DNA of 64,000 nucleotides from an uncultured Chloroflexia bacterium. Lineage in GTDB: Bacteria; Chloroflexota; Dehalococcoidia; GIF9; UBA5629. The DNA is taken from positions 118,780 to 182,779 of the forward strand of contig CAVWGE010000004.1 of the NCBI GenBank assembly GCA_963754385.1, in the 5' to 3' direction. The notes beneath the pieces were generated by a model. The model was given only the letters and a program-made list of their open reading frames with translations. It did not search any database and was not told the DNA's origin. Below are positions 1 through 64,000 of the stretch, one piece after another. Positions within the stretch are counted from its first letter, which is position 1. Each line of letters begins with the position of its first letter. The position numbers were made by a program, and so were the translations under genes.

Positions 1-120
1 TCTCTAATAGTGGTTGGCATTTTCTTGGGCGTCATCTTGAGTTCCTACTTGGTTTGATCTTACTGTTTGAAACTAGTATATCAAACAGGTTAAAAATAGC
101 AATTGGGAGTAGTGCTTAAT

Positions 121-2724
121 TTACCTACCGCAGCAGTGTTTATATTTCTTGCCTGAGCCGCAGGGGCAGGGGTCGTTGCGGCCGACTTTTCTGCCGGTGG
201 GGACAGCCACTTTCTGAGGCTGTCTTTGGGCTGGGGCTTCTTTTTTGGCGAGGCTGACTTTGTATATGGTGTACACGACGTCGTGTTCTATGCTGGCGGT
301 TAGGCTCTGGAACAGGGCGTGGCCTTCTTTCTTGTAGGCTACTATAGGGTCGATTTGCCGTGCAGCATAAAGGCCGGCCTGCTGTCGCAGATGGTCCATC
401 TCGGTGAGATGGTCTTTCCATAGGCTGTCGATGGCTCGCAGCATGACCAGTCTCTCCAGTAGCCGCATATTCTCAGCACCTATTTCTTTTTCACGCTGCT
501 CGTACAGTTGCTCGGCGTACTCAATCAACTTCTCGGTGATTTCTTTTGAACTCATCTTGGAGAGTGCCTGAGAATTTATCTGAGGTGGTAATGGGAATAT
601 TGTTGCTAGCTCTTCGATTAAGCCGGTGAAGTCCGGCTCTATAAGGTCACGGCTGCAACTGGCGGAAACCAGTTTTTCGATTTCGTCCCTAACCATGGGC
701 AGGATGTTTGCCTTGAGGTCAGCACCTTCCAGGATTTTCCTTCGCTCGGCGTAGATTACCTCGCGGTGCTTGTTGACTACATCGTCATAATCAACGAGGT
801 GTTTGCGGATGTCGAAGTGATAGCCTTCAACCTTGACCTGGGCATTTTCTATGGATTTGCTGACCATGGAATGCTCGATGGGCGTGTTTTCATCGAAGCC
901 GGCCCAGTCCATGAAGCCTTTGACACGGTCGCCGCCGAAGCGGCGGACGACATCGTCTTCGAGTGAGACATAGAAGCGGGAGCTGCCGGGGTCGCCCTGT
1001 CTTCCGGAGCGGCCACGTAGCTGGTTATCGATGCGCCTGGCTTCATGACGCTCGGTGCCGATGACGTGCAAGCCACCAAGCTCGATTACTTTGTCGTGCT
1101 GTTGCTGCCATTCCTTCCTGTCGCGGTCAGCAGGATTGCCGCCGAGGATGATATCGACGCCGCGCCCGGCCATGTTGGTGGCAACGGTTACAGCTCCTGT
1201 GCGTCCAGCCTGAGCTATGATAGCAGCTTCCTTTTCATGATTTTTGGCGTTGAGCACCTGGTGAGGTATGCCTCTCCTTTTGAGCAGGTCACTCAAACGC
1301 TCCGACTTCTCGATGGAGACGGTGCCTATAAGCACTGGTGTACCTTGCTGATGGAAAGTCTCGATTTCTCTGGCTACAGCCTTGAATTTGGTCTCCTCGT
1401 CCTTATAAATCTGGTCTGGGTTGTCGATGCGAATCATATCTTTGTTGGTGGGGATGACGTCGACTTCAAGCTTGTAAATCTTGTGAAATTCCTCGGCTTC
1501 GGTGGCGGCAGTGCCGGTCATGCCGGCAAGTTTCTTATAGAGACGGAAATAGTTCTGGAATGTTATGGTGGCTAGGGTTACGCTCTCCCGCTGGATTTTT
1601 ACTCTTTCCTTGGCTTCGATGGCCTGGTGCAGCCCCTCAGAGTACCTGCGGCCGAACATGAGCCGGCCGGTGAACTCATCAACGATAACGACCTGCCCAT
1701 CTTTGACTATGTAATCACGGTCTTTCTCGAACAGCACTTTGGCTTTCAGGGCATTCTCCAGGTATTGAGTCAAACTGTAGTTAGCCGGGTCATAGAGGCT
1801 GGGGGCTTTGAGCAAGCCGTCCCGGCGCAGCCATTTTTCCATCTTGGTCATGCCGGAATCGGTGAGGTAGGTCTGGCGTTCCTTTTCTTCAACTGTGTAG
1901 TCTTCATCTTTCTTGAGTTGAGGCACCAGGCGGGCAAAGATATTGTATTTTTCGGTGGCTTCTTCAGCAGTACCGCTGATTATGAGCGGTGTGCGGGCTT
2001 CATCGATGAGTATGTTGTCCACCTCGTCGACTATGGCGTAGTTTAGGGTACGCTGGACGCATTGGGAGAGGTCTATAGCCATGTTATCTCTGAGGTAGTC
2101 GAAGCCGAATTCGTTGTTGGTGCCGTAGGTAATGTCGGCTTGATAGGCCTGCTGGCGGCTGACGGGTCGGAAATGGGGCCAGCGGGTGTCCTTTTCATCG
2201 GTGTAGTCGGGGTCATAGAGACGGGCTGGCAGGTGCTCATCTGGATTTTGCGGTGGATAGATGCTGGCGACGGTTAAGCCGAGAGCATGATATATGGGCC
2301 CCATCCAGTAGGCATCACGACGTGCCAGGTAGTCGTTTACAGTAACGAGATGGCAGCCATCGCCGATGAGGGCATTTAGATATAGAGGCAGTGTAGCGAC
2401 TAAGGTTTTGCCCTCGCCGGTTTTCATCTCGGTGATTTTGCCATGGTGGAGGACAATGCCGCCTATAAGCTGGACATCGAAGTGGCGCTCGCCTATGGTG
2501 CGCCTGGCGGCTTCTCTGGCAGCGGCAAAGGCTTCAGGCAATATATCATCCAGCGTCTCGCCGTTTTTCAGCCGGGCTTTGAACTCGTCGGTCTTGGCAC
2601 GAAGCTCAGCATCGCTGAGCTTCTGGAATTCAGGTTCTAGCGAATTTATCTGAGCCACAATAGGCTCAAGACGCTTCAGTTCTTTTTCGTTGGAATCAAC
2701 AAGGCTACCGAGCCACTTAAGCAT
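121..2724 (-). CDS. secA: Preprotein translocase ATPase SecA
   Basis: 867-aa ORF with DEAD-like motor motifs and the C-terminal zinc-binding tail [15 protein letters not shown] typical of SecA. Confidence 0.95.
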
Positions 2725-2731
2725 AATTTTT

Positions 2732-3670
2732 CTACTCGAACATGGCGCCTATAGAGAGGCCGGTGTGAATGCGGTGTATGGCTTCGCCTAGGAGCGGAGC
2801 TATGGGCAGGACAGTTATCTTGTCCAGTCTCTTCTTTTTGTCAAGGGGGATGGTGTCGGTGACGACCACTTCTTTAATGGGTGATTTGGCTATTCGCTCT
2901 ATAGCTGGTCCGGATAATATGGGGTGTGTGCAGCAGGCGTAGACTTCAGTGGCACCGTGCTCCAGAAGGGTATTGACGACGCCGATAAGCGAGCCAGCAG
3001 TATCGATTTCATCGTCGATAGTTAAGGCGCGCATGCCTTTGACTTCGCCGATGATGTTGAGGGTTTCAGTGATGTCGACATTGCCAATGCGCCTTTTTTC
3101 GATAATAGCCAGCGGAGCGTTGAGCTTAGCTGCCATATCACGGGCATGTGCGGATATGCCGATATCGGTGGCAACGACTACCAGATTGTCCAGTGTTTTC
3201 CCTTTCCAGTATTCGCTGAGGATGAAGAGGGCGGTAAGTTCGTCAACAGGTATGTTGAAGAAGCCCTGGATTTGGGCGGCGTGAAGGTCTATGGTTAACA
3301 GACGGTTGGCGCCGGCGGTGGTGAGCAGGTCAGCTATCAACCTGGCAGTGATGGGCACTCGAGGCTGGTCTTTCTTGTCGGTGCGGCCGTAGGCATAGTA
3401 AGGGATGACAGCGGTGATTCTACCGGCAGAGGCTCGCTTGAAGGCATCGATCATAATGAGGAGTTCGACCAGGTTCTTGTTGACGGGTGTGGAAAACGGT
3501 TGGATGACGAATACATCTCGTTCACGGACATTTTCCTGAACTCGGACGAAAATGTTCTCATTCTTGAATTCGAAGACCTCAGCTTTGCCCAGCGGTATGT
3601 TTAGGTATTCGCATATTGCCTTGGCTAGCATCGGGTGGGCATTGCCGGTGAAGACCTTGAGTTCATCCAT
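2732..3670 (-). CDS. prs: Ribose-phosphate pyrophosphokinase (PRPP synthetase)
   Basis: 312 aa, Prs family sequence ([14 protein letters not shown] region, PRPP-binding loop), 8 nt upstream of secA on the same strand. Confidence 0.9.
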
Positions 3671-3781
3671 TAGTCACACCTACCATTTCTAGTGAGTTAA
3701 TTATAACACCAAAGAGGTTATTGTGTCCTATCAGCTGAGTTTTAAGGGGTCTATTTTGTCACCCTGAACCTTTTGCTTTAT

Positions 3782-3895
3782 GTCATTCTGAAGGAGCGAA
3801 GCGACTGAAGAATCTCACTCTGGGTAAGCTCCGTGAAGGCTCTGGATTCTTCGCTTCGCTCAGAATGACAGGGGGAACGTCTCAGAATGACAAGG
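3782..3895. repeat. Long imperfect palindromic intergenic element (gtcattctga..cgaagcg..gaagaatc / gattcttcg..cgctcagaatgac)
   Basis: Read directly: two arms are near-perfect reverse complements and can form a hairpin of roughly 40 bp. A related copy lies at 32647-32768. Sits in the divergent prs/nth intergenic region. Confidence 0.5.
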
Positions 3896-4031
3896 AGAGA
3901 TGTAGGGATGGAGGCTGTGCCTGAAAATGTAGTGCCGACCTTAGGGTTGAGCTCCCGAGGCTAAAGCCTCGGGACTACATGTTTAGTGTGTATTACTCTC
4001 CCGTCGAGGTAGAGGGAATGAGGCTAAGTTT

Positions 4032-4739
4032 GTGTTGTATAATATTTTTGAGGTGGTTAGCGTGAGCGCTAGACAAATCCTTAAGCTGTTGAGCAAGGAG
4101 TACGGGGAGAAGCGATGGCGCCGGCGGCAGAGCCCGATAGAAGTACTTGTCCAGACGATTCTTTCTCAGAACACGTCGGATAGAAACTCCGGGCGAGCTT
4201 TTGAGCAGCTTCTGGCTTCTTTTGGTAGTTGGGAAGATATGGCTGATGCCAGCGTTGGTGAGATTTCTCATTCTATTAAAGCTGGCGGTCTGGGGGAAGT
4301 TAAAGCCAGGTATATCAAGCAATCGCTGGAGGAAATACGGGGAAGGCAAGGCGGGTTCGAGCTAGACTTTTTGCGAAAGCTGCCTGTAGATGAAGCCAGG
4401 GACTGGCTAAGGCAGTTGTCCGGTGTAGGGATGAAGACAGCTAGCGTTGTTTTGCTTTTCTCGCTGGGTATGCCAGCTTTGCCGGTAGATACGCATGTTT
4501 CCCGTCTAGCTAAAAGGTTGGGGTTGATTGATTCTAAGGTTTCTGCGGAGAAAGCACACAAGCGGCTTGAGGGACTTGTGCCGCTTAAAGATATCTATCA
4601 GTTTCATGTTTTGTTGATAGAGCATGGCAGAAAGGTATGTAAAGCTCAGCGACCTCGCTGTAGGGAGTGTGTGTTAGGTAGATTGTGTCCTAGCTATGAG
4701 AAGTTTGTGGGGCAGAAGTGGAGTGGACAGGCAATCTAA
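4032..4739 (+). CDS. nth: Endonuclease III (DNA glycosylase/AP lyase)
   Basis: HhH-GPD fold sequence (LVQTILSQNTSD, LPGVGMKTASVVL) and a C-terminal 4Cys FeS loop (CKAQRPRCRECVLGRLC). The true start may be slightly downstream. Confidence 0.85.
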   Translation: MLYNIFEVVSVSARQILKLLSKEYGEKRWRRRQSPIEVLVQTILSQNTSDRNSGRAFEQLLASFGSWEDMADASVGEISHSIKAGGLGEVKARYIKQSLEEIRGRQGGFELDFLRKLPVDEARDWLRQLSGVGMKTASVVLLFSLGMPALPVDTHVSRLAKRLGLIDSKVSAEKAHKRLEGLVPLKDIYQFHVLLIEHGRKVCKAQRPRCRECVLGRLCPSYEKFVGQKWSGQAI

Positions 4740-6132
4740 CCACGAACTCTGTACCCTTGCCCAATGTGCTTTTTGCCATGATGTCGCCCCCATGAGCCAG
4801 GACTATCTGTCTGGCGATAGCCAGGCCCAAGCCAGCGCCAGCTTTGCCTGCCGAAGGGTCGGCCCGGTAGAAGCGTTCAAAGACATGCCGCAATTGCTCG
4901 CCAGGTATACCTGGTCCGGTATCAGTTACGACAATTTCGACGAAGCTGGGTTGTGGGTGTCGGGCGACGATGCTTACCTTGCCTCCGGAAGGGGTATGTT
5001 TCAAGGCATTGTCGAGCAAGTTGCTGAAGACCTGCTCCAAGCGGTCGATATCACCGGTGACAGGCGGCAAAGGCTCAATGTCTGTTCTCAGTTGTATGTT
5101 TTTTTCTTCTGCCCGAATTAGGAAAATCTCATGACACTGCTGCAGAAGGTCTTTCAAATCTACAGACTCCTTAACCATCGTGATCTGGCCTGATTCAAGT
5201 CTGGAAAACTCGAGCAGTTCCTCCACAAGCCGCATCATGCGCTTGGACTCGTCCTCAATGACACTAGCAGCTTTAAGTCGGGCCTTTTTATCTTTGGCAG
5301 TTCCATCGACTATAGCCTGGGCAAATCCCTTGATGGAGGTGAGTGGGCTTCTTAGCTCGTGGGAGGCATCAGCTACGAAGTCGCGCAGCATTTGCTGCGA
5401 GCTTTTTACCTGCTTTGCCATCTGGTTAAAGCTTGTGGCCAGACCTTTGACCTCTTTAGGGCCGGCCACTGGAACCTCTTGTTCATAGTTACCGCGGGCT
5501 ATTTCTTCGGCGGCGTTTGTAACGCGTCGGATAGGAACATACATGGAGCGAGCCAGGAGAATGGCTATAAGTATGGAGACGGCTAAGGCGGCAAGTCCTG
5601 CCCAGAGGAAAGGTTTAGCAAAGTCAACCCAAATGGCTAGAGCCTCCCGGCGAGGTATAGCCAGAACCAGAGTTTCTGGGGGGGTGGAGGGGTCTGGAGG
5701 TCTGAACAATCCGACAATGGGGTGGGCGACGAATATAAATCTTTCTCCACTAGGTGTGACGTAGATTCCGACATAAGGTGTTGGCATGCCGGGGGGTGGT
5801 TTTTCAATTTCCAGCTTTGAGGGTGGTATCCAGGAACTATCCTCGGGGATTGCCTGTCTGATAATGACATCTTGAGCGTCCAGTAGAAAGATGTACGTGC
5901 CCGTTTCCTGTGACATCTCCTCCAGATTGGTCCATGCTTGGTTCAGGGAAACTTGACCTCTGGCTGCTGCTCTAAACTGGACGTAGATGGGCAGGGCAGT
6001 GTCGGCCAGGCGTGCCATTGCCAGTCTGTTGAGCTGGTCACCGAGCAGAACTATCAGGGAAACGGCGACTATGCTTAGACATAAGACGATGATTAAAATG
6101 TAGGTGAGAATAAGGCGTGTACGCAGGCTCAT
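4690..6132 (-). CDS. Sensor histidine kinase (HAMP-HisKA-HATPase)
   Basis: N-terminal TM segment, H-box (ADASHELRSPLTSI) and G-boxes (TDTGPGIP, GLGLAIARQIV). The 3' end overlaps nth convergently by 50 nt. Confidence 0.85.
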   Translation of the reverse strand: MSLRTRLILTYILIIVLCLSIVAVSLIVLLGDQLNRLAMARLADTALPIYVQFRAAARGQVSLNQAWTNLEEMSQETGTYIFLLDAQDVIIRQAIPEDSSWIPPSKLEIEKPPPGMPTPYVGIYVTPSGERFIFVAHPIVGLFRPPDPSTPPETLVLAIPRREALAIWVDFAKPFLWAGLAALAVSILIAILLARSMYVPIRRVTNAAEEIARGNYEQEVPVAGPKEVKGLATSFNQMAKQVKSSQQMLRDFVADASHELRSPLTSIKGFAQAIVDGTAKDKKARLKAASVIEDESKRMMRLVEELLEFSRLESGQITMVKESVDLKDLLQQCHEIFLIRAEEKNIQLRTDIEPLPPVTGDIDRLEQVFSNLLDNALKHTPSGGKVSIVARHPQPSFVEIVVTDTGPGIPGEQLRHVFERFYRADPSAGKAGAGLGLAIARQIVLAHGGDIMAKSTLGKGTEFVVRLPVHSTSAPQTSHS

Positions 6133-6182
6133 ATAAACCTCTATTTATAGAACGGCTTTTTCTGTGACTAGAAACTCCGTTC

Positions 6183-6872
6183 TCAGCCGCTTAGTGTTCG
6201 TGATTTCAATGTCATCTTGTAGCCTATACCTCGGACTGTTTCTATTGAGGCGTTTGCTCCGCTCAATTTGTCCCGAAGGTGGTTGATATGGATGTCGACG
6301 GTTCTCGTTTCGCCATAGTAATCAGTTTCCCAAACTATCTCCAGGAGTCGGTCTCGGGTCAGGACGACACCCAGGTTTTGAGCCAAGGTTGCCAGCAGGT
6401 CGAACTCTTTAGTTCGTAGCTTAAGTGGCTGGCTATCTATAGCTGCCTCACGGCGAGCGAGGTCAATTTGTAGATTACCAACTTCTATGATCTGGCTGGG
6501 CTTGAGTCCGGACTTGTAACGGCGGAGAATCGCCTTGACTCTGGCTACCATCTCTCTAGGATTGAACGGTTTTGTCAGGTAATCATCAGCTCCCAGCTCA
6601 AGCCCGACTATTTTGTCCACGTCTTCTTTTCGGGCGGTAAGCATCAGGATGGGGACATCGCTTTTTTTGCGTATCTGCCGGCATATCTCAAAGCCATCTA
6701 TGTCAGGTAGCATTAAATCGAGGACGATGAGCGACGGCTTAGCCGAGCTAAGTTTTGAAAGGGCATCATTACCAGTACCAACTCCTTCTACCTGGTATCC
6801 TTCTTGCTCAAGGTAGAGCTTGGCGAGTTCTAAAATGTTCGCTTCATCATCGACGACCAGTATAGTTGTCAT
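6183..6872 (-). CDS. OmpR-family response regulator
   Basis: REC domain (ILVVDDE..D..LPDIDG) plus winged-helix trans_reg_C domain. Start placed at the internal Met of MTTILVVDDE; the ORF track extends to 6905. Confidence 0.85.
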   Translation of the reverse strand: MTTILVVDDEANILELAKLYLEQEGYQVEGVGTGNDALSKLSSAKPSLIVLDLMLPDIDGFEICRQIRKKSDVPILMLTARKEDVDKIVGLELGADDYLTKPFNPREMVARVKAILRRYKSGLKPSQIIEVGNLQIDLARREAAIDSQPLKLRTKEFDLLATLAQNLGVVLTRDRLLEIVWETDYYGETRTVDIHINHLRDKLSGANASIETVRGIGYKMTLKSRTLSG

Positions 6873-7028
6873 GACTTGCCTCGATAGTAACTTTGTAGTC
6901 TTCATTATTATATCTTAAAGTGTTTTGCTATGCTTACAGTTTTAAAGAAGGCAAGCCAGTCATAGCCTGGCTTGCCTTCTTTGTACACTCACACTATTTG
7001 TGTACTGTTGGACGTTGTCGTGGTCTCA

Positions 7029-8018
7029 TTACTGTGGTTCCATTGGTTCCCGTGGACCCATTGGCCCAATTTTTGGAACGTCTGGTCTGGCTTTTATCCA
7101 GGCTTTGTACTCATCTGCCTGCTGCTGGGTCCATGTGCCCTGATTTATCAGCTCTTGAAGTCTGGTGCCCAAAGATTTCTCACGCAATTCACCTTGGGCC
7201 TGCTTGAAGGCATTTTCAAGGTCTTCCTTGTTGATGTTAAGAATTTCGGCGACGCGTGCTGCCAAGGCATCGCGGTGCTCTTGGAGTTTAGCTACCCCAT
7301 TCTGGCGTAGTTCGGGACGAATTTTCGGCATATCAGGCTTTGATTCTAGCCATGCCTTGTACGCATCTGCCTGCGCTTGAGTTAGCTTGCCCTCATCCAG
7401 CAACTGCTTGAGTTGTCTGGGGCCAACCTTTGGTATATCCGCCGGTCTTGACTCCATCCAGGCTTTGTACTCATCTGCCTGCTGCTGAGTGATTATGCCT
7501 TCCTTTACAAGCCGCTCACCCATTGTTGGCATAATCTCTGGGATATCTGGCTTTGCCTCCATCCATGTCTTAAGCTGGTCTACCTGCTCTTGAGTTATGA
7601 TGCCGTTGTCCAGCGCCTCCTCAAGTTGTCCTGGGGGAACCATTGGGACATCCGGCTTGGCTTCCATCCATGCTTTAAGCTCGTTTGCCTGCTCCTGGGT
7701 CAATGTGCCCTCAGCTATTAATTCTTGAAGCCTGGCATTGAGAGTTTCCTCCCGCGATTCCGTTTGAGCTTGCTTGAGGGCATTCTCAAGCTCCTGCTGG
7801 TCAATACCCAGTATCTCGGCGACTCGAGCTATTAGGGTGCCTTGGCGTTCTGGAGTTTTGCCTTCTTGAGCCAGTGCTATAACTGGTATGCTGGCGATGA
7901 GCATTACGGCCACCAATATGGTGGCAAGAACGATCTTCTGGATTTTTTTCAATTTTTTGGACCTACTTTCTTTTGACTGGAAGCTAACTCCAGACCATGT
8001 AGGGGGTTCTGTGCCCAC
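7029..8018 (-). CDS. Membrane-anchored or secreted tandem-repeat protein of unknown function
   Basis: N-terminal hydrophobic anchor (IVLATILVAVMLIASIPVIALA) followed by five copies of a roughly 40-aa motif (LTQEQANELKAWMEAKPDVP and variants). N- and C-halves are duplicated. First gene of a repeat protein-RR-HK arrangement on the minus strand. Confidence 0.6.
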   Translation of the reverse strand: MGTEPPTWSGVSFQSKESRSKKLKKIQKIVLATILVAVMLIASIPVIALAQEGKTPERQGTLIARVAEILGIDQQELENALKQAQTESREETLNARLQELIAEGTLTQEQANELKAWMEAKPDVPMVPPGQLEEALDNGIITQEQVDQLKTWMEAKPDIPEIMPTMGERLVKEGIITQQQADEYKAWMESRPADIPKVGPRQLKQLLDEGKLTQAQADAYKAWLESKPDMPKIRPELRQNGVAKLQEHRDALAARVAEILNINKEDLENAFKQAQGELREKSLGTRLQELINQGTWTQQQADEYKAWIKARPDVPKIGPMGPREPMEPQ

Positions 8019-8180
8019 TGTCTGGGTGTGTCCAGGGTCGTGGTATGTCCGAGGTCTGGGTTAACTTTCCAGTCTAATGTTAGTGTAGCAGTGAATTGTT
8101 GCCTCGGTTTTATCCTTGTGTAAAGTTTTGGTAAAAATTCTTTATAATCAGGTTTATCTAGTTGATTATGAGGCTGTTTT

Positions 8181-8471
8181 ATGAAGAGAACAACAAGGAA
8201 TTACATCCTGAATGCTATGTTCGGCTTGGTGCTGTTATTTCAGGGAGTTTCTGGCTTTATACTTTGGTTTGTTTTGCCTGGTGGAGGCTATAGGTATAGG
8301 GGAGGTTTAGATTTGGAAGAGGTAAGTTCCACCTTTTTGTTTGTGCGGTACACCTGGCTTGACATCCATAAGTGGGTAGCGATAGCTCTATTGGTCATCT
8401 TCGCACTGCATATCGTAACACACTGGCAGTGGATTGTCAGCATAACGAAGTTATACTTTAGGCAAGGCTAA
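8181..8471 (+). CDS. Small membrane protein (DUF4405-like)
   Basis: 96 aa with two or three predicted TM helices; the His-containing pattern resembles DUF4405. Confidence 0.5.
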   Translation: MKRTTRNYILNAMFGLVLLFQGVSGFILWFVLPGGGYRYRGGLDLEEVSSTFLFVRYTWLDIHKWVAIALLVIFALHIVTHWQWIVSITKLYFRQG

Positions 8472-8530
8472 ATCAAAGAGTAATTGGCAGTTCACTTGGA
8501 TAGCTTTTGATGGGGCCGTATGAATCTCGC

Positions 8531-9283
8531 CTATTTTTTAATACTGAAGGTGTAGGAGCAAGCCATAATCATAGCTGTGGCAAATAGCGCCAGTATAAGA
8601 AATTCGGCATAAATTGGTAGCAGCGAACCCGTCCCGCCGAAAGTACCCCAACGCAGAACATCGACGCCGTAGGTTAGTGGATTTACATAGCTGAAATCTC
8701 TTAGCCAACCTGGAGCCGAAGTTAAAGGGAAGAGCGCGCCGCTGGTGAAGAAAATGGGCATAATCACCAGGCTCATGATGAAGTTGAAGCCTTCCATACT
8801 GGTTATAAGTGAGGCGATAAGCAGTCCAATACATACCAGTCCGATTGAGATGAGGATCATAGTGGGAATTAGTATTGCGAATGATATTGGTGACATGTGT
8901 ATACCTACTAAAAATGAAAGCGGTAGCAGGATGGAGCCCTGGATGAGCGCGCTTGTTCCACTGCCTAGAGCTTTACCGATGACTATCGAGGTGCGAGAGA
9001 CGGGCGCTACAATAATCTCTTTGAAGAAACCGAATTCTCTGTCCCAAATCACGGAAATGCCCGAGAAGACGGATGTGAAGAGGAGGGTCATCCCGATTAT
9101 GCCCGGGAATATATAGGTTTGATAACTCTGTGTGCCGGACAATTCCATGCCCCGCATGCCGCTACCAAAAACTAGTAGCCAGAGTACGGGCAATATGAGT
9201 GAAGAAAAGATGCGTGATTTTTCGCGCCAGTATCTAATTACCTCCCGGTGCCACAATCCATAGATTTTCCTGAGCTCACTCAT
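8531..9283 (-). CDS. ABC-2 type transporter permease
   Basis: 250 aa with 6 predicted TM segments, translationally coupled (4-nt overlap) to the upstream ATPase. Confidence 0.8.
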   Translation of the reverse strand: MSELRKIYGLWHREVIRYWREKSRIFSSLILPVLWLLVFGSGMRGMELSGTQSYQTYIFPGIIGMTLLFTSVFSGISVIWDREFGFFKEIIVAPVSRTSIVIGKALGSGTSALIQGSILLPLSFLVGIHMSPISFAILIPTMILISIGLVCIGLLIASLITSMEGFNFIMSLVIMPIFFTSGALFPLTSAPGWLRDFSYVNPLTYGVDVLRWGTFGGTGSLLPIYAEFLILALFATAMIMACSYTFSIKK

Positions 9284-10347
9284 CTAGTTCGCCTCCTCAT
9301 TATCATGTGCTTTTTGAGCGTTGACTCCGCTTCTTCTGCTCTTATCTCTCGACCTGTGTAGTGAAGGAACACATCATTTAGAGTTGGGCGGTGGACGGAT
9401 ACAGAACTGACTTCTACCCCAATCTCGGCAGCGATTTTAATTAGTCTGGGTATGAGTTTTTCTGCATTTGCGACAGCCAATCTTATGGTATCTCTTGATG
9501 AGTCTATGTGAGAGGTTAGTTTTAGTTCGGTCAATCTGGTGGCAAGTTTTTTTGGTTGAGCCGTAGTAATGGTTATGACATCGCCTTTCAAAGCTGTCTT
9601 CAAATTGGCAGGGGTGTCAATGACTTTGATTTTACCGTAGTCGATGATAGCAACTCGATTGCAAAGCCGGTCAGCTTCTTCCATATAATGGGTGGTGATG
9701 ATGGTAGTGATTTCAGCTGTTCGGGCCAGGTTTTCGATGTATGTCCAGAGGTGCTCTCGTGTTTGAGGGTCCAAGCCCAGGGTGGGCTCGTCAAGAAAGA
9801 GTACCTTGGGGTGATGAAGTAAACCTCTAGCCAGTTCTAATCGTCTTCTCATCCCGCCGGAGTAGGTTTTCATAGCGGAATCAGCTCTATCTTCTAATTC
9901 CACCAGTTTCAAGACTTCTGCGATGCGTTTTTTGGCCAGCTCTGTGGGTATATCGTAAAGGCAGGCGTGAAGCTGTAGGTTTTCTCTGCCGGTGAGGCGA
10001 TCATCAATGCTCGGGTCTTGAAAAACGATGCCGATGCTGCGCCTGACATTGGCGGACTGCCTCGATATATCGAAGCCGTTTACTGTGGCGTTGCCTGAAG
10101 ACGGGTTTATTATGGTACAAAGCATGGAGATTATCGTTGTCTTGCCGGCACCGTTCGGGCCGAGCAGACCGAATACCTCACCGTAATCTATTGTGAGGTT
10201 CAGTTTATCTACAGCGACAAGGTCGCCGTATTTCTTGGTTAGCTCTCTGGTTTCAATGGCAAATTTCGTTCTCATTGGTTTTACCACGGGCTTTTGATTT
10301 AGACTAGTGAAGAGGTTCTTCTTGCTGGAGACCTGATTGGTTGGCAA
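9280..10347 (-). CDS. ABC transporter ATP-binding protein
   Basis: Walker A GPNGAGKTT, signature YSGGMRRRLELA, Walker B LFLDEPT. The true start is probably the internal Met (MRTKFAIETREL). Confidence 0.9.
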   Translation of the reverse strand: MPTNQVSSKKNLFTSLNQKPVVKPMRTKFAIETRELTKKYGDLVAVDKLNLTIDYGEVFGLLGPNGAGKTTIISMLCTIINPSSGNATVNGFDISRQSANVRRSIGIVFQDPSIDDRLTGRENLQLHACLYDIPTELAKKRIAEVLKLVELEDRADSAMKTYSGGMRRRLELARGLLHHPKVLFLDEPTLGLDPQTREHLWTYIENLARTAEITTIITTHYMEEADRLCNRVAIIDYGKIKVIDTPANLKTALKGDVITITTAQPKKLATRLTELKLTSHIDSSRDTIRLAVANAEKLIPRLIKIAAEIGVEVSSVSVHRPTLNDVFLHYTGREIRAEEAESTLKKHMIMRRRTR

Positions 10348-10393
10348 AACGCTTTCTGTTTCTGTTTTTAGAAGAAAGTCTCATTAGTAAGTT

Positions 10394-11635
10394 CTAGTCT
10401 ATTCCCGGGGTGGGGAAATGGCTGCACATGGAACGCACTTGTTCGGCTATTCCCTTTTGTATTTTTTTGTCTTCAGGGTTGGAGAGCACCTTCATAATGA
10501 AAGAGGCAATCTGCCTCATTTCCTTGGGGCCAAAGCCTCTTGTTGTAATGGCTGGTGTACCCAGCCTGATACCGCTGGTGATTTGAGGTGGTCTGGGGTC
10601 GTCGGGGATTGCGTTCCTATTTACCAGGATGCCAGAGGCTTCTAGGGCTTCCTGAGCGGCTATACCTGTTATTCCGGTCGGGGTAAGGTCGATGAGGATG
10701 AGGTGGTTGTCAGTGCCACCAGAGATAAGTCGTAAGCCATGTTGCTTTAGCTCAACGGCGAGGACTTGAGCATTCTCCAGTACTCCCTTTTGGTAGGTGG
10801 CGAACTCAGGTTGCATGGCTTCAAAGAAGGCTATAGCTTTGGCAGCGATGGCGTGAATCATCGGTCCACCTTGCATCATGGGGAAAACGGCGGCATCTAT
10901 TTTTGTAGCCAGGGCTTCTTTGCATAGGATAAAGCCGCTGCGGGGACCACGCAAGGTCTTATGGGTTGAAGAGGTGATTATTTGTGCATGAGGTACTGGA
11001 GAAGGATGTAAATTGGTAGCTACTAATCCGGCAATGTGAGCCATATCTGCCACAAGCTGCGCGCCAGCGGCATCGGCTATGCTGCGGAAACGGCTGAAGT
11101 CAATAATTCGGGGATAGGCACTGGCTCCAGCTATTATCAACTTGGGTTTGTGTTTCAGGGCTAGTTTTTCTATCTCGTCGTAATCGAGCCTTTCAGTTTG
11201 TCGGTCAATTCCGTAGGTGACGAACTTGTACCATTTCCCTGAGAAGTTGGCTGGGGCACCGTGAGTCAGGTGACCGCCATGGCTTAAGCTCATACCCATA
11301 ACGGTATCGCCGGGCTTGAGCAGGGCGAAGTAGGCTCCCATATTGGCCTGGCTGCCGCTATGGGGTTGGACGTTGGCATGCTCGGCATGGAACAGTTTTT
11401 TGGCGCGTTCGATTGCCAGGCTTTCGATGGCATCTACATTAGGACAACCGGCATAATAGCGGTGTTGGGGGTAGCCTTCGGCGTACTTATTGGTTAATAT
11501 GGAGCCTTGAGCCTCAAGCACTGCTCGGCTGGCGTAATTTTCGGCAGCGATAAGATTTATAGTTTCCTTTTGCCGCTTAGCTTCTAGCTTAAGAAATCGG
11601 ACAGTTTCTACGTCTTGTTTTGGGTTATTGGACAA
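10394..11635 (-). CDS. glyA: Serine hydroxymethyltransferase
   Basis: 413 aa with [11 protein letters not shown] and the PLP-lysine motif [12 protein letters not shown]. Confidence 0.95.
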
Positions 11636-11752
11636 TATGCATCTCCAGAAGATTTATAGAATGATACCACCACCTTTAAATCAGGTCAACAATTTACGTT
11701 TTTACCGTATTTTGACTAGAAAAATGAATATCGAGGAGGGCTACAGTAACAC

Positions 11753-13288
11753 CTACTCCATAGGGGCGGCTGCTTGAGTGCCCTTCTGAAGGCGTAATGG
11801 AAGGAAAAAAGCCGGTATTACGCCAATTGAAATGATTATCGCCGATATAATATATTCCGTCTGAAAGGCAAAAACCGCGGCTCTTGCACTAGCCAATAGA
11901 TAGAGCAGGTAGACCGCTGTCTGCCTGGCTACCTCCAACGTCTGCCCCGCTTGCATAAGTATGACTTGTACCATTGAAATAAAATGCATGGTCTCGGAAG
12001 AACTGGGAGTAAGTGTCTGAGAGATGACGGCGAGGTTTGTTTTCTGGAAATTGGAAAGCATAGTAGCAAAGATGGCAATGCCGAGCGAAGCGAAAACAGT
12101 CCGGCTAACGTTCATTATCGACGAGGCTTGCGCCGTCATTTTCTGCTCTACTGAGGCTAAGGCATAGGTCATTACAGGCATCATGGCCAGCCCTATTCCC
12201 ATGCTTCTGACGAAAAGCATCAACCTTAGCAGATTATCCGGGGTGGTTACGTCTACAGTACGCATCCAAAAAGTGGCGGCACCCGCTACAATTAGCCCGG
12301 CCACAACCGGTATCTTGGGTCCTATTTTGTCATAAAGGCGTCCAGCCAGCGGCATAGTGACAATCGAGCCGAAAACGGCGGGGAGCATCAGTATGCCAGT
12401 CTCCAATGCTGTCAGGCCCCGAACGTTCTGTAGAAAGAGTGGCAGTAGAAAAACAATAGAAAAGAGGCCTATTGTGGTTACAAAAGTCAATCCTGTAGCC
12501 ATCGAGAAGCCACGGTTTTTGAATATACGAAGGTCAAGCATTGGCTGCGCTGATCGCAGTTCCAGCGTAATCCAAGTTATAAGGCAGATTCCACCCAGTA
12601 CCAACAGCCCCATGATGCGCACATCGTCCCATCCCCAGGTAGGAGCATAAGAAAGAGCATAAAGTACTGAACTGAATCCCATAGCCGCGAGCGCGAATCC
12701 TTTAAAATCGAAGCCTGCCGGCATCGCTGGAGTCTCCTGAAGCCAGGCCAAGCCCAGTAGAATGGCTACAAGCACTACGGGCACGTTCACATAGAAACAC
12801 ATGCGCCACGACCAATCGGTTACCAGATAGCCGCCGAGGGTTGGACCTATGGCGGGCCCAAGCATCATAGGGATACCGAAGATAGCCATAGCTGTGCCGC
12901 GCTGTTCGGATGGCACATTGAGAAAAAGCAGAGTCATGGCTGTCGGAGTGAGAAGACCACCGGCCAGACCCTGTAATATGCGGAATATTATCAGCGAGTC
13001 TGCGTTCCAGGAGAGACCGCATAAAATCGATCCAAATAGGAAACTTGCCTGGCTAAATATGTAGACCCTTTTGGTGCCGAAACGGTTACACAGGAAGGCG
13101 GCTGCCGGCGTAGTAATTGCTGTCGCCATTAAATATGCGGAAATAATAAGCTGGGCATGGTCTGTAGGAACATTGAAGACCGCCATGATATGCGGCAAGG
13201 CAATGTTCATAATTGTCTGGTCGAGTATGACCATGAAGGTGCCGGCTACGGCAACCAGTAAGATTTTCCACTGAGTAGTCTGTGGCAT
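11753..13288 (-). CDS. MFS drug:H+ antiporter (14-TMS EmrB/QacA-like)
   Basis: 511 aa with about 14 hydrophobic segments and MFS motifs; last gene of the tetR-adaptor-hlyD-MFS operon. Confidence 0.85.
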   Translation of the reverse strand: MPQTTQWKILLVAVAGTFMVILDQTIMNIALPHIMAVFNVPTDHAQLIISAYLMATAITTPAAAFLCNRFGTKRVYIFSQASFLFGSILCGLSWNADSLIIFRILQGLAGGLLTPTAMTLLFLNVPSEQRGTAMAIFGIPMMLGPAIGPTLGGYLVTDWSWRMCFYVNVPVVLVAILLGLAWLQETPAMPAGFDFKGFALAAMGFSSVLYALSYAPTWGWDDVRIMGLLVLGGICLITWITLELRSAQPMLDLRIFKNRGFSMATGLTFVTTIGLFSIVFLLPLFLQNVRGLTALETGILMLPAVFGSIVTMPLAGRLYDKIGPKIPVVAGLIVAGAATFWMRTVDVTTPDNLLRLMLFVRSMGIGLAMMPVMTYALASVEQKMTAQASSIMNVSRTVFASLGIAIFATMLSNFQKTNLAVISQTLTPSSSETMHFISMVQVILMQAGQTLEVARQTAVYLLYLLASARAAVFAFQTEYIISAIIISIGVIPAFFLPLRLQKGTQAAAPME

Positions 13289-13307
13289 GGGTGCTTCCTT
13301 ATTCAGG

Positions 13308-14030
13308 CTACTTTATGGCTATCTTTACCTCTACAGAAGTACCGGGGATAAGAATGTAACCTCCAGGGTTCTCGATAGTAATTTTTACGGGCACCACCTG
13401 TGCCACCTTGATGAAGTTCGCCGTGGTGTTATTCTGGGGTATAATTGAGAACGTAGCGGCAGTAGCCGCAGCGATGCCTTCCACGTGCCCCTTCAAAACG
13501 GCACCACCAAGGCTGTCAACGGTAATCTGTACTTCTTGCCCCGGCTTGAGCCGGTAAATATCTCCCTCAGTTACATTAGCTAATACCCACGTCTCAGAGA
13601 TGTCGTACACCGTTACTATCGGTTGACCCGGACTGACTACAGCGCCGGGATAAGTCCAGACTGCAGCTATATAGCCGTTGACCGGGGATTCAATGTTGGT
13701 CCGACCTATTGGAATCTCTTTTAATCCCTGCATGTTAATTGGGTTGTCGGAACGAGGCATTCCAACAATGGCAATCCTCTGACCCTTCTCCACATAGCTT
13801 CCATAATCAACGTCGAGGCTAATTATCTGACACGGTGTTAGTGCGCCAACAGATATTAGTGGTGCCGATATATTTGCGTTGCTGGTACTTATATATTTGT
13901 AGTTTTGGTACCAAAGATTGACGCCAAATGCTATGCCTCCAATCACAAGAGCACAAGCCACGAAGAAAATAATCTTGCCCATCCTTGTTGAGAGCACTGA
14001 GTTCATTCTTTCACCTAATTTATTTGCCAT
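13308..14030 (-). CDS. HlyD/EmrA-family membrane fusion protein
   Basis: 240 aa, N-terminal TM anchor then beta-barrel/lipoyl-like hairpin sequence typical of periplasmic adaptor subunits. Confidence 0.75.
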   Translation of the reverse strand: MANKLGERMNSVLSTRMGKIIFFVACALVIGGIAFGVNLWYQNYKYISTSNANISAPLISVGALTPCQIISLDVDYGSYVEKGQRIAIVGMPRSDNPINMQGLKEIPIGRTNIESPVNGYIAAVWTYPGAVVSPGQPIVTVYDISETWVLANVTEGDIYRLKPGQEVQITVDSLGGAVLKGHVEGIAAATAATFSIIPQNNTTANFIKVAQVVPVKITIENPGGYILIPGTSVEVKIAIK

Positions 14031-14067
14031 AACGTATGCCTCCGAAATAGTTACAATTGTCCAGTTA

Positions 14068-15753
14068 CTAGTCAGCGCTGTTCAGTGACCTGGCGGGCGT
14101 ATTGCCTGTTCCCAGTAATACTTTTTCACCTTCATTCAAGCCAGATAAAATTTCAGACTGAGTTCGGCTCTGTAAACCGACTTCCACCTGCCGCTGCTCT
14201 ATCAGACCTGTTTTGTCGTCTTTAACCACGTAAACCCAACTCTCAGCCCCCTGTAGATGTAAGGCACTGTTGGGTATTAGTAAAACATCTTTATGGCTGT
14301 CGACCAATATCTCAGCCGTAGCGGTAAGCCCGCCTGTGAGATATGTAGCATCCTTGGGGTCGAGTGCAATTTCAACCTTATAGGTAGCGGTGCCTGTCTG
14401 TAACGTCCCATATGGAGAAATGAATTGCACCTTGCCATCGAATACCTTGCCTGGAAAGGTATCAATCAGAATGGTTGCTTTCTGACCTTTTGATATCTTG
14501 ACCACATCTATTTCATCGACTATACCGGTCATCCTGACTGCGCTCTTGTTAGCGAGTTTCAGCACATAGGTATCAATAGGCAAGCCTTCTGGCGAGTATC
14601 TCTGGGTTATCATATCGCCCTCGTGTAGATTTACGTCCACCACCTCTCCATCAAATGGTGCCACTAGTTCAGTCTTGAGTAGCGCTTGCTTGGTACGCTC
14701 AAGGTTTATCAATGCGGTATGGACGTTTATATCGTAATCGCGCTCCGCCTTTAGATTAAGTCCCTGGCGGAAGGTTGAAACGTTCTCTTGAAGTATCTTA
14801 TCTCCAAGTTCAAGGTCGTGCATAGCCAATCGAAGTGTCTCGTTCAACTGTATGGCATCAAAGTCTTTCTCACCTGTCATTTTACTGAGTTCTTCAAGTT
14901 CAGTAAGCGCTTCATTTATTACGGTGAAAGTGGTGCAGGTATCTGGATATGTATAAGCACTAAGTGAACGAGTAGTTTGTTTAAGGACTGTCTGAGTGTC
15001 GGGCATCTCCATTAAGAGAGCTCTCAGCATTTTTGCTGCTTGGTCATAGCTGCCATCCTTAATTTGTTCTTGGATTGTGGACAGGCTATCCATTTCAGCT
15101 GTAAGCCTGTCAATGGCGATATCCACATCATGGCTTGAAATCACCGGCTGGTTCCACCCATTGAGCTCAGTCCTAAGGTTGCGGAATTGAGGGTCGATAT
15201 ATACTTTTTTCGCTGCATCGATATCGTATTTTGCCAGCGCTATTTGAGAAGCTACTTCTTCAAACCTGTCATCAGCTAGCAGAGACAGAGCCTTCTGAAT
15301 TTCCTGCGTAGCGAATTCAAACCGGAGTAAAGCTATTGTATCAGTGTCGGTATAGAAAGACGGCGCGCGTGTAACACCGCAGCAGACTGTCTGAACCACA
15401 TTGTTTATTGCCAGTTCCAGTGCATATTGTGCAGACTCTACCGTCATCTTCTGGGTTGTATCGTCCAATTTGGCAAGCAGAGTGCCGGCTTTAACCACGC
15501 TGCCTTTCTCGACGTATACCTTTTCAATTCTGGCACTATAAGGAGGAGTGAACATGGTTGTATCGAAATAGAGATTGACCGCGTCCGGCATTTCAATATA
15601 GCCATCCGCATCTATATTTACCTCGAGGTCACCTCGTTCCACCGAAGCTATTGTCCTCATTTCAGTGATGGGTTTATTAGAGGCGCAGCCAGTTAGCGCG
15701 ATTGCTACTATCAGCAGGAAAGCTGATACGATGGTAGATGTTCTTTTACTCAT
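14068..15753 (-). CDS. Lipoprotein, efflux periplasmic adaptor-like with long coiled-coil insert
   Basis: 561 aa, lipoprotein signal (LTGCAS). The C-terminal 150 aa resemble HlyD-family beta domains, and the middle is coiled-coil rich. Confidence 0.7.
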   Translation of the reverse strand: MSKRTSTIVSAFLLIVAIALTGCASNKPITEMRTIASVERGDLEVNIDADGYIEMPDAVNLYFDTTMFTPPYSARIEKVYVEKGSVVKAGTLLAKLDDTTQKMTVESAQYALELAINNVVQTVCCGVTRAPSFYTDTDTIALLRFEFATQEIQKALSLLADDRFEEVASQIALAKYDIDAAKKVYIDPQFRNLRTELNGWNQPVISSHDVDIAIDRLTAEMDSLSTIQEQIKDGSYDQAAKMLRALLMEMPDTQTVLKQTTRSLSAYTYPDTCTTFTVINEALTELEELSKMTGEKDFDAIQLNETLRLAMHDLELGDKILQENVSTFRQGLNLKAERDYDINVHTALINLERTKQALLKTELVAPFDGEVVDVNLHEGDMITQRYSPEGLPIDTYVLKLANKSAVRMTGIVDEIDVVKISKGQKATILIDTFPGKVFDGKVQFISPYGTLQTGTATYKVEIALDPKDATYLTGGLTATAEILVDSHKDVLLIPNSALHLQGAESWVYVVKDDKTGLIEQRQVEVGLQSRTQSEILSGLNEGEKVLLGTGNTPARSLNSAD

Positions 15754-15883
15754 ATCTTATGCTCCTGAAACATAATTAAATATTCCTCTTTTATACTTGG
15801 AACAGCGCGTGTTCCACAATTCTATAATATTCCTCTCGGTTTTTCGCCTCGTAGGGCTTGATTTATTTCCTTATATGGTCCCA

Positions 15884-16522
15884 TCACTCTCCTCGAATAC
15901 CTTTTAAAATCAGGTTTTTCACCTCAGCCACTAATTCCTGGTGCGGAATCCTCCGTAGCAGTCCTGCTTCCCCCTCAATTTTGGAGATAATTGATAAGCC
16001 TATTATCATGCCAAGCAAGGCTCGCACAACTATGGGAATATTCAAAGGGCGAAAAGTATTATTGGCTGTCCTCAATTCAAAGTATTTCTCCATTAGCTTG
16101 AAATTTGGTGCGACGACTTGCTCATTGTATTGCCTACGTAATTTTGGGTCACGCTGTATTTCGGTCATTAGAAGCTGTATTATACCAATGTTATCGAGGC
16201 CGATACTCAGGCGTTTATTAATAAGGGAAAAAAGGCAAGCGGTGTCACCCGATTCAAGCGGCTGCTCTAAGAGGCCGATAAAAGACTCGTTACTGATATA
16301 GTCCTTGATGATTGACAGTAGCAGGTCGTGCTTGCTCTGGTAGTAGTTGTAAATAGTGCCTATTGCTACTCCAGCCTCTTGGGCTATATCAGGAATAGTA
16401 GTCTGGTCAAACCCCTTTTTGGAAAAGACCTTCAGCGCAGCGTCAAAGATCTGCTGCTCTCTTTGTTTGGTAATACCCTCTTTCCGCTTCTGCTTGGTCA
16501 TTCGCATTGGTCTCTCCGGCAT
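15884..16522 (-). CDS. TetR/AcrR-family transcriptional regulator
   Basis: N-terminal HTH (TIPDIAQEAGVAIGTIYNYYQSK); first gene of the efflux operon. Confidence 0.85.
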   Translation of the reverse strand: MPERPMRMTKQKRKEGITKQREQQIFDAALKVFSKKGFDQTTIPDIAQEAGVAIGTIYNYYQSKHDLLLSIIKDYISNESFIGLLEQPLESGDTACLFSLINKRLSIGLDNIGIIQLLMTEIQRDPKLRRQYNEQVVAPNFKLMEKYFELRTANNTFRPLNIPIVVRALLGMIIGLSIISKIEGEAGLLRRIPHQELVAEVKNLILKGIRGE

Positions 16523-16642
16523 ACTGATGAATATCTATGCGTTGAATGAACGTTCATTCATTTAATGATACTACGATGTTTGACTTCTGTCAACACCTTG
16601 CTAAAATTGGTGCGCCTGTATATACTTTTGCTAGTTTGTTTA

Positions 16643-17056
16643 ATGGAGGGCGCATTAGTGAATTCTAATATCTTCAAAGTCGGGGCGGGCATAGTTGTGA
16701 TGGCGGTAGTGCTGTTTAGTTCTTGTTTGGTGACGCCGGAGCCGAAGGGGAACAAGCCGCCAGTAATCTCAAGTCTTGAAGCTGAATATGTAGATGTTTA
16801 TCCTAGGGGTGGCTCTGACATCAGATGCATTGCTTCTGACCCTGAAGGCGATGCGGTGCAGTTCAACTGGTCATCCACTGGTGGCACCTTAACTGGCGAA
16901 GGGCCTACTGTTACCTGGGAGTCACCAAATGATTACGGTGACTATCATATTATGGTAATTGTTAAAGATGTGAACGGAGGTAGTGCCGAAGCTACCTTAA
17001 CCATAAGCGTGATTCCCAGACCAAGTTCGGGCTGTTGTGGTCGATCAAGGAAATGA
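16643..17056 (+). CDS. PKD/Ig-like domain lipoprotein
   Basis: Start moved to the internal Met giving a lipoprotein signal (LFSSC). One repeat of type PPVISSL..C.A.DP.GD...W...GG..G..V.W..P...G.Y.I.V.V.D..GG, shared with the 17551 ORF. Confidence 0.6.
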   Translation: MEGALVNSNIFKVGAGIVVMAVVLFSSCLVTPEPKGNKPPVISSLEAEYVDVYPRGGSDIRCIASDPEGDAVQFNWSSTGGTLTGEGPTVTWESPNDYGDYHIMVIVKDVNGGSAEATLTISVIPRPSSGCCGRSRK

Positions 17057-17090
17057 GATAGGTTAAGTGTCGAAAATAGAGTGAGAGATA

Positions 17091-17471
17091 ATGAAAAGAG
17101 TGGCCAGGATTGTAGCTGTTGTTTTTGTGCTGGCCTTACTCGCTAGTTTTGCTGGGTGTGCCAAATCAGGTACACACGATGGCGGTGAGCTGAAGATACT
17201 GAGCCATAGCATGACGGTGCACGAGTTCAGTGGTGGCGTGCCTCAAAGTACAGCCGTGGTCATCGGCAGAGCTCAGAATGTTGGCAATGTCACCATAAAC
17301 TTTGCTACTATAGCAGTTAATTTCTATGATAAAAACAAGAATCTCATAGCTACGGCATCAGCTGTTAAGCAGAATCTGCAGCCAAACGAGGTGTGGGACT
17401 TTAATGTTAAGACTGTTGGCCCCGATGCGTGGAAGAGTATAAGCAATGATATTGCGGCTAGCACGGAATAA
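17091..17471 (+). CDS. Small lipoprotein (DUF4352-like)
   Basis: Lipobox LASFAGC followed by a predicted beta-rich domain of about 100 aa. Confidence 0.55.
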   Translation: MKRVARIVAVVFVLALLASFAGCAKSGTHDGGELKILSHSMTVHEFSGGVPQSTAVVIGRAQNVGNVTINFATIAVNFYDKNKNLIATASAVKQNLQPNEVWDFNVKTVGPDAWKSISNDIAASTE

Positions 17472-17550
17472 TACTATTGATGGTATTAGGGGGGTTGCTC
17501 TTATAACCGACAGTTTTGAGTTGAGATATACTTTTATGTAAGGGGGGTAA

Positions 17551-18702
17551 ATGAAAATGAGCATTTTCAAAAGCGGCTTCGGTATGGTCCTGGTTATGCT
17601 TACTGTTGTGGCCGTGATGGGTGCTGCCTGCGGTCCACAAGAGACGCCACCACCGACGCCTGGCGGTAATCAACCGCCGGTAATCTCCAGCCTGGTGGCA
17701 GAGAATATGCAGCTTTATCCATCGGGCAATACTGAGATTCAGTGCATAGCCCAGGATGCAGATGGCGACCAGATAGATTTTAAGTGGGCATGCACAGGTG
17801 GTGATTTCAGCGGTGCTGGCCCCATCGTTATCTGGAAGGCTCCGCCGGATTACGGGGCTTACACCATCACGGTCACTGTGGAGGACGGCAAGGGTGGTTC
17901 GGCACAGGCTAGTTTACCCATAACGGTTGGCGCCAATCAGTCGCCGGCAATTTCCAGCCTGGTTGCCGATCCTTCTGGGTTATTGTATGGAGGCAGGACG
18001 ACGATTACCTGCATTGCTACTGACCCTGACGGTGATGCGGTCAGTTATAGCTGGTCAGCCAGCGAGGGGAGCATCAGTGGCGTAGGCAACAAGGTTACCT
18101 GGGTAGCGCCGAATAAAGGCGGAAATTTTAACATTACAGTCATACTCAGCGATGGCAAAGGCGGCGAAACCACAGGAAATATAATGGTTACCGTGGCGGC
18201 AGCTGCAATGACAGTAACTATCACGCCGGTTGCTCAGGAGACTGGCACGGTACGTTCAGATGGGGCTACAGACAATTCTAGGACATGGGCTGGTGACGAT
18301 GAGAAGGACAGAGGTTATTGTGCCTTCTGGAGCTTTGATGTTTGGAGCTTGCAGGGGAAGAAAATACAAAACGCCAGTCTTAAGTTCCCTAACCCCAGAA
18401 TAGCTGGGGACCCATTCTCCAGCACTACTGGACTTAAAGGGCTGCGATTCTGGAAGGTCAGGTATGGTGATGAGCTGCCGGCATTTCAGTACACCGGCAG
18501 CAATCTGTGGAACGTCCCCGTTCAGACCGCCCCACCGACCGAATTAGATATAACTCAAGAAATAGTTAATGTTGCTGCTGCGGCTGCTACCCGCTTCCAG
18601 GTAGAAGCTCTATTCCTGAAGGGGTACAACGGCAACCATGTCGCCGAATTTATTGAATGGCCAGAAGGGGTCGTTCTTGAGGTTACCTATTCGGAGAAGT
18701 AA
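17551..18702 (+). CDS. PKD/Ig-like repeat lipoprotein
   Basis: Lipobox (MGAAC), two tandem PKD-like repeats homologous to the 16643 ORF, then a roughly 170-aa C-terminal domain. Confidence 0.65.
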   Translation: MKMSIFKSGFGMVLVMLTVVAVMGAACGPQETPPPTPGGNQPPVISSLVAENMQLYPSGNTEIQCIAQDADGDQIDFKWACTGGDFSGAGPIVIWKAPPDYGAYTITVTVEDGKGGSAQASLPITVGANQSPAISSLVADPSGLLYGGRTTITCIATDPDGDAVSYSWSASEGSISGVGNKVTWVAPNKGGNFNITVILSDGKGGETTGNIMVTVAAAAMTVTITPVAQETGTVRSDGATDNSRTWAGDDEKDRGYCAFWSFDVWSLQGKKIQNASLKFPNPRIAGDPFSSTTGLKGLRFWKVRYGDELPAFQYTGSNLWNVPVQTAPPTELDITQEIVNVAAAAATRFQVEALFLKGYNGNHVAEFIEWPEGVVLEVTYSEK

Positions 18703-18725
18703 CGGTAGATTCCTGTGACGGCTTG

Positions 18726-18754
18726 AAAAAGGCGGCCTTAAGGCCGCCTTTTTC
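18726..18754. terminator. Rho-independent terminator (aaggcggcc-ttaa-ggccgcctt + T tract)
   Basis: Perfect 9-bp GC-rich stem with a 4-nt loop followed by TTTTTC, 24 nt after the stop of the PKD lipoprotein gene. Confidence 0.6.
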
Positions 18755-18769
18755 ATTTCCTTTTCGGTT

Positions 18770-18798
18770 TTGACATATTTCTGGTATAGTGGTAAATT
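18770..18798 (+). promoter_or_regulatory. Sigma70-like promoter of hrcA-grpE-dnaK operon (TTGACA-17-TAAATT)
   Basis: Consensus -35 TTGACA at 18770-18775, 17-nt spacer, -10 TAAATT at 18793-18798, immediately upstream of CIRCE. Confidence 0.45.
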
Positions 18799-18805
18799 AT
18801 AGTAG

Positions 18806-18832
18806 TTAGCAGTCTTAGCGGGGGAGTGCTAA
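18806..18832 (+). promoter_or_regulatory. CIRCE operator (HrcA binding site) TTAGCAgTC-N9-GAGTGCTAA
   Basis: Matches the CIRCE consensus TTAGCACTC-N9-GAGTGCTAA with one mismatch; abuts the hrcA start codon. Confidence 0.7.
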
Positions 18833-18834
18833 AA

Positions 18835-19866
18835 ATGTTGAAGGGTTTGACTTCGAGAAGAGAAACTGTTCTGAGCATAATAGTCAGTGAGTATATTGCT
18901 ACGGCATTGCCTGTAGCTTCGGAGACTATTTTCCGCAATTATCGGCTAGGTGTGAGCCCGGCGACTATTCGTAACGACATGGCTTATCTTGAGGAAGAGG
19001 GCTATATCGCCCGACCTCATACCTCAGCCGGCAGCGTGCCTTTGGACAAAGGTTATCGACGTTATGTGAAGTCACTGGCTGATGAAGCGGAGCTTCCCTT
19101 GGAGGAACAATACCGGATTCGGGAACTTTTCCGCGATGTTGAAGAGGAATTTGAGCAATGGCTTAAGCTGGCGGCAACTATCGCAGCACGCTTGGTTAGA
19201 AATGCAGCTCTAGTCACTTTTCCTAAGCCAAGACAGTGCCGATTTAAGCGCTTAGAGCTGGTAGCCTTACAAGAGTTCGTGGCTCTCATGGTTTTAGTAC
19301 TTAGTGAGGCTATACTTAAGCGGCAGCCTTTGTCTTTCGAGGAACCGATGACGCAGGAAAGTCTAACGTTTATGGCTAACAAATTTAATGCTGCTTACTC
19401 AGGGTTAACAAGCTCCGAGATTTTGGCTAAGAAGCTAAAGCTTACCTCGGAAGAGGAGCAAGTAACTGAAGCTGTGATTGATATAATGGCTGCTGAGGAT
19501 GAGCTGGAATACGAGCAGCCTCATCTTGAAGGATTGCGTTTGATGCTTGGACAACCTGAGTTTGCTCAAAAGGACAAGATGTTGGGCATTATGGAGCTGA
19601 TGGAGACGAAGGAGTGGCTTAGCTCCGCTCTAGCCCAACGGTCGAGCCAGGTCGGGGTGCAAGTTGTGATTGGTGAAGAGAATCGAGATGAAACATTACA
19701 TGATTTGAGCCTGGTTTTCAGCAGCTATGGTATTCCTGGTCAGGTTGGTGGTACTATTGGGGTAATCGGCCCAACACGGATGGATTACCGTAGAGCTATT
19801 TCTATAGTGGACTATATGTCCGAGGTATTGAGTGGTCTAGTGGCTGGAGTTTGCCAGAGTGATTAG
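18835..19866 (+). CDS. hrcA: Heat-inducible transcription repressor HrcA
   Basis: HrcA family sequence throughout. ATG at 18835 preferred over the in-frame GTG at 18826 used by the ORF track. Confidence 0.9.
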   Translation: MLKGLTSRRETVLSIIVSEYIATALPVASETIFRNYRLGVSPATIRNDMAYLEEEGYIARPHTSAGSVPLDKGYRRYVKSLADEAELPLEEQYRIRELFRDVEEEFEQWLKLAATIAARLVRNAALVTFPKPRQCRFKRLELVALQEFVALMVLVLSEAILKRQPLSFEEPMTQESLTFMANKFNAAYSGLTSSEILAKKLKLTSEEEQVTEAVIDIMAAEDELEYEQPHLEGLRLMLGQPEFAQKDKMLGIMELMETKEWLSSALAQRSSQVGVQVVIGEENRDETLHDLSLVFSSYGIPGQVGGTIGVIGPTRMDYRRAISIVDYMSEVLSGLVAGVCQSD

Positions 19867-19883
19867 ATATGCTCTAAGGAGGC

Positions 19884-20444
19884 TTGATATTGGCTGAAGA
19901 AGACAAAGTGGTATCTGAGAGTGAAGCGTCAGGGCTAGTTGAGGATGATACAGAGTCTTTAAAAGAAGCCCTTGCTCAAGAGAAGGAGAAGGCTGAACGA
20001 TATCTAGCCAACTGGCAGAGGGCTGAGGCTGATTTTAGAAACTATAAAGCACGTGAAGAGCGAGGTAAAAAGGATTTGATAGACTGGGCCAACTCCGCGC
20101 TGGTTTGCGACATATTGCCGGTACTTGACGCTTTTGACCGTGCTTTTGGAGGAGTTGCTCCGACGGGAAAAGAACTCGGTTGGATTACCGGCTTTAGACA
20201 GATTCAGAAGATGTTATTGGATGTTTTGAGTAAACACGGGCTTGCCGAAATGAAGTGTGTCGGCGAGACATTCGACCCGAGCCTTCATGAAGCAGTAGTC
20301 CAACAGGATGGTGTGGAGGGTGTGATACTAGATGAGGTTCGAAAGGGATATAAACTGAAGGACAAGTTACTCCGGGCGCCACAGGTGGCGGTGGGGAAGG
20401 GTGACGAATCATCAGCTGCGGAAGCGGCTAAACAGGGCGGGTAA
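19884..20444 (+). CDS. grpE: Nucleotide exchange factor GrpE
   Basis: GrpE family (coiled-coil N-terminus, C-terminal beta domain). TTG start; an alternative TTG at 19890 has better spacing to the AAGGAGG RBS. Confidence 0.9.
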   Translation: MILAEEDKVVSESEASGLVEDDTESLKEALAQEKEKAERYLANWQRAEADFRNYKAREERGKKDLIDWANSALVCDILPVLDAFDRAFGGVAPTGKELGWITGFRQIQKMLLDVLSKHGLAEMKCVGETFDPSLHEAVVQQDGVEGVILDEVRKGYKLKDKLLRAPQVAVGKGDESSAAEAAKQGG

Positions 20445-20516
20445 GATTTAACCAAGTAAACAGAGTAGAAAAGTGAAAATACTGATTAAAGCAGCCAGTG
20501 TTAGAAGGAGGACAGT

Positions 20517-22436
20517 ATGGGCAAAACAGTTGGTATTGATTTAGGGACCACGTTCAGTCTGGTAGCAGTTATTGAGGGTGGTGAGCCAAAGATAATCCCC
20601 AATACTGAAGGGGAAAGGCTTACACCTTCGGTCGTAGCCATTGACAAGAAGGGTGAGCGGCTGGTGGGTTTGCTGGCTAAACGGCAGGCAATTACCAATC
20701 CAGACAATACTATTTTCAGTGTGAAGAGGTTGATGGGGCGCAAATTCAAAGACTCCGAAGTTCAGTATGACATAAAGCGGTTGCCTTATAAGATAGTCGA
20801 AGCTAGTAATGGTGATGCCTGGGTGGCGATGGGAGGCAAGCAGTACAGTCCAGCGGAAATCTCGGCTATGATTCTGCAGAAGCTGAAAATCGATGCTGAA
20901 GCTTACCTTGGCGAGAAGGTCACCGATGCTGTGGTCACAGTACCAGCTTATTTCAACGACAGCCAACGCCAGGCGACCAAGGATGCTGGCACCATTGCGG
21001 GGTTGAATGTGATACGTATAGTAAACGAGCCAACCGCTTCAGCTTTGGCTTACGGGCTGGATAAGAAGCAGGAGGAAACTATTGCTGTCTATGACCTCGG
21101 CGGCGGTACGTTTGACATTTCCATACTTGAACTTGGTGAGGGTCAATTCCAGGTTAAGTCGACCAATGGTGATACTCATCTCGGCGGCGATGATATTGAC
21201 CAGAGAATTATGGACTGGCTCTGTGATGAGTTTAAGAAGGAGTCAGGCATAGATTTGAAGCAGGACAGGATGGCATTGCAGCGGTTAAAGGATGCTGGCG
21301 AGAGAGCCAAGCGCGAGCTATCCACAGTGGGACAGACGGAGATAAACCTGCCCTTCGTCACAGCTGATGCCTCTGGACCTAAGCATATGAATATAACCCT
21401 GACACGGGCCAAGCTGGAGCAATTGTCTATGGACCTACTGGAAAGAAGCATAGAACCCTGCCGCAAAGCTTTGGCTGATGCCAAACTTACTGCTGCCCAG
21501 ATAACCGATGTGATTCTGGTTGGCGGCCAAACAAGGATGCCAAAGGTTCAGGACATGGTGCGCCAGTTTTTTGGCAAGGAGCCGGTTAAGGGTGTTAATC
21601 CTGATGAGGTGGTGGCATTGGGGGCTGCTATCCAGGCGGGTGTACTCAAGGGAGATGTCAAAGACATTCTCCTGCTTGATGTCACACCGCTTACTTTGAG
21701 TATTGAGACGTTGGGTGGTGTGGCCACACCGCTTATTCCACGTAACACTACTATTCCAACCAAAAAGAGCCAGATTTTCAGCACGGCGTCCGACAACCAG
21801 CCCAGTGTGGAAATTCATGTGCTGCAAGGTGAACGTCCCATGGCGACGGATAATCGGACTCTGGGTCGTTTTATACTTGACGGTATTTTGCCAGCACCTA
21901 GAGGTGTGCCCCAGGTTGAGGTTACGTTTGACATAAATGCTAATGGCATTTTGGAGGTCAGGGCACAGGACAAAGGCACGGGCAAAGAGCAGAAGATTAC
22001 CATCACTGCCTCCAGCGGTCTGAGCAAGGGAGAAGTGGAGAAGATGGCTAAGGAAGCTGAAGCCCATGCTACTGAAGATTCCAGAAAGAAAGAAGAGGTG
22101 GAAACTCGGAACACGGCTGATAACTTAGTTTACACTTCTGAACGTACGCTTCGCGAACAAGGGGACAAGATTCCTGCCGACTTAAAGCAGCAGTTGGAGG
22201 GGAAGATAGCTGCGGTGCGTTCGGCTCTTCAAGGTACGGATATAAATTATGTTCGCAGCACTACTGAAGAGCTGTCTCAAGCGATGCAAAAGATTGGTGC
22301 TGCTGTATATGGGCAGGCTGGAACACCACCTCCACCAGGTGAAGCCCCTGGTGGTGAAGCCTCTGGTGGCGAAGCTCCAGGCGGACCGCCCGGTGGCGAG
22401 GAAGGTACTGTAGAAGGCGAGTTCCGGGAAGTATAA
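20517..22436 (+). CDS. dnaK: Chaperone DnaK (Hsp70)
   Basis: 639 aa with Hsp70 signatures [27 protein letters not shown]. Strong RBS AAGGAGG 8 nt upstream. Confidence 0.97.
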
Positions 22437-22467
22437 GGCTTTCTCTCGATCTGCTTGACGGCTGTAG

Positions 22468-22508
22468 CAGCGGATGGTTTATTCCCATAGAACATCCGCT
22501 GTTTTTTT
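22468..22508 (+). terminator. Rho-independent terminator after dnaK
   Basis: Stem cagcggatg / catccgctg with a 16-nt loop followed by TTTTTTT, 30 nt after the dnaK stop. Confidence 0.6.
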
Positions 22509-22664
22509 GTTGGCATTGTTTCTGGCTGAGATTCTTCGGTCGCTAAGCTTATTTAGAATGGCAATCGGCTATTCGTAAACGACCTTAAATGGTATTGACA
22601 GTATAGCTAGGAATCAATAAAATGATATATAGACGAAATCCAAACTGAAGGAGGTCTGGTTCAT

Positions 22665-22817
22665 ATGGCTAAGAAAAGTATAACCATAAGTGGTGTAGTC
22701 GCAGGTATTATAGCCATAGTCGCTGGTGTGTTAATTCTGTTTAACTGGCTACCTCTTTACCTCATTGTTGGTGTTTTTCTTATTGTTTGGGGTGTGCTGG
22801 CCGTTATAAATAAGTAA
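22665..22817 (+). CDS. Small membrane protein, 50 aa (DUF3096-like), missed by the 60-aa ORF cutoff
   Basis: ATG preceded by GGAGG at -11. Encodes MAKKSITISGVVAGIIAIVAGVLILFNWLPLYLIVGVFLIVWGVLAVINK, two TM helices. Confidence 0.45.
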   Translation: MAKKSITISGVVAGIIAIVAGVLILFNWLPLYLIVGVFLIVWGVLAVINK

Positions 22818-22893
22818 CAGTGTTTCTGTTTGGTGTAAGTAGTATTTCACTCGGGCTGAGGACATTATTATTTTGAAAAGGAGGTAATGTATT

Positions 22894-23052
22894 ATGTTTG
22901 GCATCACTATAGCTCCCGTAGGTGGTTTAATAATGGGGATACTAACTCTTATCTTCGGTATAATCATTATGATTTTTCCCCGGATACTAAACTATCTTAT
23001 AGGAATTTATCTGATCATAATCGGTATATGGGCTATAATTCTGGCTATTTAA
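22894..23052 (+). CDS. Small membrane protein, 52 aa, paralogue of the 22665 ORF
   Basis: ATG preceded by AAGGAGG. Encodes MFGITIAPVGGLIMGILTLIFGIIIMIFPRILNYLIGIYLIIIGIWAIILAI with the same two-helix architecture. Confidence 0.45.
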   Translation: MFGITIAPVGGLIMGILTLIFGIIIMIFPRILNYLIGIYLIIIGIWAIILAI

Positions 23053-23139
23053 TTTCGTAAGAAATCGAACATTTAATTTATCCGCTTTATCAAGGCTGAG
23101 TCGGCTTTGTTTCTGCCGGTGGCTGTGCCAGGCTAAGTT

Positions 23140-23907
23140 GTGCTCTATTTCGGAACATCTGGTTTCAGTTATAATGATTGGGTAGGTAACTTCTATCCTC
23201 GTGGGATGCCGCGGAGGGAGTGGCTGAAATACTACGCCCGTGAATTCAACTCCTTAGAGCTGAACGCTACGTTTTATGCTCTGCCTAAGCTTTCTGTTCT
23301 GGAAGCTATGGTTGATAAAACCGGAGAAGGTTTCCTATTTTCAGTTAAGGCGAATCAGGAGATGACGCATCAACGTCAGCAAGATAACAGGGTTTTTGTG
23401 GCTTTTATTCATATGCTCCAACCTTTTATTGATGCTGGTAAGCTGGGCTGTGTGTTAGCTCAGTTTCCTTACAGTTTTCACTTCAGTCGCCAGAATCGCG
23501 ATTATCTTGAATTTTTCCGGGAACGGCTGGGTGATTTACCGGTGGTTTTTGAGTTCCGCAACTCTCAATGGCTGAAGCCCGAAGTCTTCGATTGGCTACG
23601 GAACTGTAACCTTGGTTTCTGTTGTGTTGACGAGCCGCAGTTGCCCAATCTGTTGCCACCTTTGGCCGAGGTTACTAGCGATATCGGCTATGTACGGTTT
23701 CATGGCCGTAATGAGGCTAAGTGGTGGCAACATGAGCACGCTTACGAAAGGTATGATTACACTTATTCAGTCGAGGAACTGAAAGAATGGCTGCCACGGA
23801 TAAATAAGCTGAAGAGTCTGGCTGAAAAGACTTTTATCTTTGCCAATAATCATTGGCGTGGCCAGGCAATAGGCACTATACGCCAGCTACGTCTCATGGC
23901 TGACTAG
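23140..23907 (+). CDS. DUF72 family protein
   Basis: N-terminal YFGTSGFSYNDW and overall DUF72 pattern. Confidence 0.8.
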   Translation: MLYFGTSGFSYNDWVGNFYPRGMPRREWLKYYAREFNSLELNATFYALPKLSVLEAMVDKTGEGFLFSVKANQEMTHQRQQDNRVFVAFIHMLQPFIDAGKLGCVLAQFPYSFHFSRQNRDYLEFFRERLGDLPVVFEFRNSQWLKPEVFDWLRNCNLGFCCVDEPQLPNLLPPLAEVTSDIGYVRFHGRNEAKWWQHEHAYERYDYTYSVEELKEWLPRINKLKSLAEKTFIFANNHWRGQAIGTIRQLRLMAD

Positions 23908-23970
23908 CTTGCTTTCCTAGATAGCATGGGCTAGAATAGTCTCCACAGAATTCCAGGACAGGTTTGCGAA

Positions 23971-24345
23971 ATGGCCATTTTTACTGATTTTTATGAGCGT
24001 TTAAAACAAGAGCAGGCGCGCCTGAAATATGAGCTTCAGCAGCTTAAGGCTGAGGAGAAGTCTGCCGATGAACAACGGGAAGGCAGTCCTTTTGGGAAGA
24101 GGGAGGAGGGAGCCACTGAGGCATTTGAGTTAGAGAAGAGGCTGGCTCTGGAGAGACGGTTGACTGACGCTTTGGTGGAAGTGGAGCACGCTCTTAAGAA
24201 GTATGAAGCTGGCACATATGGTATATGTGACCTGTGTAGTCGGCCCATAGGGCCAGCCAGGCTTGAGGCATTGCCGCAAGCGACCTTGTGTCTTGAGTGT
24301 AAAGCGCGCCAGGCTCAAAATGCCAGAAGTAGAACGACAAGGTAG
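23971..24345 (+). CDS. DksA/TraR-family C4-type zinc-finger protein
   Basis: Coiled-coil N-terminus and C-terminal CDLCSRPI...CLECK zinc finger, directly upstream of lspA. Confidence 0.75.
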   Translation: MAIFTDFYERLKQEQARLKYELQQLKAEEKSADEQREGSPFGKREEGATEAFELEKRLALERRLTDALVEVEHALKKYEAGTYGICDLCSRPIGPARLEALPQATLCLECKARQAQNARSRTTR

Positions 24346-24838
24346 TTGGTGGCGGGGAGGATTATTCCTCATCATCGCTGCCTTTGTGATAGTGTTAGAC
24401 CAGATAAGCAAGCTGTGGGTCAGGTCTCATTTAGGTCTCTATGAAGCATCGCCTGTAATCGGTTGCCTGAGCCTGACCCATGTACGGAATACGGGTTCGG
24501 CTTTTGGTCTTTTCGCAAATCAAGCCTTTCTGTTAACTCTGGTAGCTATCGTTGGGCTAGTGACTGTTCTGCTGTTCTATCGCTATTTCTCCAGGTCTAA
24601 CATTTTGGGCATCTCGGCTTTGGGCTTGGTTTTTGGCGGTGCTGTAGGCAATCTGATAGACCGTCTTCGTTTTGGTTATGTTACCGACTTTATTGATGTT
24701 CGCCTGTGGCGTGATTTTCACTGGCCAGCTTTTAATGTCGCTGACTCAGCCATCACAGTTGGTAGTATAATGCTGGTTATCTTTATTTTTTTGGCATTTA
24801 GAAAGGGAGATGGTAGTTCCTCTGGAGCCGGAAGTTAA
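24320..24838 (+). CDS. lspA: Lipoprotein signal peptidase II
   Basis: Motifs NTGSAFGLF and DRLRFGYVTDFIDV with 4 TM segments. Start moved to the internal Met (MPEVERQ); the track ORF begins at 24263 and overlaps the preceding gene. Confidence 0.85.
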   Translation: MPEVERQGSWWRGGLFLIIAAFVIVLDQISKLWVRSHLGLYEASPVIGCLSLTHVRNTGSAFGLFANQAFLLTLVAIVGLVTVLLFYRYFSRSNILGISALGLVFGGAVGNLIDRLRFGYVTDFIDVRLWRDFHWPAFNVADSAITVGSIMLVIFIFLAFRKGDGSSSGAGS

Positions 24839-25733
24839 AATATTGCGGGTTATTGAACCAGCAATTCGCCTTGATAGATATCTGGCTAAGGAATACCCCG
24901 AGTTATCACGCTCCCGCCTTCAGAAGCTGATTGAGCAGGGTTATATTAAGGTTAATGGGTGTGGAGCCAAGGCAAGCCAGAAGCTGAACGCTGGAGATGA
25001 GATCCATGTTAGCCTGCCACCTCCCGAGCAGGTCTCACTTGTTGCTGAACCCATTCCCCTGGATGTGATTTATGAGGATGATGACCTTCTGTTGCTAGAT
25101 AAGCCGGCTGGGTTAGTTGTCCATCCATCACCAGGCCATACTGCTCATACCTTGGTCAATGCCCTTTTAGCTCGTTGTCCAGATTTGGCTAACTTTGGTG
25201 ATGTCATGCGGCCGGGTATAGTTCACCGTTTGGACAGGGATACCTCGGGGTTGATGATTGTCGCCAAGAATAGCGCCGCTCAGCAATATCTAATTAATCA
25301 ATTCAAAGCCCGGTCGGTGTCCAAGGGTTACCTTGTCTTAGTTAAAGGCAGACTGACTCCGAGTCAGGGCATTATCGATGCTTCTGTCGGGCGTGACCCG
25401 TCCAATCGCAAACGCATGGCGGTAGTATCTGGAGGCAGACAAGCCCAGACCAGATATAAGGTTAAGGAATATCTGGGTGATTATACCTTGCTCGATGTTA
25501 TCACTGAGACTGGTCGAACCCATCAGATACGAGTTCATTTATCGGCTATAGGCTACCCGGTCGTTGGTGACCCGATATATGGCGTCAAGTCAGCTTACGT
25601 TAAGCGGCAGTTTGTCCATGCTTACCGGTTAGGTTTCCATTTACCTGCCAGTGGTGAATATCGGGAGTTCACCTGTGAATTGCCTCCAGACTTGAAGCAG
25701 GCTCTGAGATTTATAGGCGGTGCAAAGGTTTAA
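24810..25733 (+). CDS. rluD: 23S rRNA pseudouridine synthase, RluD family
   Basis: S4 domain N-terminus and catalytic motif HRLDRDTSGLMIVAKN. Confidence 0.9.
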   Translation: MVVPLEPEVKILRVIEPAIRLDRYLAKEYPELSRSRLQKLIEQGYIKVNGCGAKASQKLNAGDEIHVSLPPPEQVSLVAEPIPLDVIYEDDDLLLLDKPAGLVVHPSPGHTAHTLVNALLARCPDLANFGDVMRPGIVHRLDRDTSGLMIVAKNSAAQQYLINQFKARSVSKGYLVLVKGRLTPSQGIIDASVGRDPSNRKRMAVVSGGRQAQTRYKVKEYLGDYTLLDVITETGRTHQIRVHLSAIGYPVVGDPIYGVKSAYVKRQFVHAYRLGFHLPASGEYREFTCELPPDLKQALRFIGGAKV

Positions 25734-25803
25734 AATTCTTGCCCTTTCCTATTGCTAATGTATAGATAATGTGTTAAATTGTATTTGAAGAGAGGTATTA
25801 ACG

Positions 25804-26079
25804 ATGAAGGGTGCTGACAAATCTTTTGAGCAGATTAAAAAGGGCCAGATGGGACGTGAAGGTGAATTATATTCGCAACTTATGGGCAAGGGCGAATTTG
25901 GTGATTTAGAGACATTCGAAGCTGATTCGGCTGTTCGGAGGAATGAGTTACTATTTAAAATCCAAACTGATATGGAAGATACTAAGAATGCCTTGAAACA
26001 GGCTGAACAGCTGACTGAGCGGCTTAGGCGAAGATTGAGCGACCTTGAGGGCATGTACCGTATCCTTACCAGAAAGTAA
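25804..26079 (+). CDS. Hypothetical coiled-coil protein
   Basis: 91-aa ORF with an RBS-like GAGAGG upstream; no recognisable family. Confidence 0.4.
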   Translation: MKGADKSFEQIKKGQMGREGELYSQLMGKGEFGDLETFEADSAVRRNELLFKIQTDMEDTKNALKQAEQLTERLRRRLSDLEGMYRILTRK

Positions 26080-26220
26080 GGGTTCGTTATAAATCTATCA
26101 GTTGTTTCCTATCTTTCCAGGGTGTTTTCTAATGGCTTAAGCTCTGTAGGATGAGTTGCTGTCTTCGGTAAATCTTAGGAACGTGCCGTAAAAGCTAACG
26201 TTCTACAAAAGGAATCAGGG

Positions 26221-26679
26221 TTGGAGAAGAAGCCAAGAGAGTTTGCCTTAGAGTATGCTGGCTTCTGGGTTCGGCTCGGGGCGGGTGTTATCGACCTCTT
26301 GCCCTTAGGGTTTATTGTTGTGATTATAGCCTACTTTTTCCCTGCTCCGATAATCTGGGTGACGAGTGGGTTAGTAATATCGGCTGCTTATTGGTTGGGC
26401 TTTTGGGTATGGCGGGGTCAGACGCCGGGTAAGATGGCTTTGGGGATAAAGGTTATTCGAACTGACAGTTCTCCGGTTAAATGGCAGTGTGCGCTGTGCC
26501 GTTTTTTGGGATACATCGTCTCGGCGGTAACCCTGTTCATCGGCTTTATCTGGGTTGCCTTCGATGGTCGCAAACAAGGTATACAAGATAAGATTGCCGA
26601 TACCTATGTAGTGAAGCTGCCAGTAAGACAGGTGGCTTTCACAGGACATTATGCTCGAGGCCAGGCTAGCTATGTCTGA
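26221..26679 (+). CDS. RDD-family membrane protein
   Basis: Three TM segments, conserved R..D.D pattern, TTG start. Confidence 0.6.
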   Translation: MEKKPREFALEYAGFWVRLGAGVIDLLPLGFIVVIIAYFFPAPIIWVTSGLVISAAYWLGFWVWRGQTPGKMALGIKVIRTDSSPVKWQCALCRFLGYIVSAVTLFIGFIWVAFDGRKQGIQDKIADTYVVKLPVRQVAFTGHYARGQASYV

Positions 26680-28117
26680 AGCGATGGTTCGGGTTCGTTT
26701 TGCTCCCAGTCCAACCGGCTATCCTCATCTGGGTAACATCAGGACGGCTCTGTTTAACTGGGCATTTGCCCGGCATAATAACGGCGTTTTTATTTTGCGG
26801 ATTGAGGATACCGATGTCGCTCGCCTCGTGGAGGGGGCGACGGATGTTATTCTGGAGAGCCTGCGCTGGCTGGGGCTTGATTGGGATGAAGGCCCTTATT
26901 CCCAGTCACAACGGCTTGAATATTACCGTGAAGTAGCTGACGGATTATTGAAGCGTGGGCTTGCTTACCGTTGTTACTGCTCTCCACAGCGGCTCGACTC
27001 AATGCGACAAGAGCAGATGAAGCGGAAGCAGCCACCCGGCTATGACCGCCACTGCCGTAATCTTACACCAAAAGAATGCGCTGAGAAGGAGTCGAGCGGG
27101 ATTGTACCCGTGGTGCGTTTCAAGTCACCACTCGAAGGCCAAACCTCATTCAATGACCTGTTGCGTGGTCAGATAGTCTTTGAAAATACCACCCTTGATG
27201 ATTTCGTTCTACTCAAGTCCGATGGTTATCCTACTTATCATCTGGCTAATATAGTTGACGACCATCTGATGGAGATTTCCCATGTTCTACGGGCTGATGA
27301 GTGGCTATCTAGCACACCACGTCATGTTCTGCTATACCAGGCGCTCGGTTGGCAGCCACCGCAGTTTGCCCACCTGCCTATGATTTTGGGGCCGGATAGG
27401 TCGAAGTTGAGCAAACGGCATGGCGCTACGGCCATAACTGAATATCGAGAGCGGGGCTATTTGCCTGAGGCAATGTTTAACTTTCTAGTTCTGCTTGGCT
27501 GGGCGCTGGATGATAAGACGGAGCTTTTAACGCGAGAAGAGATAATAAAACATTTCTCCCTGGAACGAATAAGCAGAACTGCAGCTGTGTTCAACAAAGA
27601 TAAGCTCGATTGGATGAACGGGGTTTATATCAGGGCTTTGAGCTTGGAAGAATTTGTCCAGCGAGCTATCCCTTTTTTGGAAAGGGACTTACCTGCAGAA
27701 ATCAGTCGTCCGCTGGACGTTGGCTACATTCGCCAGTTTGCGCCTCTTGTCCAGGAGAGGGCTAGAACCCTGGCTGAAACACCACAGCTCAGCGAGTTTT
27801 TCTTTATTGATGAACTGGAATATGATTCCGGGCTGCTCTTGAGCAAAATCGATAAGGCTGAAGCGATTAAAAGTCTCCAGGCTTCGGTTGTCAGTATGGA
27901 TAGCTTGAAGGATTGGAACACGGCTTCGCTGGAGGCTGTTTTTCGGCCGTTGGCTGAAGAGCTTAAATTGAAGACCAGCGTGTTTTTTGGGCTGTTGCGT
28001 GTGGCGGTTACGGGAAGAACGGCAGCTCCGCCTCTATTTCAAACTATGGAGGTGTTGGGGAAGGAGCGGTGTCTTAAACGGCTCAGGGCAGCCTTGGATA
28101 AACTTTCGACTTCTTAG
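26672..28117 (+). CDS. gltX: Glutamate--tRNA ligase
   Basis: HIGH-type motif PSPTGYPHLGNIRTA and KMSKS-type motif KLSKR. Start placed at the internal Met (MSEAMVRVRFAPSPTG). Confidence 0.93.
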   Translation: MSEAMVRVRFAPSPTGYPHLGNIRTALFNWAFARHNNGVFILRIEDTDVARLVEGATDVILESLRWLGLDWDEGPYSQSQRLEYYREVADGLLKRGLAYRCYCSPQRLDSMRQEQMKRKQPPGYDRHCRNLTPKECAEKESSGIVPVVRFKSPLEGQTSFNDLLRGQIVFENTTLDDFVLLKSDGYPTYHLANIVDDHLMEISHVLRADEWLSSTPRHVLLYQALGWQPPQFAHLPMILGPDRSKLSKRHGATAITEYRERGYLPEAMFNFLVLLGWALDDKTELLTREEIIKHFSLERISRTAAVFNKDKLDWMNGVYIRALSLEEFVQRAIPFLERDLPAEISRPLDVGYIRQFAPLVQERARTLAETPQLSEFFFIDELEYDSGLLLSKIDKAEAIKSLQASVVSMDSLKDWNTASLEAVFRPLAEELKLKTSVFFGLLRVAVTGRTAAPPLFQTMEVLGKERCLKRLRAALDKLSTS

Positions 28118-28164
28118 AGCGGACAAAGCTGTGCGCCTTTTTAATTCTCTAATTTTCAGCTGAT

Positions 28165-28974
28165 CTAAAGCTTCTGGCATTTAGGGCAGAAGTAGCTGCC
28201 GCGGTTTCTGATGGCAAGGCGCTGGATGGGTGTGCCACAGATAGGGCATGGTTTGCCGCCACGGTGGGCGACGCTGAAGTTGGAATGAGCAGTGCCAAAC
28301 TGACCATCGGGGCGTTTATAGGTGTCAATACTGGCACCTTTGCTGTCGATGGCTGAGCGTAGAACATCAACGATGGCTTTATGGAGTTTTTTGATTTCTT
28401 TGGGTGACAAGCTATTTGCCTTGTTAAGCGGATGAATTCTGGCAGCGAACAGGGCTTCATCGGCATACATGTTTCCAATGCCGGCAATAAAAGATTGGTC
28501 GAGCAGAACAGCTTTTATCGGTGCCTTGTGTTTCTGCAGTCGTTTGGTTAGGAGTTCGGCGGTGAATTCGGGAGTTAACGGCTCGGGTCCAAGCTTGCCG
28601 ACTATAGCACGTTCATTTTCTACCAGCCAGAGAGCCCCTAAACGTCTGCGGTCGGTGAAGATAAGCTGGCTGCCGTTATCGAGGTTGAAGATGACTCTGG
28701 CGTGACGGTCGGTTTGCTCCAGATTCAGCAGCAGAGCGCCGGACATTTTGAGGTGTATAATCAGCACACCGCCGCTGGATAGATGGAAAATGAGATACTT
28801 GCCTCGACGCTCAAGGTTGTTTATCTTTTTCCCTATTAGTTTTCGGCGGAACTCTTCAACTGAAGGCTGGCGCACCAGTTTGGCATCGCAGACTGTAATA
28901 TCGGTGAATCGCCGTCCGATTACGTGTGCAGAAAGTTCGTTCCTTATCGTTTCTACTTCAGGCAGTTCAGGCAC
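28165..28974 (-). CDS. mutM: Formamidopyrimidine-DNA glycosylase
   Basis: GTG start gives the obligatory N-terminal PELPEVE. Also H2TH region and C-terminal zinc finger CPICGTPIQRLAIRNRGSYFCPKCQK. The track ORF is over-extended 5' to 29100. Confidence 0.88.
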   Translation of the reverse strand: MPELPEVETIRNELSAHVIGRRFTDITVCDAKLVRQPSVEEFRRKLIGKKINNLERRGKYLIFHLSSGGVLIIHLKMSGALLLNLEQTDRHARVIFNLDNGSQLIFTDRRRLGALWLVENERAIVGKLGPEPLTPEFTAELLTKRLQKHKAPIKAVLLDQSFIAGIGNMYADEALFAARIHPLNKANSLSPKEIKKLHKAIVDVLRSAIDSKGASIDTYKRPDGQFGTAHSNFSVAHRGGKPCPICGTPIQRLAIRNRGSYFCPKCQKL

Positions 28975-29115
28975 TATTTGATAGCCACCTTTGTTGTAAG
29001 GAGTTTTCAGTCGACTGTTGGTCGATAGGCACCTGTATTGTAGCCTAAAGTGCTTGTGTGTTAAACATTTGCTGGCTATAATCTTTAGGTAAATCCGCAA
29101 TACGGTTTTGTTTCA

Positions 29116-29868
29116 ATGGAAAGAAGGAGCGCAATGAGCTACAGAGGAGGGCTTGTGCTGGCGGCTTGCCTTGTATTTGCCACTGCGTTAATGCTAGTGA
29201 GCTGTGTGAGTCCGGCCCAAGAACACCTTAATAAAGGTGATGAGTACTTTGAGCAAGGGCGATATGATGAAGCCATTGTGGAATACACTGAAGCAATTGA
29301 GCTCGACGCACAGCTTGCTAGTAGTTATAGCAGCCGTGGACTTGCCTATCATAATAAAGGTGAGCTTGGTGAGGCGATAGCGGATTTTGATGAGGCGATT
29401 AAGCTTGACCCCAAACGTGCTGAGCTTTATTACAATCGTGGTAACGTGTATTTCGAGAGGGGACAGTTTCAATCAGCTGTAGCTAATTATGACAAGGCTA
29501 TTGTGCTTGCCCCGAGGTTTGTCATGGCTTACAACAATAGGGGACAGGCTTATGCCGGGCAGTATAAGTTTGATAGAGCCATAGCTGATTACGATAAGGC
29601 TATCGATTTAGACCCGAAGCTAGCTATTGCTTATGATAACCGGGGCCTTATGTACATCAACAAAGGAGAGTTCGACAAGGCTATAGCTGACTGCACTAGG
29701 GCAATAGAGCTGGAGCCGGAGCTAGCCACAGCGTATTTTAATCGGGCGTACGCCTATAATAAGAAGGGCGATGTAGCCCAGGCGAAAGCTGATTTAAAAA
29801 AGTGCATTGAAATATCAACTGACCCTAATCTCACCAAGGCGGCGAAAGACCTGCTGGTGAGGCTTTGA
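29116..29868 (+). CDS. TPR-repeat lipoprotein
   Basis: Signal/lipobox (LMLVSC) followed by about six 34-aa TPR units (AIxxYxxAIxLxP pattern). Confidence 0.8.
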   Translation: MERRSAMSYRGGLVLAACLVFATALMLVSCVSPAQEHLNKGDEYFEQGRYDEAIVEYTEAIELDAQLASSYSSRGLAYHNKGELGEAIADFDEAIKLDPKRAELYYNRGNVYFERGQFQSAVANYDKAIVLAPRFVMAYNNRGQAYAGQYKFDRAIADYDKAIDLDPKLAIAYDNRGLMYINKGEFDKAIADCTRAIELEPELATAYFNRAYAYNKKGDVAQAKADLKKCIEISTDPNLTKAAKDLLVRL

Positions 29869-29910
29869 GAAGCATTATTTTTGTTCCTATCTGTGAAGAT
29901 GCTACTGGGC

Positions 29911-32625
29911 TTATCCCATCTCGGCCCAGTTTTTGCCTAGCTTGATGTCTATCTTTAAGGGCACGCTGAGCTTTAAGGCTTGAGGCATTATCTCAGCTAC
30001 CAGTTCTTTCATCGTCTCTACTTCCTCTGGCGGCACCTCGAAGAGGAGTTCATCATGCACCTGAAGGGTCATTTTGGTTCGCAGATTCCGCCTTTCCATC
30101 TCGCGGTGAAGGTTGACCATGGCGATTTTGATGATATCGGCTGAGGTGCCCTGCACCGGCATGTTTACTGCCATTCTCTCGGCAGACTCTCTGACCTGCC
30201 GGTTTGGCGATTTGATTTCAGGTATGTAGCGCCTCCTGCCCATCACCGTCTGCACGTAACCCCGCTCTCTGGCCTGGCTCTTGGTGTTTTCGATATATTC
30301 TTTGACCCTGGGATATTTCTCGAAGTAAGAGACGATGAACTGCGCAGCTTCCTCTCGGCTGAAATCGGTGGCTTGCTCCAGGCCGTAATCGCTCATGCCG
30401 TAGATAACGCCGAAGTTGACCGTCTTAGCCACGCGGCGCATGTCCGGAGTAACCTTCTCCGGGGGGACATTGAAGACGAGGGAAGCGGTAGCGGTATGCA
30501 CGTCCTCGTCTCTGAGGAATGTGGCGATAAGCTCCGCGTCCTGTGAGATGTGGGCTAATACTCTTAGGTCGATTTGGGAATAATCGCCGGAGAGAAGGTA
30601 CCACCCTGGCTCGGCGATAATGGCTTGTCTTATTTTGCCGCCCAGCTCGCCCCTTATGGGGATGTTCTGCATGTTCGGCTCGCTGGATGAAAGACGGCCG
30701 GTAGTTGTGCCTGCCTGGTTGAAGCTGGTATGCAGCCTGCCTGTTTTAGGGTTGACGAGGGCAGGGAAAGCATCGGTGTAGGTTGACTTCAGTTTGGCGA
30801 GCTGTCGGTATTGCAGGACAAGCTCAATTATGGGGTGAGTCCCCTTTAGCTCCTCAAGCGCCGAGGCTTCAGTAGAATAGCCGCTTTTTGTTTTGCGTGG
30901 CTTGGGAAGTTTTAGCTCCTCGTAAAGGATTCTGGACAACTGTTGTGACGAATTTATGTTGAACCTGTAGCCGAGACTGTTGTAAACCTCGGCTTCCAGT
31001 CTGAGCATCTCCTTACCCAGGCTGTGAGACATATCTCGCAGCAGCTCGACATCTATAGCCACCCCATTTCTTTCCATAGCTACCAGCACCGGTACCAGGG
31101 GCATTTCCACTTCACTGAAAAGCTGCCATAGTCCTTCTTTTCGCAGCTCAGCGTCGAGCATGCTTTTAAGCCTTAAAGTGATATCGGCATCGGCACAGGC
31201 ATAGTCGGCAGCCTGCTCTATTGCTGCCATCGCCATGGATAGCTGCTTGGCTCCTTTGCCGATTAAGTCGGTGATGGGTGTCATCTCGACTCCTAGTTTA
31301 TTGAAAGCCAGCGCTTTAAGCCCGATTGACTTTTCACCCAGCAGATAGGCGGCAATCATGGTATCGAAGCTAAGATTCTCAAGCTTTATCCCGGATTCGG
31401 CGAGCACCGTCATATCAAATTTGCCATTTTGAGCTATTTTGGGGATTTTAGTGTCTTCAAGCACAGGCTTAAGCCTGGCAATGACTTGAGGCAGCGGCAG
31501 TTGATGTATCTGGCTTAAGCTGCGGTGCCCTACCGGTATGTAGTAGGCTTCTCCCGGCATCGATGACAGTGAGATGCCGACGAGTTCACAAGTCATGACT
31601 TCTTTGGCGGAAGTCTCCAGGTCAACGGAGAATTCTTTGGCGGCTAGCAATTTGGTAATTAGGTTATCTAAAGCTTGCTCAGTGTCAATTATGTGATAGT
31701 CTTTTTTGGATATGGGTGTGCCAAGAGCTACAGTTGGCGTTCCTTCTATCTCCTCGGGCAGTCTGGATAGCAATTGGGCGAATCCCAGCTCGCGGAAAAG
31801 TTCGACTACCTGAGGTCTGTCGTAGGCGCTGACCTGGCAAGCATCAAGATTCAAGTTTATGGGGACATCGGTGACTATTGTCGCCAGTTCCTTGTTTCGA
31901 AGGGCCTCGGCTTTATGGTCGAGGAGCGATGCCTGTAGCTTCTCAGGAGCTATTTCTTCAATGTGGGTGTAGATTCCTTCCAGGCTGTCGAATTGTCGCA
32001 ATAGCTTGACTGCTGTCTTGTCGCCGATACCGGGGATGCCCGGGATGTTATCGGAGGGGTCGCCGGTGAGAGCTTTGAAGTCGGCGAGCTGTCCGGGAGA
32101 TATGCCATATTTTTCCTCGACACCTGCCTCATCGTAGATTACCGTATCGCTGAAGCTTCGTCTTGGAGACATTACATTTGTGCTGGGTGAAACGACCTGA
32201 AGCATGTCGTTGTCGCCGGTGACGATGAGGGTATCTACGTTTTGCTGACCAGCCTGGCGGCTCAGGGTACCCAGAATGTCATCAGCCTCGTAGCCATCGA
32301 TTTCGAAGGTGGGAATATTGAAGGCAGCTACCAGTTGATGAACGCGCTTTATCTGACTGATGAGCTCTTCGGGGGCTTTGGGGCGTTGAGCCTTGTAATC
32401 CTCGAATTTTTCATGTCTGAAGGTCGGTCCGGGACGGTCGAAGGCAATAGCCCAGTGAGTCGGCTTGATTTCGTTCAGCACCTTGAGTAAGGTGCTGGCA
32501 AAGCCCTGGACGGCATTTATCATTTCCCCGGTTTTAGATACAGTTAGGGGAGGTATGGCGTGGAAAGCCCGGTGTACCAGAGCATTCCCATCGAAAAGCA
32601 AGAGCAAAGGTTTTTCTTTAGCCAT
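29911..32625 (-). CDS. polA: DNA polymerase I
   Basis: 904 aa: 5'-3' exonuclease N-terminus, 3'-5' exonuclease-like middle, polymerase motifs DYSQIDLRVLAH and QVHDELLFEV. Confidence 0.95.
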   Translation of the reverse strand: MAKEKPLLLLFDGNALVHRAFHAIPPLTVSKTGEMINAVQGFASTLLKVLNEIKPTHWAIAFDRPGPTFRHEKFEDYKAQRPKAPEELISQIKRVHQLVAAFNIPTFEIDGYEADDILGTLSRQAGQQNVDTLIVTGDNDMLQVVSPSTNVMSPRRSFSDTVIYDEAGVEEKYGISPGQLADFKALTGDPSDNIPGIPGIGDKTAVKLLRQFDSLEGIYTHIEEIAPEKLQASLLDHKAEALRNKELATIVTDVPINLNLDACQVSAYDRPQVVELFRELGFAQLLSRLPEEIEGTPTVALGTPISKKDYHIIDTEQALDNLITKLLAAKEFSVDLETSAKEVMTCELVGISLSSMPGEAYYIPVGHRSLSQIHQLPLPQVIARLKPVLEDTKIPKIAQNGKFDMTVLAESGIKLENLSFDTMIAAYLLGEKSIGLKALAFNKLGVEMTPITDLIGKGAKQLSMAMAAIEQAADYACADADITLRLKSMLDAELRKEGLWQLFSEVEMPLVPVLVAMERNGVAIDVELLRDMSHSLGKEMLRLEAEVYNSLGYRFNINSSQQLSRILYEELKLPKPRKTKSGYSTEASALEELKGTHPIIELVLQYRQLAKLKSTYTDAFPALVNPKTGRLHTSFNQAGTTTGRLSSSEPNMQNIPIRGELGGKIRQAIIAEPGWYLLSGDYSQIDLRVLAHISQDAELIATFLRDEDVHTATASLVFNVPPEKVTPDMRRVAKTVNFGVIYGMSDYGLEQATDFSREEAAQFIVSYFEKYPRVKEYIENTKSQARERGYVQTVMGRRRYIPEIKSPNRQVRESAERMAVNMPVQGTSADIIKIAMVNLHREMERRNLRTKMTLQVHDELLFEVPPEEVETMKELVAEIMPQALKLSVPLKIDIKLGKNWAEMG

Positions 32626-32646
32626 ATTCTAAACCTTTTACTGCAT

Positions 32647-32768
32647 GTCATTCTGAGCCTTTCTCCCCATGTCATTCTGAGCACAGCGAAGAATCTAAAC
32701 CCCCTTCTCTTTCCGCAGCAGATTATGCTGTACCAGATTCTTCGGTCACTTCGCTCCCTCAGAATGAC
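32647..32768. repeat. Palindromic intergenic element, second copy of the gtcattctgag...cagaatgac family
   Basis: Arms gtcattctgagcacagcgaagaatct and agattcttcggtcacttcgctccctcagaatgac, plus an extra gtcattctgagc half-copy at 32647. Lies in the divergent polA/argF promoter region. Confidence 0.5.
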
Positions 32769-32851
32769 ACGAAGGAAAGGTTTGAACTCATTATATAACA
32801 GGTTGACAGTCGTGGTATACTATTTCTCACCCTCAGGAAGGTAGCTCAAAA

Positions 32852-33781
32852 GTGAAGGCAAAAGACCTGCTTTCCGTAGCCGATTTGAGCGCTGCGGAGA
32901 TTGAAAAAATCATTGCTCAAGCGTTGAAAATGAAACGTGGGCCGGTGCCGCAGTTGCTGTCTGGTAAGATACTGGCTCTTGTGTTCGAGAAACCGTCTTT
33001 GCGCACCCGGGTCAGTTTTGAAGTGGCAGCATATCAGCTGGGGGGCTATTGCTTTTACCTGTCGCCCGATGAGGTGGGGCTGGGAAAGCGAGAGCCGGTT
33101 TCCGATGTAGCTCATGTTCTCAGCCGCTACGTGCATGGCATTATAGCCCGCACCTTCTCTCATGAGACTTTACAGACGCTGGCACGTTACTCAACTGTGC
33201 CGGTGATTAACGCCCTTTCCGATTTGGAGCACCCGTGCCAGGCTCTAGCTGATATATTGACCATTAACGAGAAAAAGGGAAAACTAAAGGGCTTGAACCT
33301 GGCTTTTGTCGGTGACGGTAATAATGTAGCTCATAGTTTGCTTCTGGCAGCCTCGCTTACCGGGATTAATTTCTGTATTGCCTCTCCGCCTGGATATACG
33401 GTGAATGATAAGATATTGCAGACGGCCAAGGAATTTGCGGCTCATAGCGGCAGCCGGATACTCTTAACCGAGGAGCCTGAGCAGGCGGTGAAGGATGCTG
33501 ACGTTGTTTATACAGATGTGTGGACGAGCATGGGGCAAGAATCCGAGGCTGAAAAGCGTCGTAAAGCCTTCGCTGGCTATCAGGTTGATGCCCGGCTATT
33601 GTCTTCAGCCAAGAAGGATGTTATATTTTTGCATCCTTTGCCGGCCCATCATGGTGAGGAGGTGGCTGTTGGGCTTCTTGATAGTCCATGCTCGGTGGTC
33701 TTTGCCCAGGCAGAAAATAGGCTCCATTTACAAAAGGCGTTGCTGGCTGAGATGTTTGGCAAGGTTGGACGCACCCGCTAG
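32852..33781 (+). CDS. argF: Ornithine carbamoyltransferase
   Basis: Motifs STRTRVSFE, HPCQALAD and HPLPAHHGEEV; GTG start with upstream AGGAAGG. Confidence 0.9.
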   Translation: MKAKDLLSVADLSAAEIEKIIAQALKMKRGPVPQLLSGKILALVFEKPSLRTRVSFEVAAYQLGGYCFYLSPDEVGLGKREPVSDVAHVLSRYVHGIIARTFSHETLQTLARYSTVPVINALSDLEHPCQALADILTINEKKGKLKGLNLAFVGDGNNVAHSLLLAASLTGINFCIASPPGYTVNDKILQTAKEFAAHSGSRILLTEEPEQAVKDADVVYTDVWTSMGQESEAEKRRKAFAGYQVDARLLSSAKKDVIFLHPLPAHHGEEVAVGLLDSPCSVVFAQAENRLHLQKALLAEMFGKVGRTR

Positions 33782-33831
33782 CAAGTGCTATTCTTTTATT
33801 AGCCAGTCACAATTCCGAAAGTGAGTAAAAC

Positions 33832-35172
33832 GTGAATCAGGTTGTAGCTATAGTTGGTCGAGCCAATGTCGGCAAGTCGACATTGTTTAACCGCCTGGCA
33901 GGTGAGCCGCTAGCTATTGTCGAGGACCTACCAGGGACAACGCGCGACCGTGTCTTTGCCGACGTTTCGTGGCAGGGACATGAGGTGACTTTGGTTGATA
34001 CTGGTGGTTTGGAGCCAAAGCCGGGCTCTTCTCTGGCTCAAAAAGTTAAGGGTCAAGTAGAGTTAGCCATAGCTGAAGCTGATGTCATTATTTTTATGGT
34101 GGATGTTCGAGATGGGGTGATTGCTGCCGATTGTGAGATAGCCGACCTGCTGCGTAGCTGCAATAAGCCGGTAGTTTTGGCGGCTAATAAAGCTGATAAC
34201 GCCAGGCTGGAGAGCCATACAGCCGATTTCTACCAGTTAGGTGTTGGCACTCCGGTGGCCATCAGTGCTCAACACGGTCGGGGTATAAGCGAGCTTTGGC
34301 AAGCGATAATTCATCTCCTCCCGGAGAGTTCTATCGGTTTTGTTGATTCAGATAGACCCAAATTGGCTATTGTGGGGCGGCCCAATGTAGGGAAATCAAT
34401 GCTATTGAATGCTATTGTTGGTGAGGAAAGAGCCATTGTGGACCAGGTTCCGGGGACGACCCGGGATGTAGTCGATACCGTTTTCACTCACCGGGGGCAG
34501 GAGTTGCTGTTGATAGATACTGCTGGCATCAGGCGGCGTGGGCGCGCTAGTATAGGAATAGAGTATTACAGCTTGATTCGAGCTTTGCGTGCCATTAATC
34601 GTTGCGATGTCGCCCTGTTGGTTACTGATGCCACTGAGTTTATTACTGCTCAGGATTTGCATATTGCCGGCTATATTAAGCAGGCGGGCAAAGGTATGGT
34701 GCTGGTGGTTAACAAGTGGGACCTTGTTTCCGGGCAGCCGAAGGAAGCGTATGCTCACCAAATTCAGCAGCGGCTAAAGTTTATGTCTCATGTGCCCGTT
34801 CTTTATGTTTCGGCTAAATTCAGGCGTGGCGTAGATGGTATAATACCTAAGGCTCTGGAGGTGTGGCAGGAAAGACAAAAGCAACTGCCAGACTCAGTAG
34901 TGGATAAGCTGATTAAGGAGGCGGTGACGGCGCATACGCGGCCACGAAAAGGTTTGAAGCAACTCGAAGTTATTCGTGCCTATCAGGCGGGCATCAATCC
35001 TCCTAGCTTTGCTCTTCTGGTTAATGACCCGGAGCTAGTGCATTTCTCTTATCAGCGCTATCTGGAGAACAGGCTCCGGCAAACCTTTGGCTTTTCCGGG
35101 ACCTCGTTGCGGCTTCTTTTCAAGAAGGCGAAATCAAGAAAGCGTGAAAAAGTGGGGGGTGGAAAGGCGTGA
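33832..35172 (+). CDS. der: GTPase Der (EngA)
   Basis: Two G domains (GRANVGKST, GRPNVGKSM; DTGG/DTAG; NKAD/NKWD) and a C-terminal KH-like domain. Confidence 0.93.
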   Translation: MNQVVAIVGRANVGKSTLFNRLAGEPLAIVEDLPGTTRDRVFADVSWQGHEVTLVDTGGLEPKPGSSLAQKVKGQVELAIAEADVIIFMVDVRDGVIAADCEIADLLRSCNKPVVLAANKADNARLESHTADFYQLGVGTPVAISAQHGRGISELWQAIIHLLPESSIGFVDSDRPKLAIVGRPNVGKSMLLNAIVGEERAIVDQVPGTTRDVVDTVFTHRGQELLLIDTAGIRRRGRASIGIEYYSLIRALRAINRCDVALLVTDATEFITAQDLHIAGYIKQAGKGMVLVVNKWDLVSGQPKEAYAHQIQQRLKFMSHVPVLYVSAKFRRGVDGIIPKALEVWQERQKQLPDSVVDKLIKEAVTAHTRPRKGLKQLEVIRAYQAGINPPSFALLVNDPELVHFSYQRYLENRLRQTFGFSGTSLRLLFKKAKSRKREKVGGGKA

Positions 35173-35819
35173 TAATCGCTAAATTCGTCCTTGTTGCGGT
35201 GATTGGCTATCTTATGGGCGCCATTCCGTTTGCTTTGATAATCAGCAAGCGGATGGCAGGGATTGATATTTCCAAGCGAGGTAGCGGTAATCTTGGCGGC
35301 ACCAACGTGTTGCGAGTTCTAGGTTTCAAGGCAGGAGCCATAGTTATGGCTCTTGACTTAGCCAAGGCATTTGCGCCGGTGATGCTGGCCAGATTCATTA
35401 TAGGTGACAGTGTGCTGTCCATAGCCGGTTTTACTATTAATTGGCAATGGGGTCAGGTCATAACGGCTTTGATGGTGATGGTGGGGCACAGCTGGTCAGT
35501 ATATATTAAATTTCGTGGTGGGAAGGGTGCAGCTGCTTACTTTGGTAGCTGGTTTGCTATTTGGCCAGTGGCAGCTTTGGTCGGCGGTGTGATTTTGATA
35601 GTGACGGTTTTGCTGAGTAAATACATGTCCCTAGGTTCCATAATTGGCTCATTGAGTATCTTATGTCTGTTCATGGTACTGACGTTGACTGATATGTCTC
35701 CCCCTGTATACTTAATTTATAGCCTGATAGCTGCAGCTTTGATTGTCTATCAACATCGGAGCAATATCAGCAGGCTACAAGCCGGGACTGAGAATCGGAT
35801 GGGACTAGGCCGTAAATAG
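35169..35819 (+). CDS. plsY: Glycerol-3-phosphate acyltransferase PlsY
   Basis: Motif GSGNLGGTNVLRVLG with 5 TM segments; overlaps der by 4 nt. Confidence 0.85.
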   Translation: MIIAKFVLVAVIGYLMGAIPFALIISKRMAGIDISKRGSGNLGGTNVLRVLGFKAGAIVMALDLAKAFAPVMLARFIIGDSVLSIAGFTINWQWGQVITALMVMVGHSWSVYIKFRGGKGAAAYFGSWFAIWPVAALVGGVILIVTVLLSKYMSLGSIIGSLSILCLFMVLTLTDMSPPVYLIYSLIAAALIVYQHRSNISRLQAGTENRMGLGRK

Positions 35820-35885
35820 GACAGCCCTGTGATTTGATACTTCATAACCACAAAGGCGTGAAAATTCGTCTTCTCTTTTGAGTAA

Positions 35886-36890
35886 TTGATTATGCCAAAA
35901 GTTGCTGTTATCGGTGCTACTACCTGGGGCAATACCCTGGGCAGGCTGTTGGGGGGCAAAGGGGTGATGGTCAGCGTTTGGGCGCGGACTGAAGCCAAAG
36001 CCGATGAGTTGAGAAAGGAGCACCAAGGCTTGCTATCGAAAGATGCCTCCGCTGATTGTCTTTCTTTTACTGGTAATATTGATGAGGCATTGCACTCGGC
36101 TGAGTTCGTTATCTGTGCCGTGCCGGCTCAACGCATGCGTCAAAATTTGAGGCTGAGCAGTCCTCACGTGGACTCTTCTGTTATCCTGGTAAGCGCAGCT
36201 AAGGGGCTGGAAGCGGAGACTGGCAAAAGGATGTCAGAGGTGATAGCGGAGGAGATTGCCTCTGCCTCTCAGGACAGTATATGTGCTTTATCCGGGCCGA
36301 ATCTTTCTGGAGAAATTAACCAAGGCTTACCTGCTACCTCGGTAATAGCTGGTCGGGATATGGAGGTTGCCAAAAAGGTGCAGGTATTACTAGATTCGCC
36401 GAATTTCTCCGTTTTCATCAGTGATGACATTGTTGGTGTTGAGCTATGCGGCGCCTTAAAGAATGTCATTGCTTTAGGGGCTGGAATTATGGATGGCTTG
36501 GATTTAGGCAACAATGCCAAAGCTGCGTTTATCACTCTAGGCTGGAGCGAGGTTGTTTCGCTTGGGATAGCCTTGGGAGCTAAGCCGGATACTTTTTATG
36601 GACTGGCTGGTTTAGGTGACCTCGTAGCTACCGGCAATAGTCTATTGAGTCGCAATCACTACGTAGGTTATGAATTGGGTAAAGGGCGACCTTTAAGTGA
36701 CATAGTTGCCTCTATGTCCCATGTTGCTGAGGGGGTTGATACAGCTATAGCCGCCCATCATTTGTCGAATAAGCTGAGACTTGAAACACCGATTATAAAC
36801 CTTGTGTACAGCGTGTTATTTGAGTCCCTGCCACCAGCTGAGATATCAAGGCGGTTCAAGAATGGACTGAAGCCTGAATCAATCCTCTAG
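35886..36890 (+). CDS. gpsA: NAD(P)H-dependent glycerol-3-phosphate dehydrogenase
   Basis: N-terminal Rossmann fold GATTWGNTL and GpsA family sequence. Confidence 0.9.
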   Translation: MIMPKVAVIGATTWGNTLGRLLGGKGVMVSVWARTEAKADELRKEHQGLLSKDASADCLSFTGNIDEALHSAEFVICAVPAQRMRQNLRLSSPHVDSSVILVSAAKGLEAETGKRMSEVIAEEIASASQDSICALSGPNLSGEINQGLPATSVIAGRDMEVAKKVQVLLDSPNFSVFISDDIVGVELCGALKNVIALGAGIMDGLDLGNNAKAAFITLGWSEVVSLGIALGAKPDTFYGLAGLGDLVATGNSLLSRNHYVGYELGKGRPLSDIVASMSHVAEGVDTAIAAHHLSNKLRLETPIINLVYSVLFESLPPAEISRRFKNGLKPESIL

Positions 36891-36913
36891 CTCTCGATGG
36901 GCGCGTCTCTAGC

Positions 36914-38008
36914 CTATTCGATAATTTCGTGGTCTTCGCCTTCGGGCATTTTCGCAGTGGGCAGTGTTTTAGCTAATTCTTCAAAAAGTCGTCGTTGATT
37001 GGCATCCATAGATTGCGGGGTTACTACCCGGATTATGACCAGTTGGTCTCCCCTACCTTTACTGTTAAGACGAGGCACCCCTTTGCCTTTTATGCGGAAC
37101 ACCTTTCTGTCCTGAGTCCCCGGCGGCATCTTCATCAGTGTTTTGCCGTCGAGGGTCGGCACTTCTATGTTATCTCCCAGGGCAGCTTGAGTGAAATTAA
37201 TGGGCAATTCATAGAGGATATCATTCCCCTTACGGGCAAAGAACTTATGTGATTTCACGGAGAAGTTGATGTAGATATCGCCAGGGGAGCCGCCGTATTT
37301 TCCGGCATCGCCTTCTTTACTGAGGCGCATCTGGTAGCTTTCGTCAATTCCTGGTGGAACGGTGACCGTCAGCTTGCGTTTTATTCTCTCTTTGCCGCTA
37401 CCTTTGCACTGGCGGCAGGGGTTGTTAATAACCGTGCCTTCGCCTTTGCAGTGTGGACAGGTAGCAGCGTGAACGAAGCGCCCGAAAAAGCTTTGTTGGA
37501 CTCGGCGTACTTCGCCATTGCCATTACAGTTGGGGCATTTTTGTGGATTTGTTCCCGGTTGACTACCGAGGCCTTGGCACACAGAGCAGTTTTCTATGTG
37601 CGAGACCTCGAATTGTTTGTCTGCACCGAAAACAGCTTCTTCAAAAGAAATGGTTAAGTTGGCTCGCAGGTCAGCTCCCTTTTGGGGGGAACGACGTTGA
37701 GCTCTGGCAGTGGTGGCGCCGAAGAAAGCATCGAAGATGTCACCTAAGCCACCGAAGCCGGAGTCTTCGAAATCGAACAAATCTGCAGTAGCTACACGGC
37801 CATAGCGGTCATAAGAGGCACGCTTCGTGGTGTCGGAGAGCACTTCATAGGCCTCGTTTATCTCCTTGAATTTCTCTTCAGCCGACTCATCTTTATTGTG
37901 GTCAGGATGATACTTGAAGGCTAACTTGCGGAAAGCCCTTTTAATTTCTTCGTCACTGGCGCCTCTGGGAACTCCAAGTATTTCGTAATAGTCGCGATTT
38001 CTAGGCAT
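36914..38008 (-). CDS. dnaJ: Chaperone DnaJ (full four-repeat zinc finger)
   Basis: J domain (YYEILGV..HPD), G/F region, four CxxCxGxG repeats, C-terminal domains. Start placed at the Met preceding RDYYEILGV. Confidence 0.9.
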
Positions 38009-38032
38009 AGATAAAACAAACCTCAACATTTC

Positions 38033-38062
38033 AGTATAGCTGACGGGTCAGCTTTTTAGCAA
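38033..38062 (-). promoter_or_regulatory. Putative dnaJ promoter (TTGCTA-18-TATACT) with embedded operator-like inverted repeat AGCTGAC-GG-GTCAGCT
   Basis: On the minus strand, -35 TTGCTA (plus coordinates 38057-38062) and -10 TATACT (38033-38038). A perfect 7-bp inverted repeat fills the spacer at 38038-38053. Confidence 0.4.
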
Positions 38063-38122
38063 ATTTTACATTAGGCCGCCTCATTAAAGCTGTATAATTT
38101 GTTTTGCACATGGTGGTAATGT

Positions 38123-38710
38123 ATGATTGGTTGTCAAATGAAAGAGAAGCTCAGGCAGGCTTTGGCTTCGTGGCAGAAGATGAGGTTAAGTGGTAGGGGG
38201 CTGACTGAAGCAGCGGTCCTAGTTCCGATTTTTTGCAAAGACGGGGAATACCATATCCTTTTTACCCGGCGAAGCGAACAGGTGCCACATCACAAGGGGC
38301 AGATATCGTTTCCTGGTGGGGCAAGAAGCGAAGATGACCCTGGCCTTTTGGATACAGCTCTTAGAGAGAGCTGGGAGGAGATTGGGTTGGAAGCCAAGGA
38401 TGCGGAGATTCTGGGAGAACTGGATGATACCCCAACAACAACATCGAGTTTCAATATCTCACCTTTTGTAGCTTTTATACCCTGTCCTTACGAGTTCAGC
38501 TTGAATCGCTATGAGATTGATGAGATTTTCAGCATACCTGTCTCAGTCTTGTTGAATAAAGCTAACAAAAAGGAGGGATGCTACACTTTTGGCAATGAGG
38601 TTTTTGTTGATTACTCCTATGAATATGAGGGAAAGGTAATATGGGGGGCTACAGCGCAGATTGTTCATCAGCTTCTTGAAGTTTGGCAATCAGCGAGTGG
38701 AGCTCAGTGA
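38123..38710 (+). CDS. NUDIX hydrolase
   Basis: Nudix box GGARSEDDPGLLDTALRESWEEIGL. Confidence 0.8.
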   Translation: MIGCQMKEKLRQALASWQKMRLSGRGLTEAAVLVPIFCKDGEYHILFTRRSEQVPHHKGQISFPGGARSEDDPGLLDTALRESWEEIGLEAKDAEILGELDDTPTTTSSFNISPFVAFIPCPYEFSLNRYEIDEIFSIPVSVLLNKANKKEGCYTFGNEVFVDYSYEYEGKVIWGATAQIVHQLLEVWQSASGAQ

Positions 38711-38910
38711 TAAGCATCTTAATTTTCTTCAAAACAGCCTGTCCGTAGTATCTTTCAAACTCATCGTTTATGTGAATAGTTCTCATCGTACAATGTTTAT
38801 ACCTTTGCCCCCTTATACAATCCGAGCCCAATTCATTGCTAATTATAAGATAATTAATTAACTTTGTCACTATAGTTAATATTTTTTATTAATATAGATA
38901 GAGCTCATAC

Positions 38911-38939
38911 TTGACAAAGATTAAGAAGTTATTTAAAAT
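38911..38939 (+). promoter_or_regulatory. Sigma70-like promoter of dnaJ2-hspR-clpB operon (TTGACA-17-TAAAAT)
   Basis: Consensus -35 at 38911-38916, 17-nt spacer, -10 TAAAAT at 38934-38939, 22 nt before the ATG. The surrounding region is strongly AT-rich. Confidence 0.45.
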
Positions 38940-38960
38940 AGTACAGTTAAAAGGCTCAAG

Positions 38961-39953
38961 GTGAAAGCTATGCCGGGTAAAGATTTTTATGCAATTTTGG
39001 GTGTAGGTCGTAGCGCCTCTGAAAAAGAGGTAAAGCAGGCTTATCGGCGGCTTGCCCGGAAATACCATCCTGATGTCAATCCTGGGGACAAGACGGCTGA
39101 AGCTAAGTTCAAAGAGATAAACGAGGCGTATGAGGTGCTTTCCGACCCGGAAAAGCGAAAGAAGTATGACAGTTATGGTGACCAGTGGCAATATGCCGAG
39201 CAATTTGCCAAAGCTGGCCAAGGGGCTCAACGGGATTTCAGCAGGGGGGGCACGTATACCACCTCTGATTTTGGTGACTTGGGTGATTTAGGTGATATCT
39301 TTGGTGGTATTTTTCAGGGCTTTGGTGGTGGCGCAGGCACTGCCCGACGTTCTGCCAGGGCCAGGAGCATGGAGTATCCTGTGGAGGTCACTCTGGAGGA
39401 AGCTTACCACGGTACAAGGCGTGTTCTTCAACTTCAGGCTGAGGAACCTTGCTCAGTTTGTGGTGGTAGTGGTAGGGTTGGCAGAGCACGATGTTCTAAC
39501 TGTGGGGGTTCAGGCAGGTTGTTGAGACCTAAGAGGCTTGAAGTCAAAATCCCACCGGGTGTCAGAGACGGTTCGAAGGTGCGGATTGCTGGTCAGGGAA
39601 GTCAAGGCTATGGTGGGGCTAAAGGCGACCTCTTTCTGGTAGTGAAAGTACTCCCTCACCGAATCTTTGAGCGTAAAGGCGATGACCTTCATGTTGAGGC
39701 ACCAGTCCCCTTGGCAACCGCCATGCTTGGTGGTGAGGTGGGAGTCCCGACACTTAAAGGAAATGTGGCTTTAAAGGTGCCGCCGGAGACCCAGAATGGC
39801 AAGGTGTTTCGTTTGTCAGGTCAGGGTATGCCGCATTTGAACGACTCTTCACGAGGTGACATATTTGCTAAAGTGAAGGTGGTGCTGCCGACAAAATTGA
39901 CGCAGCAGGAGAGGAAGCTTTTCGAGCAGTTGCGAAGTTACCGTCACGGTTAA
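38961..39953 (+). CDS. DnaJ-like co-chaperone with a half zinc finger (two CxxCxGxG repeats)
   Basis: J domain ([11 protein letters not shown]), G/F-rich region, only two CxxCGGSG repeats, DnaJ C-terminal domains. Co-oriented with hspR and clpB. Confidence 0.85.
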
Positions 39954-39987
39954 GTATTGTCATTGTATTGTTGAGGTGATAAGATAG

Positions 39988-40341
39988 ATGAATTCGGCTG
40001 GTTCAGAACCGAGATATGTAATAAGCGTTGCGGCTCGAATAGTGGGCATTGAGACGCACACCTTGCGTTATTATGAAAGAATTGGCTTAGTGCAGCCGTA
40101 TCGTTCCAAGGGGAACATCCGTTACTATTCGGAGGCTGAAATTGAACGCCTGTGTCACATTAAAACCCTGATGAGCGATTTGGGAATTAATCTGGCTGGA
40201 ATTGAGGTGGTAATACGTATGGCTGAGAGAATGACAGAAATGCAACGCCGAATTCAAGAGATGGAATTTGAGATTGAGCAGCTTAGACAAACTGAAACAG
40301 GAACGAAAGGGAAACTAAAGAGGAGAGTCAATGGTGACTAA
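39988..40341 (+). CDS. hspR: MerR-family heat shock regulator (HspR-like)
   Basis: MerR HTH (VISVAARIVGIETHTLRYYERIGLV) plus a C-terminal coiled coil. The dnaJ-hspR-clpB context matches HspR regulons. Confidence 0.8.
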   Translation: MNSAGSEPRYVISVAARIVGIETHTLRYYERIGLVQPYRSKGNIRYYSEAEIERLCHIKTLMSDLGINLAGIEVVIRMAERMTEMQRRIQEMEFEIEQLRQTETGTKGKLKRRVNGD

Positions 40342-40615
40342 GACAAAGATGGAACTGCAACCTGCCAAATGGCAGATTACGGCGACTACTATTCACTGTG
40401 ATTTGGTTGATGACTTCGTTACTATAATGGTGAACAATGATTGGTCGACTAAATGTGCTTGGTACAATCGGCACAAAAAGAAAGCCCTTGAGGACAAAAA
40501 GCAGAAATTAGATAGGAAAATGAGGTTTAAGATAGAGAAATGCCATGGGCCTGAGTGCTCCTATGTTAAAGATTACCGAGATAAGCTTATTAAAGAGGAG
40601 TTTGAGGAGGAGTAA
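40331..40615 (+). CDS. Small Cys/His-containing protein of unknown function in the hspR-clpB operon
   Basis: 94 aa, overlaps the hspR stop. Cysteines at C23, C42, C71, C76 with His (KCHGPEC) suggest a possible metal-binding module. The real start may be the internal Met (MELQPAKW). Confidence 0.5.
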   Translation: MVTKTKMELQPAKWQITATTIHCDLVDDFVTIMVNNDWSTKCAWYNRHKKKALEDKKQKLDRKMRFKIEKCHGPECSYVKDYRDKLIKEEFEEE

Positions 40616-40624
40616 TAGAGACCT

Positions 40625-43078
40625 ATGAGACCGGAAAGATTTACTGAACAAGCCAGAGAAATACTGGCTGTTTCGCAAGGTATTACTAGCCGATATCGCC
40701 ATGTCCAGTGGGATGTGGAGCATATCTTATTGGCATTGTTGGAGCAAGAAGGAGGCTTGACCTCGCAGATATTAGGAAGGTTGGGTGCGAATGTGGAGGC
40801 GGTAAAAAAGCGAGTTGAAGATAGCCTTGACCGTGCTCCGAAAGCGACCCAGGAGTCTGCTCAGATTTATGCCACGCCTCGAATCGCTCGACTCATGGAT
40901 AATGCCGCTCGTGAAGCTGACCGACTTAAGGACGATTTCATTAGCACTGAGCACCTGCTGATTGCTATTGCGGCGGAGGGTAGTGGGGAAGCAGCCACTA
41001 TTCTGAAAGAGTTTGGAATAGACCAGGAGAAAATCTACCGGGCGCTTCAGGATATTCGGGGTGGTCATCGGGTTGATAGCCCGACCGCTGAGAGCAGGTA
41101 TCGCTCCCTGGAGAAGTATGGGCGTGACCTAACTGAATTAGCTCGCCAGGGTAAACTCGACCCGGTGATTGGGCGTGATGAGGAGATAAAGCGGGTGATG
41201 CAGATATTAACGCGGCGCACCAAGAACAACCCTGTTATTATCGGCGAGGCTGGCGTTGGTAAAACAGCTATTGCAGAGGGGCTAGCCCAAAAAATCGCGG
41301 CTGGCGATGTACCTGATTCTCTTAAGGACAAGAGGGTGGTTGCTCTGGATATGGGGACGCTGGTTGCCGGCAGCAAGTTTCGGGGCGAGTTTGAGGAGAG
41401 GCTGAAGGCGGTTATGGATGAGGTCCGTCAGGGCAAGGGCGAGATTATCTTGTTTATAGACGAGATGCACACTGTAGTTGGTGCTGGAGCTGCTGAGGGG
41501 GCTATTGATGCCAGCAACATGTTGAAGCCGGCATTGGCTCGTGGTGAACTCCAGTGCGTTGGGGCAACTACTCTTGACGAATATCGACAGCATATTGAGA
41601 AGGATAAGGCGCTGGAGCGGCGGTTACAGCCCTTGTTTCTCAGTGAGCCGAGCGTCGAGGCGACCATAGAGATGCTGCGTGCCTTGCGTCCCAGGTATGA
41701 AGCCCATCACAAGATAAAAATCGATGACTCTGCTCTGGCGGCTGCGGTCAAACTTAGCCAGCGTTATATCTCAGACAGGTTCCTCCCGGATAAGGCAATT
41801 GACCTTATAGATGAGGCAGCAAGCAAGCTGCGCATTGACATGGAAAGTAAACCGCCGGATATCAAAGAGCTGGGCACAAAGATAAAGTATCTGCAAGATG
41901 AGGAAGATTCAGCCTCTCAGCGGGGAGATTATCAAAAAGCAGCTGAGTTAAGGTCACAAAGGTTGCAGCTCGAACCGGAGCGTGATAGGAAGGAAGCCGA
42001 GTGGCGCAAGGAGAAAAAAATCGACAGCGTTGTGGATGAGGAGGCTATCGCCGAACTGGTTTCCAAATGGACGGGTATCCCGGTGTCACGAATGCTGGAA
42101 GGTGAGGCTGAGAAGTTAATTCATATGGAAGAGCGGCTGCATGATAGGATTGTGAATCAGGAAGAGGCAGTTTCAGCTATATCTGAGGCTATCAGGCGTG
42201 GGCGAGCCGGGCTTAAAGACCCCAAGAGACCCGTAGGTAGTTTCATCTTCTTGGGTCCTACAGGTGTTGGTAAAACAGAGCTGGCCAAGGCTTTAGCTCA
42301 ATTTCTCTTTGACGATGAGGAAGCCATGATAAGGTTGGATATGTCAGAGTTTCAGGAGAAGCATACGGTATCTCGGCTCATCGGCGCCCCACCGGGATAT
42401 GTGGGTTATGAGGAGGCAGGACAGCTAACTGAAGCTGTGCGAAGGCGTCCGTTTCGAGTGATTCTTTTTGATGAGATTGAAAAGGCACATCCTGATGTAT
42501 TTAACATTCTGCTCCAGATTCTGGAGGATGGTAGGCTGACCGATGGCCATGGCAGGGCAGTCAATTTTAGGGAAACAGTGGTGATAATGACTAGCAACTT
42601 AGGTATGCCTGAATTCACCCGTCAGGCAAGCCGGGCAATAGGTTTTTCAACCCCTGGGGACAAGCAGGATAAAGACGAGATGGACAGGCTGAGGAGTTCT
42701 ATAGAGAGCGATTTGAAAAAGACCTTTCGCCCTGAGTTTCTCAATAGGATAGATGATACTATTATCTTCCAGCCGCTAACTGAAGAGCACCTGAAGAAGA
42801 TTGTTGACCTGTTAATTCTTGAAGTGCAGAAAAGATTGGATGAGCGCGATATAAAATTGGAGCTAAGTGACGAGGTAAAAGCCTGGCTGCTCAAGAAGGG
42901 CTATGAGCCGGCCTACGGAGCACGTCCGCTACGCCGGGCAATCCAACGCTATGTGGAGAATCCTCTGTCAAGCCGAATATTGCAGGGCGAAATAAAAGAC
43001 GGAGAGACTGTAGTTGTCGGCGTTAGTGGTGATGTGCTAAGCTTTAGCACCAAAAAGAAAGTCAAGGCAGCTAAATAG
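40625..43078 (+). CDS. clpB: Chaperone ClpB (Hsp104-type disaggregase)
   Basis: 817 aa: N-domain, two AAA+ modules ([25 protein letters not shown]), a long middle coiled-coil, and the sensor-2 region GARPLRR. Confidence 0.95.
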
Positions 43079-43079
43079 G

Positions 43080-43739
43080 ATGGCAAATTCCTCTTTAAAA
43101 GACGCCGTAACTGCGAATGTAGGAGACACACAAGGTTTATCCAAAAAGGACATTATAGTAAGTGTCCTATCCATACTGTTTACTATCTCTCTTTGTGTTG
43201 TTGCTATTTACTACAGAGATTACCTGCTGGATACAAAATATGTAGCAACTTATGGCCTCCTGGGTATGCTCATTGTTGCTTTCCTCGGCGGAAGCTTGTT
43301 GAGCATGATAGCCATACCCGTTCCCTATTGGATTTTAGTGTTCACACTACCGTCCATCTTGGCGCCAGAATTGCAGATAGGAGCGCCTATATTGGTAGCT
43401 CTAGTCTCAGGTTTTGGCGCCAGTTTGGGTCAGCTACTCACTTTCATGCTTGGCTGTGGGAGCAGGGACCTTTCTCAGAAACTCGCTTACAAGGTTAATA
43501 GGGGCTTGTATGATAGAGCCATGAACTTGGCCCAGCGGCATGGTTCGCTGGCTGTCTTTATCATGTCGGCCATAATAAATCCCTTCCATTTACCCATGAC
43601 TTTTGCTATGGCTTCGCTCCGGTTCCCAACTTGGAAGTATTTCCTTTACTCTTTTCTCGGTAATATAGTTAAGAGTTCGTTCATAGCGTTTTGTGGCTAT
43701 CTCGGATTAAATTCGCTTCTCCATCTTCTGGGAATATAG
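43080..43739 (+). CDS. DedA/TVP38 (VTT-domain) family membrane protein
   Basis: 219 aa with several TM segments and conserved glycine-rich loops of the DedA family. Confidence 0.75.
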   Translation: MANSSLKDAVTANVGDTQGLSKKDIIVSVLSILFTISLCVVAIYYRDYLLDTKYVATYGLLGMLIVAFLGGSLLSMIAIPVPYWILVFTLPSILAPELQIGAPILVALVSGFGASLGQLLTFMLGCGSRDLSQKLAYKVNRGLYDRAMNLAQRHGSLAVFIMSAIINPFHLPMTFAMASLRFPTWKYFLYSFLGNIVKSSFIAFCGYLGLNSLLHLLGI

Positions 43740-43758
43740 AAGGGAATGTAATTGAAAA

Positions 43759-44325
43759 GTGCATATTATTTTGTTTTGTATGTTAGGAATATCGCTAGGT
43801 TTAGTGAGCTGGCAATTAGTCGTCTGGTCCGGTGAGATTTCGCAAAAGAGCAAGAGATATAATGCTGCCGCTGCATGTGCCCGGAAGTTTGAGAAACCGT
43901 TGCTGATAGCCGGTGGTCCCTGGAGTAACAGAGGAATTCGCCGGTGGCTAAATATACCGGCGCATGGTGACGGTGACGTTTGTTTTGATATTGAGCGGCG
44001 AGCCTTTGAAGGTCACCCTTGTGGGGTGATTGCCGATGTTACCCAAATCCCGTTCTCCGATAAAGCGTTTGGAGCCGCTTTTGCCAGTCACTTACTGGAA
44101 CACATGCCAACAATTGATGACGCCGAAAGAGCCTTGGACGAACTCAACAGAGTAGCGAAAGTTGTTTTTATTGCTTATCCTTCGAGACAATCTATCGGGG
44201 CATGGCTTCATCGCGGGCACCATCTATGGGTTTGGCAAAAAGGCAATGCCATCTATTTTGAGCAGAGGGGTAATTCAACAGGTGAGAAGAATGCAAAATA
44301 TCACCTTATTGATGCAGTTAGGTAG
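43759..44325 (+). CDS. Class I SAM-dependent methyltransferase-like protein
   Basis: Methyltransf_11-like core (DVTQIPFSDKAFGAAFASHLLEHMP) with an N-terminal hydrophobic segment. Confidence 0.7.
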   Translation: MHIILFCMLGISLGLVSWQLVVWSGEISQKSKRYNAAAACARKFEKPLLIAGGPWSNRGIRRWLNIPAHGDGDVCFDIERRAFEGHPCGVIADVTQIPFSDKAFGAAFASHLLEHMPTIDDAERALDELNRVAKVVFIAYPSRQSIGAWLHRGHHLWVWQKGNAIYFEQRGNSTGEKNAKYHLIDAVR

Positions 44326-44381
44326 CTGCTTCATCGATTAAGTTTTCTTACAAGGGCCAAAAATGTCACAGGGGATTAGAA

Positions 44382-45155
44382 ATGACTAGTGCGAATCTGA
44401 CTTTACGAGAAGAGGCCTATCGTTTGGCTTCACAACTTTTTGGTAGTGAGGAAGCAGGTACTGACTTCGCTAATCAAGTTTTGGATGTTTGTGCCAGAGC
44501 CAGAGGTAAAGACTTCCTTATTGTTCATAACCCCGGTGGTTGGGGGAATGCTCGATTAGAGCAATGCCTGGCGTGGGAGAGGAGCATAGTGGCCGGAATC
44601 AAAGGCGTAATAGAGGAAATGGGGTATAGTTTGTTACTGACTCAATATTTCCGCAGTGGCAGAGGATGGGGGGAGCAGATGCGGGACATGAGAGAGCAAT
44701 TTCGCTTCTTTGCGCCTAAGGCAAGGGTAATGGCAGGCTGGCTGCGATTTATCCTCACGCATGTCAATGATATCAAGGTGATACTGGTAGGGGTAAGCCA
44801 AGGAGCTGCTTTCGGCAACTCAGTTATGCGGCAGCTAGGTGGACTTTACCCGGTCTATAGCATTGAGTTGGGCTTTCCGTTCCAGTATAAATCCTGGCGG
44901 ATAATTACCGGTAGAACGCTAGCTATAGATAGTAATGGAGTCAGGCCTGATGTCCTGGCGCAAGGAAATTTGAGGGTTGGGGCTGGAATCCTTATGTCTG
45001 CTCCTTTTAAATGGATGTGGTACCGGCTTAGGGGGAAACGGGTATCTTTTGCCCATTGCGTTAATGCTCCGGGACATGAATACGATTGGGATGATCCTGA
45101 GATACAGAAGCCAATCAGAGATTTCCTTAAAACATATTTCGGCGCTAAGAAATAG
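44382..45155 (+). CDS. Alpha/beta-hydrolase-like protein
   Basis: HGGG-like LIVHNPGGWG and a nucleophile-elbow-like GVSQG; otherwise unassigned. Confidence 0.6.
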   Translation: MTSANLTLREEAYRLASQLFGSEEAGTDFANQVLDVCARARGKDFLIVHNPGGWGNARLEQCLAWERSIVAGIKGVIEEMGYSLLLTQYFRSGRGWGEQMRDMREQFRFFAPKARVMAGWLRFILTHVNDIKVILVGVSQGAAFGNSVMRQLGGLYPVYSIELGFPFQYKSWRIITGRTLAIDSNGVRPDVLAQGNLRVGAGILMSAPFKWMWYRLRGKRVSFAHCVNAPGHEYDWDDPEIQKPIRDFLKTYFGAKK

Positions 45156-45285
45156 GCGCGGGTTGAGCATGAGTCAAGAGGAACTTGGTGAGTGGCAGGG
45201 GGTACTGCCCACCTTAGTTGCGGCTCTGGCTGAAGCCAGGGGCTGGAAAATTGCGGTGCCTCGTCTGAGTTAGAGTTGCCCTTTC

Positions 45286-45528
45286 ATGAATGCTAAAGAT
45301 GGAGGTGTGAATTTGAACATGGGAGAACAAAGAAGCTGGCAGGTAGCCCTTCTTCTGTCCATCTTTCTTGGTTTTTTTGGCGCTGACCGTTTTTATATCG
45401 GCAGAACGCGGTCGGCGATTGTTAAGCTCGTTACCTTGAGCTGTTTTGGTGTCTGGTGGCTTAGCGATTTTATCCTCATTGCCAGCGATTGGCGCAGGGA
45501 TGCTTGGGGTCGGCCTCTAAAGCACTGA
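45286..45528 (+). CDS. TM2-domain membrane protein
   Basis: TM2 signature LLLSIFLGFFGADRFYIG...WWLSDFILIA. Confidence 0.7.
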   Translation: MNAKDGGVNLNMGEQRSWQVALLLSIFLGFFGADRFYIGRTRSAIVKLVTLSCFGVWWLSDFILIASDWRRDAWGRPLKH

Positions 45529-45571
45529 TAACGTGTGAGTTCCGCTGAGTATTTGCCGGACTTTTTGGAGT

Positions 45572-45647
45572 GAAGTTGTAGCTCAGTTGGGAGTGCGTTT
45601 GATTTGCAGTAAAAAGGTAGCGGGTTCGAATCCCATCAGCTGCACTA
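45572..45647 (+). pseudogene. Degenerate duplicate of tRNA-Ala (anticodon-position TGC, 3' CTA), likely pseudo-tRNA
   Basis: 76-nt cloverleaf-alignable copy of the 46507 tRNA, including about 12 bp of shared 5' flank (gactttttgg). It carries mismatches in the acceptor (2-71 A.G), D (12-23 T.T), anticodon (30-40 G.A) and T (50-64 C.A) stems, A3-T70 instead of the alanine G3-U70 identity pair, and CTA instead of CCA. Confidence 0.55.
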
Positions 45648-45689
45648 AACGACATACCTATGATTCATCAGCGCTCGTGCTTACGGTGT

Positions 45690-46247
45690 CTATTTTTTAA
45701 CAAGCCTGAATAGATTGCCGTGTTTGCCATTCAGCGAAAACAAACCATCAGTGTAGCTAAAGATCCTGTCCTTCATGCCGTCATGTATCGCTAAAATACC
45801 GTCTTTCTTTAATACCCTGTGCAGCTCTTCTAATACCGCCCGTTTTTGCCTGACCTCATGAAAGACGTCGCACATCCAGATTATATCGATGCACTGATCG
45901 GGTAAGGTGATTTTTGTATCTGAGAGCATTATTACGATATTGGACAGCCCTTCTTTGCGTGCTCTCTTTTGAACTGTCCGCAGTTGGCGTGGGAAACAAT
46001 CTAAGGCGTATACTGTTCCCTTCTTGCCTACAATCTTAGCCGCAGGGATGGCAAAATCACCGGTACCGCAGCCATAATCAAGAAAGCACTGACCTTCTTT
46101 TAGCAAGTTATATTTGCTCCACAGCCGCCGAATGGCTCGTCCGCTATATAGACTCCTCCACAATGGCCACCAGTAGACCCAAAGTGCATAGTGGGCTCTA
46201 TATAACGGGTTTAACTTTTCTTCAAGGAAGCACTCTATTTTCTCCAC
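45690..46247 (-). CDS. Class I SAM-dependent methyltransferase
   Basis: Motif I FLDYGCGTGDF, motif II YALDCF, post-II IWMCDVFHE; 185 aa. Confidence 0.8.
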   Translation of the reverse strand: MEKIECFLEEKLNPLYRAHYALWVYWWPLWRSLYSGRAIRRLWSKYNLLKEGQCFLDYGCGTGDFAIPAAKIVGKKGTVYALDCFPRQLRTVQKRARKEGLSNIVIMLSDTKITLPDQCIDIIWMCDVFHEVRQKRAVLEELHRVLKKDGILAIHDGMKDRIFSYTDGLFSLNGKHGNLFRLVKK

Positions 46248-46506
46248 AGTTCCTCTTTTCTCTCGGAGGCTAGTTGGAAATTATGGCCGGCATATTTTGG
46301 CAATGCGGTTTCACCTTTTGCGGTATTCTCAGAATCAAAGCACGGGTGAGCAATAATATCCAGGGTTTCTAACTTTCTCTGGCGGGATTTCTTTCTGAAC
46401 GCAAACCGAAGTTGGCATGACGGTTAATTATACCATGCTTTGTCAAATTATCGGACGGGTGCAGGTGGTTGAGTTTGGTTGAGTTTTTTGCTAGACTTTT
46501 TGGCGT

Positions 46507-46582
46507 GGGGCTGTAGCTCAATTGGGAGAGCGTTTGACTGGCAGTCAAAAGGTAGTGGGTTCGAATCCCATCAGCTCCACCA
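46507..46582 (+). tRNA. tRNA-Ala (anticodon GGC)
   Basis: Folded by hand: 7-bp acceptor stem with the G3-U70 alanine identity pair, D stem gctc/gagc, anticodon loop ctGGCag, T arm gtggg-ttcgaat-cccat, discriminator A, encoded CCA. Total 76 nt. Confidence 0.9.
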
Positions 46583-46668
46583 GTAACCTTCCTAAGGCTA
46601 ATATCAATTCAAATCACCTTTCGACTAGCGAAAGTCCCAATACGCAATTAGCTATCCCATTACACCGT

Positions 46669-47565
46669 TTGATTGAAGGATTTCTGTTATCCTGCAAAGT
46701 AGAGAACAAGTCTCCTGCCACAATAAGCTTCTACAAGAACATCCTCGGTAAGTTCGAATGGTATCTCAGTAAATTCGGTATTGAAACGATTGATGCCAGT
46801 ATAATCAGGAACTTTCTAGGATACGTAAAAGACACTGAAAATAGATGGGATAGCACTAATGCGAGAGCTAATAGGATGGTTTCTCCTACAACAGTAAAAA
46901 GCTATTACATCAGTCTATCTGCCTTATTTACCTGGGCAATTGAAGAGCAGTTAATCACGTCTAATCCCATGGCTACAGTGAAGAGGCCTAAGTTACCCAA
47001 TAAATCAGTAAAAGGATGTGAACCTGAGACTTTAAAGATATTATTAAACGCTTTTAATGGTATGAGTTTGAATGATTTACGCAATAAAGCTATGCTCCTC
47101 ATGTTCTTAGATACTGGCTTAAGGTTATCTGAACTTGCAGGTCTGACTTTATCTGATATCAATATTGAGAAAGGCATCATCAAAGTCATTGGTAAAGGCA
47201 ATAAAGAAAGATACGCTAGAATAGGAGTCAAGACACAGAAAGCATTATGGAATTATTTAGCTCATAGACCAGTGGAAAAGGAGTATGTATGGTTGGGAAA
47301 AGGCTATGGCAAAATGACAGTAGATGGCATTGCTCTTGTTATTAGAAACTTGGGTAAGAGATTAGGGATTAGATTGTCACCGCATAGGTTGAGACATAGT
47401 TTTGCTATAATCTTCCTAAGGAACGGAGCTAATTCGTTTGAGCTACAGATAGCGTTAGGCCACACTACCTTAGAAATGACCAGGAGATATACACAGGCAT
47501 TAGGTTTTGATGATGTGTTCAAGAGGCATGTGGTGGCGAGTCCGGTAGATAGATTGATACGTTAG
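46669..47565 (+). CDS. Tyrosine-type site-specific integrase
   Basis: N-terminal SAM-like core-binding domain (LIEGFLLSCKVENKSPATISFYKN) and catalytic domain with R..(HRLRHSFA)..Y (RRY). The track ORF starts inside the tRNA; start moved to an in-frame TTG at 46669 because no ATG is available, so the boundary is approximate. Confidence 0.8.
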   Translation: MIEGFLLSCKVENKSPATISFYKNILGKFEWYLSKFGIETIDASIIRNFLGYVKDTENRWDSTNARANRMVSPTTVKSYYISLSALFTWAIEEQLITSNPMATVKRPKLPNKSVKGCEPETLKILLNAFNGMSLNDLRNKAMLLMFLDTGLRLSELAGLTLSDINIEKGIIKVIGKGNKERYARIGVKTQKALWNYLAHRPVEKEYVWLGKGYGKMTVDGIALVIRNLGKRLGIRLSPHRLRHSFAIIFLRNGANSFELQIALGHTTLEMTRRYTQALGFDDVFKRHVVASPVDRLIR

Positions 47566-47779
47566 ACTATGATGCGGTAGAGGCACATAAGATATCATCG
47601 CCCATTGATAGCCTCAAATCTTGACTGTATTGTGATAGCAAACCCAACTTAAGAAATGGTATAAATATTGGGGCAGGTCATCATGAGTAGCGATACAATA
47701 ATCTATACAATAATCTTGAGTAGCGAACTATATGCTAAGTCAGCGTCATTTATAAAAGTAAAGGCCGGTACTGAAAGTC

Positions 47780-48049
47780 ATGAACGAAGAAAACACTTGT
47801 GAGAACGCAATAGAACAGGAAGAACAAATCAGAGAAAGAATGGATGCTAACGGAATTAGGTGGCGGAAAATCTATGTTGGAGGCGGTGCTCACGCTAAGA
47901 ACTGGATACAACAGAGTAAAGAAATTTACGGCGAAGAAAATTTACAAATTGAAGAAGTAGAGTCGCCTGGCCCTAAATGCTACGAGGAGAGTAGCGAAAA
48001 ACAACTCAGAATCTGGGTAAGAATAAATAAAGCAACCCCTGTCACATAG
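47780..48049 (+). CDS. Hypothetical acidic protein (island cargo)
   Basis: 89-aa ORF, no family recognised. Confidence 0.3.
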   Translation: MNEENTCENAIEQEEQIRERMDANGIRWRKIYVGGGAHAKNWIQQSKEIYGEENLQIEEVESPGPKCYEESSEKQLRIWVRINKATPVT

Positions 48050-48070
48050 TAGGACACCAATATTGTCCGG

Positions 48071-48463
48071 CTAGAAGGTCTCTACCTCCTCGACGGCTAT
48101 TCTCACCACGTTGCGCACCTTTATGTTTCTGCTCACCCACTCGGCTACGGCATTGTCGAAAATGTCGCCGGATTTGAATATTTCACCCTTTCCCCAGATG
48201 CGACAGCCCTTGCGTGCTACTGCGTCTAGACAAATAACGGCAACCTGCGGATTTTCCTTGATGTTGGCGATGGTGCGTGGAGAAGCGATGTCAGCGAATA
48301 GAATATGCTCATCATCTAGAATACGTATAGAGCCTTTTGCAGAAACATTCGGTTTGCCGGTCTTGCTTGCCGTGGCCACGAGTGATGGATGTATTTCTCG
48401 GATTGCCTTTTTTGCTTCTTCAGTGAGCTTTACCATGGTTACCTCCTGTAATAAGATTGGCAC
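48071..48463 (-). CDS. Pyridoxamine 5'-phosphate oxidase-like FMN-binding split-barrel protein
   Basis: 130 aa; pattern HPSLVATASKTGKPNVSAKGS...ENPQVAVICLD typical of PPOX/general stress protein 26 family proteins. Confidence 0.7.
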   Translation of the reverse strand: MPILLQEVTMVKLTEEAKKAIREIHPSLVATASKTGKPNVSAKGSIRILDDEHILFADIASPRTIANIKENPQVAVICLDAVARKGCRIWGKGEIFKSGDIFDNAVAEWVSRNIKVRNVVRIAVEEVETF

Positions 48464-48500
48464 TATTATAAATCAGTCCTTAGTCTCTGTACATACCTTT

Positions 48501-48533
48501 GACCTGCCCCCAATACTTATACCACTTCTTAAC
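48501..48533. repeat. R repeat copy 1 (gacctgcccccaatacttataccacttctta)
   Basis: One of four 30-33-bp near-identical copies (48501, 48835, 51335, 55769). The reverse complement reads GTGGTATAAGTATTGGG, an extended -10-like motif, positioned 6-40 bp upstream of minus-strand ORFs. Confidence 0.55.
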
Positions 48534-48566
48534 AAATACTCATAAGGACGACAAATCAAAGCAATT

Positions 48567-48818
48567 CTAAACTCTACCATTTGTTATTGACCTCAGTTTA
48601 TCCTTTCTCTTAAGTCGCTTAATTCTATGCTCCATTCTAGAGGCATGCGCTTTATCGTCACAATCCCACTTGGCTAGCAATTTAACAGGCCTTCTTCCTC
48701 TAGTGTATTTAGAGCCAGTCCCTGAGTTGTGTTGCCTTATCCGCTCATCAATATCATTACTGATTCCTGTATAAAATGTTCCATCATTACACTCAACTAT
48801 ATAAACACACCAATTCAT
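48567..48818 (-). CDS. GIY-YIG (URI-domain) nuclease family small protein
   Basis: Motifs VYIVECNDGTFYTGISNDIDERIRQHN and KYTRGRRPVKLL; 83 aa. Flanked on both sides by R repeats. Confidence 0.8.
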   Translation of the reverse strand: MNWCVYIVECNDGTFYTGISNDIDERIRQHNSGTGSKYTRGRRPVKLLAKWDCDDKAHASRMEHRIKRLKRKDKLRSITNGRV

Positions 48819-48834
48819 TACAATTTCCTATAGT

Positions 48835-48867
48835 GACCTGCTCCCAATACTTATACCACTTCCTAAT
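48835..48867. repeat. R repeat copy 2
   Basis: gacctgctcccaatacttataccacttcctaat, 16 bp upstream (minus strand) of the GIY-YIG start. Confidence 0.55.
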
Positions 48868-48894
48868 CTAGTCCCACAAGCACAATAGCCTCAG

Positions 48895-48966
48895 GCGCAG
48901 GCTTTGGGATTTGATGATGTATTCAAGAGGCATGTGATGGCGTCACCGGTGGATAGGTTGATGTAG
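48895..48966 (+). pseudogene. Integrase 3'-terminal remnant b (..QALGFDDVFKRHVMASPVDRLM*)
   Basis: About 72 bp that are roughly 85% identical to the last 24 codons plus stop of the 46669 integrase. An in-frame TAG lies 9 codons upstream, so no upstream integrase body remains. Confidence 0.6.
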
Positions 48967-49039
48967 GACTAGTCTGTAGGGCAGGTCAGTTATCTGAGTG
49001 AATTAACGTGCGTCATATTATCACCTATTTTGCTACTTG

Positions 49040-49678
49040 TTAAGCAACGCGTATACGAAATCGAAGCGTTGAGAATATCATAGAACCAATGATGGCAGTG
49101 GCAAAAATACCAATTGACACAATAGGATTTAGGTATGATATGCCCATTGCAATCACGAAAAGGGCTATACCAACCATTACTGTCATATTACGTATTCTTA
49201 CTTCATGCAAGTCAATGTCTGTATCTACTAGTCGATATCTTCCCGTGGCATATGTCCACTTTATGTAGCACATAAGCATACAGGCCAGAAAATTGCCCCC
49301 ATATAATAGGACTGGCAACTGTTGTCCCATATACTCTCCTAGAAGAGACGTTGAAAAGGGTAGTAGCGCCGTAAACATCAGAAATAGAATGTTTATCCAG
49401 ATCAGCATGGTGTCTGCACGTTTGATGAAACTGAACTGCCAATGATGCATGCACCACATATAACCTAGCACTAAAAACGTAACGGCGTAGCTTGCGAATT
49501 TTGGCCACATATCAAGTAACTGCTTAAATTCCTGGTGCATTGAGCTTTCCCTAAACACAGGAACACCGAGCCCCAATACCAACAGCGTCATTACGATAGC
49601 GAAGACCCCATCGGTTAGAGCCTCGAGTCTTTTTGGAGATAATGCAATTTTTGTCACTTGCTGTTCTGAATTAGTCAT
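49040..49678 (-). CDS. TMEM175-like (DUF1211) putative cation channel
   Basis: 212 aa, 6 TM segments. N-terminal signature RLEALTDGVFAIVMTLLVL matches the RxxxFSDGVFAIAITLL filter helix of TMEM175/DUF1211 proteins. Confidence 0.65.
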   Translation of the reverse strand: MTNSEQQVTKIALSPKRLEALTDGVFAIVMTLLVLGLGVPVFRESSMHQEFKQLLDMWPKFASYAVTFLVLGYMWCMHHWQFSFIKRADTMLIWINILFLMFTALLPFSTSLLGEYMGQQLPVLLYGGNFLACMLMCYIKWTYATGRYRLVDTDIDLHEVRIRNMTVMVGIALFVIAMGISYLNPIVSIGIFATAIIGSMIFSTLRFRIRVA

Positions 49679-49844
49679 AGTTTACCCCCTTATTTAGAAT
49701 TGTCTGGACTATTAGAATCACCTGTAGTGCTCCCATGTTACATCCCTATATATTAGCCGTCAACGAGAAGCAGTTAGTAATTTGTAAATACTAATAAAAT
49801 TGAGGATCTGCCTTCGGGTCAGTTACGTAATGGATAATTCGATA

Positions 49845-49913
49845 GCATTAGGATTTGATGATGTGTTTAAGAGGCATGTGCTGGCTAGTCCGGTGGATAG
49901 GCTGGTGAGGTAA
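49845..49913 (+). pseudogene. Integrase 3'-terminal remnant c (..IALGFDDVFKRHVLASPVDRLVR*)
   Basis: 69-bp homologue of the integrase C-terminus plus stop, isolated in non-coding DNA. Confidence 0.6.
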
Positions 49914-50111
49914 GGTAACTGAGTGTGTTCGACGTCAGCAAAAATTGGACACATTGTGGATACTAGGTAATGGACAGTCTGGGGTTTGCTGCTGCCGCCT
50001 GAGAAGACTATTGCTGATGGATGCAGAAATACCGCAGTTCATTCAACATTAAGGCAGAGATTTGAAAGGAGTCCAAGACCCCCCTCATCTCACTACCCGT
50101 ACCTCTTTAGC

Positions 50112-50564
50112 TTACTCAGATGGTTGCTTTTTGGCCTTGAGCCTTCTCGCCTCCTGATCCTCGGCTATCGCCTGTTCTCTAGTCAAGTCGGCTTTCCTTC
50201 TCGCCTGCTTTTTGACTAGTCGCCCAGCTTCCTCAGTAGCGCGCTTCTCTGATCCCTTGGCTTTCCTTGCTTTCAAAGCCTTTTCAATCGCCTCTTCTCT
50301 AGTCAAGTCGGCTTTCCTTCTCGCCTGCTTTTTGACTAGTCGCCCAGCTTCCTCAGTAGCACGCTTCTCTGATCCCTTGGCTTTCCTTGCTTTCAAAGCC
50401 TTTTCAATCGCCTCTTCTCTAGTCAAGTCGGCTTTCCTTCTCGCCTGCTTTTTGACTAGTCGCCCAGCTTCCTCAGTAGCGCGCTTCTCTGATCCCCTGG
50501 CCTCCTTTAGTGATTGTTCTTCTTGGTCTCTCATCGTTCTACCTATCAACATTGAGATAATCAT
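50112..50564 (-). CDS. Basic tandem-repeat protein (three 40-aa repeats KARKAKGSEKRATEEAGRLVKKQARRKADLTREEAIEKAL)
   Basis: ORF spans three near-perfect 120-bp DNA repeats. Lys/Arg/Glu-rich helical repeats with a short hydrophobic N-terminus. Coding status is supported only by the maintained frame across the repeats. Confidence 0.5.
   Translation of the reverse strand: MIISMLIGRTMRDQEEQSLKEARGSEKRATEEAGRLVKKQARRKADLTREEAIEKALKARKAKGSEKRATEEAGRLVKKQARRKADLTREEAIEKALKARKAKGSEKRATEEAGRLVKKQARRKADLTREQAIAEDQEARRLKAKKQPSE
50161..50520. repeat. Near-perfect 3 x 120-bp tandem direct repeat
   Basis: Units 50161-50280, 50281-50400 and 50401-50520 are identical except for about 1 nt internally and divergent outer edges. 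Confidence 0.85.
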
Positions 50565-50805
50565 GGAACCGGCGGTAAATCACTTTGTTGCAGCAACTTG
50601 CCCCAAATTATTGTACTACCTTTTATGTTAGGGTTGTCAAGACATGAACGGTTAGTACAGTGTACTCCACCCTATTAATCACGCGACCAGTAAGTTCGCT
50701 ACATTATGGCTCAAGAATTGTGGAGACAGCTTGATGCCGCAGAGGCTATTGGGACATACTACACTGATGATGACGAATAGGTACTGTCAAGCGGTAGGAT
50801 GCTTG

Positions 50806-50859
50806 GATGCGGTGGAAGCGCATAAGAAGTATTCACCTATTGATAACATTAAAATATAG
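50806..50859 (+). pseudogene. Divergent integrase C-terminus-like remnant f (DAVEAHKKYSPIDNIKI*)
   Basis: Shares the pattern D-x-V-x-x-H-x-x-x-SP[IV]D-x-[IL]-x-[IR]-stop with the integrase tail (DDVFKRHVVASPVDRLIR*). Starts the 560-bp segmental duplication. Confidence 0.4.
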
Positions 50860-50958
50860 CTTCTTCATATCTGGACTAGTTCTCCGGGGTGCAATCACTC
50901 AAAATACCCCTCGTCAATCCACTACTGCTCAATTTAACCCTGTATTGATCTAATTTCC

Positions 50959-51330
50959 TCAAGCTTCTGTTTCCTCTATATTAAGCTCTTCATCCCCAGA
51001 TACCTCGGTTAAACTCTCTTGCTCTGTTTCTACCTCTTCCCTCCCTTGCTCTTGATAGGCTGAAAAGTACTCTGCGATATTAATGTCACGATAGTACACT
51101 TCACAGACCAACCTATTGTGTTGTACACCGTCCGGTGATCCCAATTCAACCTTCTTGTTGTGGATAAGGCCAGAGAGCTTTTGTTCGACAGCTATCGCTC
51201 CTTTCCCACTCTTCGGAGCAGTGTAACCTTTCACTTGCACGAGATTTCCTGTTTCATCTCCGAGTTCCCACTTGGGAGATACCTCGAAAGTGTTTCCGTC
51301 AATAACTGCTACTACGGTGAATGTCTCCAA
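50959..51330 (-). CDS. SNase-like (thermonuclease/OB-fold) protein, probably non-catalytic, with acidic C-terminal tail
   Basis: VIDGNTFEV and VQVKGYTAPKSG align to the SNase DGDT and RLxGIDTPE regions, but with Asp-to-Asn and Asp-to-Tyr substitutions at metal ligands. TTG start; paralogue at 55393. Confidence 0.5.
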   Translation of the reverse strand: METFTVVAVIDGNTFEVSPKWELGDETGNLVQVKGYTAPKSGKGAIAVEQKLSGLIHNKKVELGSPDGVQHNRLVCEVYYRDINIAEYFSAYQEQGREEVETEQESLTEVSGDEELNIEETEA

Positions 51331-51334
51331 TACT

Positions 51335-51366
51335 GACCTGCCCCCAATAGTTATACCACTTCTTAT
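51335..51366. repeat. R repeat copy 3
   Basis: gacctgcccccaatagttataccacttctta, 5 bp upstream (minus strand) of the SNase-like gene start. Confidence 0.55.
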
Positions 51367-51395
51367 GTTAGTCTACAAGAACAATAGCTTAGGAG

Positions 51396-51470
51396 CAGGC
51401 ATTGGGGTTTGATGATGTGTTTAAAAGACATGTAATGGCTAGTCCGGTCGACAAACCGAAGAGGTCATAA
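51396..51470 (+). pseudogene. Integrase 3'-terminal remnant d (..ALGFDDVFKRHVMASPVDKPKRS*)
   Basis: Homologous to the integrase tail through SPVD, then divergent; preceded by the same roughly 40-bp spacer sequence as remnant b. Confidence 0.55.
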
Positions 51471-51514
51471 AAATCCTCAAAGACAGACAGGTTGATGCTG
51501 AAGATGTTGCTCAG

Positions 51515-51781
51515 GTGCTCCAAGCTGTTAAGGAATTTCGGACTGAAAAGGAAACTCAATCGTATCACTTAGTTATGAAAAATGGCGCGGTTGATAATAT
51601 TGGGCAGGCTGCAAAGCCGCATCGTATCACTTTTAAGAATAATCCCCAGTTTTTGAGGCTTCTGGACAGCCTTATTCGAAAAGGTCGTGGGGTTCCAACT
51701 ATTCAAAGTGAGCTTAGGGCTAATGGTTATGACGTGCCTTACGCTACTTTGGGGAGGTGGATTCGAAAGCATAAGAAGTAG
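51515..51781 (+). CDS. Small HTH protein (transposase/resolvase-type HTH)
   Basis: C-terminal GRGVPTIQSELRANGYDVPYATLGRWIRKHKK resembles HTH_23/HTH_28 DNA-binding domains of IS-family transposases; no catalytic domain. Confidence 0.45.
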   Translation: MLQAVKEFRTEKETQSYHLVMKNGAVDNIGQAAKPHRITFKNNPQFLRLLDSLIRKGRGVPTIQSELRANGYDVPYATLGRWIRKHKK

Positions 51782-51863
51782 GAGAAATATCAGTCAGTGG
51801 TATTTAGGATGCTATGCCACCGTATTCATCACGTCGTTCAAAGCGTTAATGTAACTAACCTGC

Positions 51864-53120
51864 TTACATGGACTCGCTTGTTTTAGTCCGCCTTAGAATT
51901 ACACTTAAGATAAGACCCATAACACTGACAGCAGCACTGACCAGGAAAGCCACATTATAGCTGCTGGTAACATCAAAAATATAACCAGCCAGAAACGGAC
52001 CGGCGGCTGCCCCGATGCAATAACCAAAGTTAATAACCCCCAGAATCAAGCTATGCGACCTCAGCCCAAAAAGCTCTGCCACTAGAGGCGACGCTGACGC
52101 AGCACAGCCCCCAGTGGCAAAACCAAAGATAGCAGCAGACAGATACAGCGCCCATGCCTCTGTGGCTGGTATTAACCAGAACAAAGCAGCTGTCATCAGA
52201 ACAAAGCCGATAATAAAAACCTGCCTATTCCCGATTCTATCGGCAGCCCAACCCAACACCAACCTGCCGATAATACCCGCGCCGCCAGCAGTAGCCAAAA
52301 TGTTGGCCGCAGTGGCAGCTGAAAATTCCAGGTCAGTGGCATACGGTGCAATATGCACCAGGATGGCATACCATGAAAATCCCAAACAAAGGTACATGCT
52401 CAAAGCAAGCCAGAATTGTCTCCCGGAAGCTGCCTCCCTGAGGGAAAATACCTTGGCGCTCCCTTTCAGCTCCATTTCTTCTTTACTCTCCCCGTGGGGC
52501 GTTAGACCCATCTGGGCCGGGTCACGCCTTAGAAGCTGGGCAAAAAGTATAACAGCAACCAAAGTCATGCTGCCCAGTATGATGTAGGATACACGCCAAT
52601 CATAAATAGAGATAAGCCAATTAGCCAACGGTGGTGCAATCAATCCGCCTACTCCTGAACCGGCTATGACAATACCGGTCATCGCACCTCTTCTCTTAAC
52701 AAACCATCTAGCTACTGTTGATGCTATTGGGACAAATGCTCCACTCATGCCGGTGCCTATTATCACTCCATAAAACAGATATAGCTGCCAGAGAGCATTG
52801 GTTTGTGACATCAGCAAGTAGCCTAGACCAAAAATGAAGCCACAAACCGAAATCACTATCCGAGGGCCAAGCCTATCGTTAACCCTCCCCACAGCAATAG
52901 CCAGCAAGCCTTGTATAATCCAAAAAACTGAAAAAGCGCCTGAGGTTACTGCTCTGGTCCAGCCAAGGTCGGTCAGCATTGGCTTGAAGAAGATACCAAA
53001 CGTGAATTGCATGCCAAGCATCAACAGCATAATAAAGAAGGCAGCTACCACCACGATATAGCCATAAAAGAACCGTGGTTTAGCCCTGGTAGGGGATTGG
53101 TAAACTCTCTGATTAGGCAT
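51864..53120 (-). CDS. MFS transporter (oxalate/formate antiporter-like)
   Basis: 12 predicted TM helices and MFS motif between TM2 and TM3 (GRVNDRLGPR). Start placed at the internal Met; the track ORF extends to 53162. Confidence 0.85.
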   Translation of the reverse strand: MPNQRVYQSPTRAKPRFFYGYIVVVAAFFIMLLMLGMQFTFGIFFKPMLTDLGWTRAVTSGAFSVFWIIQGLLAIAVGRVNDRLGPRIVISVCGFIFGLGYLLMSQTNALWQLYLFYGVIIGTGMSGAFVPIASTVARWFVKRRGAMTGIVIAGSGVGGLIAPPLANWLISIYDWRVSYIILGSMTLVAVILFAQLLRRDPAQMGLTPHGESKEEMELKGSAKVFSLREAASGRQFWLALSMYLCLGFSWYAILVHIAPYATDLEFSAATAANILATAGGAGIIGRLVLGWAADRIGNRQVFIIGFVLMTAALFWLIPATEAWALYLSAAIFGFATGGCAASASPLVAELFGLRSHSLILGVINFGYCIGAAAGPFLAGYIFDVTSSYNVAFLVSAAVSVMGLILSVILRRTKTSESM

Positions 53121-53340
53121 ACTAAAACCAAGCGCAGCTAAGTGCTGTGCCTTTAAGGGCAACTTTCACTACTGAAACCCAATTATAGCAGCACCGACCT
53201 GTGCGTTAATACTTTCCGCGTCATTTTGTTACACTCGTTACTAGCCCACCCTGCTGTAGAGCTTTGGCTGGACTTGCACACATCCCGATTGAACACCAAC
53301 AGACATAGTCTCTATAGTGAATGATTTCACAAAGCTATTT

Positions 53341-53520
53341 CAGCTTAACGGTGACTTGTAGAACTTCAGGCTATATTGGAAAGTAACTGACCCGCTTGTG
53401 CTTAGCTACTGACCAGCCTGTAAAGCTTCAGACTATCCCCAAAGTTAACTGACCTGGTATGTCCTAGCTAGTAACTCGCTTGTAATGCTTCAGGCAATCC
53501 TCAAAGGTTATACTTCTGGT
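53341..53520. repeat. Degenerate roughly 62-bp tandem repeat array (about 3 units) in non-coding DNA
   Basis: Units of form aactgacc-gcttgt-cttagct / actgacc-gcctgtaaagcttcag-c-at-c-caaagtt recur three times with substitutions. Confidence 0.5.
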
Positions 53521-53661
53521 ATACCGGAGAACCATACTCAAATCAGATCAACCGCCAAGATACATAATATCTAGAGTTGAAAGCCAGCGGGTTAAAACTG
53601 GCGGACGTAATAAGAGGACAGGGCTAAAGCAGAAGAGGGATAAACCATAATGCTAAAAGAG

Positions 53662-54015
53662 TTAAACCCTCTGTCTGTGGTTATTAAAGATAACTCCGAG
53701 CCTGTTAACCCTTATGTTAACCCCAAATTGACTACCTGCTCTTACCGTGGAGGTAGCGCAGGTTTTTATTTGAAGCGAAAATTGATTTCCTGAATTGTTG
53801 GTTAAAAACCTATCGATGTCCGTATCTCCACCTGGGCCAGGCCTAATTTGGCATTTAAGGTGCTTGTGTGCAATCTCATCAAGCAATGATTCGAAGGCAT
53901 GTCCTTTCACTGGGCGTAGAGTATTAGGGTCAGATACTACTACTTCATCAACAACGTCCCAAGACACGTTGACCCCTATTCTATCCATGAATTCTGAAAA
54001 TATATCCCTTGCCAT
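53662..54015 (-). CDS. Hypothetical protein (island cargo)
   Basis: 117-aa ORF; no motif recognised with confidence. Confidence 0.35.
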   Translation of the reverse strand: MARDIFSEFMDRIGVNVSWDVVDEVVVSDPNTLRPVKGHAFESLLDEIAHKHLKCQIRPGPGGDTDIDRFLTNNSGNQFSLQIKTCATSTVRAGSQFGVNIRVNRLGVIFNNHRQRV

Positions 54016-54177
54016 TCAAATATTCCTTCGGAGGTCTACAACACTGATGATGAAAATACCGATCAGGGTCAGATTCAACAGCGGTGCCTTACTATGGCCT
54101 AGCTCAAGGAATATTGTACCGCTCGGTATTTCGTAATGGAATGCCACTACCGTATGACTAGTAATTAGACGATCGGT

Positions 54178-54213
54178 TTGCCTAACAATTAGTCGGTTTG
54201 ATTATGAATCCGT
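54178..54213. repeat. Direct repeat DR-A copy 1 (acgatcggtttgcctaacaattagtcggtttgatta)
   Basis: About 36 bp, roughly 80% identical to 55166-55200. The two copies bracket a 1-kb AT-rich segment containing two small TM-protein genes. Confidence 0.5.
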
Positions 54214-54354
54214 TACTCGAAGCTAAGTGTTAAGCAGACTGAAGCTGAACGTTAAGCAAGACCTTACGAGAGGGAATCAGTAGGTCTAAATGGTATTCAC
54301 TGCCTATGCTTGTAGGAGCAGAGTGATTTCATAAAGAAATAGGAAGTATTTGTA

Positions 54355-54645
54355 TTATTCAACCTGTCTTCTGATCCACGCAGCGACAAAAGCTAATATC
54401 AAAAAAAGGATCCCAAATCCAATGAACATTAGTTGAATGGTAACAAAAGATGCAACTGACAAGATATCAAAGCTTACTAATACTAAATTAGCGATACCAC
54501 ATGCGAAGCAAATACATCCAAGAACGAATAGTACCCATGCCGCTGTTGTAGCTAGATTTTTAAGCGAGTTCGGCACTACTATCCTCTGACGCTGTTCCTG
54601 CAATTTACGCTCCTCATGTACTCTTCTAGTCTTTACTTCTGTCAT
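54355..54645 (-). CDS. Small membrane protein (2 TM)
   Basis: 96 aa with a charged N-terminus then two hydrophobic helices; markedly AT-rich. Confidence 0.4.
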   Translation of the reverse strand: MTEVKTRRVHEERKLQEQRQRIVVPNSLKNLATTAAWVLFVLGCICFACGIANLVLVSFDILSVASFVTIQLMFIGFGILFLILAFVAAWIRRQVE

Positions 54646-54693
54646 TACTATTCCCTCACAACAATTTCTCAGTCACCATATTAATTTAGGCGA

Positions 54694-54906
54694 TTATCCC
54701 TTAAGGACAAGTAAACTGCCGATTAAATAGGCAATTCCTACGAAAAGCAGAACAATGCTATACAGCCATATCGCCTTAGCTCTATCTTGTTTCTTGTCTT
54801 CTGATGCTGATAGATAACGACCAAAGTGGAGCATAAATGCTCCGATTCCAATTATGACCCATGCTATGCCTATTATAATGAGCTTGTAGATTATATTAGC
54901 ATCCAT
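54694..54906 (-). CDS. Small membrane protein (2 TM)
   Basis: 70 aa, two hydrophobic helices separated by a KKQDRAKA loop. Confidence 0.4.
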   Translation of the reverse strand: MDANIIYKLIIIGIAWVIIGIGAFMLHFGRYLSASEDKKQDRAKAIWLYSIVLLFVGIAYLIGSLLVLKG

Positions 54907-55165
54907 CTTGATTGCCTCCGATATCTAGAGGTTACAATCCAAGTTTTCCTTGTTGCCAGGGATAATCGCATTAGTTTATCTTAACTCACTATATTACAGC
55001 ATAAAATGGTAATAAATAAAAGAGCAAGATGCTTAGTTATATTCGTTGGCTAGAGTAAGATCCGATCATGTGAAATACTGCTAGACAAACTAACCTTCTG
55101 ATTAAGAATCAAAAGGCCAAATCAAAGTCAGTCTAGGGATACTCGGCTTTCACTTAACAATCAAA

Positions 55166-55200
55166 CGATCGGTTTGCCTACCAATCAAACGGTCAGATTA
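55166..55200. repeat. Direct repeat DR-A copy 2
   Basis: acgatcggtttgcctaccaatcaaacggtcagatta, directly abutting integrase remnant e. Confidence 0.5.
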
Positions 55201-55202
55201 CA

Positions 55203-55232
55203 GCCAGTCCGGTAGATAGGCTGGTACGTTAG
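55203..55232 (+). pseudogene. Integrase 3'-terminal remnant e (..ASPVDRLVR*)
   Basis: 30 bp matching the last 9 codons plus stop of the integrase. Confidence 0.5.
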
Positions 55233-55239
55233 AGACTTA

Positions 55240-55293
55240 GATGCAGTGGAAAGTCATAAGAGGTATGGGCCAGTGGATAATATTAAAATATAG
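55240..55293 (+). pseudogene. Divergent integrase C-terminus-like remnant g (DAVESHKRYGPVDNIKI*)
   Basis: Paralogue of remnant f; begins the second copy of the 560-bp segmental duplication. Confidence 0.4.
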
Positions 55294-55392
55294 CTATGTT
55301 ATGTCGGGACTAGTTCTCTTGGGTGCAATCACTTAAAATACCCCTCGTCAATCCACTACTGCTCAATTTAGCCCTGTATTGATCTAATTTCC

Positions 55393-55776
55393 TCAAGCTT
55401 CTGTCTCCTCTATATTTAGCTCTTCATCCCCAGATACCTCGGTTAAACTCTCTCGCTCTGTTTCTACATCTTCCCTCGCTTGCTCTTGATAGGCTGAAAA
55501 ATACTCTGCGATATTAATACCGCGATAGTATACTTCACAGATCAACCTATTGTGTTGTACGCCGTCCGGTGATCCCAATTCAACCTTCTTGTTGTGGATA
55601 AGGCCAGAGAGCTTTTGTTCGACAGCCATCGCTCCTTTCCCACTCTTCGGAGCAGTGTAACCTTTCGCTTGCACGAGATTTCCTGTTTCGTCTCCGAGTT
55701 CCCACTTGGGGGATACCTCGAAAGTGTTTCCGTCAATAACTGCTACTACGGTGAATGTCTCCAATACTGACCTGCC
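55393..55776 (-). CDS. SNase-like protein, paralogue of the 50959 ORF
   Basis: About 93% identical to the first copy over the shared length. The track ORF (to 55818) reads through R repeat copy 4 to an upstream ATG, so the true start is uncertain. Confidence 0.5.
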   Translation of the reverse strand, partial: GRSVLETFTVVAVIDGNTFEVSPKWELGDETGNLVQAKGYTAPKSGKGAMAVEQKLSGLIHNKKVELGSPDGVQHNRLICEVYYRGINIAEYFSAYQEQAREDVETERESLTEVSGDEELNIEETEA

Positions 55777-55794
55777 CCCAATAGTTATACCACT
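55769..55794. repeat. R repeat copy 4
   Basis: gacctgcccccaatagttataccact, followed 50 bp later by the attR tRNA fragment. Confidence 0.55.
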
Positions 55795-55843
55795 GAAGGT
55801 GATTATACCACTAAGCATTTTGTAACGGAATGTCTCGTTTGAC

Positions 55844-55895
55844 TCATAGTCAAAAGGTAGTGGGTTCGAATCCCATCAGCTCCACCATCTTTGGG
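55844..55895 (+). repeat. attR: partial direct repeat of tRNA-Ala 3' portion (anticodon stem to CCA)
   Basis: cgtttgact[cat]agtcaaaaggtagtgggttcgaatcccatcagctccacca matches tRNA positions 25-76 except for 3 nt in the anticodon loop. The 40-nt 3' part is identical, so crossover must lie 3' of the loop. Confidence 0.8.
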
Positions 55896-56030
55896 GCAAT
55901 TTTCGCCCGCCACAACTCAAAATTTCCTCGGTTCGATTGATGTTCAGGTTGCGTCTAGTGCCCCTGGCAATATATACTTTGATGTTGGTTTTGGGTCAAA
56001 AGCTTATAAATATTGTTTGGGAGGTGGGCA

Positions 56031-56798
56031 ATGAATTTTTCTCCGGATGATTTCTCTCTAAAAGGCAAAGTGGCTCTGGTAACCGGCGGTAGCCGCGGCA
56101 TCGGTAAGGCTATTGCTGTTGGACTTGCTAAGGCTGGCGCCGACGTGGCTTTAGCCAGTCGGAAATTACCAGACCTCGAGGAGGTGGCTAAAGAGATAAA
56201 GGGATTGGGGCGGAAGTCGTTAGCTGTAGCGGCACACATAGGCAGGCTCGAGGAGATAAACAATTTAGTCGGTAGGGTAAAAGATGAATTTGGCAGAATT
56301 GATATACTTGTAAATAACGCAGCTACCAACCCGACTATGGACCAGGCCATAGACATAGGGGAGCGTGCCTGGGACTCCATTATGAATCTAAATCTAAAGG
56401 GGCTGTTCTTTCTCAGTCAGGCAGTGGCCATGTTGATGAAGGAGCAAGGCGGTGGCAAAATTGTGAATGTTGCCTCGATAGAAGGGATTACCCCTGGCAT
56501 ATTGCCCGTTTATGCCATAAGTAAAGCCGGGGTGATCATGGCAACGAAGGTCATGGCGCAGCAATGGGCTAAGTACGGTATCAGGGTGAATGCAATAGCA
56601 CCGGGACTGACCAAAACCCGTTTCAGTGAAGCCCTCTGGAGCAACCCTGATATTCTGAGCGTTGCTATGATGATGACGCCGATGGGGCGGGTAGCCGAGC
56701 CTGAGGAGATGATTGGCGCTGTGATTTTCCTGGCCTCTGATGCTTCTGGCTATGTAACCGGACAGGTTCTCGCCGTAGATGGCGGCGCTACTATATAA
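56031..56798 (+). CDS. Short-chain dehydrogenase/reductase (3-oxoacyl-ACP reductase-like)
   Basis: TGGSRGIG cofactor motif, NNAA, and catalytic YxxxK (YAISKAG). Start at the ATG after the GGAGG RBS rather than track position 56013. Confidence 0.85.
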   Translation: MNFSPDDFSLKGKVALVTGGSRGIGKAIAVGLAKAGADVALASRKLPDLEEVAKEIKGLGRKSLAVAAHIGRLEEINNLVGRVKDEFGRIDILVNNAATNPTMDQAIDIGERAWDSIMNLNLKGLFFLSQAVAMLMKEQGGGKIVNVASIEGITPGILPVYAISKAGVIMATKVMAQQWAKYGIRVNAIAPGLTKTRFSEALWSNPDILSVAMMMTPMGRVAEPEEMIGAVIFLASDASGYVTGQVLAVDGGATI

Positions 56799-56816
56799 AA
56801 GAGAAAGGAGAATAGG

Positions 56817-57599
56817 ATGAAATTCGAGACGATTATCTATGAGAAGAAGGACAACGTTGCCTGGATAACCTTTAACCGGCCTGAGAAGTTTAATGCTCAA
56901 AATCAGACTTTGCTGAACGAGGTTACCGCTGCCCTGGAGGAAGCTAAGGATGACGATGAGGTGCAGGTTATCGTTTTCACAGGGGCAGGCGACAAGGCTT
57001 TCAGCGCTGGTGCCGATGTCAACATGTTTCTTGATTGGACTCCCGTTAGCGTCATTAAGTGGTCCAAAGGGTCAAAGAGAGCATATACTTACATAAGGGA
57101 GATCCCCAAGCCGGTCATAGCTATGGTGAACGGGCTGGCTCTAGGTGGCGGGTGCGAAATGGCTATGAGTTGCGACATTATTATAGCCTCGGAGAATGCT
57201 CGATTCGGACAGCCTGAGATAAGTGTCGGAGTCATACCCGGGGGCACCGGAACTCAGATTTTGCCCAGGCTTGTGGGGGAGAAGAAGGCGAAAGAGATGA
57301 TTCTTATCGGCGACCCTATTTCGGCTGAGGAAGCTCTGCGGCTCGGCTTGGTGAATAAGGTTGTCCCTGCGGATAAGCTGAGGGAAACAGTCGATGAGGT
57401 CATAAAGAAGCTTAAAAGCAAGAGCCCGGCTATATTGAAAATCGCTAAGCTTGCGGTAAACAAGTCGCTCGAGACACCGATTTCGATTGGTGTTCAGTGT
57501 GAAGAGGAGTTGTTTGCCCTGTGTTTTGGTACACAGGACTCGAAGGAGGGGATAAAGGCTTTCCTGGAGAAACGACCTGCTAAGTACACGGGGAAATAG
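56817..57599 (+). CDS. Enoyl-CoA hydratase/isomerase (crotonase family)
   Basis: Crotonase fold motifs (VIVFTGAGDKAFSAGADV, ALGGGCEMAMSCD). Confidence 0.85.
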   Translation: MKFETIIYEKKDNVAWITFNRPEKFNAQNQTLLNEVTAALEEAKDDDEVQVIVFTGAGDKAFSAGADVNMFLDWTPVSVIKWSKGSKRAYTYIREIPKPVIAMVNGLALGGGCEMAMSCDIIIASENARFGQPEISVGVIPGGTGTQILPRLVGEKKAKEMILIGDPISAEEALRLGLVNKVVPADKLRETVDEVIKKLKSKSPAILKIAKLAVNKSLETPISIGVQCEEELFALCFGTQDSKEGIKAFLEKRPAKYTGK

Positions 57600-57672
57600 T
57601 TCAAAACGCGATTACAGCGATTGGATAAGATAACGGCGAGAAAAGATTAGATATGCCCCATATTCATCATAT

Positions 57673-58083
57673 TTAATCATTCTTTCCGAACTTCTGTCTT
57701 TCAATCCTATATAGGGCGGCATCACCGATGCCGAAATGGTGGGCGATCTCGTGGCGTACTACTCTGCCAATCTCCATCTCGATTTCTTTGTCGGAGCTAC
57801 ATTTCAGTTCGATGGGCTTCTGAAAGATGGTTATCTTGTCTGGTGGAACCAGGTTGTAGCCACTGTCTCGCTTGGTCTGGGGTACTCCTTCGTAAAGACC
57901 CAGTAGCTGCGTCTTATATCTGAGTCCTAGCCGTCTGATTTGGTTTGGACTGGGCCAGTCTTCAATCAGCACATCGACATTCTCCAGCTTGCTTTGAAAC
58001 TCCGCTGGCAGTGTTTCTATGGCCCTGGAGACGATGGCTTCAAATTTTTGCTTTTCCATGTCTCTTAATCCGCTTGTTTTCAT
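57673..58083 (-). CDS. Zincin-like metallopeptidase (HExxH)
   Basis: HEIAHHFGIGD zinc-binding motif near the C-terminus. Start placed at an internal Met; the track ORF extends to 58128. Confidence 0.6.
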   Translation of the reverse strand: MKTSGLRDMEKQKFEAIVSRAIETLPAEFQSKLENVDVLIEDWPSPNQIRRLGLRYKTQLLGLYEGVPQTKRDSGYNLVPPDKITIFQKPIELKCSSDKEIEMEIGRVVRHEIAHHFGIGDAALYRIERQKFGKND

Positions 58084-58365
58084 TATACACTGCTTTGTTT
58101 CATTCTGGCAGTTGTCTGCTAATAACATGTAGTGGCGGGGCTGAAGCCCCGCCTCGGCGACTTTAAAAGGTCGCCGCTACATTGGTTGGTGGTAGGCGAA
58201 CCTTAAAAGGTCAGGGCTACACTCGTTGAATCCGCGTGGTTGACTGAACGGCCTCGACGGGATAAAATCAGCCTCAGTTGTAAAGATTTATGTAGATGAA
58301 CTTGTGACATTTACGTAATGATACGTATATTTGCTTGAAGTAAGGTTATGTGAGGGGGAGTTAAG

Positions 58366-58609
58366 ATGTTAGATATACTGAAAAATCCTTTTGTTGGTGT
58401 TATGAATTAAGGAAGAATCTGACAGCTTCTTAGTGGTAAAGAAGATGGGGGTGATGTTGTAATCACGCAGCAGGGAAAACCTGTAGCTTTTGGTGGATTT
58501 AGAAGATATACTTGAGATGAAGCAAGTTTTGAAGGAGTTTTTTGAACCAGAGTATCTGGCTGCTCTATTGGAGGCGGAGGAGGGAAATTCGGGAGGGAAG
58601 GTACGGTAA
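58366..58609 (+). pseudogene. Frameshifted Phd/YefM-type antitoxin remnant
   Basis: Three frames piece together MLDILKNPFVGVMN*, ..DVVITQQGKPVAF.. and ..LEDILEMKQVLKEFFEPEYLAALLEAEEG.., which resembles Phd/YefM antitoxins. It is interrupted by stops and shifts. Confidence 0.4.
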
Positions 58610-58639
58610 AAAGTTTTTGCCAATAAAGGGCTGTAATGT

Positions 58640-58857
58640 ACCGAGCTATGTTTTCCAGCTGGGCAGAAAAAGTCTTTATGAGCGTGTGATAGGGAAGCTA
58701 GAAGAGTTAAAGAGGCGATACAAAAGCTTATAGAGAATCCTGATGGAACGATGAAGTTGGAAGAAGCAAAGGTAGATAGTTATAGATATAGGATTGGAGA
58801 TTAAGGATTATTTTTGATATAGATGAAGAAGTTAAAGTTATAGAAATATTGGAATAG
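58640..58857 (+). pseudogene. Frameshifted RelE/ParE-type toxin remnant
   Basis: ..EARRVKEAIQKLIENPDGTMKLEEAKVDSYRYRIGD then, after a 1-nt indel, RIIFDIDEEVKVIEILE*. This matches the RelE/ParE core (..NP..G..L.....YR.R.GDYRIIY.ID.E...V.IL.I..R). Confidence 0.5.
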
Positions 58858-58879
58858 AAAAAGAGATGAGAGAAAGGTT

Positions 58880-61327
58880 ATGTGTGCTTCTAAGTATAAT
58901 CCTCAGGAAATCGAGAAGAAGTGGCAGGAGAAATGGGCGGCCGACCGCCTTTACGAAGTTAAGGATGGTGACAGCCGCCCTAAGTTTTATGCCCTGACCA
59001 TGTTCCCTTATACCTCGGGAGACCTCCATATCGGGCACTGGTATGCTATGGCGCCTTCGGATGTCCATGCCAGGTTCAAGCGTATGCAGGGCTACAACGT
59101 GCTGCATCCCATGGGTTTCGATGCTTTCGGCCTGCCGGCGGAGAATGCAGCCATTAAACATGGCATTCATCCTTACAACTGGACGATGGACAATGTCGAG
59201 AACATGCGCCGCCAGCTGAGGAGCATCGGTGCCATTTATGATTGGAGCCGTGAGGTAGTCACCTGCCTGCCCGAATATTATAAATGGACGCAGTGGTTTT
59301 TCCTCAAGCTTTATGAAGCCGGTTTGGCTTATCGGGCTAAGGCACCGGTCAACTGGTGTCCCACGTGCCAGACGGTGCTGGCTAATGAACAGGTGGTCGG
59401 CGAAGGCTCCTGTGAGCGCTGCGGCACAGCCGTGCTCAAGAAATTACTCGAGCAGTGGTTTTTCCGTATAACCAAATATGCCGATGAGCTTCTCGACTTC
59501 AGCAAGATAGATTGGCCCGAGCGTATAGAAATCATGCAAAACAACTGGATTGGCAAGAGCACCGGCGCCGAGATTTCCTTTGGCCTGGAGCATAAGGGCG
59601 TCGATACCAAGGAGATAAGTGTATTCACCACCCGTCCTGACACTATCTTCGGGGTGACCTTCTTCGTCCTGGCGCCGGAGCATCCTCTGGTACCTCTGCT
59701 TACCACACCGGAACATAAGGCTGAGGTCGAGGCTTATATCCTTCAGACGCAGAGACAGACGGAAATTGAAAGAACGTCTGCGGAGCGGGAAAAGACCGGT
59801 GTCTTCCTGGGGAGCTATGTAATTAACAGGCTGAGCGGTCAGCCTGTGCCCATCTGGATTACCGATTATGTGCTGCTCAGCTATGGCACCGGTGCAGTGA
59901 TGGGTGTGCCGGCACATGACCAGCGTGACTTCGAGTTCGCCAAGAAGTATGGCTTACCTATTCGGGTAGTCATCGCGCCTCCGGACTGGTTGGGGGAGGA
60001 GCTTGAATGCGCTTACACCGAAACCGGGACTATGGCAAACTCGGGGCAGTTCAACGGCCTGCCCAGCGAGCAGGGGTTTGAGGTTATCTGCGATTATATG
60101 GAGAAAAAGAGCTGGGGGAAGCGGGCTGTCACCTATAGACTTCGCGACTGGCTCATCTCCCGGCAGCGCTACTGGGGGGCGCCGATTCCGATGGTTTATT
60201 GTGAAAAGTGCGGCATCGTACCGGTGCCGGAGAAAGATTTGCCGGTTCTGCTGCCTCCTGATGCCGAGTTCAGGCCTACCGGGGAATCGCCATTGAAGTA
60301 TTGCGAATCTTTCGTTAACACCACCTGCCCGAAGTGCTCCGCACCAGCACAGCGAGAGACCGATACCATGGACACCTTTATGTGCTCATCGTGGTATTTC
60401 ATGCGTTATACCAGCCCGGGTGTTGATGATTATCCTTTCGACAAGAAGAAGCTGAAGCACTGGATGCCGGTTGACCTGTACACCGGTGGTGCTGAGCACG
60501 CTGTCATGCATCTTCTCTATTCCCGCTTCTTCATCAAGGCGATTAGAGATATGGGGCTGGTTGATTTCGATGAGCCGTTCATAAAGCTGTTCAATCAGGG
60601 GACGATAATTTACCAGGGCGACAAAATGAGCAAGTCCCGTGGCAATGTGGTTACTCCTGATGTCTATGTGTCCGAGATAGGGGCTGATGCCGTCAGGGCT
60701 TATCTCATGTTTATCGGTCCCTGGGAACTGGGTGGGGAGTGGAGCGACCAGGGCATTGTGGGCATGAGCCGCTGGGTGAACCGGGTCTGGAACCTGGTGA
60801 CAGCCGGCTATTCGGAAAAGAAGGTTGACCCTGATGCGGGAAAAGAGCTGAGCCGTCTCATTCACCAGACCATCAAAAGGGTGACCAATGACATGGAGCG
60901 GTTCCGCTTCAATACCATGCTGGCAGCGCTTATGGAGTTCACCAATTATCTGGCCAAGGTACAGGAGGTAGGCACAGTCTCTGTCTCCCTGTGGAACGAG
61001 ACTGTAACGGGTTTGTTGCTCCTCCTGGCGCCGACGGCACCGCATCTTACCGAAGAGCTATGGGAAAGGATCGGGCATACTTACAGCATACACAACCAGC
61101 CCTGGCCGAAGTGGGATGAGGAGCTGGCTAAAGAAGAAGAGGTCACGCTGGTCATACAGGTCAATGGCAAGCTACGGGACAGAATTACCGTGCCCGTATC
61201 CATCACTGAAGCCGAAGCCAAAGAGCTGGCTCTGAGCCGCGAGCGGATAAAGGCCTACGTCAAAGACAACAAGGTCGCCAGGATTATCTACGTCCCCCAG
61301 CGGCTGGTCAATATAGTTGTGGGGTAG
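58880..61327 (+). CDS. leuS: Leucine--tRNA ligase
   Basis: 815 aa: HIGH motif (DLHIGHW), editing domain, KMSKS motif (KMSKSRGN), anticodon-binding C-terminus. Confidence 0.95.
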   Translation: MCASKYNPQEIEKKWQEKWAADRLYEVKDGDSRPKFYALTMFPYTSGDLHIGHWYAMAPSDVHARFKRMQGYNVLHPMGFDAFGLPAENAAIKHGIHPYNWTMDNVENMRRQLRSIGAIYDWSREVVTCLPEYYKWTQWFFLKLYEAGLAYRAKAPVNWCPTCQTVLANEQVVGEGSCERCGTAVLKKLLEQWFFRITKYADELLDFSKIDWPERIEIMQNNWIGKSTGAEISFGLEHKGVDTKEISVFTTRPDTIFGVTFFVLAPEHPLVPLLTTPEHKAEVEAYILQTQRQTEIERTSAEREKTGVFLGSYVINRLSGQPVPIWITDYVLLSYGTGAVMGVPAHDQRDFEFAKKYGLPIRVVIAPPDWLGEELECAYTETGTMANSGQFNGLPSEQGFEVICDYMEKKSWGKRAVTYRLRDWLISRQRYWGAPIPMVYCEKCGIVPVPEKDLPVLLPPDAEFRPTGESPLKYCESFVNTTCPKCSAPAQRETDTMDTFMCSSWYFMRYTSPGVDDYPFDKKKLKHWMPVDLYTGGAEHAVMHLLYSRFFIKAIRDMGLVDFDEPFIKLFNQGTIIYQGDKMSKSRGNVVTPDVYVSEIGADAVRAYLMFIGPWELGGEWSDQGIVGMSRWVNRVWNLVTAGYSEKKVDPDAGKELSRLIHQTIKRVTNDMERFRFNTMLAALMEFTNYLAKVQEVGTVSVSLWNETVTGLLLLLAPTAPHLTEELWERIGHTYSIHNQPWPKWDEELAKEEEVTLVIQVNGKLRDRITVPVSITEAEAKELALSRERIKAYVKDNKVARIIYVPQRLVNIVVG

Positions 61328-61485
61328 TGACTGGAACTTGCAGCGGCTTTTGTAGGATGTATAATGTCATAAGTTGTACCCTGTTTTAGCGAGTGAGACG
61401 GAGTATAAGCCTGTGAATAGTTTGTACTAAATTTGGTTTGAGTCTTAGAGTTCAAGCGATAATTACTGGCTAGGGAGGTAGAGGA

Positions 61486-62364
61486 GTGAAAATAGAAGTA
61501 ACTTTGAGAAATCCGCAAGCTATTGAGATAGTAAAAAATTTGCCAAAAGAGACGAGAGACGAAATTATTGAGAAATACATAATTTTGGGGAATATGGTTG
61601 CCTTTCACGCTTCGATAAGTACCAGTAAGGAGACTGTTGAGACTTTCTTTGCACCTCTTAGATCAGACATTGAAATGATAAGAGAACAGCTGAAATTGAT
61701 AGTTCCAACGATAGCTATACCTGCATCTAAAGGTGGAGTGACTGCCGAGAATGTTTTTAAAAGCTTCGAAGGGCATTTTATGGATGATTGTTTTGAAGAT
61801 GTTTCAGCCATAGGTAAATATTCAGATATTAAAGCAACAACTTCTGAGACTAAAGTAGTCGTTCTTATTGAGGTTAAAGATTATTCCCAAAGTGTCCCCA
61901 GTGGTGAGGTTGAAAAATTTTGGAGAGATATGGAAAGACGTGATGCGCGTTATGGTATCTTTCTGTCTCTGCGTTCGCCGATAGCGAAAATTTCTGGGCC
62001 CATAAAATTAGAAACGAAAATGAGTCGGACAGCAATATTTGTTGTTGATAGTGCGTTGAATTGGTCTGGGCATTTGTTCGCATATTATGTGGTTAAGAAA
62101 CTAATAGAGCTAGAGACCTTAAAGAAAAAGCAATTAAAGGGTGAAGATCTTGCTAAAGTTATCTCAAAGGTTAACCATTATTTAATTGAGATACAAAAAG
62201 ACATAGAAATAATCGAGGAGATTCAAGACACAGCAGATAAACTCAAAACTACTTGTACAAATAGACTTCAAACACTAATCGACCCTGCTGACAGATATAA
62301 GAGAAAACTTAATGAAAAGATTGGCGAGGCATTCCAAGAGATAGAAAAGGCGGAGGTAAAATGA
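61486..62364 (+). CDS. Mrr-like restriction endonuclease (PD-(D/E)xK) domain protein with C-terminal coiled coil
   Basis: GTG start with a GGAGG RBS. The core FEGHFMDDCFEDVSAIGKYSDIKA...VVVLIEVKDY...EVEKFWRDM...GIFLS fits the Mrr_cat / PD-(D/E)xK pattern (D...ExK). Strongly AT-rich compared with leuS. Confidence 0.55.
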   Translation: MKIEVTLRNPQAIEIVKNLPKETRDEIIEKYIILGNMVAFHASISTSKETVETFFAPLRSDIEMIREQLKLIVPTIAIPASKGGVTAENVFKSFEGHFMDDCFEDVSAIGKYSDIKATTSETKVVVLIEVKDYSQSVPSGEVEKFWRDMERRDARYGIFLSLRSPIAKISGPIKLETKMSRTAIFVVDSALNWSGHLFAYYVVKKLIELETLKKKQLKGEDLAKVISKVNHYLIEIQKDIEIIEEIQDTADKLKTTCTNRLQTLIDPADRYKRKLNEKIGEAFQEIEKAEVK

Positions 62365-62582
62365 ACATATTTTGTCCGTTTTTCAAGGACAGATGCAAAG
62401 GCAACGAATGCGTGATGTGGAAAGATGAGAAGTGTTTGATAATTTCATTTATGGAAAATTGTATAACGCCTCCTGAAGAGGAGGTTGAAGAGCTTGAACG
62501 AATTGGCCGTGAGATGAGGGGAATAAGGGAAATGGAAGTTCCAGATGAAATAAAGTCAGCCAAAACGAACTATCGCAGATGA
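62361..62582 (+). CDS. Small Cys-rich protein, translationally coupled to the Mrr-like gene
   Basis: ATGA start/stop overlap. 73 aa with C5, C12, C17, C25, C34 (MNIFCPFFKDRCKGNECVMWKDEKC) and an acidic tail. Confidence 0.45.
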   Translation: MNIFCPFFKDRCKGNECVMWKDEKCLIISFMENCITPPEEEVEELERIGREMRGIREMEVPDEIKSAKTNYRR

Positions 62583-63284
62583 ATTACCATCTTTAATTAA
62601 TTCGTGTGTTGATTGGGCTAGAGGTCATGGGCTTAAAACAGTTACGAAACAGATAAGAAGCGTTTTAATTGATAGAAATATTGAAATCCTGCCCAAAACA
62701 CAAAGATCATTGTACGCATGTAAATTTAGGCAATGGCTGTGAGAAGCCCTGTTTATATTTATACTTCGTGTTTTTGTCTCATAGTTGGATTTGGGGTACG
62801 CAACATGAAAGGGGATGAAATACTGGCAACGAAGACAATAGTGGTTAAATTTTATTGCTCCTGTCTATAGATACTACAATTAATGCTTTGTATGGATGCA
62901 ATCGATCAGAAGATGAAACAAGGGCTAAAGTTATCATACTTATTTCATCTCCCGGTGGTTCCGTACTTTCACGGGCTATCGCTTACAACTATCTCGTGTG
63001 GAGAAAGGCTTGCCTGTGGATGTAACACGTAATTTTCAGTGTTGATAGTTGTGTTTTGGGGGGAGCAAGAGGCTCTCTGTCCCTCAGCAAGATTTCTGCT
63101 TCATGGTGTGAGCCTGGTTTCCAAAATGAGTGGAAGAGACACTGAGAGAGACTAAAGGGCTTAAGATTGACATAAAGAATATCGCCAAGGTTGTAGCAAA
63201 TAGGTAAGAACTTTCAGGATGTCACAAATGCCATGGTGAAAGAACTACTGAATCCTGATGATACGTGTCTGAGCATTAGCTACT

Positions 63285-63932
63285 ATGGCAATGAAAATCG
63301 TATTAATAGTCGTACTGTGCATCCTGGCGTTTCTTATCCTGTGGCTTAGCCTGGCTAAACTAATCAGGAAGATGTTTCGTTTTCCGGCACCGGCGTTTAT
63401 CGGGCGGCTTCTGGATAGCGGCTACAGGAGGCGAATACAGCCGCCGGCTCAGTTGATAGAGCGCAGCGGCATAAAGAAGGGTATGAATGTTCTGGACCTC
63501 GGCTGTGGCAGCGGGGCTTTTACACCTTTTATTGCCCGGACAGTCGGCGAGAAGGGCAAGGTCTATGCGCTGGACATACAAGCGGATATGTTGAAGCAGC
63601 TTGAGAATAAGCTGTCCAGGCCTGAAAACAATGATATTAAGAATATCAAGCTCATCGAGGGCAATGCCTATGAGCTGCCATTTGAGGACAATTCTCTGGA
63701 TTTGGTGAATATGGTGACTGTCCTCCAGGAGATACCGGACAGAAACAGGGCTTTGCAGGAGGTCAATAGGGTATTGAAGCCGGGAGGGTTTTTTGCTGTG
63801 ACGGAACTGTTTCCCGACCCTGACTATCCGTGGAAGTCCACTACTATCAAGTTAGGCAAGGGAACCGGCTTTGTGGTGGATGAGGTTTCGGGGAATTTTT
63901 TCAACTACACAGTCAGATTTAAGAAGCCGTGA
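63285..63932 (+). CDS. Membrane-anchored class I SAM-dependent methyltransferase
   Basis: N-terminal TM helix, motif I VLDLGCGSGAF, motif II YALDI, and a Methyltransf_11-like core. Confidence 0.8.
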   Translation: MAMKIVLIVVLCILAFLILWLSLAKLIRKMFRFPAPAFIGRLLDSGYRRRIQPPAQLIERSGIKKGMNVLDLGCGSGAFTPFIARTVGEKGKVYALDIQADMLKQLENKLSRPENNDIKNIKLIEGNAYELPFEDNSLDLVNMVTVLQEIPDRNRALQEVNRVLKPGGFFAVTELFPDPDYPWKSTTIKLGKGTGFVVDEVSGNFFNYTVRFKKP

Positions 63933-64000
63933 GATTGCCACGTCCCGATTGCATCGGGACTCGCAATGACGATGGGTAACGGCTCAGAATGCCAGGTGAG

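Follow-up and report, generated by a model that had tools for sequence, protein, structure and literature searches.

Integrase 3′-end stubs in a tRNA-Ala island of a Dehalococcoidia bacterium, probable leftovers of serially integrated small elements

The present analysis confirms that integrase tails recur within an island of the window (the whole stretch of 64,000 nucleotides that was analysed, from an uncultured Dehalococcoidia bacterium), which holds one intact integrase, four co-oriented A-type stubs and three B-type stubs. With a probability of about two in three, these stubs are leftover integrase 3′ ends of small mobile elements that serially entered one tRNA-Ala gene, the older integrases being then deleted. 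The island itself probably grew by accretion of such elements, each originally made of a Xer-like tyrosine integrase with one cargo gene or a few, and every one of them targeting the same tRNA-Ala gene. Serial entry into a tRNA gene is mostly ordinary island growth; here it is unusually clear.

The island extends from 46531 to 55887 and both its ends are marked by a 52-nt repeat of the 3′ half of a tRNA-Ala(GGC) gene. All the features located below lie on the plus strand. The tRNA gene (46507-46582; ARAGORN, Rfam tRNA 69.5 bits) carries the left copy, attL, at 46531-46582 (direct repeat D6, 94%). The right end, attR (55830-55887), comprises an ATG (55830) and, in the same frame, the other copy, tRNA′, at 55836-55887. 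The frame that tRNA-Ala(GGC) 46507-46582 and 55836-55887 give the island had gone unnoticed in the preliminary description. G+C is 41-47% within the island versus about 47-49% in flanking windows. Two decayed copies lie inside. The first (54163-54212), colinear with the tRNA from D arm to T arm and sharing repeat D8 with 55159-55200, ranks with the island's best tRNA-like matches (about the 99th percentile of windows) and is probably an old internal element boundary. The second, a decayed tRNA′ anticodon-arm copy (55159-55193, GTTTGCCTACCAATCAAACGGT), is located immediately 5′ of stub d; its local alignment to tRNA positions 25-47 scores 24-28, the top of the island distribution, and its anticodon-arm motif also precedes short stubs of locus L009, at about 14225 and 15931.

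The intact A-type tyrosine integrase (46669-47565, 298 aa from TTG 46669) carries a Pfam Phage_integrase domain (E 8e-32) that ends at residue 277, is Xer-like (E 2.5e-26 against XerD 1a0p) and has 6160 homologues at E<=1e-10. Its tail corresponds to residues 277-298 (47494-47565). The reading frame is open from 46522, across the tRNA 3′ half, and the frame 5′ of LIEGF is likewise open in 30 of 33 unique relatives. The ribosome-binding site and start codon of the integrase sit across the attachment site. The ATG at 55830 would give the integrase its start codon in a circle or a tandem. Nine of the 12 unique attR/attP-type copies have an in-frame start codon 10-21 codons upstream (eight ATG, one TTG), seven of these nine with a clear ribosome-binding site, and proteins P0003, P0005, P0025 and P0038 carry N-termini of this type. 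The TTG is invariant in 32/32 integrase genes and could permit a shorter product. In L001-L003 and L005-L007, the integrase starts 87 nt past tRNA-Ala.

The four A-type copies first described were all found in place, at 48898, 49845, 51396 and 55203. Stub a (48898-48966, QALGFDDVFKRHVMASPVDRLM and stop codon), stub b (49845-49913, ALGFDDVFKRHVLASPVDRLVR and stop codon; tblastn, nhmmer and codon comparison) and stub c (51396-51470, QALGFDDVFKRHVMASPVDKPKRS and stop codon, with a decayed end) show 85, 83 and 78% nucleotide identity, respectively, to 47494-47558 (65 nt at the start of the intact tail) and 90-91% amino-acid identity (tblastn E 8e-8, 5e-8 and 8e-7). Stub d (55203-55232, ASPVDRLVR and stop codon, repeat D5) has only 30 nt, 87% identical to 47536-47566 over 31 nt; with 11 aa, its tblastn E is only 1.4. 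The nhmmer E-values of stubs a to d are 3e-17, 1.5e-16, 1.7e-13 and 0.035, the last match covering 55193-55232 (profile positions 315-354), and the left junction of stub d recurs in L009 at 15956. No integrase homology was found upstream of the left ends of stubs a, b and c, which agrees with the absence of an integrase body reported earlier. The R repeat and spacer of about 40 bp described before two copies do precede 48898 (R repeat 48834-48859, 38-nt spacer) and 51396 (R repeat 51334-51359, homologous spacer). Stubs a and c have this upstream module and the junction nucleotide in common, yet differ at 11 synonymous sites.

B-type tails were found at three places, two of which had been described as divergent tails (50806-50859 and 55240-55293), the third having been missed. 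The latter (47568-47624, YDAVEAHKISSPIDSLKS and stop codon; motif scan) lies 2 nt past the stop of the intact integrase. The tail at 50806 is not a bare one: it is contiguous with a C-terminal remnant of a second integrase type, 61 aa in all (50668-50859, including LGHTTLMMTNRY and the tail DAVEAHKKYSPIDNIKI with its stop codon; tblastn 43% identity to integrase residues 239-296, E 5e-9), so part of the gene body has been kept there. The last one (55240-55293, DAVESHKRYGPVDNIKI and stop codon; repeat search and motif scan) belongs to a 300-nt repeat, D1 (50802-51101 versus 55236-55535, 89%), that also takes in the tail at 50806. Composites of an A-type stop and a B-type tail also occur in L005, L009, L012, L062, L079 and L090.

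Searching 100 related Dehalococcoidia loci (L001-L100) with a nucleotide profile revealed 148 unique matches. All 170 raw matches are co-oriented, and 71 of the 99 partial ones run to the stop codon. Arrays reach eight stubs in L019, where most units are a single ORF of 89-243 aa, and five or six in L032 and L071; L019 and L009 are devoid of any intact integrase. The minus strand carries most cargo genes, integrase and cassette genes are convergent, and many cassettes bear their own promoter-like R element. The left ends of the stubs are continuously distributed between -210 and +23 nt about the GAT GTG anchor, and reach residue 64 by tblastn; retained lengths range from 30 to >400 nt. Since left ends are continuous, there is no fixed 60-75-bp unit. 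The claim that exactly such a segment is retained does not hold: stubs of 32-45 nt are equally common in the related loci and stub d itself has merely 30-40 nt. Nor is there support for the proposal that deletion always stops at a protected site, since left ends are continuous and no conserved DNA motif or structure acting as a deletion barrier was found at the stubs.

L100 and L005 give a direct view of elements integrated in tandem at the tRNA. In order, L100 carries tRNA-Ala, an integrase truncated at residue 194 and 7 kb of cargo, followed by GGAGG-6-ATG, the tRNA′ core, a complete integrase, one gene and a stub; L005 carries two tRNA′ repeats in succession. Conversion of an integrase to a stub can be followed along unit U1, 98% identical between the sister genomes L005 and L009, which is preceded by a full integrase in L005 and by a 35-nt stub in L009, where the tRNA and this stub are separated by about 4 kb of new DNA together with a dead integrase. 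In L007, the U1-adjacent integrase of L005 is reduced to residues 1-157. Decayed tRNA′ anticodon arms precede stub d and three stubs of L009. Of what had been proposed for the stubs, serial tandem integration followed by deletion is therefore best supported, by L100, L005, the L005/L009 comparison and the arm at stub d.

Such arrays could be built as follows. The tRNA, from anticodon loop to 3′ end, undergoes site-specific recombination with a tRNA-like site located 5′ in the element's integrase frame, and once the element is in, the integrase ribosome-binding site and start codon lie at its far end. When another element enters the same tRNA, it displaces the older one inward, its right end supplying the older integrase with a ribosome-binding site and ATG, an arrangement visible in L100. 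Persistence of the array would then require, on a selective argument, loss of the internal junction, i.e., start codon, tRNA′ core and integrase body. Deletions would begin no later than the core and stop at any point short of the next cargo; since cargo begins right past the stop, only a co-oriented 3′ stub of variable length could survive. Every stub would stand for one former element, A- and B-type stubs coming from two related integrase subfamilies. As the sole homology among unrelated units, stubs may later act as short direct repeats for the loss or swap of units, a step whose outcome is partly visible and whose mechanism is presumed.

Where the stubs come from bears on two other explanations. 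Codon differences from the resident tail (synonymous/non-synonymous) are 6/2 for stub a, 6/2 for stub b and 9/4 for stub c; because they are mostly synonymous, the window stubs derive from other functional integrases. Stub a is 95% identical to L089 and stub b 96-97% identical to L007, L009 and L033, in both cases closer than to the resident integrase. Stub b and its downstream DNA (49870-49962) match L057 1263-1356 at 97%, the stub of L057 beginning 30 nt further in, and the right-hand cargo of stub a, a TMEM175-like gene (48966-49721), matches L015 1888-2643 at 89%, lying there between B-type tails. Family-wide, the non-synonymous share of codon differences is 38% in stubs versus 23% in intact genes, and 3/57 stubs have premature stops, pointing to relaxed constraint. 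The codon differences show that the stubs descend from distinct integrases that were functional at one time, and that they are undergoing decay. Repeated copying of the resident integrase 3′ end inside the island, by slippage or segmental duplication with subsequent drift, would account for the shared orientation of all copies within one 9-kb island, which does contain one true duplication of more than 300 nt (50802-51101 versus 55236-55535). However, the mainly synonymous differences, including an AGT-to-TCA serine codon switch, indicate divergence in functional genes rather than drift of copies, several stubs are nearer to integrases of other genomes, and in other genomes the same stubs are found together with their cargo; local duplication is contradicted by this codon pattern and these closer matches, and is hardly credible. 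It is also very improbable that the stubs are retained for a function, as terminators or insulators between convergent genes, as antisense targets regulating the integrase or as small peptides. Transcripts of the mostly minus-strand cargo genes could cross the tails antisense, the stub amino-acid sequence is well preserved, and AGGRG-n-ATG is in frame with ...ASPVDRLxR-stop in two of the five copies of one short-stub module. Against this, fold energies match shuffled controls (z -1.35 to +1.67), no Rfam family matched the stubs, their start codon is not consistent, non-synonymous change exceeds that of intact genes and premature stops are present, the length kept ranges from 30 to >400 nt, and the window stubs are not homogenised with each other (78-87% identity).

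A stronger rival, although still unlikely, is an integron-like process in which the terminal 30-70 nt of the integrase gene serve as an attachment site: integrase-less circles (cargo and partial tail) would be inserted and excised where a resident integrase gene or stub ends, by an integrase acting in cis or trans, and the incoming copy would restore the reading frame, as tRNA-targeting elements restore the tRNA. In its favour is one orthologous polymorphic site that reads tail-D in L078, tail-cassette A-partial tail-D in L074, L076 and L077, and tail-cassette B-partial tail-D in L075, high identity returning at the last codons. Unit Z (0.8-1 kb), with tail ends at both borders, is about 99% identical in two genomes despite different array contexts and chromosomal flanks of just about 90%. 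The TMEM175 cargo, enclosed by A-type tails in the window and by B-type ones in L015, begins at the stop of the A-type tail in the former and about 9 nt past that of the B-type tail in the latter. Hybrid A/B tails switch between SPVD and NIK (L001, L033, L019), and units made of an upstream module and a short stub recur (five copies of GAAAAYCATTGT..AAAGGRG.. followed by ATNGCNTCNCCGG; three of module X3). Arg287 and Arg294 are, as judged by eye, AGR in all the aligned tails shown. Three pairs or groups that keep long remnants (L005/L007; L068/L087/L032/L094; L057/L075) show shared-cargo identity that halts at tail positions +33 to +43 instead of continuing through the remnant. Several cargo units changed partner within the final approximately 20 nt of the tail or right at its stop codon, and this much speaks for the suggestion that the segment belongs to a recombination site. 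Yet the switch points are spread (about +15 to +21, +22, +33 to +45 and +54), with no single 6-8-bp overlap, and the tail is not significantly similar to the tRNA core used by the integrase (P about 0.18). The entire stub moves with its downstream cargo in U1 of L005/L009, in stub b/L057 and in L055/L032; left ends are continuous; no conservation extends past the stop codon, so that a second binding arm is not visible; tail secondary structure does not exceed that of shuffled controls on either strand; the stubs are under relaxed constraint; and X3, being a decayed tRNA′ arm, suggests that a tandem junction has collapsed. Serial integration followed by deletion has its own difficulties: partner switching, the two tail types around the TMEM175 cargo and the shared junction of stubs a and c need extra recombination within tails, and 30-70 nt of homology at 80-90% identity is a poor substrate for RecA. 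Clustering of switch points at the 3′ end is expected, since a long integrase copy and a short stub overlap only there.

SSV-type "suicidal" integrases, stated to be exclusively archaeal, resemble the present system in that the attachment site lies inside the integrase frame, so integration parts the gene in two, and in that integrated elements are prone to trapping and to accumulation at tRNA genes, where excision would require an intact copy from another element (review PMC8371274). Here, integration detaches no more than the ribosome-binding site, the start codon and 4-10 codons, the host is bacterial, and the integrase matches Phage_integrase (PF00589) and not the SSV family, PF16795 being absent among its Pfam matches. 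Under ICEclc-type control, the integrase is driven only after circularisation, by an outward-facing promoter at one element end. The likeness is that the signals for integrase expression stand at the other element end and reach the gene only in a circle or tandem; here, judging from the sequence, the start codon itself and not only a promoter is across the junction. The arrays also recall integrons and CALINs by one integrase at the array end, mostly single-gene units parted by a recurring 30-75-nt element, arrays without intact integrase (L019, L009) and cassette presence/absence polymorphism. They differ by a Xer-like integrase (50 bits for the integron-integrase model, against a cut-off of 265), by repeats that are coding-sequence fossils instead of structured attC hairpins, by convergent integrase and cassette genes with many promoter-like R elements on cassettes, and by a crossover point that is not fixed. 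In Dehalococcoides, of the same bacterial class, tRNA-Ala is a known island hot spot, and high-plasticity regions carry a 25-bp tRNA-Ala repeat and a truncated homologue of the adjacent site-specific recombinase (McMurdie et al. 2009, PMC2764846); the target gene is the same as here, but that work gives no account of recombinase 3′-stub arrays or of their anatomy. Islands that grow in this way and keep fragmented integrases as leftovers have been described for the tycheposons of Prochlorococcus (Hackl et al., bioRxiv 10.1101/2020.12.28.424599), in which a tyrosine recombinase also adjoins a tRNA gene, small cargo-bearing elements have partial tRNA repeats at their ends, newcomers displace older elements deeper into the island and the host genome is streamlined. 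Unlike in tycheposons, the host is a member of the Dehalococcoidia, the attachment site separates the integrase from its start codon, what remains of older integrases is overwhelmingly 3′ stubs, most internal tRNA repeats have disappeared, and arrays may be as dense as one gene per stub.

The low-G+C island at 46531-55887 of the window (41-47% G+C vs about 47-49% in the flanking windows) matches an integrative element that targets a tRNA gene. It is bordered on its left by a tRNA-Ala(GGC) gene (46507-46582) and on its right by a 52-nt repeat of the 3' half of this gene (55836-55887 vs 46531-46582, 94% identical), and it carries, adjacent to the tRNA, an intact tyrosine integrase gene (46669-47565) encoding a catalytic domain (Pfam Phage_integrase PF00589, E 8e-32). 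The nearest solved structure of this integrase is XerD (1a0p, E 2.5e-26), and its translation contains the conserved Arg, His-x-x-Arg, His and Tyr (DTGLRLSE, HRLRHS and LGH...RRY). Its best curated NCBIfam models are XerA, XerD and XerC, all with scores below their cut-offs; the Pfam and Xer models stop at residue 276-277, just past the catalytic Tyr, and the C-terminal tail covers residues 277-298 (ALGFDDVFKRHVVASPVDRLIR). Wherever the gene is complete in the related Dehalococcoidia loci that we analyzed (including L001-L003 and L005-L007), it lies 87 nt after tRNA-Ala, and far-end tRNA repeats equivalent to that of the window are found in L002, L005 and L100. Tandem junctions and integrases with junction-derived N-termini point indirectly to excision or integration. 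A second tRNA-Ala gene (anticodon TGC) lies at 45572-45645, 860 nt before the tRNA-Ala(GGC) of the island; in L002, a tRNA-Ala(TGC) is the target of the same element family.

Besides the intact gene, the island harbors four additional copies of the 3' end of integrases from the same subfamily (A-type), hereafter stubs a to d (48898-48966, 49845-49913, 51396-51470 and 55203-55232). These copies, already noticed in the preliminary description, were recovered as repeats, by tblastn (E 5e-8 to 8e-7 for stubs a-c, just 1.4 for the 11-aa stub d) and by nhmmer (E 3e-17 to 0.035 for stubs a-d). The absence of any upstream integrase body also holds for stubs a, b and c, which show no integrase homology on their left, and comparing the integrase with the spacer that precedes stubs a and c gave nothing convincing. 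The two divergent tails that had been described are indeed present, but tails of this second, related subfamily (B-type, DAVEAHK..SP[IV]D..K.-stop) number three: (i) one that retains 61 residues of its own integrase (50668-50859), (ii) one directly behind stub d (55240-55293), and (iii) one overlooked earlier, 2 nt past the stop codon of the intact integrase (47568-47624). The initial observation is confirmed with corrections, and its interpretation is partly supported. Very often, an A-type stop codon is trailed within 2-20 nt by a B-type tail beginning each time at the same residue (DAVEAHK), as in the window (47563-47575), L005 (14455-14470), L009 (15987-16000), L012 (380-405), L062, L079 and L090; hybrid tails, in which ASPVD is continued by NIKA-stop, occur in L001, L033 and L019 (at 6348). 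Judging from tail sequences, one subfamily has evidently supplanted, or recombined with, the other on repeated occasions at the 3' end.

Relatives of this integrase are numerous in the database (6160 at E<=1e-10), and the sources named among the matches listed are Chloroflexota or Dehalococcoidia. Searching 100 related loci (L001-L100) with a nucleotide profile built on the final 354 nt of the integrase gene revealed 148 unique matches; all 170 raw matches are co-oriented within their own locus. Among the 99 partial matches, 71 reach the last two profile positions, i.e., the stop codon. Arrays of stubs are frequent. The largest (L019) includes eight stubs spaced by 0.45-1.1 kb with a single 3.5-kb gap, and most of its units contain one ORF of 89-243 aa, usually on the strand opposite to the stubs; five or six stubs are found in L032/L071 and three in each of L005, L038, L050 and L054.

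The retention of a fixed 60-75-bp segment does not withstand this survey. With tblastn alone, the left ends of stubs seemed clustered at residues 269-280. With the nucleotide profile, they instead spread continuously between -210 and +23 nt relative to the first base of codon 281 (GAT GTG, our anchor), reaching the detection limit (about 32 nt), and stubs of 32-45 nt are as numerous as those of 60-75 nt; stub d and many other stubs are just 30-45 nt long. The protected unit, or a hot zone right after the catalytic Tyr, is thus largely a tblastn detection limit. The proposal of deletions that always halt at a protected site is not supported either: left ends vary continuously, and no barrier is marked by structure or by conserved DNA. 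Tail conservation tracks codons and ends at the stop codon, the information content being about zero after TAG/TAA, with no second binding arm 3' of it. A structured tail (attC-like hairpin, terminator or small RNA) was rejected (z -1.35 to +1.67 vs shuffled controls, both strands), and the sole match of an Rfam search was the tRNA, with none for the tails. Mimicry of the tRNA-Ala core by the tail was also rejected, as unsupported (best local alignment 20 vs a mean of 16.7 and sd of 3.2 for shuffles, P about 0.18).

The codon pattern of the stubs and their nearer matches elsewhere indicate that their sequences diverged inside working genes and then decayed. Relative to the resident tail, synonymous/non-synonymous codon changes number 6/2 in stub a, 6/2 in stub b and 9/4 in stub c, including a switch between serine codons (AGT to TCA). 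Several stubs resemble integrases of other genomes more closely than they do the resident integrase, stub b sharing 96-97% identity with L007, L009 and L033. Non-synonymous changes make up 38% of the codon differences between stubs and their nearest intact gene vs 23% among intact genes, and premature stops are found in three of 57 stubs family-wide. On these sequence comparisons, the stubs are fossils of different functional integrases, decaying since their truncation, which argues against a function at the protein level. Their divergence inside working genes excludes the resident tail as a source of local copies; gene conversion evening out the stubs within a genome was likewise dismissed, the window stubs being just 78-87% identical to the resident tail.

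Serial integration, one of the two explanations initially offered, is supported by tandems observed at the tRNA in L100 and L005. L100 displays, in this order, tRNA-Ala, an integrase ending at residue 194, a 7-kb cargo stretch, GGAGG-6-ATG, the core of a repeated tRNA 3' half (tRNA'), a complete integrase, one gene and a stub; L005 carries two tRNA' repeats in succession. L005, L007 and L009 are sister genomes that have their chromosomal flank in common and share the cargo U1 (98% identity between L005 and L009, 91% in L007). The integrase in front of U1 is intact in L005 and restricted to residues 1-157 in L007, while L009 retains only a 35-nt 3' stub of it, separated from the tRNA by a dead integrase and about 4 kb of new DNA. 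A decayed tRNA anticodon arm (GTTTG.CT....A.TCAAA.GGT) precedes stub d, the 35-nt stub of L009 and a second L009 stub, as is left when a junction between tRNA' core and integrase collapses by deletion. The best tRNA-like matches inside the window's island are at 55159-55193 and 54163-54212. Taken together, the tandems, the fates in sister genomes and the decayed tRNA arms imply that the island comprises several former elements, at least three and probably seven or more.

That nothing but 3' ends persists could follow from the limits imposed on deletions. Since cargo begins right after the stop codon, a deletion extending further right would damage it. Stabilizing an array would require removal of both the tRNA' core inside it and the beginning of the integrase, located at the left edge of the dispensable interval. 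Furthermore, long integrase remnants would be direct repeats able to delete the cargo between them, and such loss may favor arrays whose remnants became short. We infer that these limits account for the survival of 3' ends alone; the most probable reading is serial integration at the tRNA with later deletion of older integrases, and we regard the stubs as portable homology through which units are lost and exchanged. On this reading, the stubs are a legible record of single-gene gain in the streamlined genome of an uncultured Dehalococcoidia, each marking one arrival at tRNA-Ala, and arrays of up to eight stubs show such arrivals to be a main route of gene gain in this clade.

Several other repeats and modules adjoin the tails. 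The R repeat (TGACCTGCCCCCAATACTTATACCAC) is present on the + strand at 48500-48525, 48834-48859, 51334-51359 and 55768-55793, with an inverted copy at about 47655-47680, and within the window is confined to the island. Read on the other strand (TGGTATAAGTATTGGGGGCAGGTCA), it looks like an extended -10 promoter and conserved leader facing minus-strand cargo genes. R repeats were rejected as general inverted cassette ends (CAGGTCA/TGACCTG motif at just 6 and 7 of 122); the motif is enriched beside tails in related loci, yet occurs at about 5% of them, and thus marks a subset. Two copies of one unit (50802-51360 and 55236-55795, 89% identical over the first 300 nt), each combining a B-type tail with a 123-141-aa protein and an R repeat, are found in the island, one being its terminal unit; the protein has no Pfam match and looks staphylococcal-nuclease-like by eye. 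Similar ends made of a short stub and a B-type tail adjoin the tRNA' repeat in L005 and L009 (76-79% over about 100 nt in L009). Three tandem 120-nt repeats (50135-50508, 85-87% identical) lie in a minus-strand ORF (50112-50564) and encode a 40-residue Lys/Arg/Glu-rich unit of a 150-aa protein without significant family match; an inverted, 71%-identical relative is found in L007 (13791-14219). Finally, the module GAAAAYCATTGTNANTAAAGGRGNAA followed by a 33-nt stub from codon 288 occurs in five different contexts (L030 6297 and 7847, L044 3434, L065 10926, L087 898), two of which have an ATG at codon 288 after AGGRG that would yield a 10-residue ORF (MASPVDRLxR).

This work also revealed that the integrase reading frame extends across the attachment site. 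Upstream of the annotated start, 30 of 33 unique genes keep this frame open across the tRNA-derived site (about 0.1-0.3 expected by chance per gene). Nine of the 12 unique copies of attR/attP type have an in-frame start codon beyond the site, 10-21 codons upstream (eight ATG and one TTG), accompanied in seven of the nine by a clear ribosome-binding site. Such far-side starts are found in the window (55830-55887 with 46522-46668, the ATG being at 55830), L002 (15957-15996), L005 (16631-16685), L021, L039, L044 and L100 (9990-10061), and four database relatives (P0003, P0005, P0025 and P0038) have junction-type N-termini. With its ribosome-binding site and start codon on the far side of the attachment site, the integrase loses this translation start on integration, just the first 4-10 codons being split off, and regains one from a tandem neighbor, as in L100. 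In a large bacterial family, this arrangement would make integration self-limiting and would explain the pile-up of elements. However, a TTG near the integrase start is invariant in 32 of 32 genes and may permit a shorter product, so that "suicidal" may be too strong a term here. The first annotated codons (46660-46680, CGT TTG ATT GAA GG) are nearly invariant at synonymous sites in 32 related loci, where CGT, ATT and GAA are almost always kept beside TTG. CGTTTGA, within this conserved element (CGTTTGATTGAAGG), exactly matches the left arm of the tRNA anticodon stem; the element may serve as an alternative start codon or provide an additional half-site for integrase binding.

Partner switches between cargo and tails, as well as shared junctions, indicate that units were exchanged within tails. 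This raises an alternative that we consider unlikely, namely that the 3' end of the integrase gene is itself a working attachment site, where integrase-less single-gene circles insert at the last codons as in integrons. In three sets of loci with long remnants (L005/L007; L068/L087/L032/L094; L057/L075), identity between shared cargos ends at +33 to +43 of the tail rather than at the left end of the remnant. Unit Z (0.8-1 kb), bounded on both sides by tail ends, is about 99% identical between L005 and L007, whose chromosomal flanks are just about 90% identical. An orthologous site is free of any cassette in L078 but occupied by cassette A in L074/L076/L077 and by cassette B in L075, and high identity picks up again at the last codons. 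The TMEM175 cargo of the window (48966-49721) is found between B-type tails in L015, and stubs a and c share an upstream module and junction nucleotide, yet differ by many synonymous changes.

However, the switch points are scattered (about +15 to +21, +22, +33 to +45 and +54), and in other pairs the entire stub moves together with its cargo. Moreover, since a long integrase copy and a short stub overlap only over the last few dozen bases, any crossover between the two has to occur there. Change-point analysis cleanly resolved three switch points (+33, +42 and +43); with about eight informative cases spanning +15 to +54, these are too few to call a site, and a single crossover point was not retained. 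The swapping of units within tails keeps the recombination site put forward in the preliminary description in play, with a low probability. A joint form, in which each circle brings a replacement C-terminus and the integrase obtains its start codon solely from the circle or from a neighbor upstream, appears equally improbable. If the integrase itself swaps cargo at its last codons, this would amount to a cassette system of a novel type.

The island does not qualify as an integron. The integrase is not of IntI type (TIGR02249, 50.4 bits vs a cut-off of 265; PRK15417, 30 vs 435), and, unlike attC hairpins, the tails fold no better than shuffles and are conserved by codon; no fixed crossover point was found. 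The likeness to SSV-type "suicidal" integrases lies in the attachment site inside the reading frame and the splitting of the gene on integration. According to a 2021 review (PMC8371274), integrases that their own integration disrupts occur only in archaea. The integrase studied here does not belong to the SSV/pTN3/pT26-2 family (Pfam PF16795, according to the same review): a Pfam scan detected PF00589 and SAM-like N-terminal domains, and PF16795 was absent at E<=0.01. As part of the improbable joint form, an integrase with a split-off start would be a bacterial counterpart of the archaeal enzymes. The likeness to Prochlorococcus tycheposons (bioRxiv 10.1101/2020.12.28.424599) concerns architecture and growth mode only. 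In Dehalococcoides, tRNA-Ala is a known island hot spot, where a tRNA-Ala repeat occurs with a truncated recombinase homologue (PMC2764846). Growth by serial integration with decaying integrases is already known in other bacteria. Overall, this island is a clear example rather than a surprise, mostly ordinary biology in unusual clarity, with two leads.

Follow-up and report, generated by a model that had tools for sequence, protein, structure and literature searches.

An undescribed family of small basic proteins in Dehalococcoidales and other Chloroflexota that varies by whole 40-residue modules

The minus strand of the window (the whole 64,000-nt stretch of DNA analysed here) carries at 50112-50564 an open reading frame of 150 aa that is built largely from 120-nt tandem repeats, which raises the questions of whether such a sequence is a gene at all and, if it is, what kind of protein it encodes and how the repeats arose. 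Analysis with TRF places an array of period 120 at 50167-50501 (2.8 copies, 98% matches, no indels, score 649), in frame with this reading frame, and when each position is compared with the one 120 nt further on, the segment 50167-50376 is identical apart from positions 50174, 50241 and 50361. A repeat of such length and identity cannot have arisen by chance. Read along the gene, unit 1 (50373-50492) is 120 nt long and encodes SEKRATEEAGRLVKKQARRKADLTREEAIEKALKARKAKG; unit 2 (50253-50372) differs from it by a single synonymous base, CGT for CGC; and unit 3 (50133-50252) is the same as unit 1 over its first 78 nt (50175-50252). The last 42 nt of unit 3 (50133-50174) differ from unit 1 at 18 of 42 positions and encode REQAIAEDQEARRLKA. 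This segment is the older, diverged tail of an ancestral C-terminal unit, for which the family consensus is ...EQAIAE(A/D)QEARKLKAKKQ. The initial annotation had described three 120-bp units about one nucleotide apart; their head-to-tail arrangement and their frame hold, and the number of near-identical copies comes down to about 2.65-2.8, that is, two full units and about two thirds of a third. The unit borders drawn there (50161-50280, 50281-50400 and 50401-50520) are out of register, with units so delimited differing at 6, 15 and 19 positions, and the 40-aa peptide then read as occurring three times is present as an exact copy once and as partial copies twice.

The probable true coding sequence is somewhat shorter than the open reading frame. 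It would span 50112-50534 on the minus strand and encode 140 aa, consisting of MRDQEEQSLKEARG, the three units, and KKQPSE followed by the stop codon (50112-50132). Its first 14 codons (50493-50534) form an N-terminal cap that is kept throughout the family, with M1, E5, E6 and Q7 near-invariant. In an alignment all homologues begin with M(R/T)DQEEQ(SLKEA), the counterpart of the ATG at 50534, and the upstream ATG (50562-50564) falls within a conserved, promoter-like block of leader DNA, CATGATTATC. The peptide extensions upstream of homologous start sites vary in length, and they resemble each other because the leader DNA, which is non-coding, is itself conserved. The initial annotation had proposed a check for a ribosome-binding site upstream of 50564; in 59 of 60 genes a Shine-Dalgarno motif precedes the equivalent of the 50534 ATG. 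Translation therefore probably begins at 50534, and the in-frame extension at 50535-50564 is probably untranslated.

Comparison of homologues shows that the sense frame is under purifying selection and that the locus is a genuine protein-coding gene. Over 95 pairs of 100-aa genes, dN/dS has a median of 0.30 when the sense frame is compared; the three antisense frames give 0.42, 0.90 and 1.10, and each of them is fully open in at most one of 60 genes. The plus-strand reading frame of 139 aa at 50212-50631 is unconserved; since antisense dN/dS is no lower and the antisense frames are so rarely open, it is a by-product of base composition through K/R/E/A/Q codon usage, and it had rightly been suspected of being spurious.

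The DNA around the coding sequence is conserved as well. A leader of about 60 nt, found in both subfamilies, consists of AAGTGA, 17 nt, GATTAT, 22 nt that include the Shine-Dalgarno motif, and the ATG. The promoter-like block of the window gene lies at 50557-50585 on the minus strand, with AAGTGA at 50580-50585 and, after 17 nt, GATTAT at 50557-50562. The leader itself contains no repeat. Its motif occurs once in the window and elsewhere only upstream of family genes; confined in this way, it gives no sign of a shared regulon. A sigma-70 consensus scan called no promoter on the gene's strand, a scan for intrinsic terminators called none on that strand either, and a search for RNA structure in the leader gave an RNAalifold energy of -1.87 kcal/mol with zero compensatory pairs and no Rfam match. 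GGAGG stands 7-9 nt before the start in 50 of the 60 distinct genes. In the window the Shine-Dalgarno-like sequence is GATAGGT (50541-50547, minus strand), 6 nt before the ATG, against a family consensus of GGGAGGT; the same variant is found in the closest complete relative (L034). Downstream, a conserved 3' flank of about 60 nt (50060-50111, minus strand) contains the hairpin GGGGUC-UUG-GACUCC (50068-50082) followed by UUUCAAAU, which is T-rich. Homologous 3' flanks have a hairpin at the same place, and by eye its stems differ between loci. From the conservation of these elements we infer that the leader block acts as a promoter and the 3' hairpin as a terminator, so that the gene would be a compact unit with its own transcription. 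The window copy may be poorly expressed, given its weak Shine-Dalgarno sequence and the decaying mobile elements around it.

The protein belongs to an undescribed family distributed in Dehalococcoidales and other Chloroflexota; a search of the literature found nothing on it. A word-indexed protein search returned 27 homologues, mostly of exactly 100 aa, from metagenomes and from MAGs of Dehalococcoidia and Chloroflexi, and an exhaustive HMMER search with the family profile recovered cluster representatives from MAGs of Dehalococcoidales and Chloroflexota and from metagenomes, 164 of them at a threshold of E<=1e-3 and 100 at the stricter E<=1e-10. A genome scan with a narrowed alignment gave 12 loci. 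One of them, in a bin assigned to Syntrophobacterales, shares its upstream peptide extension with the Dehalococcoidales contigs; the other 11 are in MAGs of Dehalococcoidales, Dehalococcoidia or other Chloroflexota. The corresponding scan of metagenomes added 77 further loci. Two sources label homologues (P0001 and P0026) 'FtsY'. These proteins are not SRP receptors, as no SRP54-type NG GTPase domain was detected in 28 members by Pfam and NCBIfam and the proteins are just 60-220 aa long; the labels mirror composition only.

A simple modular rule governs the family. Between the conserved 14-aa N-terminal cap and a conserved tail, ...EQAIAE(A/D)QEARKLKAKKQPPE, lie one to five units of 40 aa, and among 60 distinct complete genes three encode 60 aa, about 20 encode about 100 aa, about 18 encode about 140 aa, ten encode 180 aa and one encodes 220 aa. 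A second length variant (89, 129 and 169 aa), present in both subfamilies, is missing 11 residues from the first unit, between two AREQA motifs. The length variants differ solely by 40 or 11 codons. Conservation is highest at the two ends of the protein, and it is the internal units that vary in number. The expectation that copy number would vary is borne out by this range of one to five units, and also close to home: the closest complete relative, 93% identical over the leader, the N-terminal cap and unit 1, has two units where the window has three, a count that is taken from one assembly and for which the contig of the closest relative of all (L001) breaks within the repeat. The same data run against the case in which the repeat is a non-coding satellite, for copy number varies and the coding signals are conserved across the family. 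The suggestion that the product might be phase-variable fares less well; as the unit is 120 nt, or 40 codons, its gain or loss alters length and never frame, and on/off phase variation is therefore excluded.

How the units came to be nearly identical can be read from comparisons within and between genes. In 23 two-unit proteins, the two units of one protein are 15-72% identical (mean 48%, at the protein level), and in most of them each unit is closer to the unit in the corresponding place of some other protein than to its own partner, so that the duplication is old. Genes with three to five units have 78-nt unit cores whose DNA is 83-99% identical, with values of 0.99 for the window, 0.98 for L039 and 0.97 for L033, and homogenised cores are also seen in some two-unit genes, such as L013 (0.99); on average, core identity amounts to 0.907 inside a gene and 0.772 across genes. 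A MAG contig that is 98% identical to the window here (L001) is especially informative: position 43 of the unit is G in both of its units and A in all three window units, and the homogenised tract ends at position 86 in that contig and at position 78 in the window. These lineage-specific differences argue for repeated gene conversion and unequal exchange, that is, concerted evolution, in agreement with the recent expansion or ongoing homogenisation first supposed.

We propose that the ancestral form had two diverged modules (100 aa) and that unequal recombination or slippage between them added a third unit in the lineage of the window. The order of tails in the window (type 1, type 1, type 2) is what one unequal crossover of the ancestral units would be expected to leave. 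Gene conversion would then have kept the unit cores almost identical, each gain or loss of a unit would make the helix about 6 nm longer or shorter with the frame unbroken, and the same process elsewhere in the family would have given rise to versions of one to five units. Genetic behaviour of this kind, an in-frame VNTR with concerted evolution, is already well known.

The product is predicted to be a small, cytoplasmic, basic protein, about half of its residues charged and all-helical, made up of the N-terminal cap, the modules and the tail. The 140-aa window protein has a pI of 10.35, a net charge of +18, 51% charged residues and a GRAVY of -1.5; glycine accounts for 6 of 140 residues (4.3%) and L/I/V/M/F/W/Y for 17 of 140. 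Judged from sequence, its N-terminus (MRDQEEQ) is charged and not a signal peptide, and it has no transmembrane segment. In an AF2 monomer model it forms one unbroken helix over residues 2-136 (pLDDT 89.5, pTM 0.39), and a two-unit member is likewise modelled as one helix over residues 3-96 (pLDDT 91.5); with pTM only 0.39-0.41, these models should be read knowing that AF2 is confident on many charged low-complexity helices and that a monomer model does not distinguish a single alpha-helix (SAH) from a coiled coil. Composition and model agree with the Lys/Arg/Glu-rich helical product envisaged in the initial annotation. Each unit contains a Gly/Pro position, a candidate site for a kink.

Attempts to assign the predicted helix to a known type gave no match. 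Pairs of Glu with Lys or Arg at i/i+4 are not enriched, with 20 in the window protein against 17.0 +/- 3.2 in shuffles and 12 in P0008 against 11.7, so that it is not a textbook ER/K single alpha-helix. The 3.5-residue heptad periodicity is absent, the top peaks in single proteins being 5.7, 2.85, 4.0 and 3.65, and in the profile of the 40-residue unit the harmonics on either side of 3.5 have power 24.5 (at 3.64) and 1.7 (at 3.33), with no harmonic above the 95th percentile of shuffles. Wound at 40/11 = 3.64 residues per turn, the unit places its apolar residues on one half of the wheel, an arrangement without statistical significance when compared with shuffles. The window protein and 28 family members were scanned with Pfam, NCBIfam, PHROGs and PADLOC, which returned nothing above noise, a PDB profile search gave 0 matches at E<=1, and Foldseek with the AF2 model against the PDB gave 0 matches at E<=10, a bare helix carrying little information. 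No known nucleic-acid-binding domain was detected in these domain, profile and structure searches.

A functional lead comes from gene neighbourhoods, which were counted over 98 loci, many of them on contigs too short to show neighbours. An RRM_1 RNA-binding protein is found at 8-13 loci, usually 100-190 nt upstream on the same strand; a treble-clef zinc finger zf_Tbcl (PF13451) at 8-12 loci; a DEAD-box helicase at 6; and TypA/BipA at 5, in each case 149-151 nt upstream on the same strand. BON-domain proteins adjoin at 4-5 loci and DegV at 5; these two point toward membranes or lipids, not RNA. RNA-linked neighbours are commoner than membrane-linked ones. In other bacteria such RNA- and ribosome-linked genes are associated with cold and stress adaptation. 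The RRM/DEAD-box/TypA neighbourhood is the only functional lead, an indirect one, and the window gene lies outside it, as cargo of an island.

This island extends over 9.3 kb (46531-55887), from the 3' half (46531-46582) of a tRNA-Ala(GGC) gene (46507-46582) as far as a 52-nt direct repeat (55836-55887) that is 94% identical to this half. A Xer-like tyrosine recombinase gene (about 46642-47565, plus strand) adjoins the tRNA. The island has a lower GC content than its surroundings (0.41-0.47 over six 2-kb segments, 0.41-0.45 in four of them), and GC skew is reversed over 48-56 kb. At two syntenic loci (L022 and L024) the borders are the same, the cargo is different and the repeat gene is absent; L024 contains three tRNA-end repeats. 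With its integrase, its tRNA-end repeat, its shift in composition and its presence or absence between relatives, this is a tRNA-integrated genomic island.

The repeat gene occupies a segment (49907-50730) bracketed by two integrase remnants on the plus strand. One is a 65-nt 3'-end remnant (49842-49906, repeat family D3), convergent with the repeat gene, and the intact integrase beside the repeat gene in L001 has an almost identical 3' end; the other is a C-terminal remnant (50731-50859) that matches the window integrase in BLASTP (51% over 37 aa, E = 1e-10). Further 3'-end remnants lie at 48898-48962, 51396-51460 and 55203-55233 (plus strand). In L001 the gene lies directly beside an intact integrase at the same tRNA and in the same backbone; the window has an extra 2.3 kb with PNPOx, GIY-YIG and TMEM175-like genes. 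Between the two, the backbone is 96-100% identical and the integrase just 86-92%; the window integrase is therefore another allele, which came with a newer element, and decay has reduced the older integrase to 65 nt. The difference in identity agrees with related elements having integrated one after another and then decayed. The gene is carried by an old element of this integrase island, which is hypervariable and has accreted in tandem at tRNA-Ala(GGC). A D4-junction-D3 unit recurs and is not accounted for by this model of integration and decay.

Other kinds of mobile unit do not apply. An integron cassette is rejected, as the boundary repeats have no folding advantage over shuffles (z from -0.5 to +1.5) and are not attC-like, and the recombinase scores 49.7 bits against an integron integrase model with a cutoff of 265. 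A cassette array recombining at the integrase 3' end was also considered; the lack of attC-like folding, the variable 5' ends of the remnants and the lower identity of the integrase than of the backbone speak against it. The gene abuts integrases in the window, in L001 and in L002-L004, which gave rise to the idea of an excisionase or recombination directionality factor; that role was discarded, since most members lie beside RRM, TypA or DEAD-box genes with no integrase nearby.

Taken as a whole, we consider it probable that the locus is a coding gene of an undescribed family that varies in module number and whose product is a putative electrostatic binder of RNA or ribosomes. The analyses above show directly that the locus is coding, that it belongs to the family, that unit number varies, that the units evolve in concert and that a single helix is predicted. 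As to function, the best guess is a putative electrostatic RNA- or ribosome-associated stress protein, which we hold tentatively and at less than an even chance. It would bind RNA or ribosomes non-specifically in cold- or stress-type RNA metabolism, and the number of modules would set its binding reach or valency. Nucleic-acid binding, raised in the initial annotation, is compatible with the pI of 10.35 and with the neighbourhood. A more far-reaching version, in which the family is an unrecognised class of RNA- or ribosome-associated stress proteins resembling Lso2/CCDC124, with a helix tuned in 6-nm steps and carried as a mobile cassette on minimal integrase elements, is a long shot. If it were true, recombination of the 120-nt unit would generate heritable, population-level variation in binding reach or valency, and a self-contained cassette, with its conserved 60-nt leader and 3' hairpin, would move between genomes.

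The alternative that survives best is a hydrophilin- or LEA-like protectant, or an amphipathic helix lying on membrane surfaces, which would act in osmotic or cold stress and provide more coverage with more units. A GRAVY of -1.5, 51% charged residues and tandem hydrophilic units of variable number are what such a protein would show, the BON-domain genes (OsmY-type) in 4-5 loci and DegV in 5 would suit it, and so would the clustering of apolar residues in one half of the helical wheel when the unit is wound with 40/11 residues to a turn. We nevertheless regard it as unlikely, although with a real chance, since glycine at 4.3% is below the 6% of the hydrophilin criterion, neither LEA nor any other Pfam family matches, the amphipathic periodicity is not significant against shuffles, and the neighbours are more often linked to RNA than to membranes. 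Less likely again is that the protein serves as a structural spacer or ruler or forms a coiled-coil oligomer, with caps that would bind partners and internal units that would do no more than set the distance between them. The conserved termini with internal units of variable number, the rigid and continuous predicted helix, and length steps of 40 or 11 residues that roughly keep the helical phase all make sense for such a device; no partner is known, however, a 3.5-residue heptad signal is missing from the top hydrophobic spectral peaks, and large hydrophobic residues are few (17 of 140), which leaves the idea improbable.

Two further explanations concern the repeat itself. Short-read mis-assembly across the 120-bp repeat might have created the third near-identical unit, or the near-identity as such, given that repeats exceeding the assembly k-mer are prone to error, that the L001 contig terminates right inside the repeat and that the L008 contig departs from the gene within unit 2; yet three to five units with the same architecture and lineage-specific unit differences recur in many independent contigs and samples, and the window array has both a unit-specific synonymous difference and a clean junction to the diverged tail, so that we consider an artefact very unlikely. 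Least credible is the view that the locus is non-coding, as a satellite or VNTR, or else a decaying pseudogene copy that persists passively among defunct mobile elements, with a reading frame due by accident to repeat composition, for although the gene is flanked by integrase remnants within the island, its Shine-Dalgarno motif is weakened to GATAGGT, a copy on a related contig (L008) is truncated and the antisense strand is largely open too, the reading frame is intact with start and stop conserved, the family dN/dS is 0.30, the sole difference between the full units here is synonymous, an intact two-unit relative (L034) has the same Shine-Dalgarno variant, and more than 60 independent intact genes exist.

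The reading of the locus as a member of a family of modular, putatively RNA- or ribosome-binding proteins places what was a raw 'hypothetical protein' in a coherent, lineage-specific family with clear modular rules; what is new is the protein family, and its genetic behaviour is of a known kind. Dehalococcoidales are abundant and mostly uncultured bacteria of the subsurface and of sediments, and should the association with RRM, DEAD-box and TypA genes prove functional, the family would be an unstudied component of their RNA and ribosome handling under stress. The natural series of one to five units could be used to relate helix length to function, and the family as a whole to study how recombination keeps coding repeats alike in streamlined genomes. 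Short-read assemblies also break at the gene on account of the repeat, as in L001 and L008, which matters for the annotation of MAGs.

Comparison with known systems helps to delimit the proposal. A genetic parallel is found in the streptococcal alpha C protein and M proteins, in which in-frame near-identical repeats of at least a hundred bp vary in number, through recombination or slippage, with the frame kept. As in those proteins, units are homogenised within the gene and the product is largely alpha-helical. The streptococcal proteins have a signal peptide and an LPXTG motif and are antigens that are secreted and anchored to the cell wall, whereas the repeat protein has a charged N-terminus and no signal peptide or transmembrane segment; moreover, it comes from free-living anaerobes, so that immune evasion is implausible as the driver. 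Hydrophilins are defined by a hydrophilicity index >1 and Gly >6%, and Bacillus subtilis GsiB and the group-3 LEA proteins are small and very hydrophilic, with tandem units that vary in number. The repeat protein resembles them in its small size, hydrophilicity, tandem units and association with stress genes. It differs in having no sequence or profile similarity to them, in being strongly basic, and in a unit of 40 aa instead of 11 or 20; put to the hydrophilin test, its GRAVY of -1.5 agrees with the hydrophilicity part, and its glycine content, below the threshold at 4.3%, and the absence of a LEA Pfam match do not agree with the rest.

Long, unbroken, charged helices are also known as ER/K SAHs and as K/E/A-rich helices such as TolA domain II and the FtsY A-domain. 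The repeat protein is likewise predicted to form one, unlike ER/K SAHs without enrichment of opposite-charge pairs at i/i+4, and unlike FtsY without an SRP54/NG GTPase or any other FtsY domain. For the proposed function, there is a likeness to Lso2/CCDC124, eukaryotic ribosome-preservation factors with long basic helices. Both are of about 90-140 aa, basic, rich in K/R/E/A/Q and composed of long helices, and the proximity of the repeat genes to TypA/BipA, DEAD-box and RRM genes is in line with the comparison, which is by analogy only, there being no detectable homology and the factors belonging to another domain of life.

The setting of the window gene, finally, has a parallel in Dehalococcoides, in which small islands accrete in tandem at the 3' end of a small RNA gene, ssrA (McMurdie et al. 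2011, PMC3146451), bordered by direct repeats of that end and associated with the serine recombinase DsiB (PMC3146451). The window island is like the ssrA islands in its accretion, its direct-repeat borders and its strain-variable cargo; it differs in its target, tRNA-Ala(GGC), in its Xer-like tyrosine recombinase in place of DsiB, and in that its older integrases are cut down to 3' remnants of 33-120 nt.

The 9.3-kb island that carries the repeat gene (window positions 46531-55887) lies at the tRNA-Ala(GGC) gene (46507-46582); at its far border the 3' half of that tRNA recurs as a 52-nt direct repeat (55836-55887). A Xer-like tyrosine recombinase is encoded at about 46642-47565, within the island. 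In three close relatives (loci L022, L024 and L021) the island has the same borders and different cargo, and three tRNA-end repeats are present in L024; the tRNA-Ala(GGC) island is a hypervariable accretion site. A second alanine tRNA gene, tRNA-Ala(TGC) (45572-45645), lies 935 nt away from the GGC gene, and the pair forms a 94-nt repeat with 86% identity that takes in about 20 nt of alike upstream sequence; between the two lies an oppositely oriented gene for a methyltransferase.

Integrase 3'-end remnants flank each small cargo segment of the island on both sides, all on the plus strand (47494-47558, 48898-48962, 49842-49906, 51396-51460 and 55203-55233, with additional remnants at 47568-47625, 50731-50859 and 55236-55290). 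Those in the window fall into two sequence types. Only the 3' ends of these integrases remain, cut at 5' points that differ from 33 to >120 nt across loci, and the differences between copies are mainly synonymous.

Immediately upstream of minus-strand cargo genes there is a 50-nt element, TGACCTGCCCCCAATA(C/G)TTATACCACTT, which occurs in the window at 48500-48549, 48834-48883, 51334-51383 and 55768-55817 and in L022 at 12873-12912, 13078-13127 and 13743-13782. Read on the minus strand, its sequence looks like a -10 box and a Shine-Dalgarno motif. At four sites the element adjoins the 65-nt integrase remnant of the D3 repeat family, three of these four joins sharing an alike 14-nt junction, and the resulting composite of about 128 nt is present in two genomes. 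Part of the island is itself duplicated: the segments at 50802-51101 and 55236-55535 are 89% identical over 300 nt, and the L022 island holds a copy that is 93% identical. The minus-strand ORFs of this segment (50959-51330 and 55393-55818) encode proteins of 123 and 141 aa with an acidic C-terminal tail, for which sequence searches of Pfam, PHROGs, PADLOC and PDB returned no match. A 62-nt tandem repeat (53380-53506; 2.1 copies, 77% match) occupies an intergenic position 3' of the MFS transporter gene of the island.

Elsewhere, mobile DNA is often found near genes of the repeat-protein family. The homologous locus L012 contains an inserted IS240/IS6-type DDE transposase gene (4914-5909), which stands immediately 5' of a 129-aa family member in place of the conserved leader; an IS110 transposase is located at the contig end of locus L005. 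In five to six loci the family gene is adjoined by a small internally repeated ORF of 145 aa (L011, 2602-3039; L013 and L014, about 5271-5711; L002, 8379-8591), in which ...GKATGDIGKTGDVRVRIDNVETLRFKPSVDLKKGDSIR... is present twice and which gave no above-threshold Pfam match. In three database proteins (P0063, P0037 and P0162) the repeat protein is fused to other sequence; these fusions are probably gene-calling or assembly chimeras. Their partners presumably resemble an HRDC-like domain, the HflX N-terminus and the methylmalonyl-CoA mutase C-terminus, of which the HRDC fusion, if real, would be of interest for nucleic-acid binding.

What the first reader, a model, noticed from the sequence alone, without database searches (positions are those of the whole stretch)
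61486..62582. AT-rich two-gene module after leuS: Mrr/PD-(D/E)xK-like nuclease plus overlapping Cys-rich 73-aa protein, a candidate defence or abortive-infection pair
GC drops abruptly after leuS (61330-63280 is clearly AT-richer), which suggests horizontal acquisition. The 292-aa protein has a central segment fitting the Mrr_cat restriction-endonuclease fold (FE..F..DV..G...DIKA......VVLIEVKDY...V...EVEKF......GIFLS; candidate D-x(n)-ExK catalytic triad). It is flanked by an uncharacterised N-terminal domain and a C-terminal coiled coil. The 73-aa gene overlaps by ATGA and has five cysteines in its first 34 residues. About 700 bp of AT-rich non-coding DNA follows. No methyltransferase partner is adjacent, so this is not a classic R-M pair.
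Basis: partly seen in the sequence, partly recalled or inferred. Interest (0 to 1): 0.6.

Follow-up and report, generated by a model that had tools for sequence, protein, structure and literature searches.

The report
Mobile archaeal nuclease with broken partner
An AT-rich island after leuS carries an intact restriction-type (Mrr-like) DNA nuclease gene from a small mobile archaeal two-gene cassette of unknown function. The "73-aa Cys-rich gene" is the truncated front end of its normal ~200-aa partner gene, which a deletion and a frameshift have destroyed here.

Summary
The 292-aa protein (61486-62364) is a PD-(D/E)xK nuclease of the Mrr_cat type. It has an invariant D114...E129-x-K131 motif and a confident alpha-beta-beta-beta-alpha-beta core, and its best structural matches are restriction-type nucleases.

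The 73-aa ORF is not a gene in its own right. In 66 of 102 related loci the nuclease is followed, nearly always with overlapping stop and start codons, by a ~200-aa all-helical partner with no known family or fold. The window keeps only the partner's first ~67 codons (62361-62561) and an out-of-frame 3' piece (62578-62718). About 249 bp were lost at a 10-nt microhomology, and there are further small indels.

Partner loss with an intact nuclease is recurrent. At least four solo clades exist, and most solo pairs remain under purifying selection (dN/dS 0.06-0.13). In the largest solo clade a zinc finger is fused to the nuclease. This argues against a toxin-antitoxin or obligate-activator relationship.

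The cassette is rare, AT-richer than its hosts, spread across archaeal phyla, and sits in unrelated contexts, some carrying integrases, R-M, TA or Abi genes. No known defence system matches. Best reading: a mobile, restriction-like nuclease that works without its partner, here mid-way through losing it. A defence role is plausible but unproven.

The parts
61330..61485 (+). Left edge of the AT-rich island: 156-bp spacer between the leuS stop and the nuclease start. Contains GGAGG 8 nt before the GTG and an AT-rich ATAATTA box about 30 nt upstream (a possible archaeal promoter; inference only).
   Evidence: Sequence. No similarity to upstream regions of other loci; homology with L007 begins at 61481.
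61486..62364 (+). Intact 292-aa nuclease gene: N-terminal helical region (res 1-80, low model confidence), PD-(D/E)xK core (res ~87-210 = 61744-62115), and long C-terminal helices (res 195-288 = 62068-62349).
61825..61878 (+). Catalytic motif D114 (61825-61827) ... E129 (61870-61872)-V-K131 (61876-61878); D-x14-E-x-K.
   Evidence: Invariant in 75 aligned family members, together with H97, D100, D101 and D105. Lies within the Mrr_cat match.
62361..62582 (+). 73-aa ORF, the 5' fragment of the partner pseudogene. Codons 1-67 (62361-62561) are homologous to the partner N-terminus, including the C-x6-C-x4-C-x7-C motif. The last codons (NYRR*) are frameshift read-through.
   Evidence: tblastn of four intact partners (E 1e-12 to 1e-18); alignment; blastn to L007; hmmsearch covers partner profile positions 1-74.
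62563..62586 (+). Lesion site: a net -2-nt indel (frameshift) followed by the junction of a ~249-bp deletion at a 10-nt microhomology (AGxxGAxxTA, encoding A-E-L at both ends in L007).
   Evidence: The two blastn HSPs against L007 (5750-6858 and 7098-7242) overlap at window 62577-62586.
62578..62745 (+). 3' fragment of the partner pseudogene in a different frame (homology 62578-62718; stop at 62743-62745). It corresponds to the C-terminal ~55-residue helical domain but has three 1-nt gaps and has lost the invariant D182, V183 and F186.
   Evidence: tblastn E 1e-9 to 2e-16; blastn 76% identity with 3 gaps; alignment.
62746..63284 (.). Rest of the AT-rich island: ~540 bp with no ORF above 56 aa and no recognisable relative. 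Content unexplained.
   Evidence: No tblastx or blastn match to any of 105 loci or to the rest of the window; no Rfam hit above threshold; no terminator-like site.

Best explanation
The island is a horizontally acquired copy of a compact archaeal cassette, found mainly in Bathyarchaeia. Its core is a metal-dependent Mrr-type PD-(D/E)xK DNA endonuclease. In the ancestral form a second gene, translationally coupled by overlapping stop and start codons, encodes a ~200-aa helical accessory protein. That protein has a small 4-Cys knuckle, an acidic linker, a helical domain, a ~60-residue charged helix and a duplicable ~55-residue C-terminal helical domain.

I infer that the partner docks on the nuclease's long C-terminal helices and supplies nucleic-acid recognition or regulation. 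It does not appear to neutralise a toxin. In this genome the partner was destroyed by a 249-bp microhomology deletion plus frameshifts, while the nuclease stayed intact. The nuclease therefore most likely acts alone, as it does in at least four independent solo lineages.

The most likely role is restriction-like cleavage of foreign DNA, that is, defence or inter-element conflict.

Shown: the fold and catalytic motif, the pair architecture, the pseudogenisation, recurrent partner loss with purifying selection on most solo nucleases, and mobility. Inferred: complex formation, the partner's DNA-binding or regulatory role, and the defence function.
For: Fold and motif. Pair architecture: the partner is intact in 63 loci, plus 3 with a duplicated C-terminal domain, out of 102. 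Pseudogene in the window. Recurrent loss: 17 solo loci in at least 4 clades, each closer to partner-bearing nucleases (69-76%) than to other solo clades (63-68%); partner 5' stubs remain in L016 and L103/L021; other fresh disruptions in L030, L013/14/47, L015 and L070. Solo nucleases: dN/dS 0.06-0.13 in 10 of 12 pairs. A conserved zinc finger is fused in cis in the largest solo clade. Window nuclease undecayed. Mobility: only 13 loci in 185,579 species genomes; partner homologues in Bathyarchaeia, Aenigmarchaeota, Helarchaeota and Nanoarchaeota MAGs; GC below flanks in 30 of 32 loci; no shared flanks. Conflict-type neighbours: integrases, type II/IIG/III R-M, Fic, CcdA/MazE, PIN, AbiJ, T4SS, mad2, PDC candidates. 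Distant relatives add DNA-binding modules such as SAP.
Confidence: 0.6

Rival explanations
1. Toxin-antitoxin or abortive-infection pair. The nuclease is a toxin held in check by the partner (antitoxin or sensor), and cell death follows when the partner is removed.
For: Two small overlapping genes on mobile DNA. Neighbours include other TA and Abi genes. The nuclease has an invariant active site.
Against: The putative antitoxin has been lost at least 4 times, plus several recent disruptions including the window, while the nuclease stays intact. Most solo pairs are under purifying selection (dN/dS 0.06-0.13). The partner is downstream of the nuclease and larger than typical antitoxins. There are no TA-family hits.
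Confidence: 0.12
2. Selfish free-standing homing-type endonuclease cassette. It spreads by cutting empty target sites and has no benefit to the host.
Against: There is no recurrent insertion site: about 85 distinct loci share no flanking gene. There is no intron or intein context. The nuclease shows strong and long-lasting purifying selection in most lineages.
Confidence: 0.1
3. The whole island is a dead relic in this genome. The nuclease ORF is still open only because too little time has passed since the partner was lost.
For: The partner carries multiple lesions. About 540 bp of adjacent DNA is unrecognisable. A second decayed accessory module, a RelE-like TA pair, lies on the other side of leuS. 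L025 and L070 show that nuclease remnants do occur.
Against: The nuclease keeps every invariant residue and deviates at only 3 of 91 conserved columns. The 3' partner fragment has decayed visibly (76% identity, 3 indels) while the nuclease has none. Solo nucleases persist under selection elsewhere.
Confidence: 0.13
4. Housekeeping DNA-repair or recombination nuclease (Hjc, NucS or Bax1-like) with an accessory factor.
Against: It is present in only about 10 of 185,579 species genomes, synteny is not conserved, composition is foreign, it sits close to integrases and T4SS genes, and there is no sequence-level match to those families.
Confidence: 0.05

Closest known systems
Mrr-type restriction endonuclease catalytic domain (Pfam PF04471, Mrr_cat; E. 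coli Mrr, type IV restriction)
   Same: The PD-(D/E)xK core has the D...ExK motif. The HMM match is at or above the gathering score in the window protein and in relatives (up to 29.4 bits). It is a stand-alone nuclease without a cognate methyltransferase, and it is horizontally mobile.
   Different: There is no Mrr_N winged-helix domain. Instead there is an unrelated ~80-residue helical N-terminus and a ~90-residue C-terminal helical region. It is usually paired with a novel ~200-aa protein. Dependence on DNA modification is unknown.
McrC (nuclease subunit of McrBC) and the nuclease domain of Type ISP enzymes (LlaBIII)
   Different: No GTPase or ATPase partner is present here. The partner has no NTPase motifs or known fold. 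There is no sequence-level similarity.
Can2 / VC1899 (DUF1887) CRISPR-ancillary nucleases
   Different: There is no CARF or other sensor domain, no CRISPR linkage in any locus, and high rmsd outside the core.
Heterodimeric restriction enzymes such as R.BspD6I (large plus small subunit)
   Different: In BspD6I both subunits are nucleases and a methyltransferase accompanies them. Here the partner is non-enzymatic and helical.
DUF2130 (PF09903), uncharacterised coiled-coil plus nuclease proteins
   Same: Distant 414-430-aa relatives of the nuclease give sub-threshold DUF2130 matches over ~200 residues.
   Different: The matches are below the gathering score. The window protein itself gives no hit. 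The function of DUF2130 is also unknown.

Membership tests
PD-(D/E)xK / Mrr_cat nuclease superfamily | Profile match to PF04471 at or above the gathering score | tested here: met
   21.4 bits vs cut-off 21 for the window protein, which is marginal. 74 of 75 family members hit at E <= 0.01, best 8.8e-7. Distant relatives score 24-29 bits.
PD-(D/E)xK / Mrr_cat nuclease superfamily | Conserved D...(D/E)xK catalytic residues | tested here: met
   D114, E129 and K131 are invariant in 75 sequences and present in the window.
PD-(D/E)xK / Mrr_cat nuclease superfamily | alpha-beta-beta-beta-alpha-beta core fold | tested here: met
Mrr proper (type IV modification-dependent restriction) | N-terminal Mrr_N winged-helix DNA-binding domain | tested here: not met
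   No Mrr_N hit even at E <= 10. The N-terminus is a different, poorly modelled helical region.
Mrr proper (type IV modification-dependent restriction) | Cleavage only of modified DNA | not testable with these tools
   Needs biochemistry.
Classical type II/III restriction-modification pair | Adjacent cognate DNA methyltransferase | tested here: not met
   The gene at 63285-63932 resembles small-molecule SAM methyltransferases and has host-like GC. No methyltransferase is conserved next to the cassette across loci.
Any known or candidate defence system in PADLOC-DB v2 | HMM match of either protein | tested here: not met
   No hit for the window proteins at E <= 10. Ten distant relatives gave one faint PDC-S02 hit at E 0.006.
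Defence-island resident | Neighbourhood enriched in defence or mobile-element genes | tested here: inconclusive
   R-M, Abi, PIN, mad2, PDC and integrase genes are present in a minority of about 85 neighbourhoods, and housekeeping genes dominate. No background rate was computed.
Type II toxin-antitoxin module | Toxin never maintained without its antitoxin | tested here: not met
   17 solo loci fall in at least 4 clades. dN/dS is 0.06-0.13 in 10 of 12 solo pairs (the other two: 0.22, and 0.68 at dS 0.09).
EAD-coupled conflict systems (Kaur et al. 2020, PMC7159879) | The same effector-associated domain present in both adjacent proteins | tested here: not met
   Only 8 of 75 nucleases hit EAD9 weakly. 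Profile-profile comparison of nuclease and partner finds no shared domain (probability 0.2).
Homing endonuclease | Recurrent specific insertion site, or an intron or intein host | tested here: not met
   No shared flanks among loci.

The most novel reading that the evidence does not exclude
The nuclease and its ~200-aa helical partner form a previously undescribed two-component archaeal immune system. The partner (Zn knuckle, long charged helix, duplicable HTH-like end domain) would be the sensor or targeting subunit of a restriction-type effector. Lineages would repeatedly simplify the system, either by deleting the partner or by replacing it with a zinc finger fused to the nuclease. The window would capture one such transition.
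Probability: 0.3. Interest if true: 0.6.

Novelty: new variant of a known kind. Interest (0 to 1): 0.4.

Why it matters
Bathyarchaeia are abundant, uncultured sediment archaea whose defence and mobile-element repertoires are poorly known. This cassette is an uncharacterised restriction-type nuclease family: at least 277 close members and about 1250 distant cluster representatives. Its partner protein has no family, no fold relative and no annotation. Repeated partner loss, one replacement by a fused zinc finger, and tandem duplication of the partner's end domain together make a natural experiment on which parts of the system are dispensable, and they point to simple experiments. For annotating this window the practical result is a correction: there is one intact gene and one pseudogene, not two genes.

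Tried and rejected
1. Partner fused to longer relatives: the partner HMM against 150 distant nuclease relatives gave nothing.
2. Shared domain between nuclease and partner: none by hhalign.
3. Viral or plasmid origin: no relatives in IMG/VR, INPHARED phages or PLSDB plasmids. The partner has no structural relative in BFVD.
4. Sequence relatives with solved structures: none for either profile.
5. att-like flanking direct repeats, tRNA targets and terminators: none convincing.
6. ncRNA in the island: nothing above threshold.
7. Homology of the leftover 62746-63284 or the upstream spacer to any locus: none.
8. Source-contig look-ups by exact protein failed, and cluster look-ups gave no names, so no empty-site comparison could be made.
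10. Literature searches found no description of this pair.
11. Downstream methyltransferase as an R-M partner: rejected.
12. Shared leuS adjacency: only the distant L022 relative has it, which I take as coincidence.

Full report
**Observation.** GC falls from 0.52-0.57 in leuS (58880-61327) to 0.34-0.40 across about 61300-62950. It returns to about 0.51 in the next gene at 63285. The small ORF has Cys at positions 5, 12, 17, 25 and 34. No ORF longer than 56 aa lies between 62583 and 63284.

**The nuclease.** Pfam Mrr_cat matches residues 114-162 at 21.4 bits against a cut-off of 21. That is marginal for a single sequence, but 74 of 75 aligned family members hit Mrr_cat individually, and more distant relatives score 24-29 bits.
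- In the 75-sequence alignment, D114, E129 and K131 (D-x14-E-x-K) are invariant, as are H97, D100, D101 and D105.
- AlphaFold2 models residues 87-210 at pLDDT about 90 with the alpha-beta-beta-beta-alpha-beta order. These are followed by long helices, 195-217 and 221-288. The first 80 residues are helical but poorly modelled.
- There is no sequence-level relative in the PDB, and no match in PADLOC, NCBIfam or PHROGs.

The PD-(D/E)xK/Mrr_cat assignment is therefore sound.

**The 73-aa ORF is a gene fragment.** A direct search found only one relative of the 73-aa ORF, itself a truncated sequence. In eight independent homologous loci, however, the nuclease gene is followed by a gene of 178-214 aa, overlapping it in seven of the eight.
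- The N-termini of those proteins match the 73-aa ORF (MxxFCPFFKxxCxGNECxMWxDExC...).
- Their C-termini match a stretch just beyond its stop, in another frame: ELPSLINSCVDWARGHGLK....
- Against the closest locus, L007, window 61481-62586 aligns to 5750-6858 at 83.6% identity, and window 62577-62718 aligns to 7098-7242 at 76%.
- The two matches overlap on a 10-nt microhomology that encodes A-E-L at both sites. About 249 bp (partner residues ~68-150) are therefore deleted.
- A net -2-nt indel just upstream shifts the frame, which produces the NYRR* tail.
- The 3' fragment has three further 1-nt gaps and has lost residues that are invariant elsewhere (D182, V183, F186).

These multiple independent lesions make an assembly artefact unlikely, although I could not check reads. 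The remaining ~540 bp (62746-63284) match nothing.

**The partner family.** A profile search found 185 partner proteins, none with a Pfam domain.
- A C-x6-C-x4-C-x7-C motif is present in 104 of the 120 listed. The rest either have an unrelated non-Cys N-terminus or a shorter called N-terminus that lacks the first cysteines.
- AlphaFold2 models residues 60-214 at pLDDT about 97. The structure is all-helical: a small helical domain, one ~60-residue helix rich in E, K and R, and a two-helix C-terminal end.
- Some members carry that ~55-residue end domain in tandem duplicate, so it is an autonomous module.
- BFVD finds nothing, and the PDB profile search gives only weak hits that look spurious (best E 0.0085, to a cone cGMP phosphodiesterase).
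- One member gives a sub-threshold match to the DNA-binding SAM-like domain of integrases.

A nucleic-acid-binding role is therefore a weakly supported inference.

**Distribution and mobility.**
- The exhaustive search gives 1252 representatives at E <= 1e-3, but only 30 at E <= 1e-30.
- Among 185,579 species genomes there are 13 loci. Nine are close relatives, eight from Bathyarchaeia or Bathyarchaeota MAGs. The others are a Nitrososphaerales MAG, a 3.7-kb contig binned as Dehalococcoidales, a Methanocellales remnant and three distant relatives.
- Partner homologues also occur in Aenigmarchaeota, Helarchaeota and Nanoarchaeota MAGs.
- The nuclease gene is AT-richer than its flanks in 30 of 32 loci: mean GC 0.354 vs 0.414, and in the window 0.365 vs 0.478.
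- Flanking genes differ in every locus. Between-locus homology starts within a few bases of the nuclease start codon.
- Neighbours include integrases (six loci), type II/IIG/III R-M genes, Fic, CcdA, MazE, PIN, AbiJ, T4SS genes, mad2 and PADLOC candidate families. Many are ordinary housekeeping genes.
- No gene other than the partner is a conserved neighbour.

I did not compute a background rate, so 'defence island' remains suggestive rather than shown.

**Recurrent partner loss.** Across 102 loci (85 distinct nucleases), partner status was as follows:

| Partner status | Loci |
|---|---|
| Intact | 63 |
| Intact with duplicated C-terminal domain | 3 |
| Intact, but nuclease match fragmented (L061) | 1 |
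| Absent (solo nuclease) | 17 |
| Disrupted (window; L030 frameshift; L013/14/47 premature stop, with intact sister L094; L015; L070) | 7 |
| Truncated | 1 |
| Not assessable (contig ends too soon) | 10 |

- The solo nucleases form four groups on a neighbour-joining tree. Each solo nuclease is closer to partner-bearing nucleases (69-76% identity) than to solo nucleases of another group (63-68%).
- Two groups still carry a stub of the partner's first codons: L016 MKTFCPLI..., and L103/L021 MINTFQ*.
- In the largest solo group, nine of ten members have a conserved C-x2-C...C-x2-H zinc finger and linker fused to the nuclease N-terminus.
- dN/dS between solo nucleases is 0.06-0.13 in 10 of 12 pairs. 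The exceptions are 0.22 (L075-L083) and 0.68 (L103-L021, where dS is only 0.09).
- The window nuclease has dN/dS 0.127 against L007. It deviates at only 3 of 91 highly conserved columns, all conservatively (family median 1, maximum 9).

**Interpretation.** These data show that the nuclease is the selected core and can persist without the partner. That argues against the partner being an essential antitoxin, and against it being an obligate activator. It fits best with an accessory recognition or regulatory subunit whose function can be dropped or supplied in cis.

Given the Mrr-type fold, the lack of a methyltransferase (the adjacent one resembles small-molecule enzymes), the foreign composition and the sporadic, mobile distribution, I favour a restriction-like role against foreign DNA.

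Rival readings keep some weight: a selfish homing-type cassette, a toxin-antitoxin module, a dead relic, or a repair nuclease. The reasons are given under each. A weak EAD9 signal in 8 of 75 nucleases (PMC7159879) hints at conflict-system adaptor logic, but the profile comparison finds no domain shared with the partner.

**Verdict.** The two-gene picture needs correcting: there is one intact Mrr-type nuclease gene and one pseudogenised partner. The family is uncharacterised and modestly interesting as a candidate archaeal conflict system, and the copy in this window is a partly decayed instance.

Noticed in passing
window 58367-58870 (+): A second AT-rich, strongly G-skewed stretch, on the other side of leuS, reads as a decayed antitoxin plus RelE/ParE-type toxin pair broken by several stops and frameshifts (...VVITQQGKPVA......YRYRIGD / RIIFDIDEEVKVIEILE). 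The stitched toxin peptide's best PDB hit is the Pyrococcus horikoshii protein PHS013 (1wmi_A, which I recall as archaeal RelE; E 0.011), and E. coli RelE scores E 0.54. The antitoxin half gave no significant hit.
   Followed up: partly
window 62692-62709 and 63043-63060: An 18-nt inverted repeat (89% complementary, 333 nt apart). Its left arm lies inside the partner's 3' remnant. It may be a trace of a rearrangement or simply chance.
   Followed up: no
window 63229-63274 (+): A weak archaeal C/D-box sRNA-like match (Rfam sR14, 20.3 bits vs gathering score 38, E 0.014) just upstream of the methyltransferase gene.
   Followed up: no
L019, L020, L075, L083, L086, L089, L096, L099, L101 (about 200 nt upstream of the nuclease core): Solo nucleases of one clade carry a conserved N-terminal extension, M.YYCN.CKQ...PLC..HQ (C-x2-C...C-x2-H zinc finger), plus the linker TKSLDEVIFNSRVLDNSNSS. 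This is an architecture switch relative to the two-gene form. L017 has lost the finger but keeps the linker.
   Followed up: partly
P0141, P0145; L091, L095, L104: Partner variants of ~265-271 aa with a tandem duplication of the ~55-residue C-terminal domain.
   Followed up: partly
nuclease family alignment A4: 8 of 75 members weakly hit Pfam EAD9 (effector-associated domain 9, best E 3e-4), an adaptor domain of bacterial conflict systems.
   Followed up: partly
L022 (Thiomargarita MAG) 6-2402 and 3360-4385: A distant (26% identical) relative of the nuclease also lies next to a leuS gene, on the opposite strand. Probably coincidence.
   Followed up: no
window 58130-58230: Two similar ~26-nt elements (GGCGACTTTAAAAGGTCGCCGCTACA and GGCGAACCTTAAAAGGTCAGGGCTACA) about 48 nt apart, just upstream of the minus-strand 151-aa gene. 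Seen by eye only.
   Followed up: no
window 45572-45645 and 46507-46582: Two tRNA-Ala genes (anticodons TGC and GGC) about 0.9 kb apart. No rRNA or other Rfam family was found in the window.
   Followed up: no
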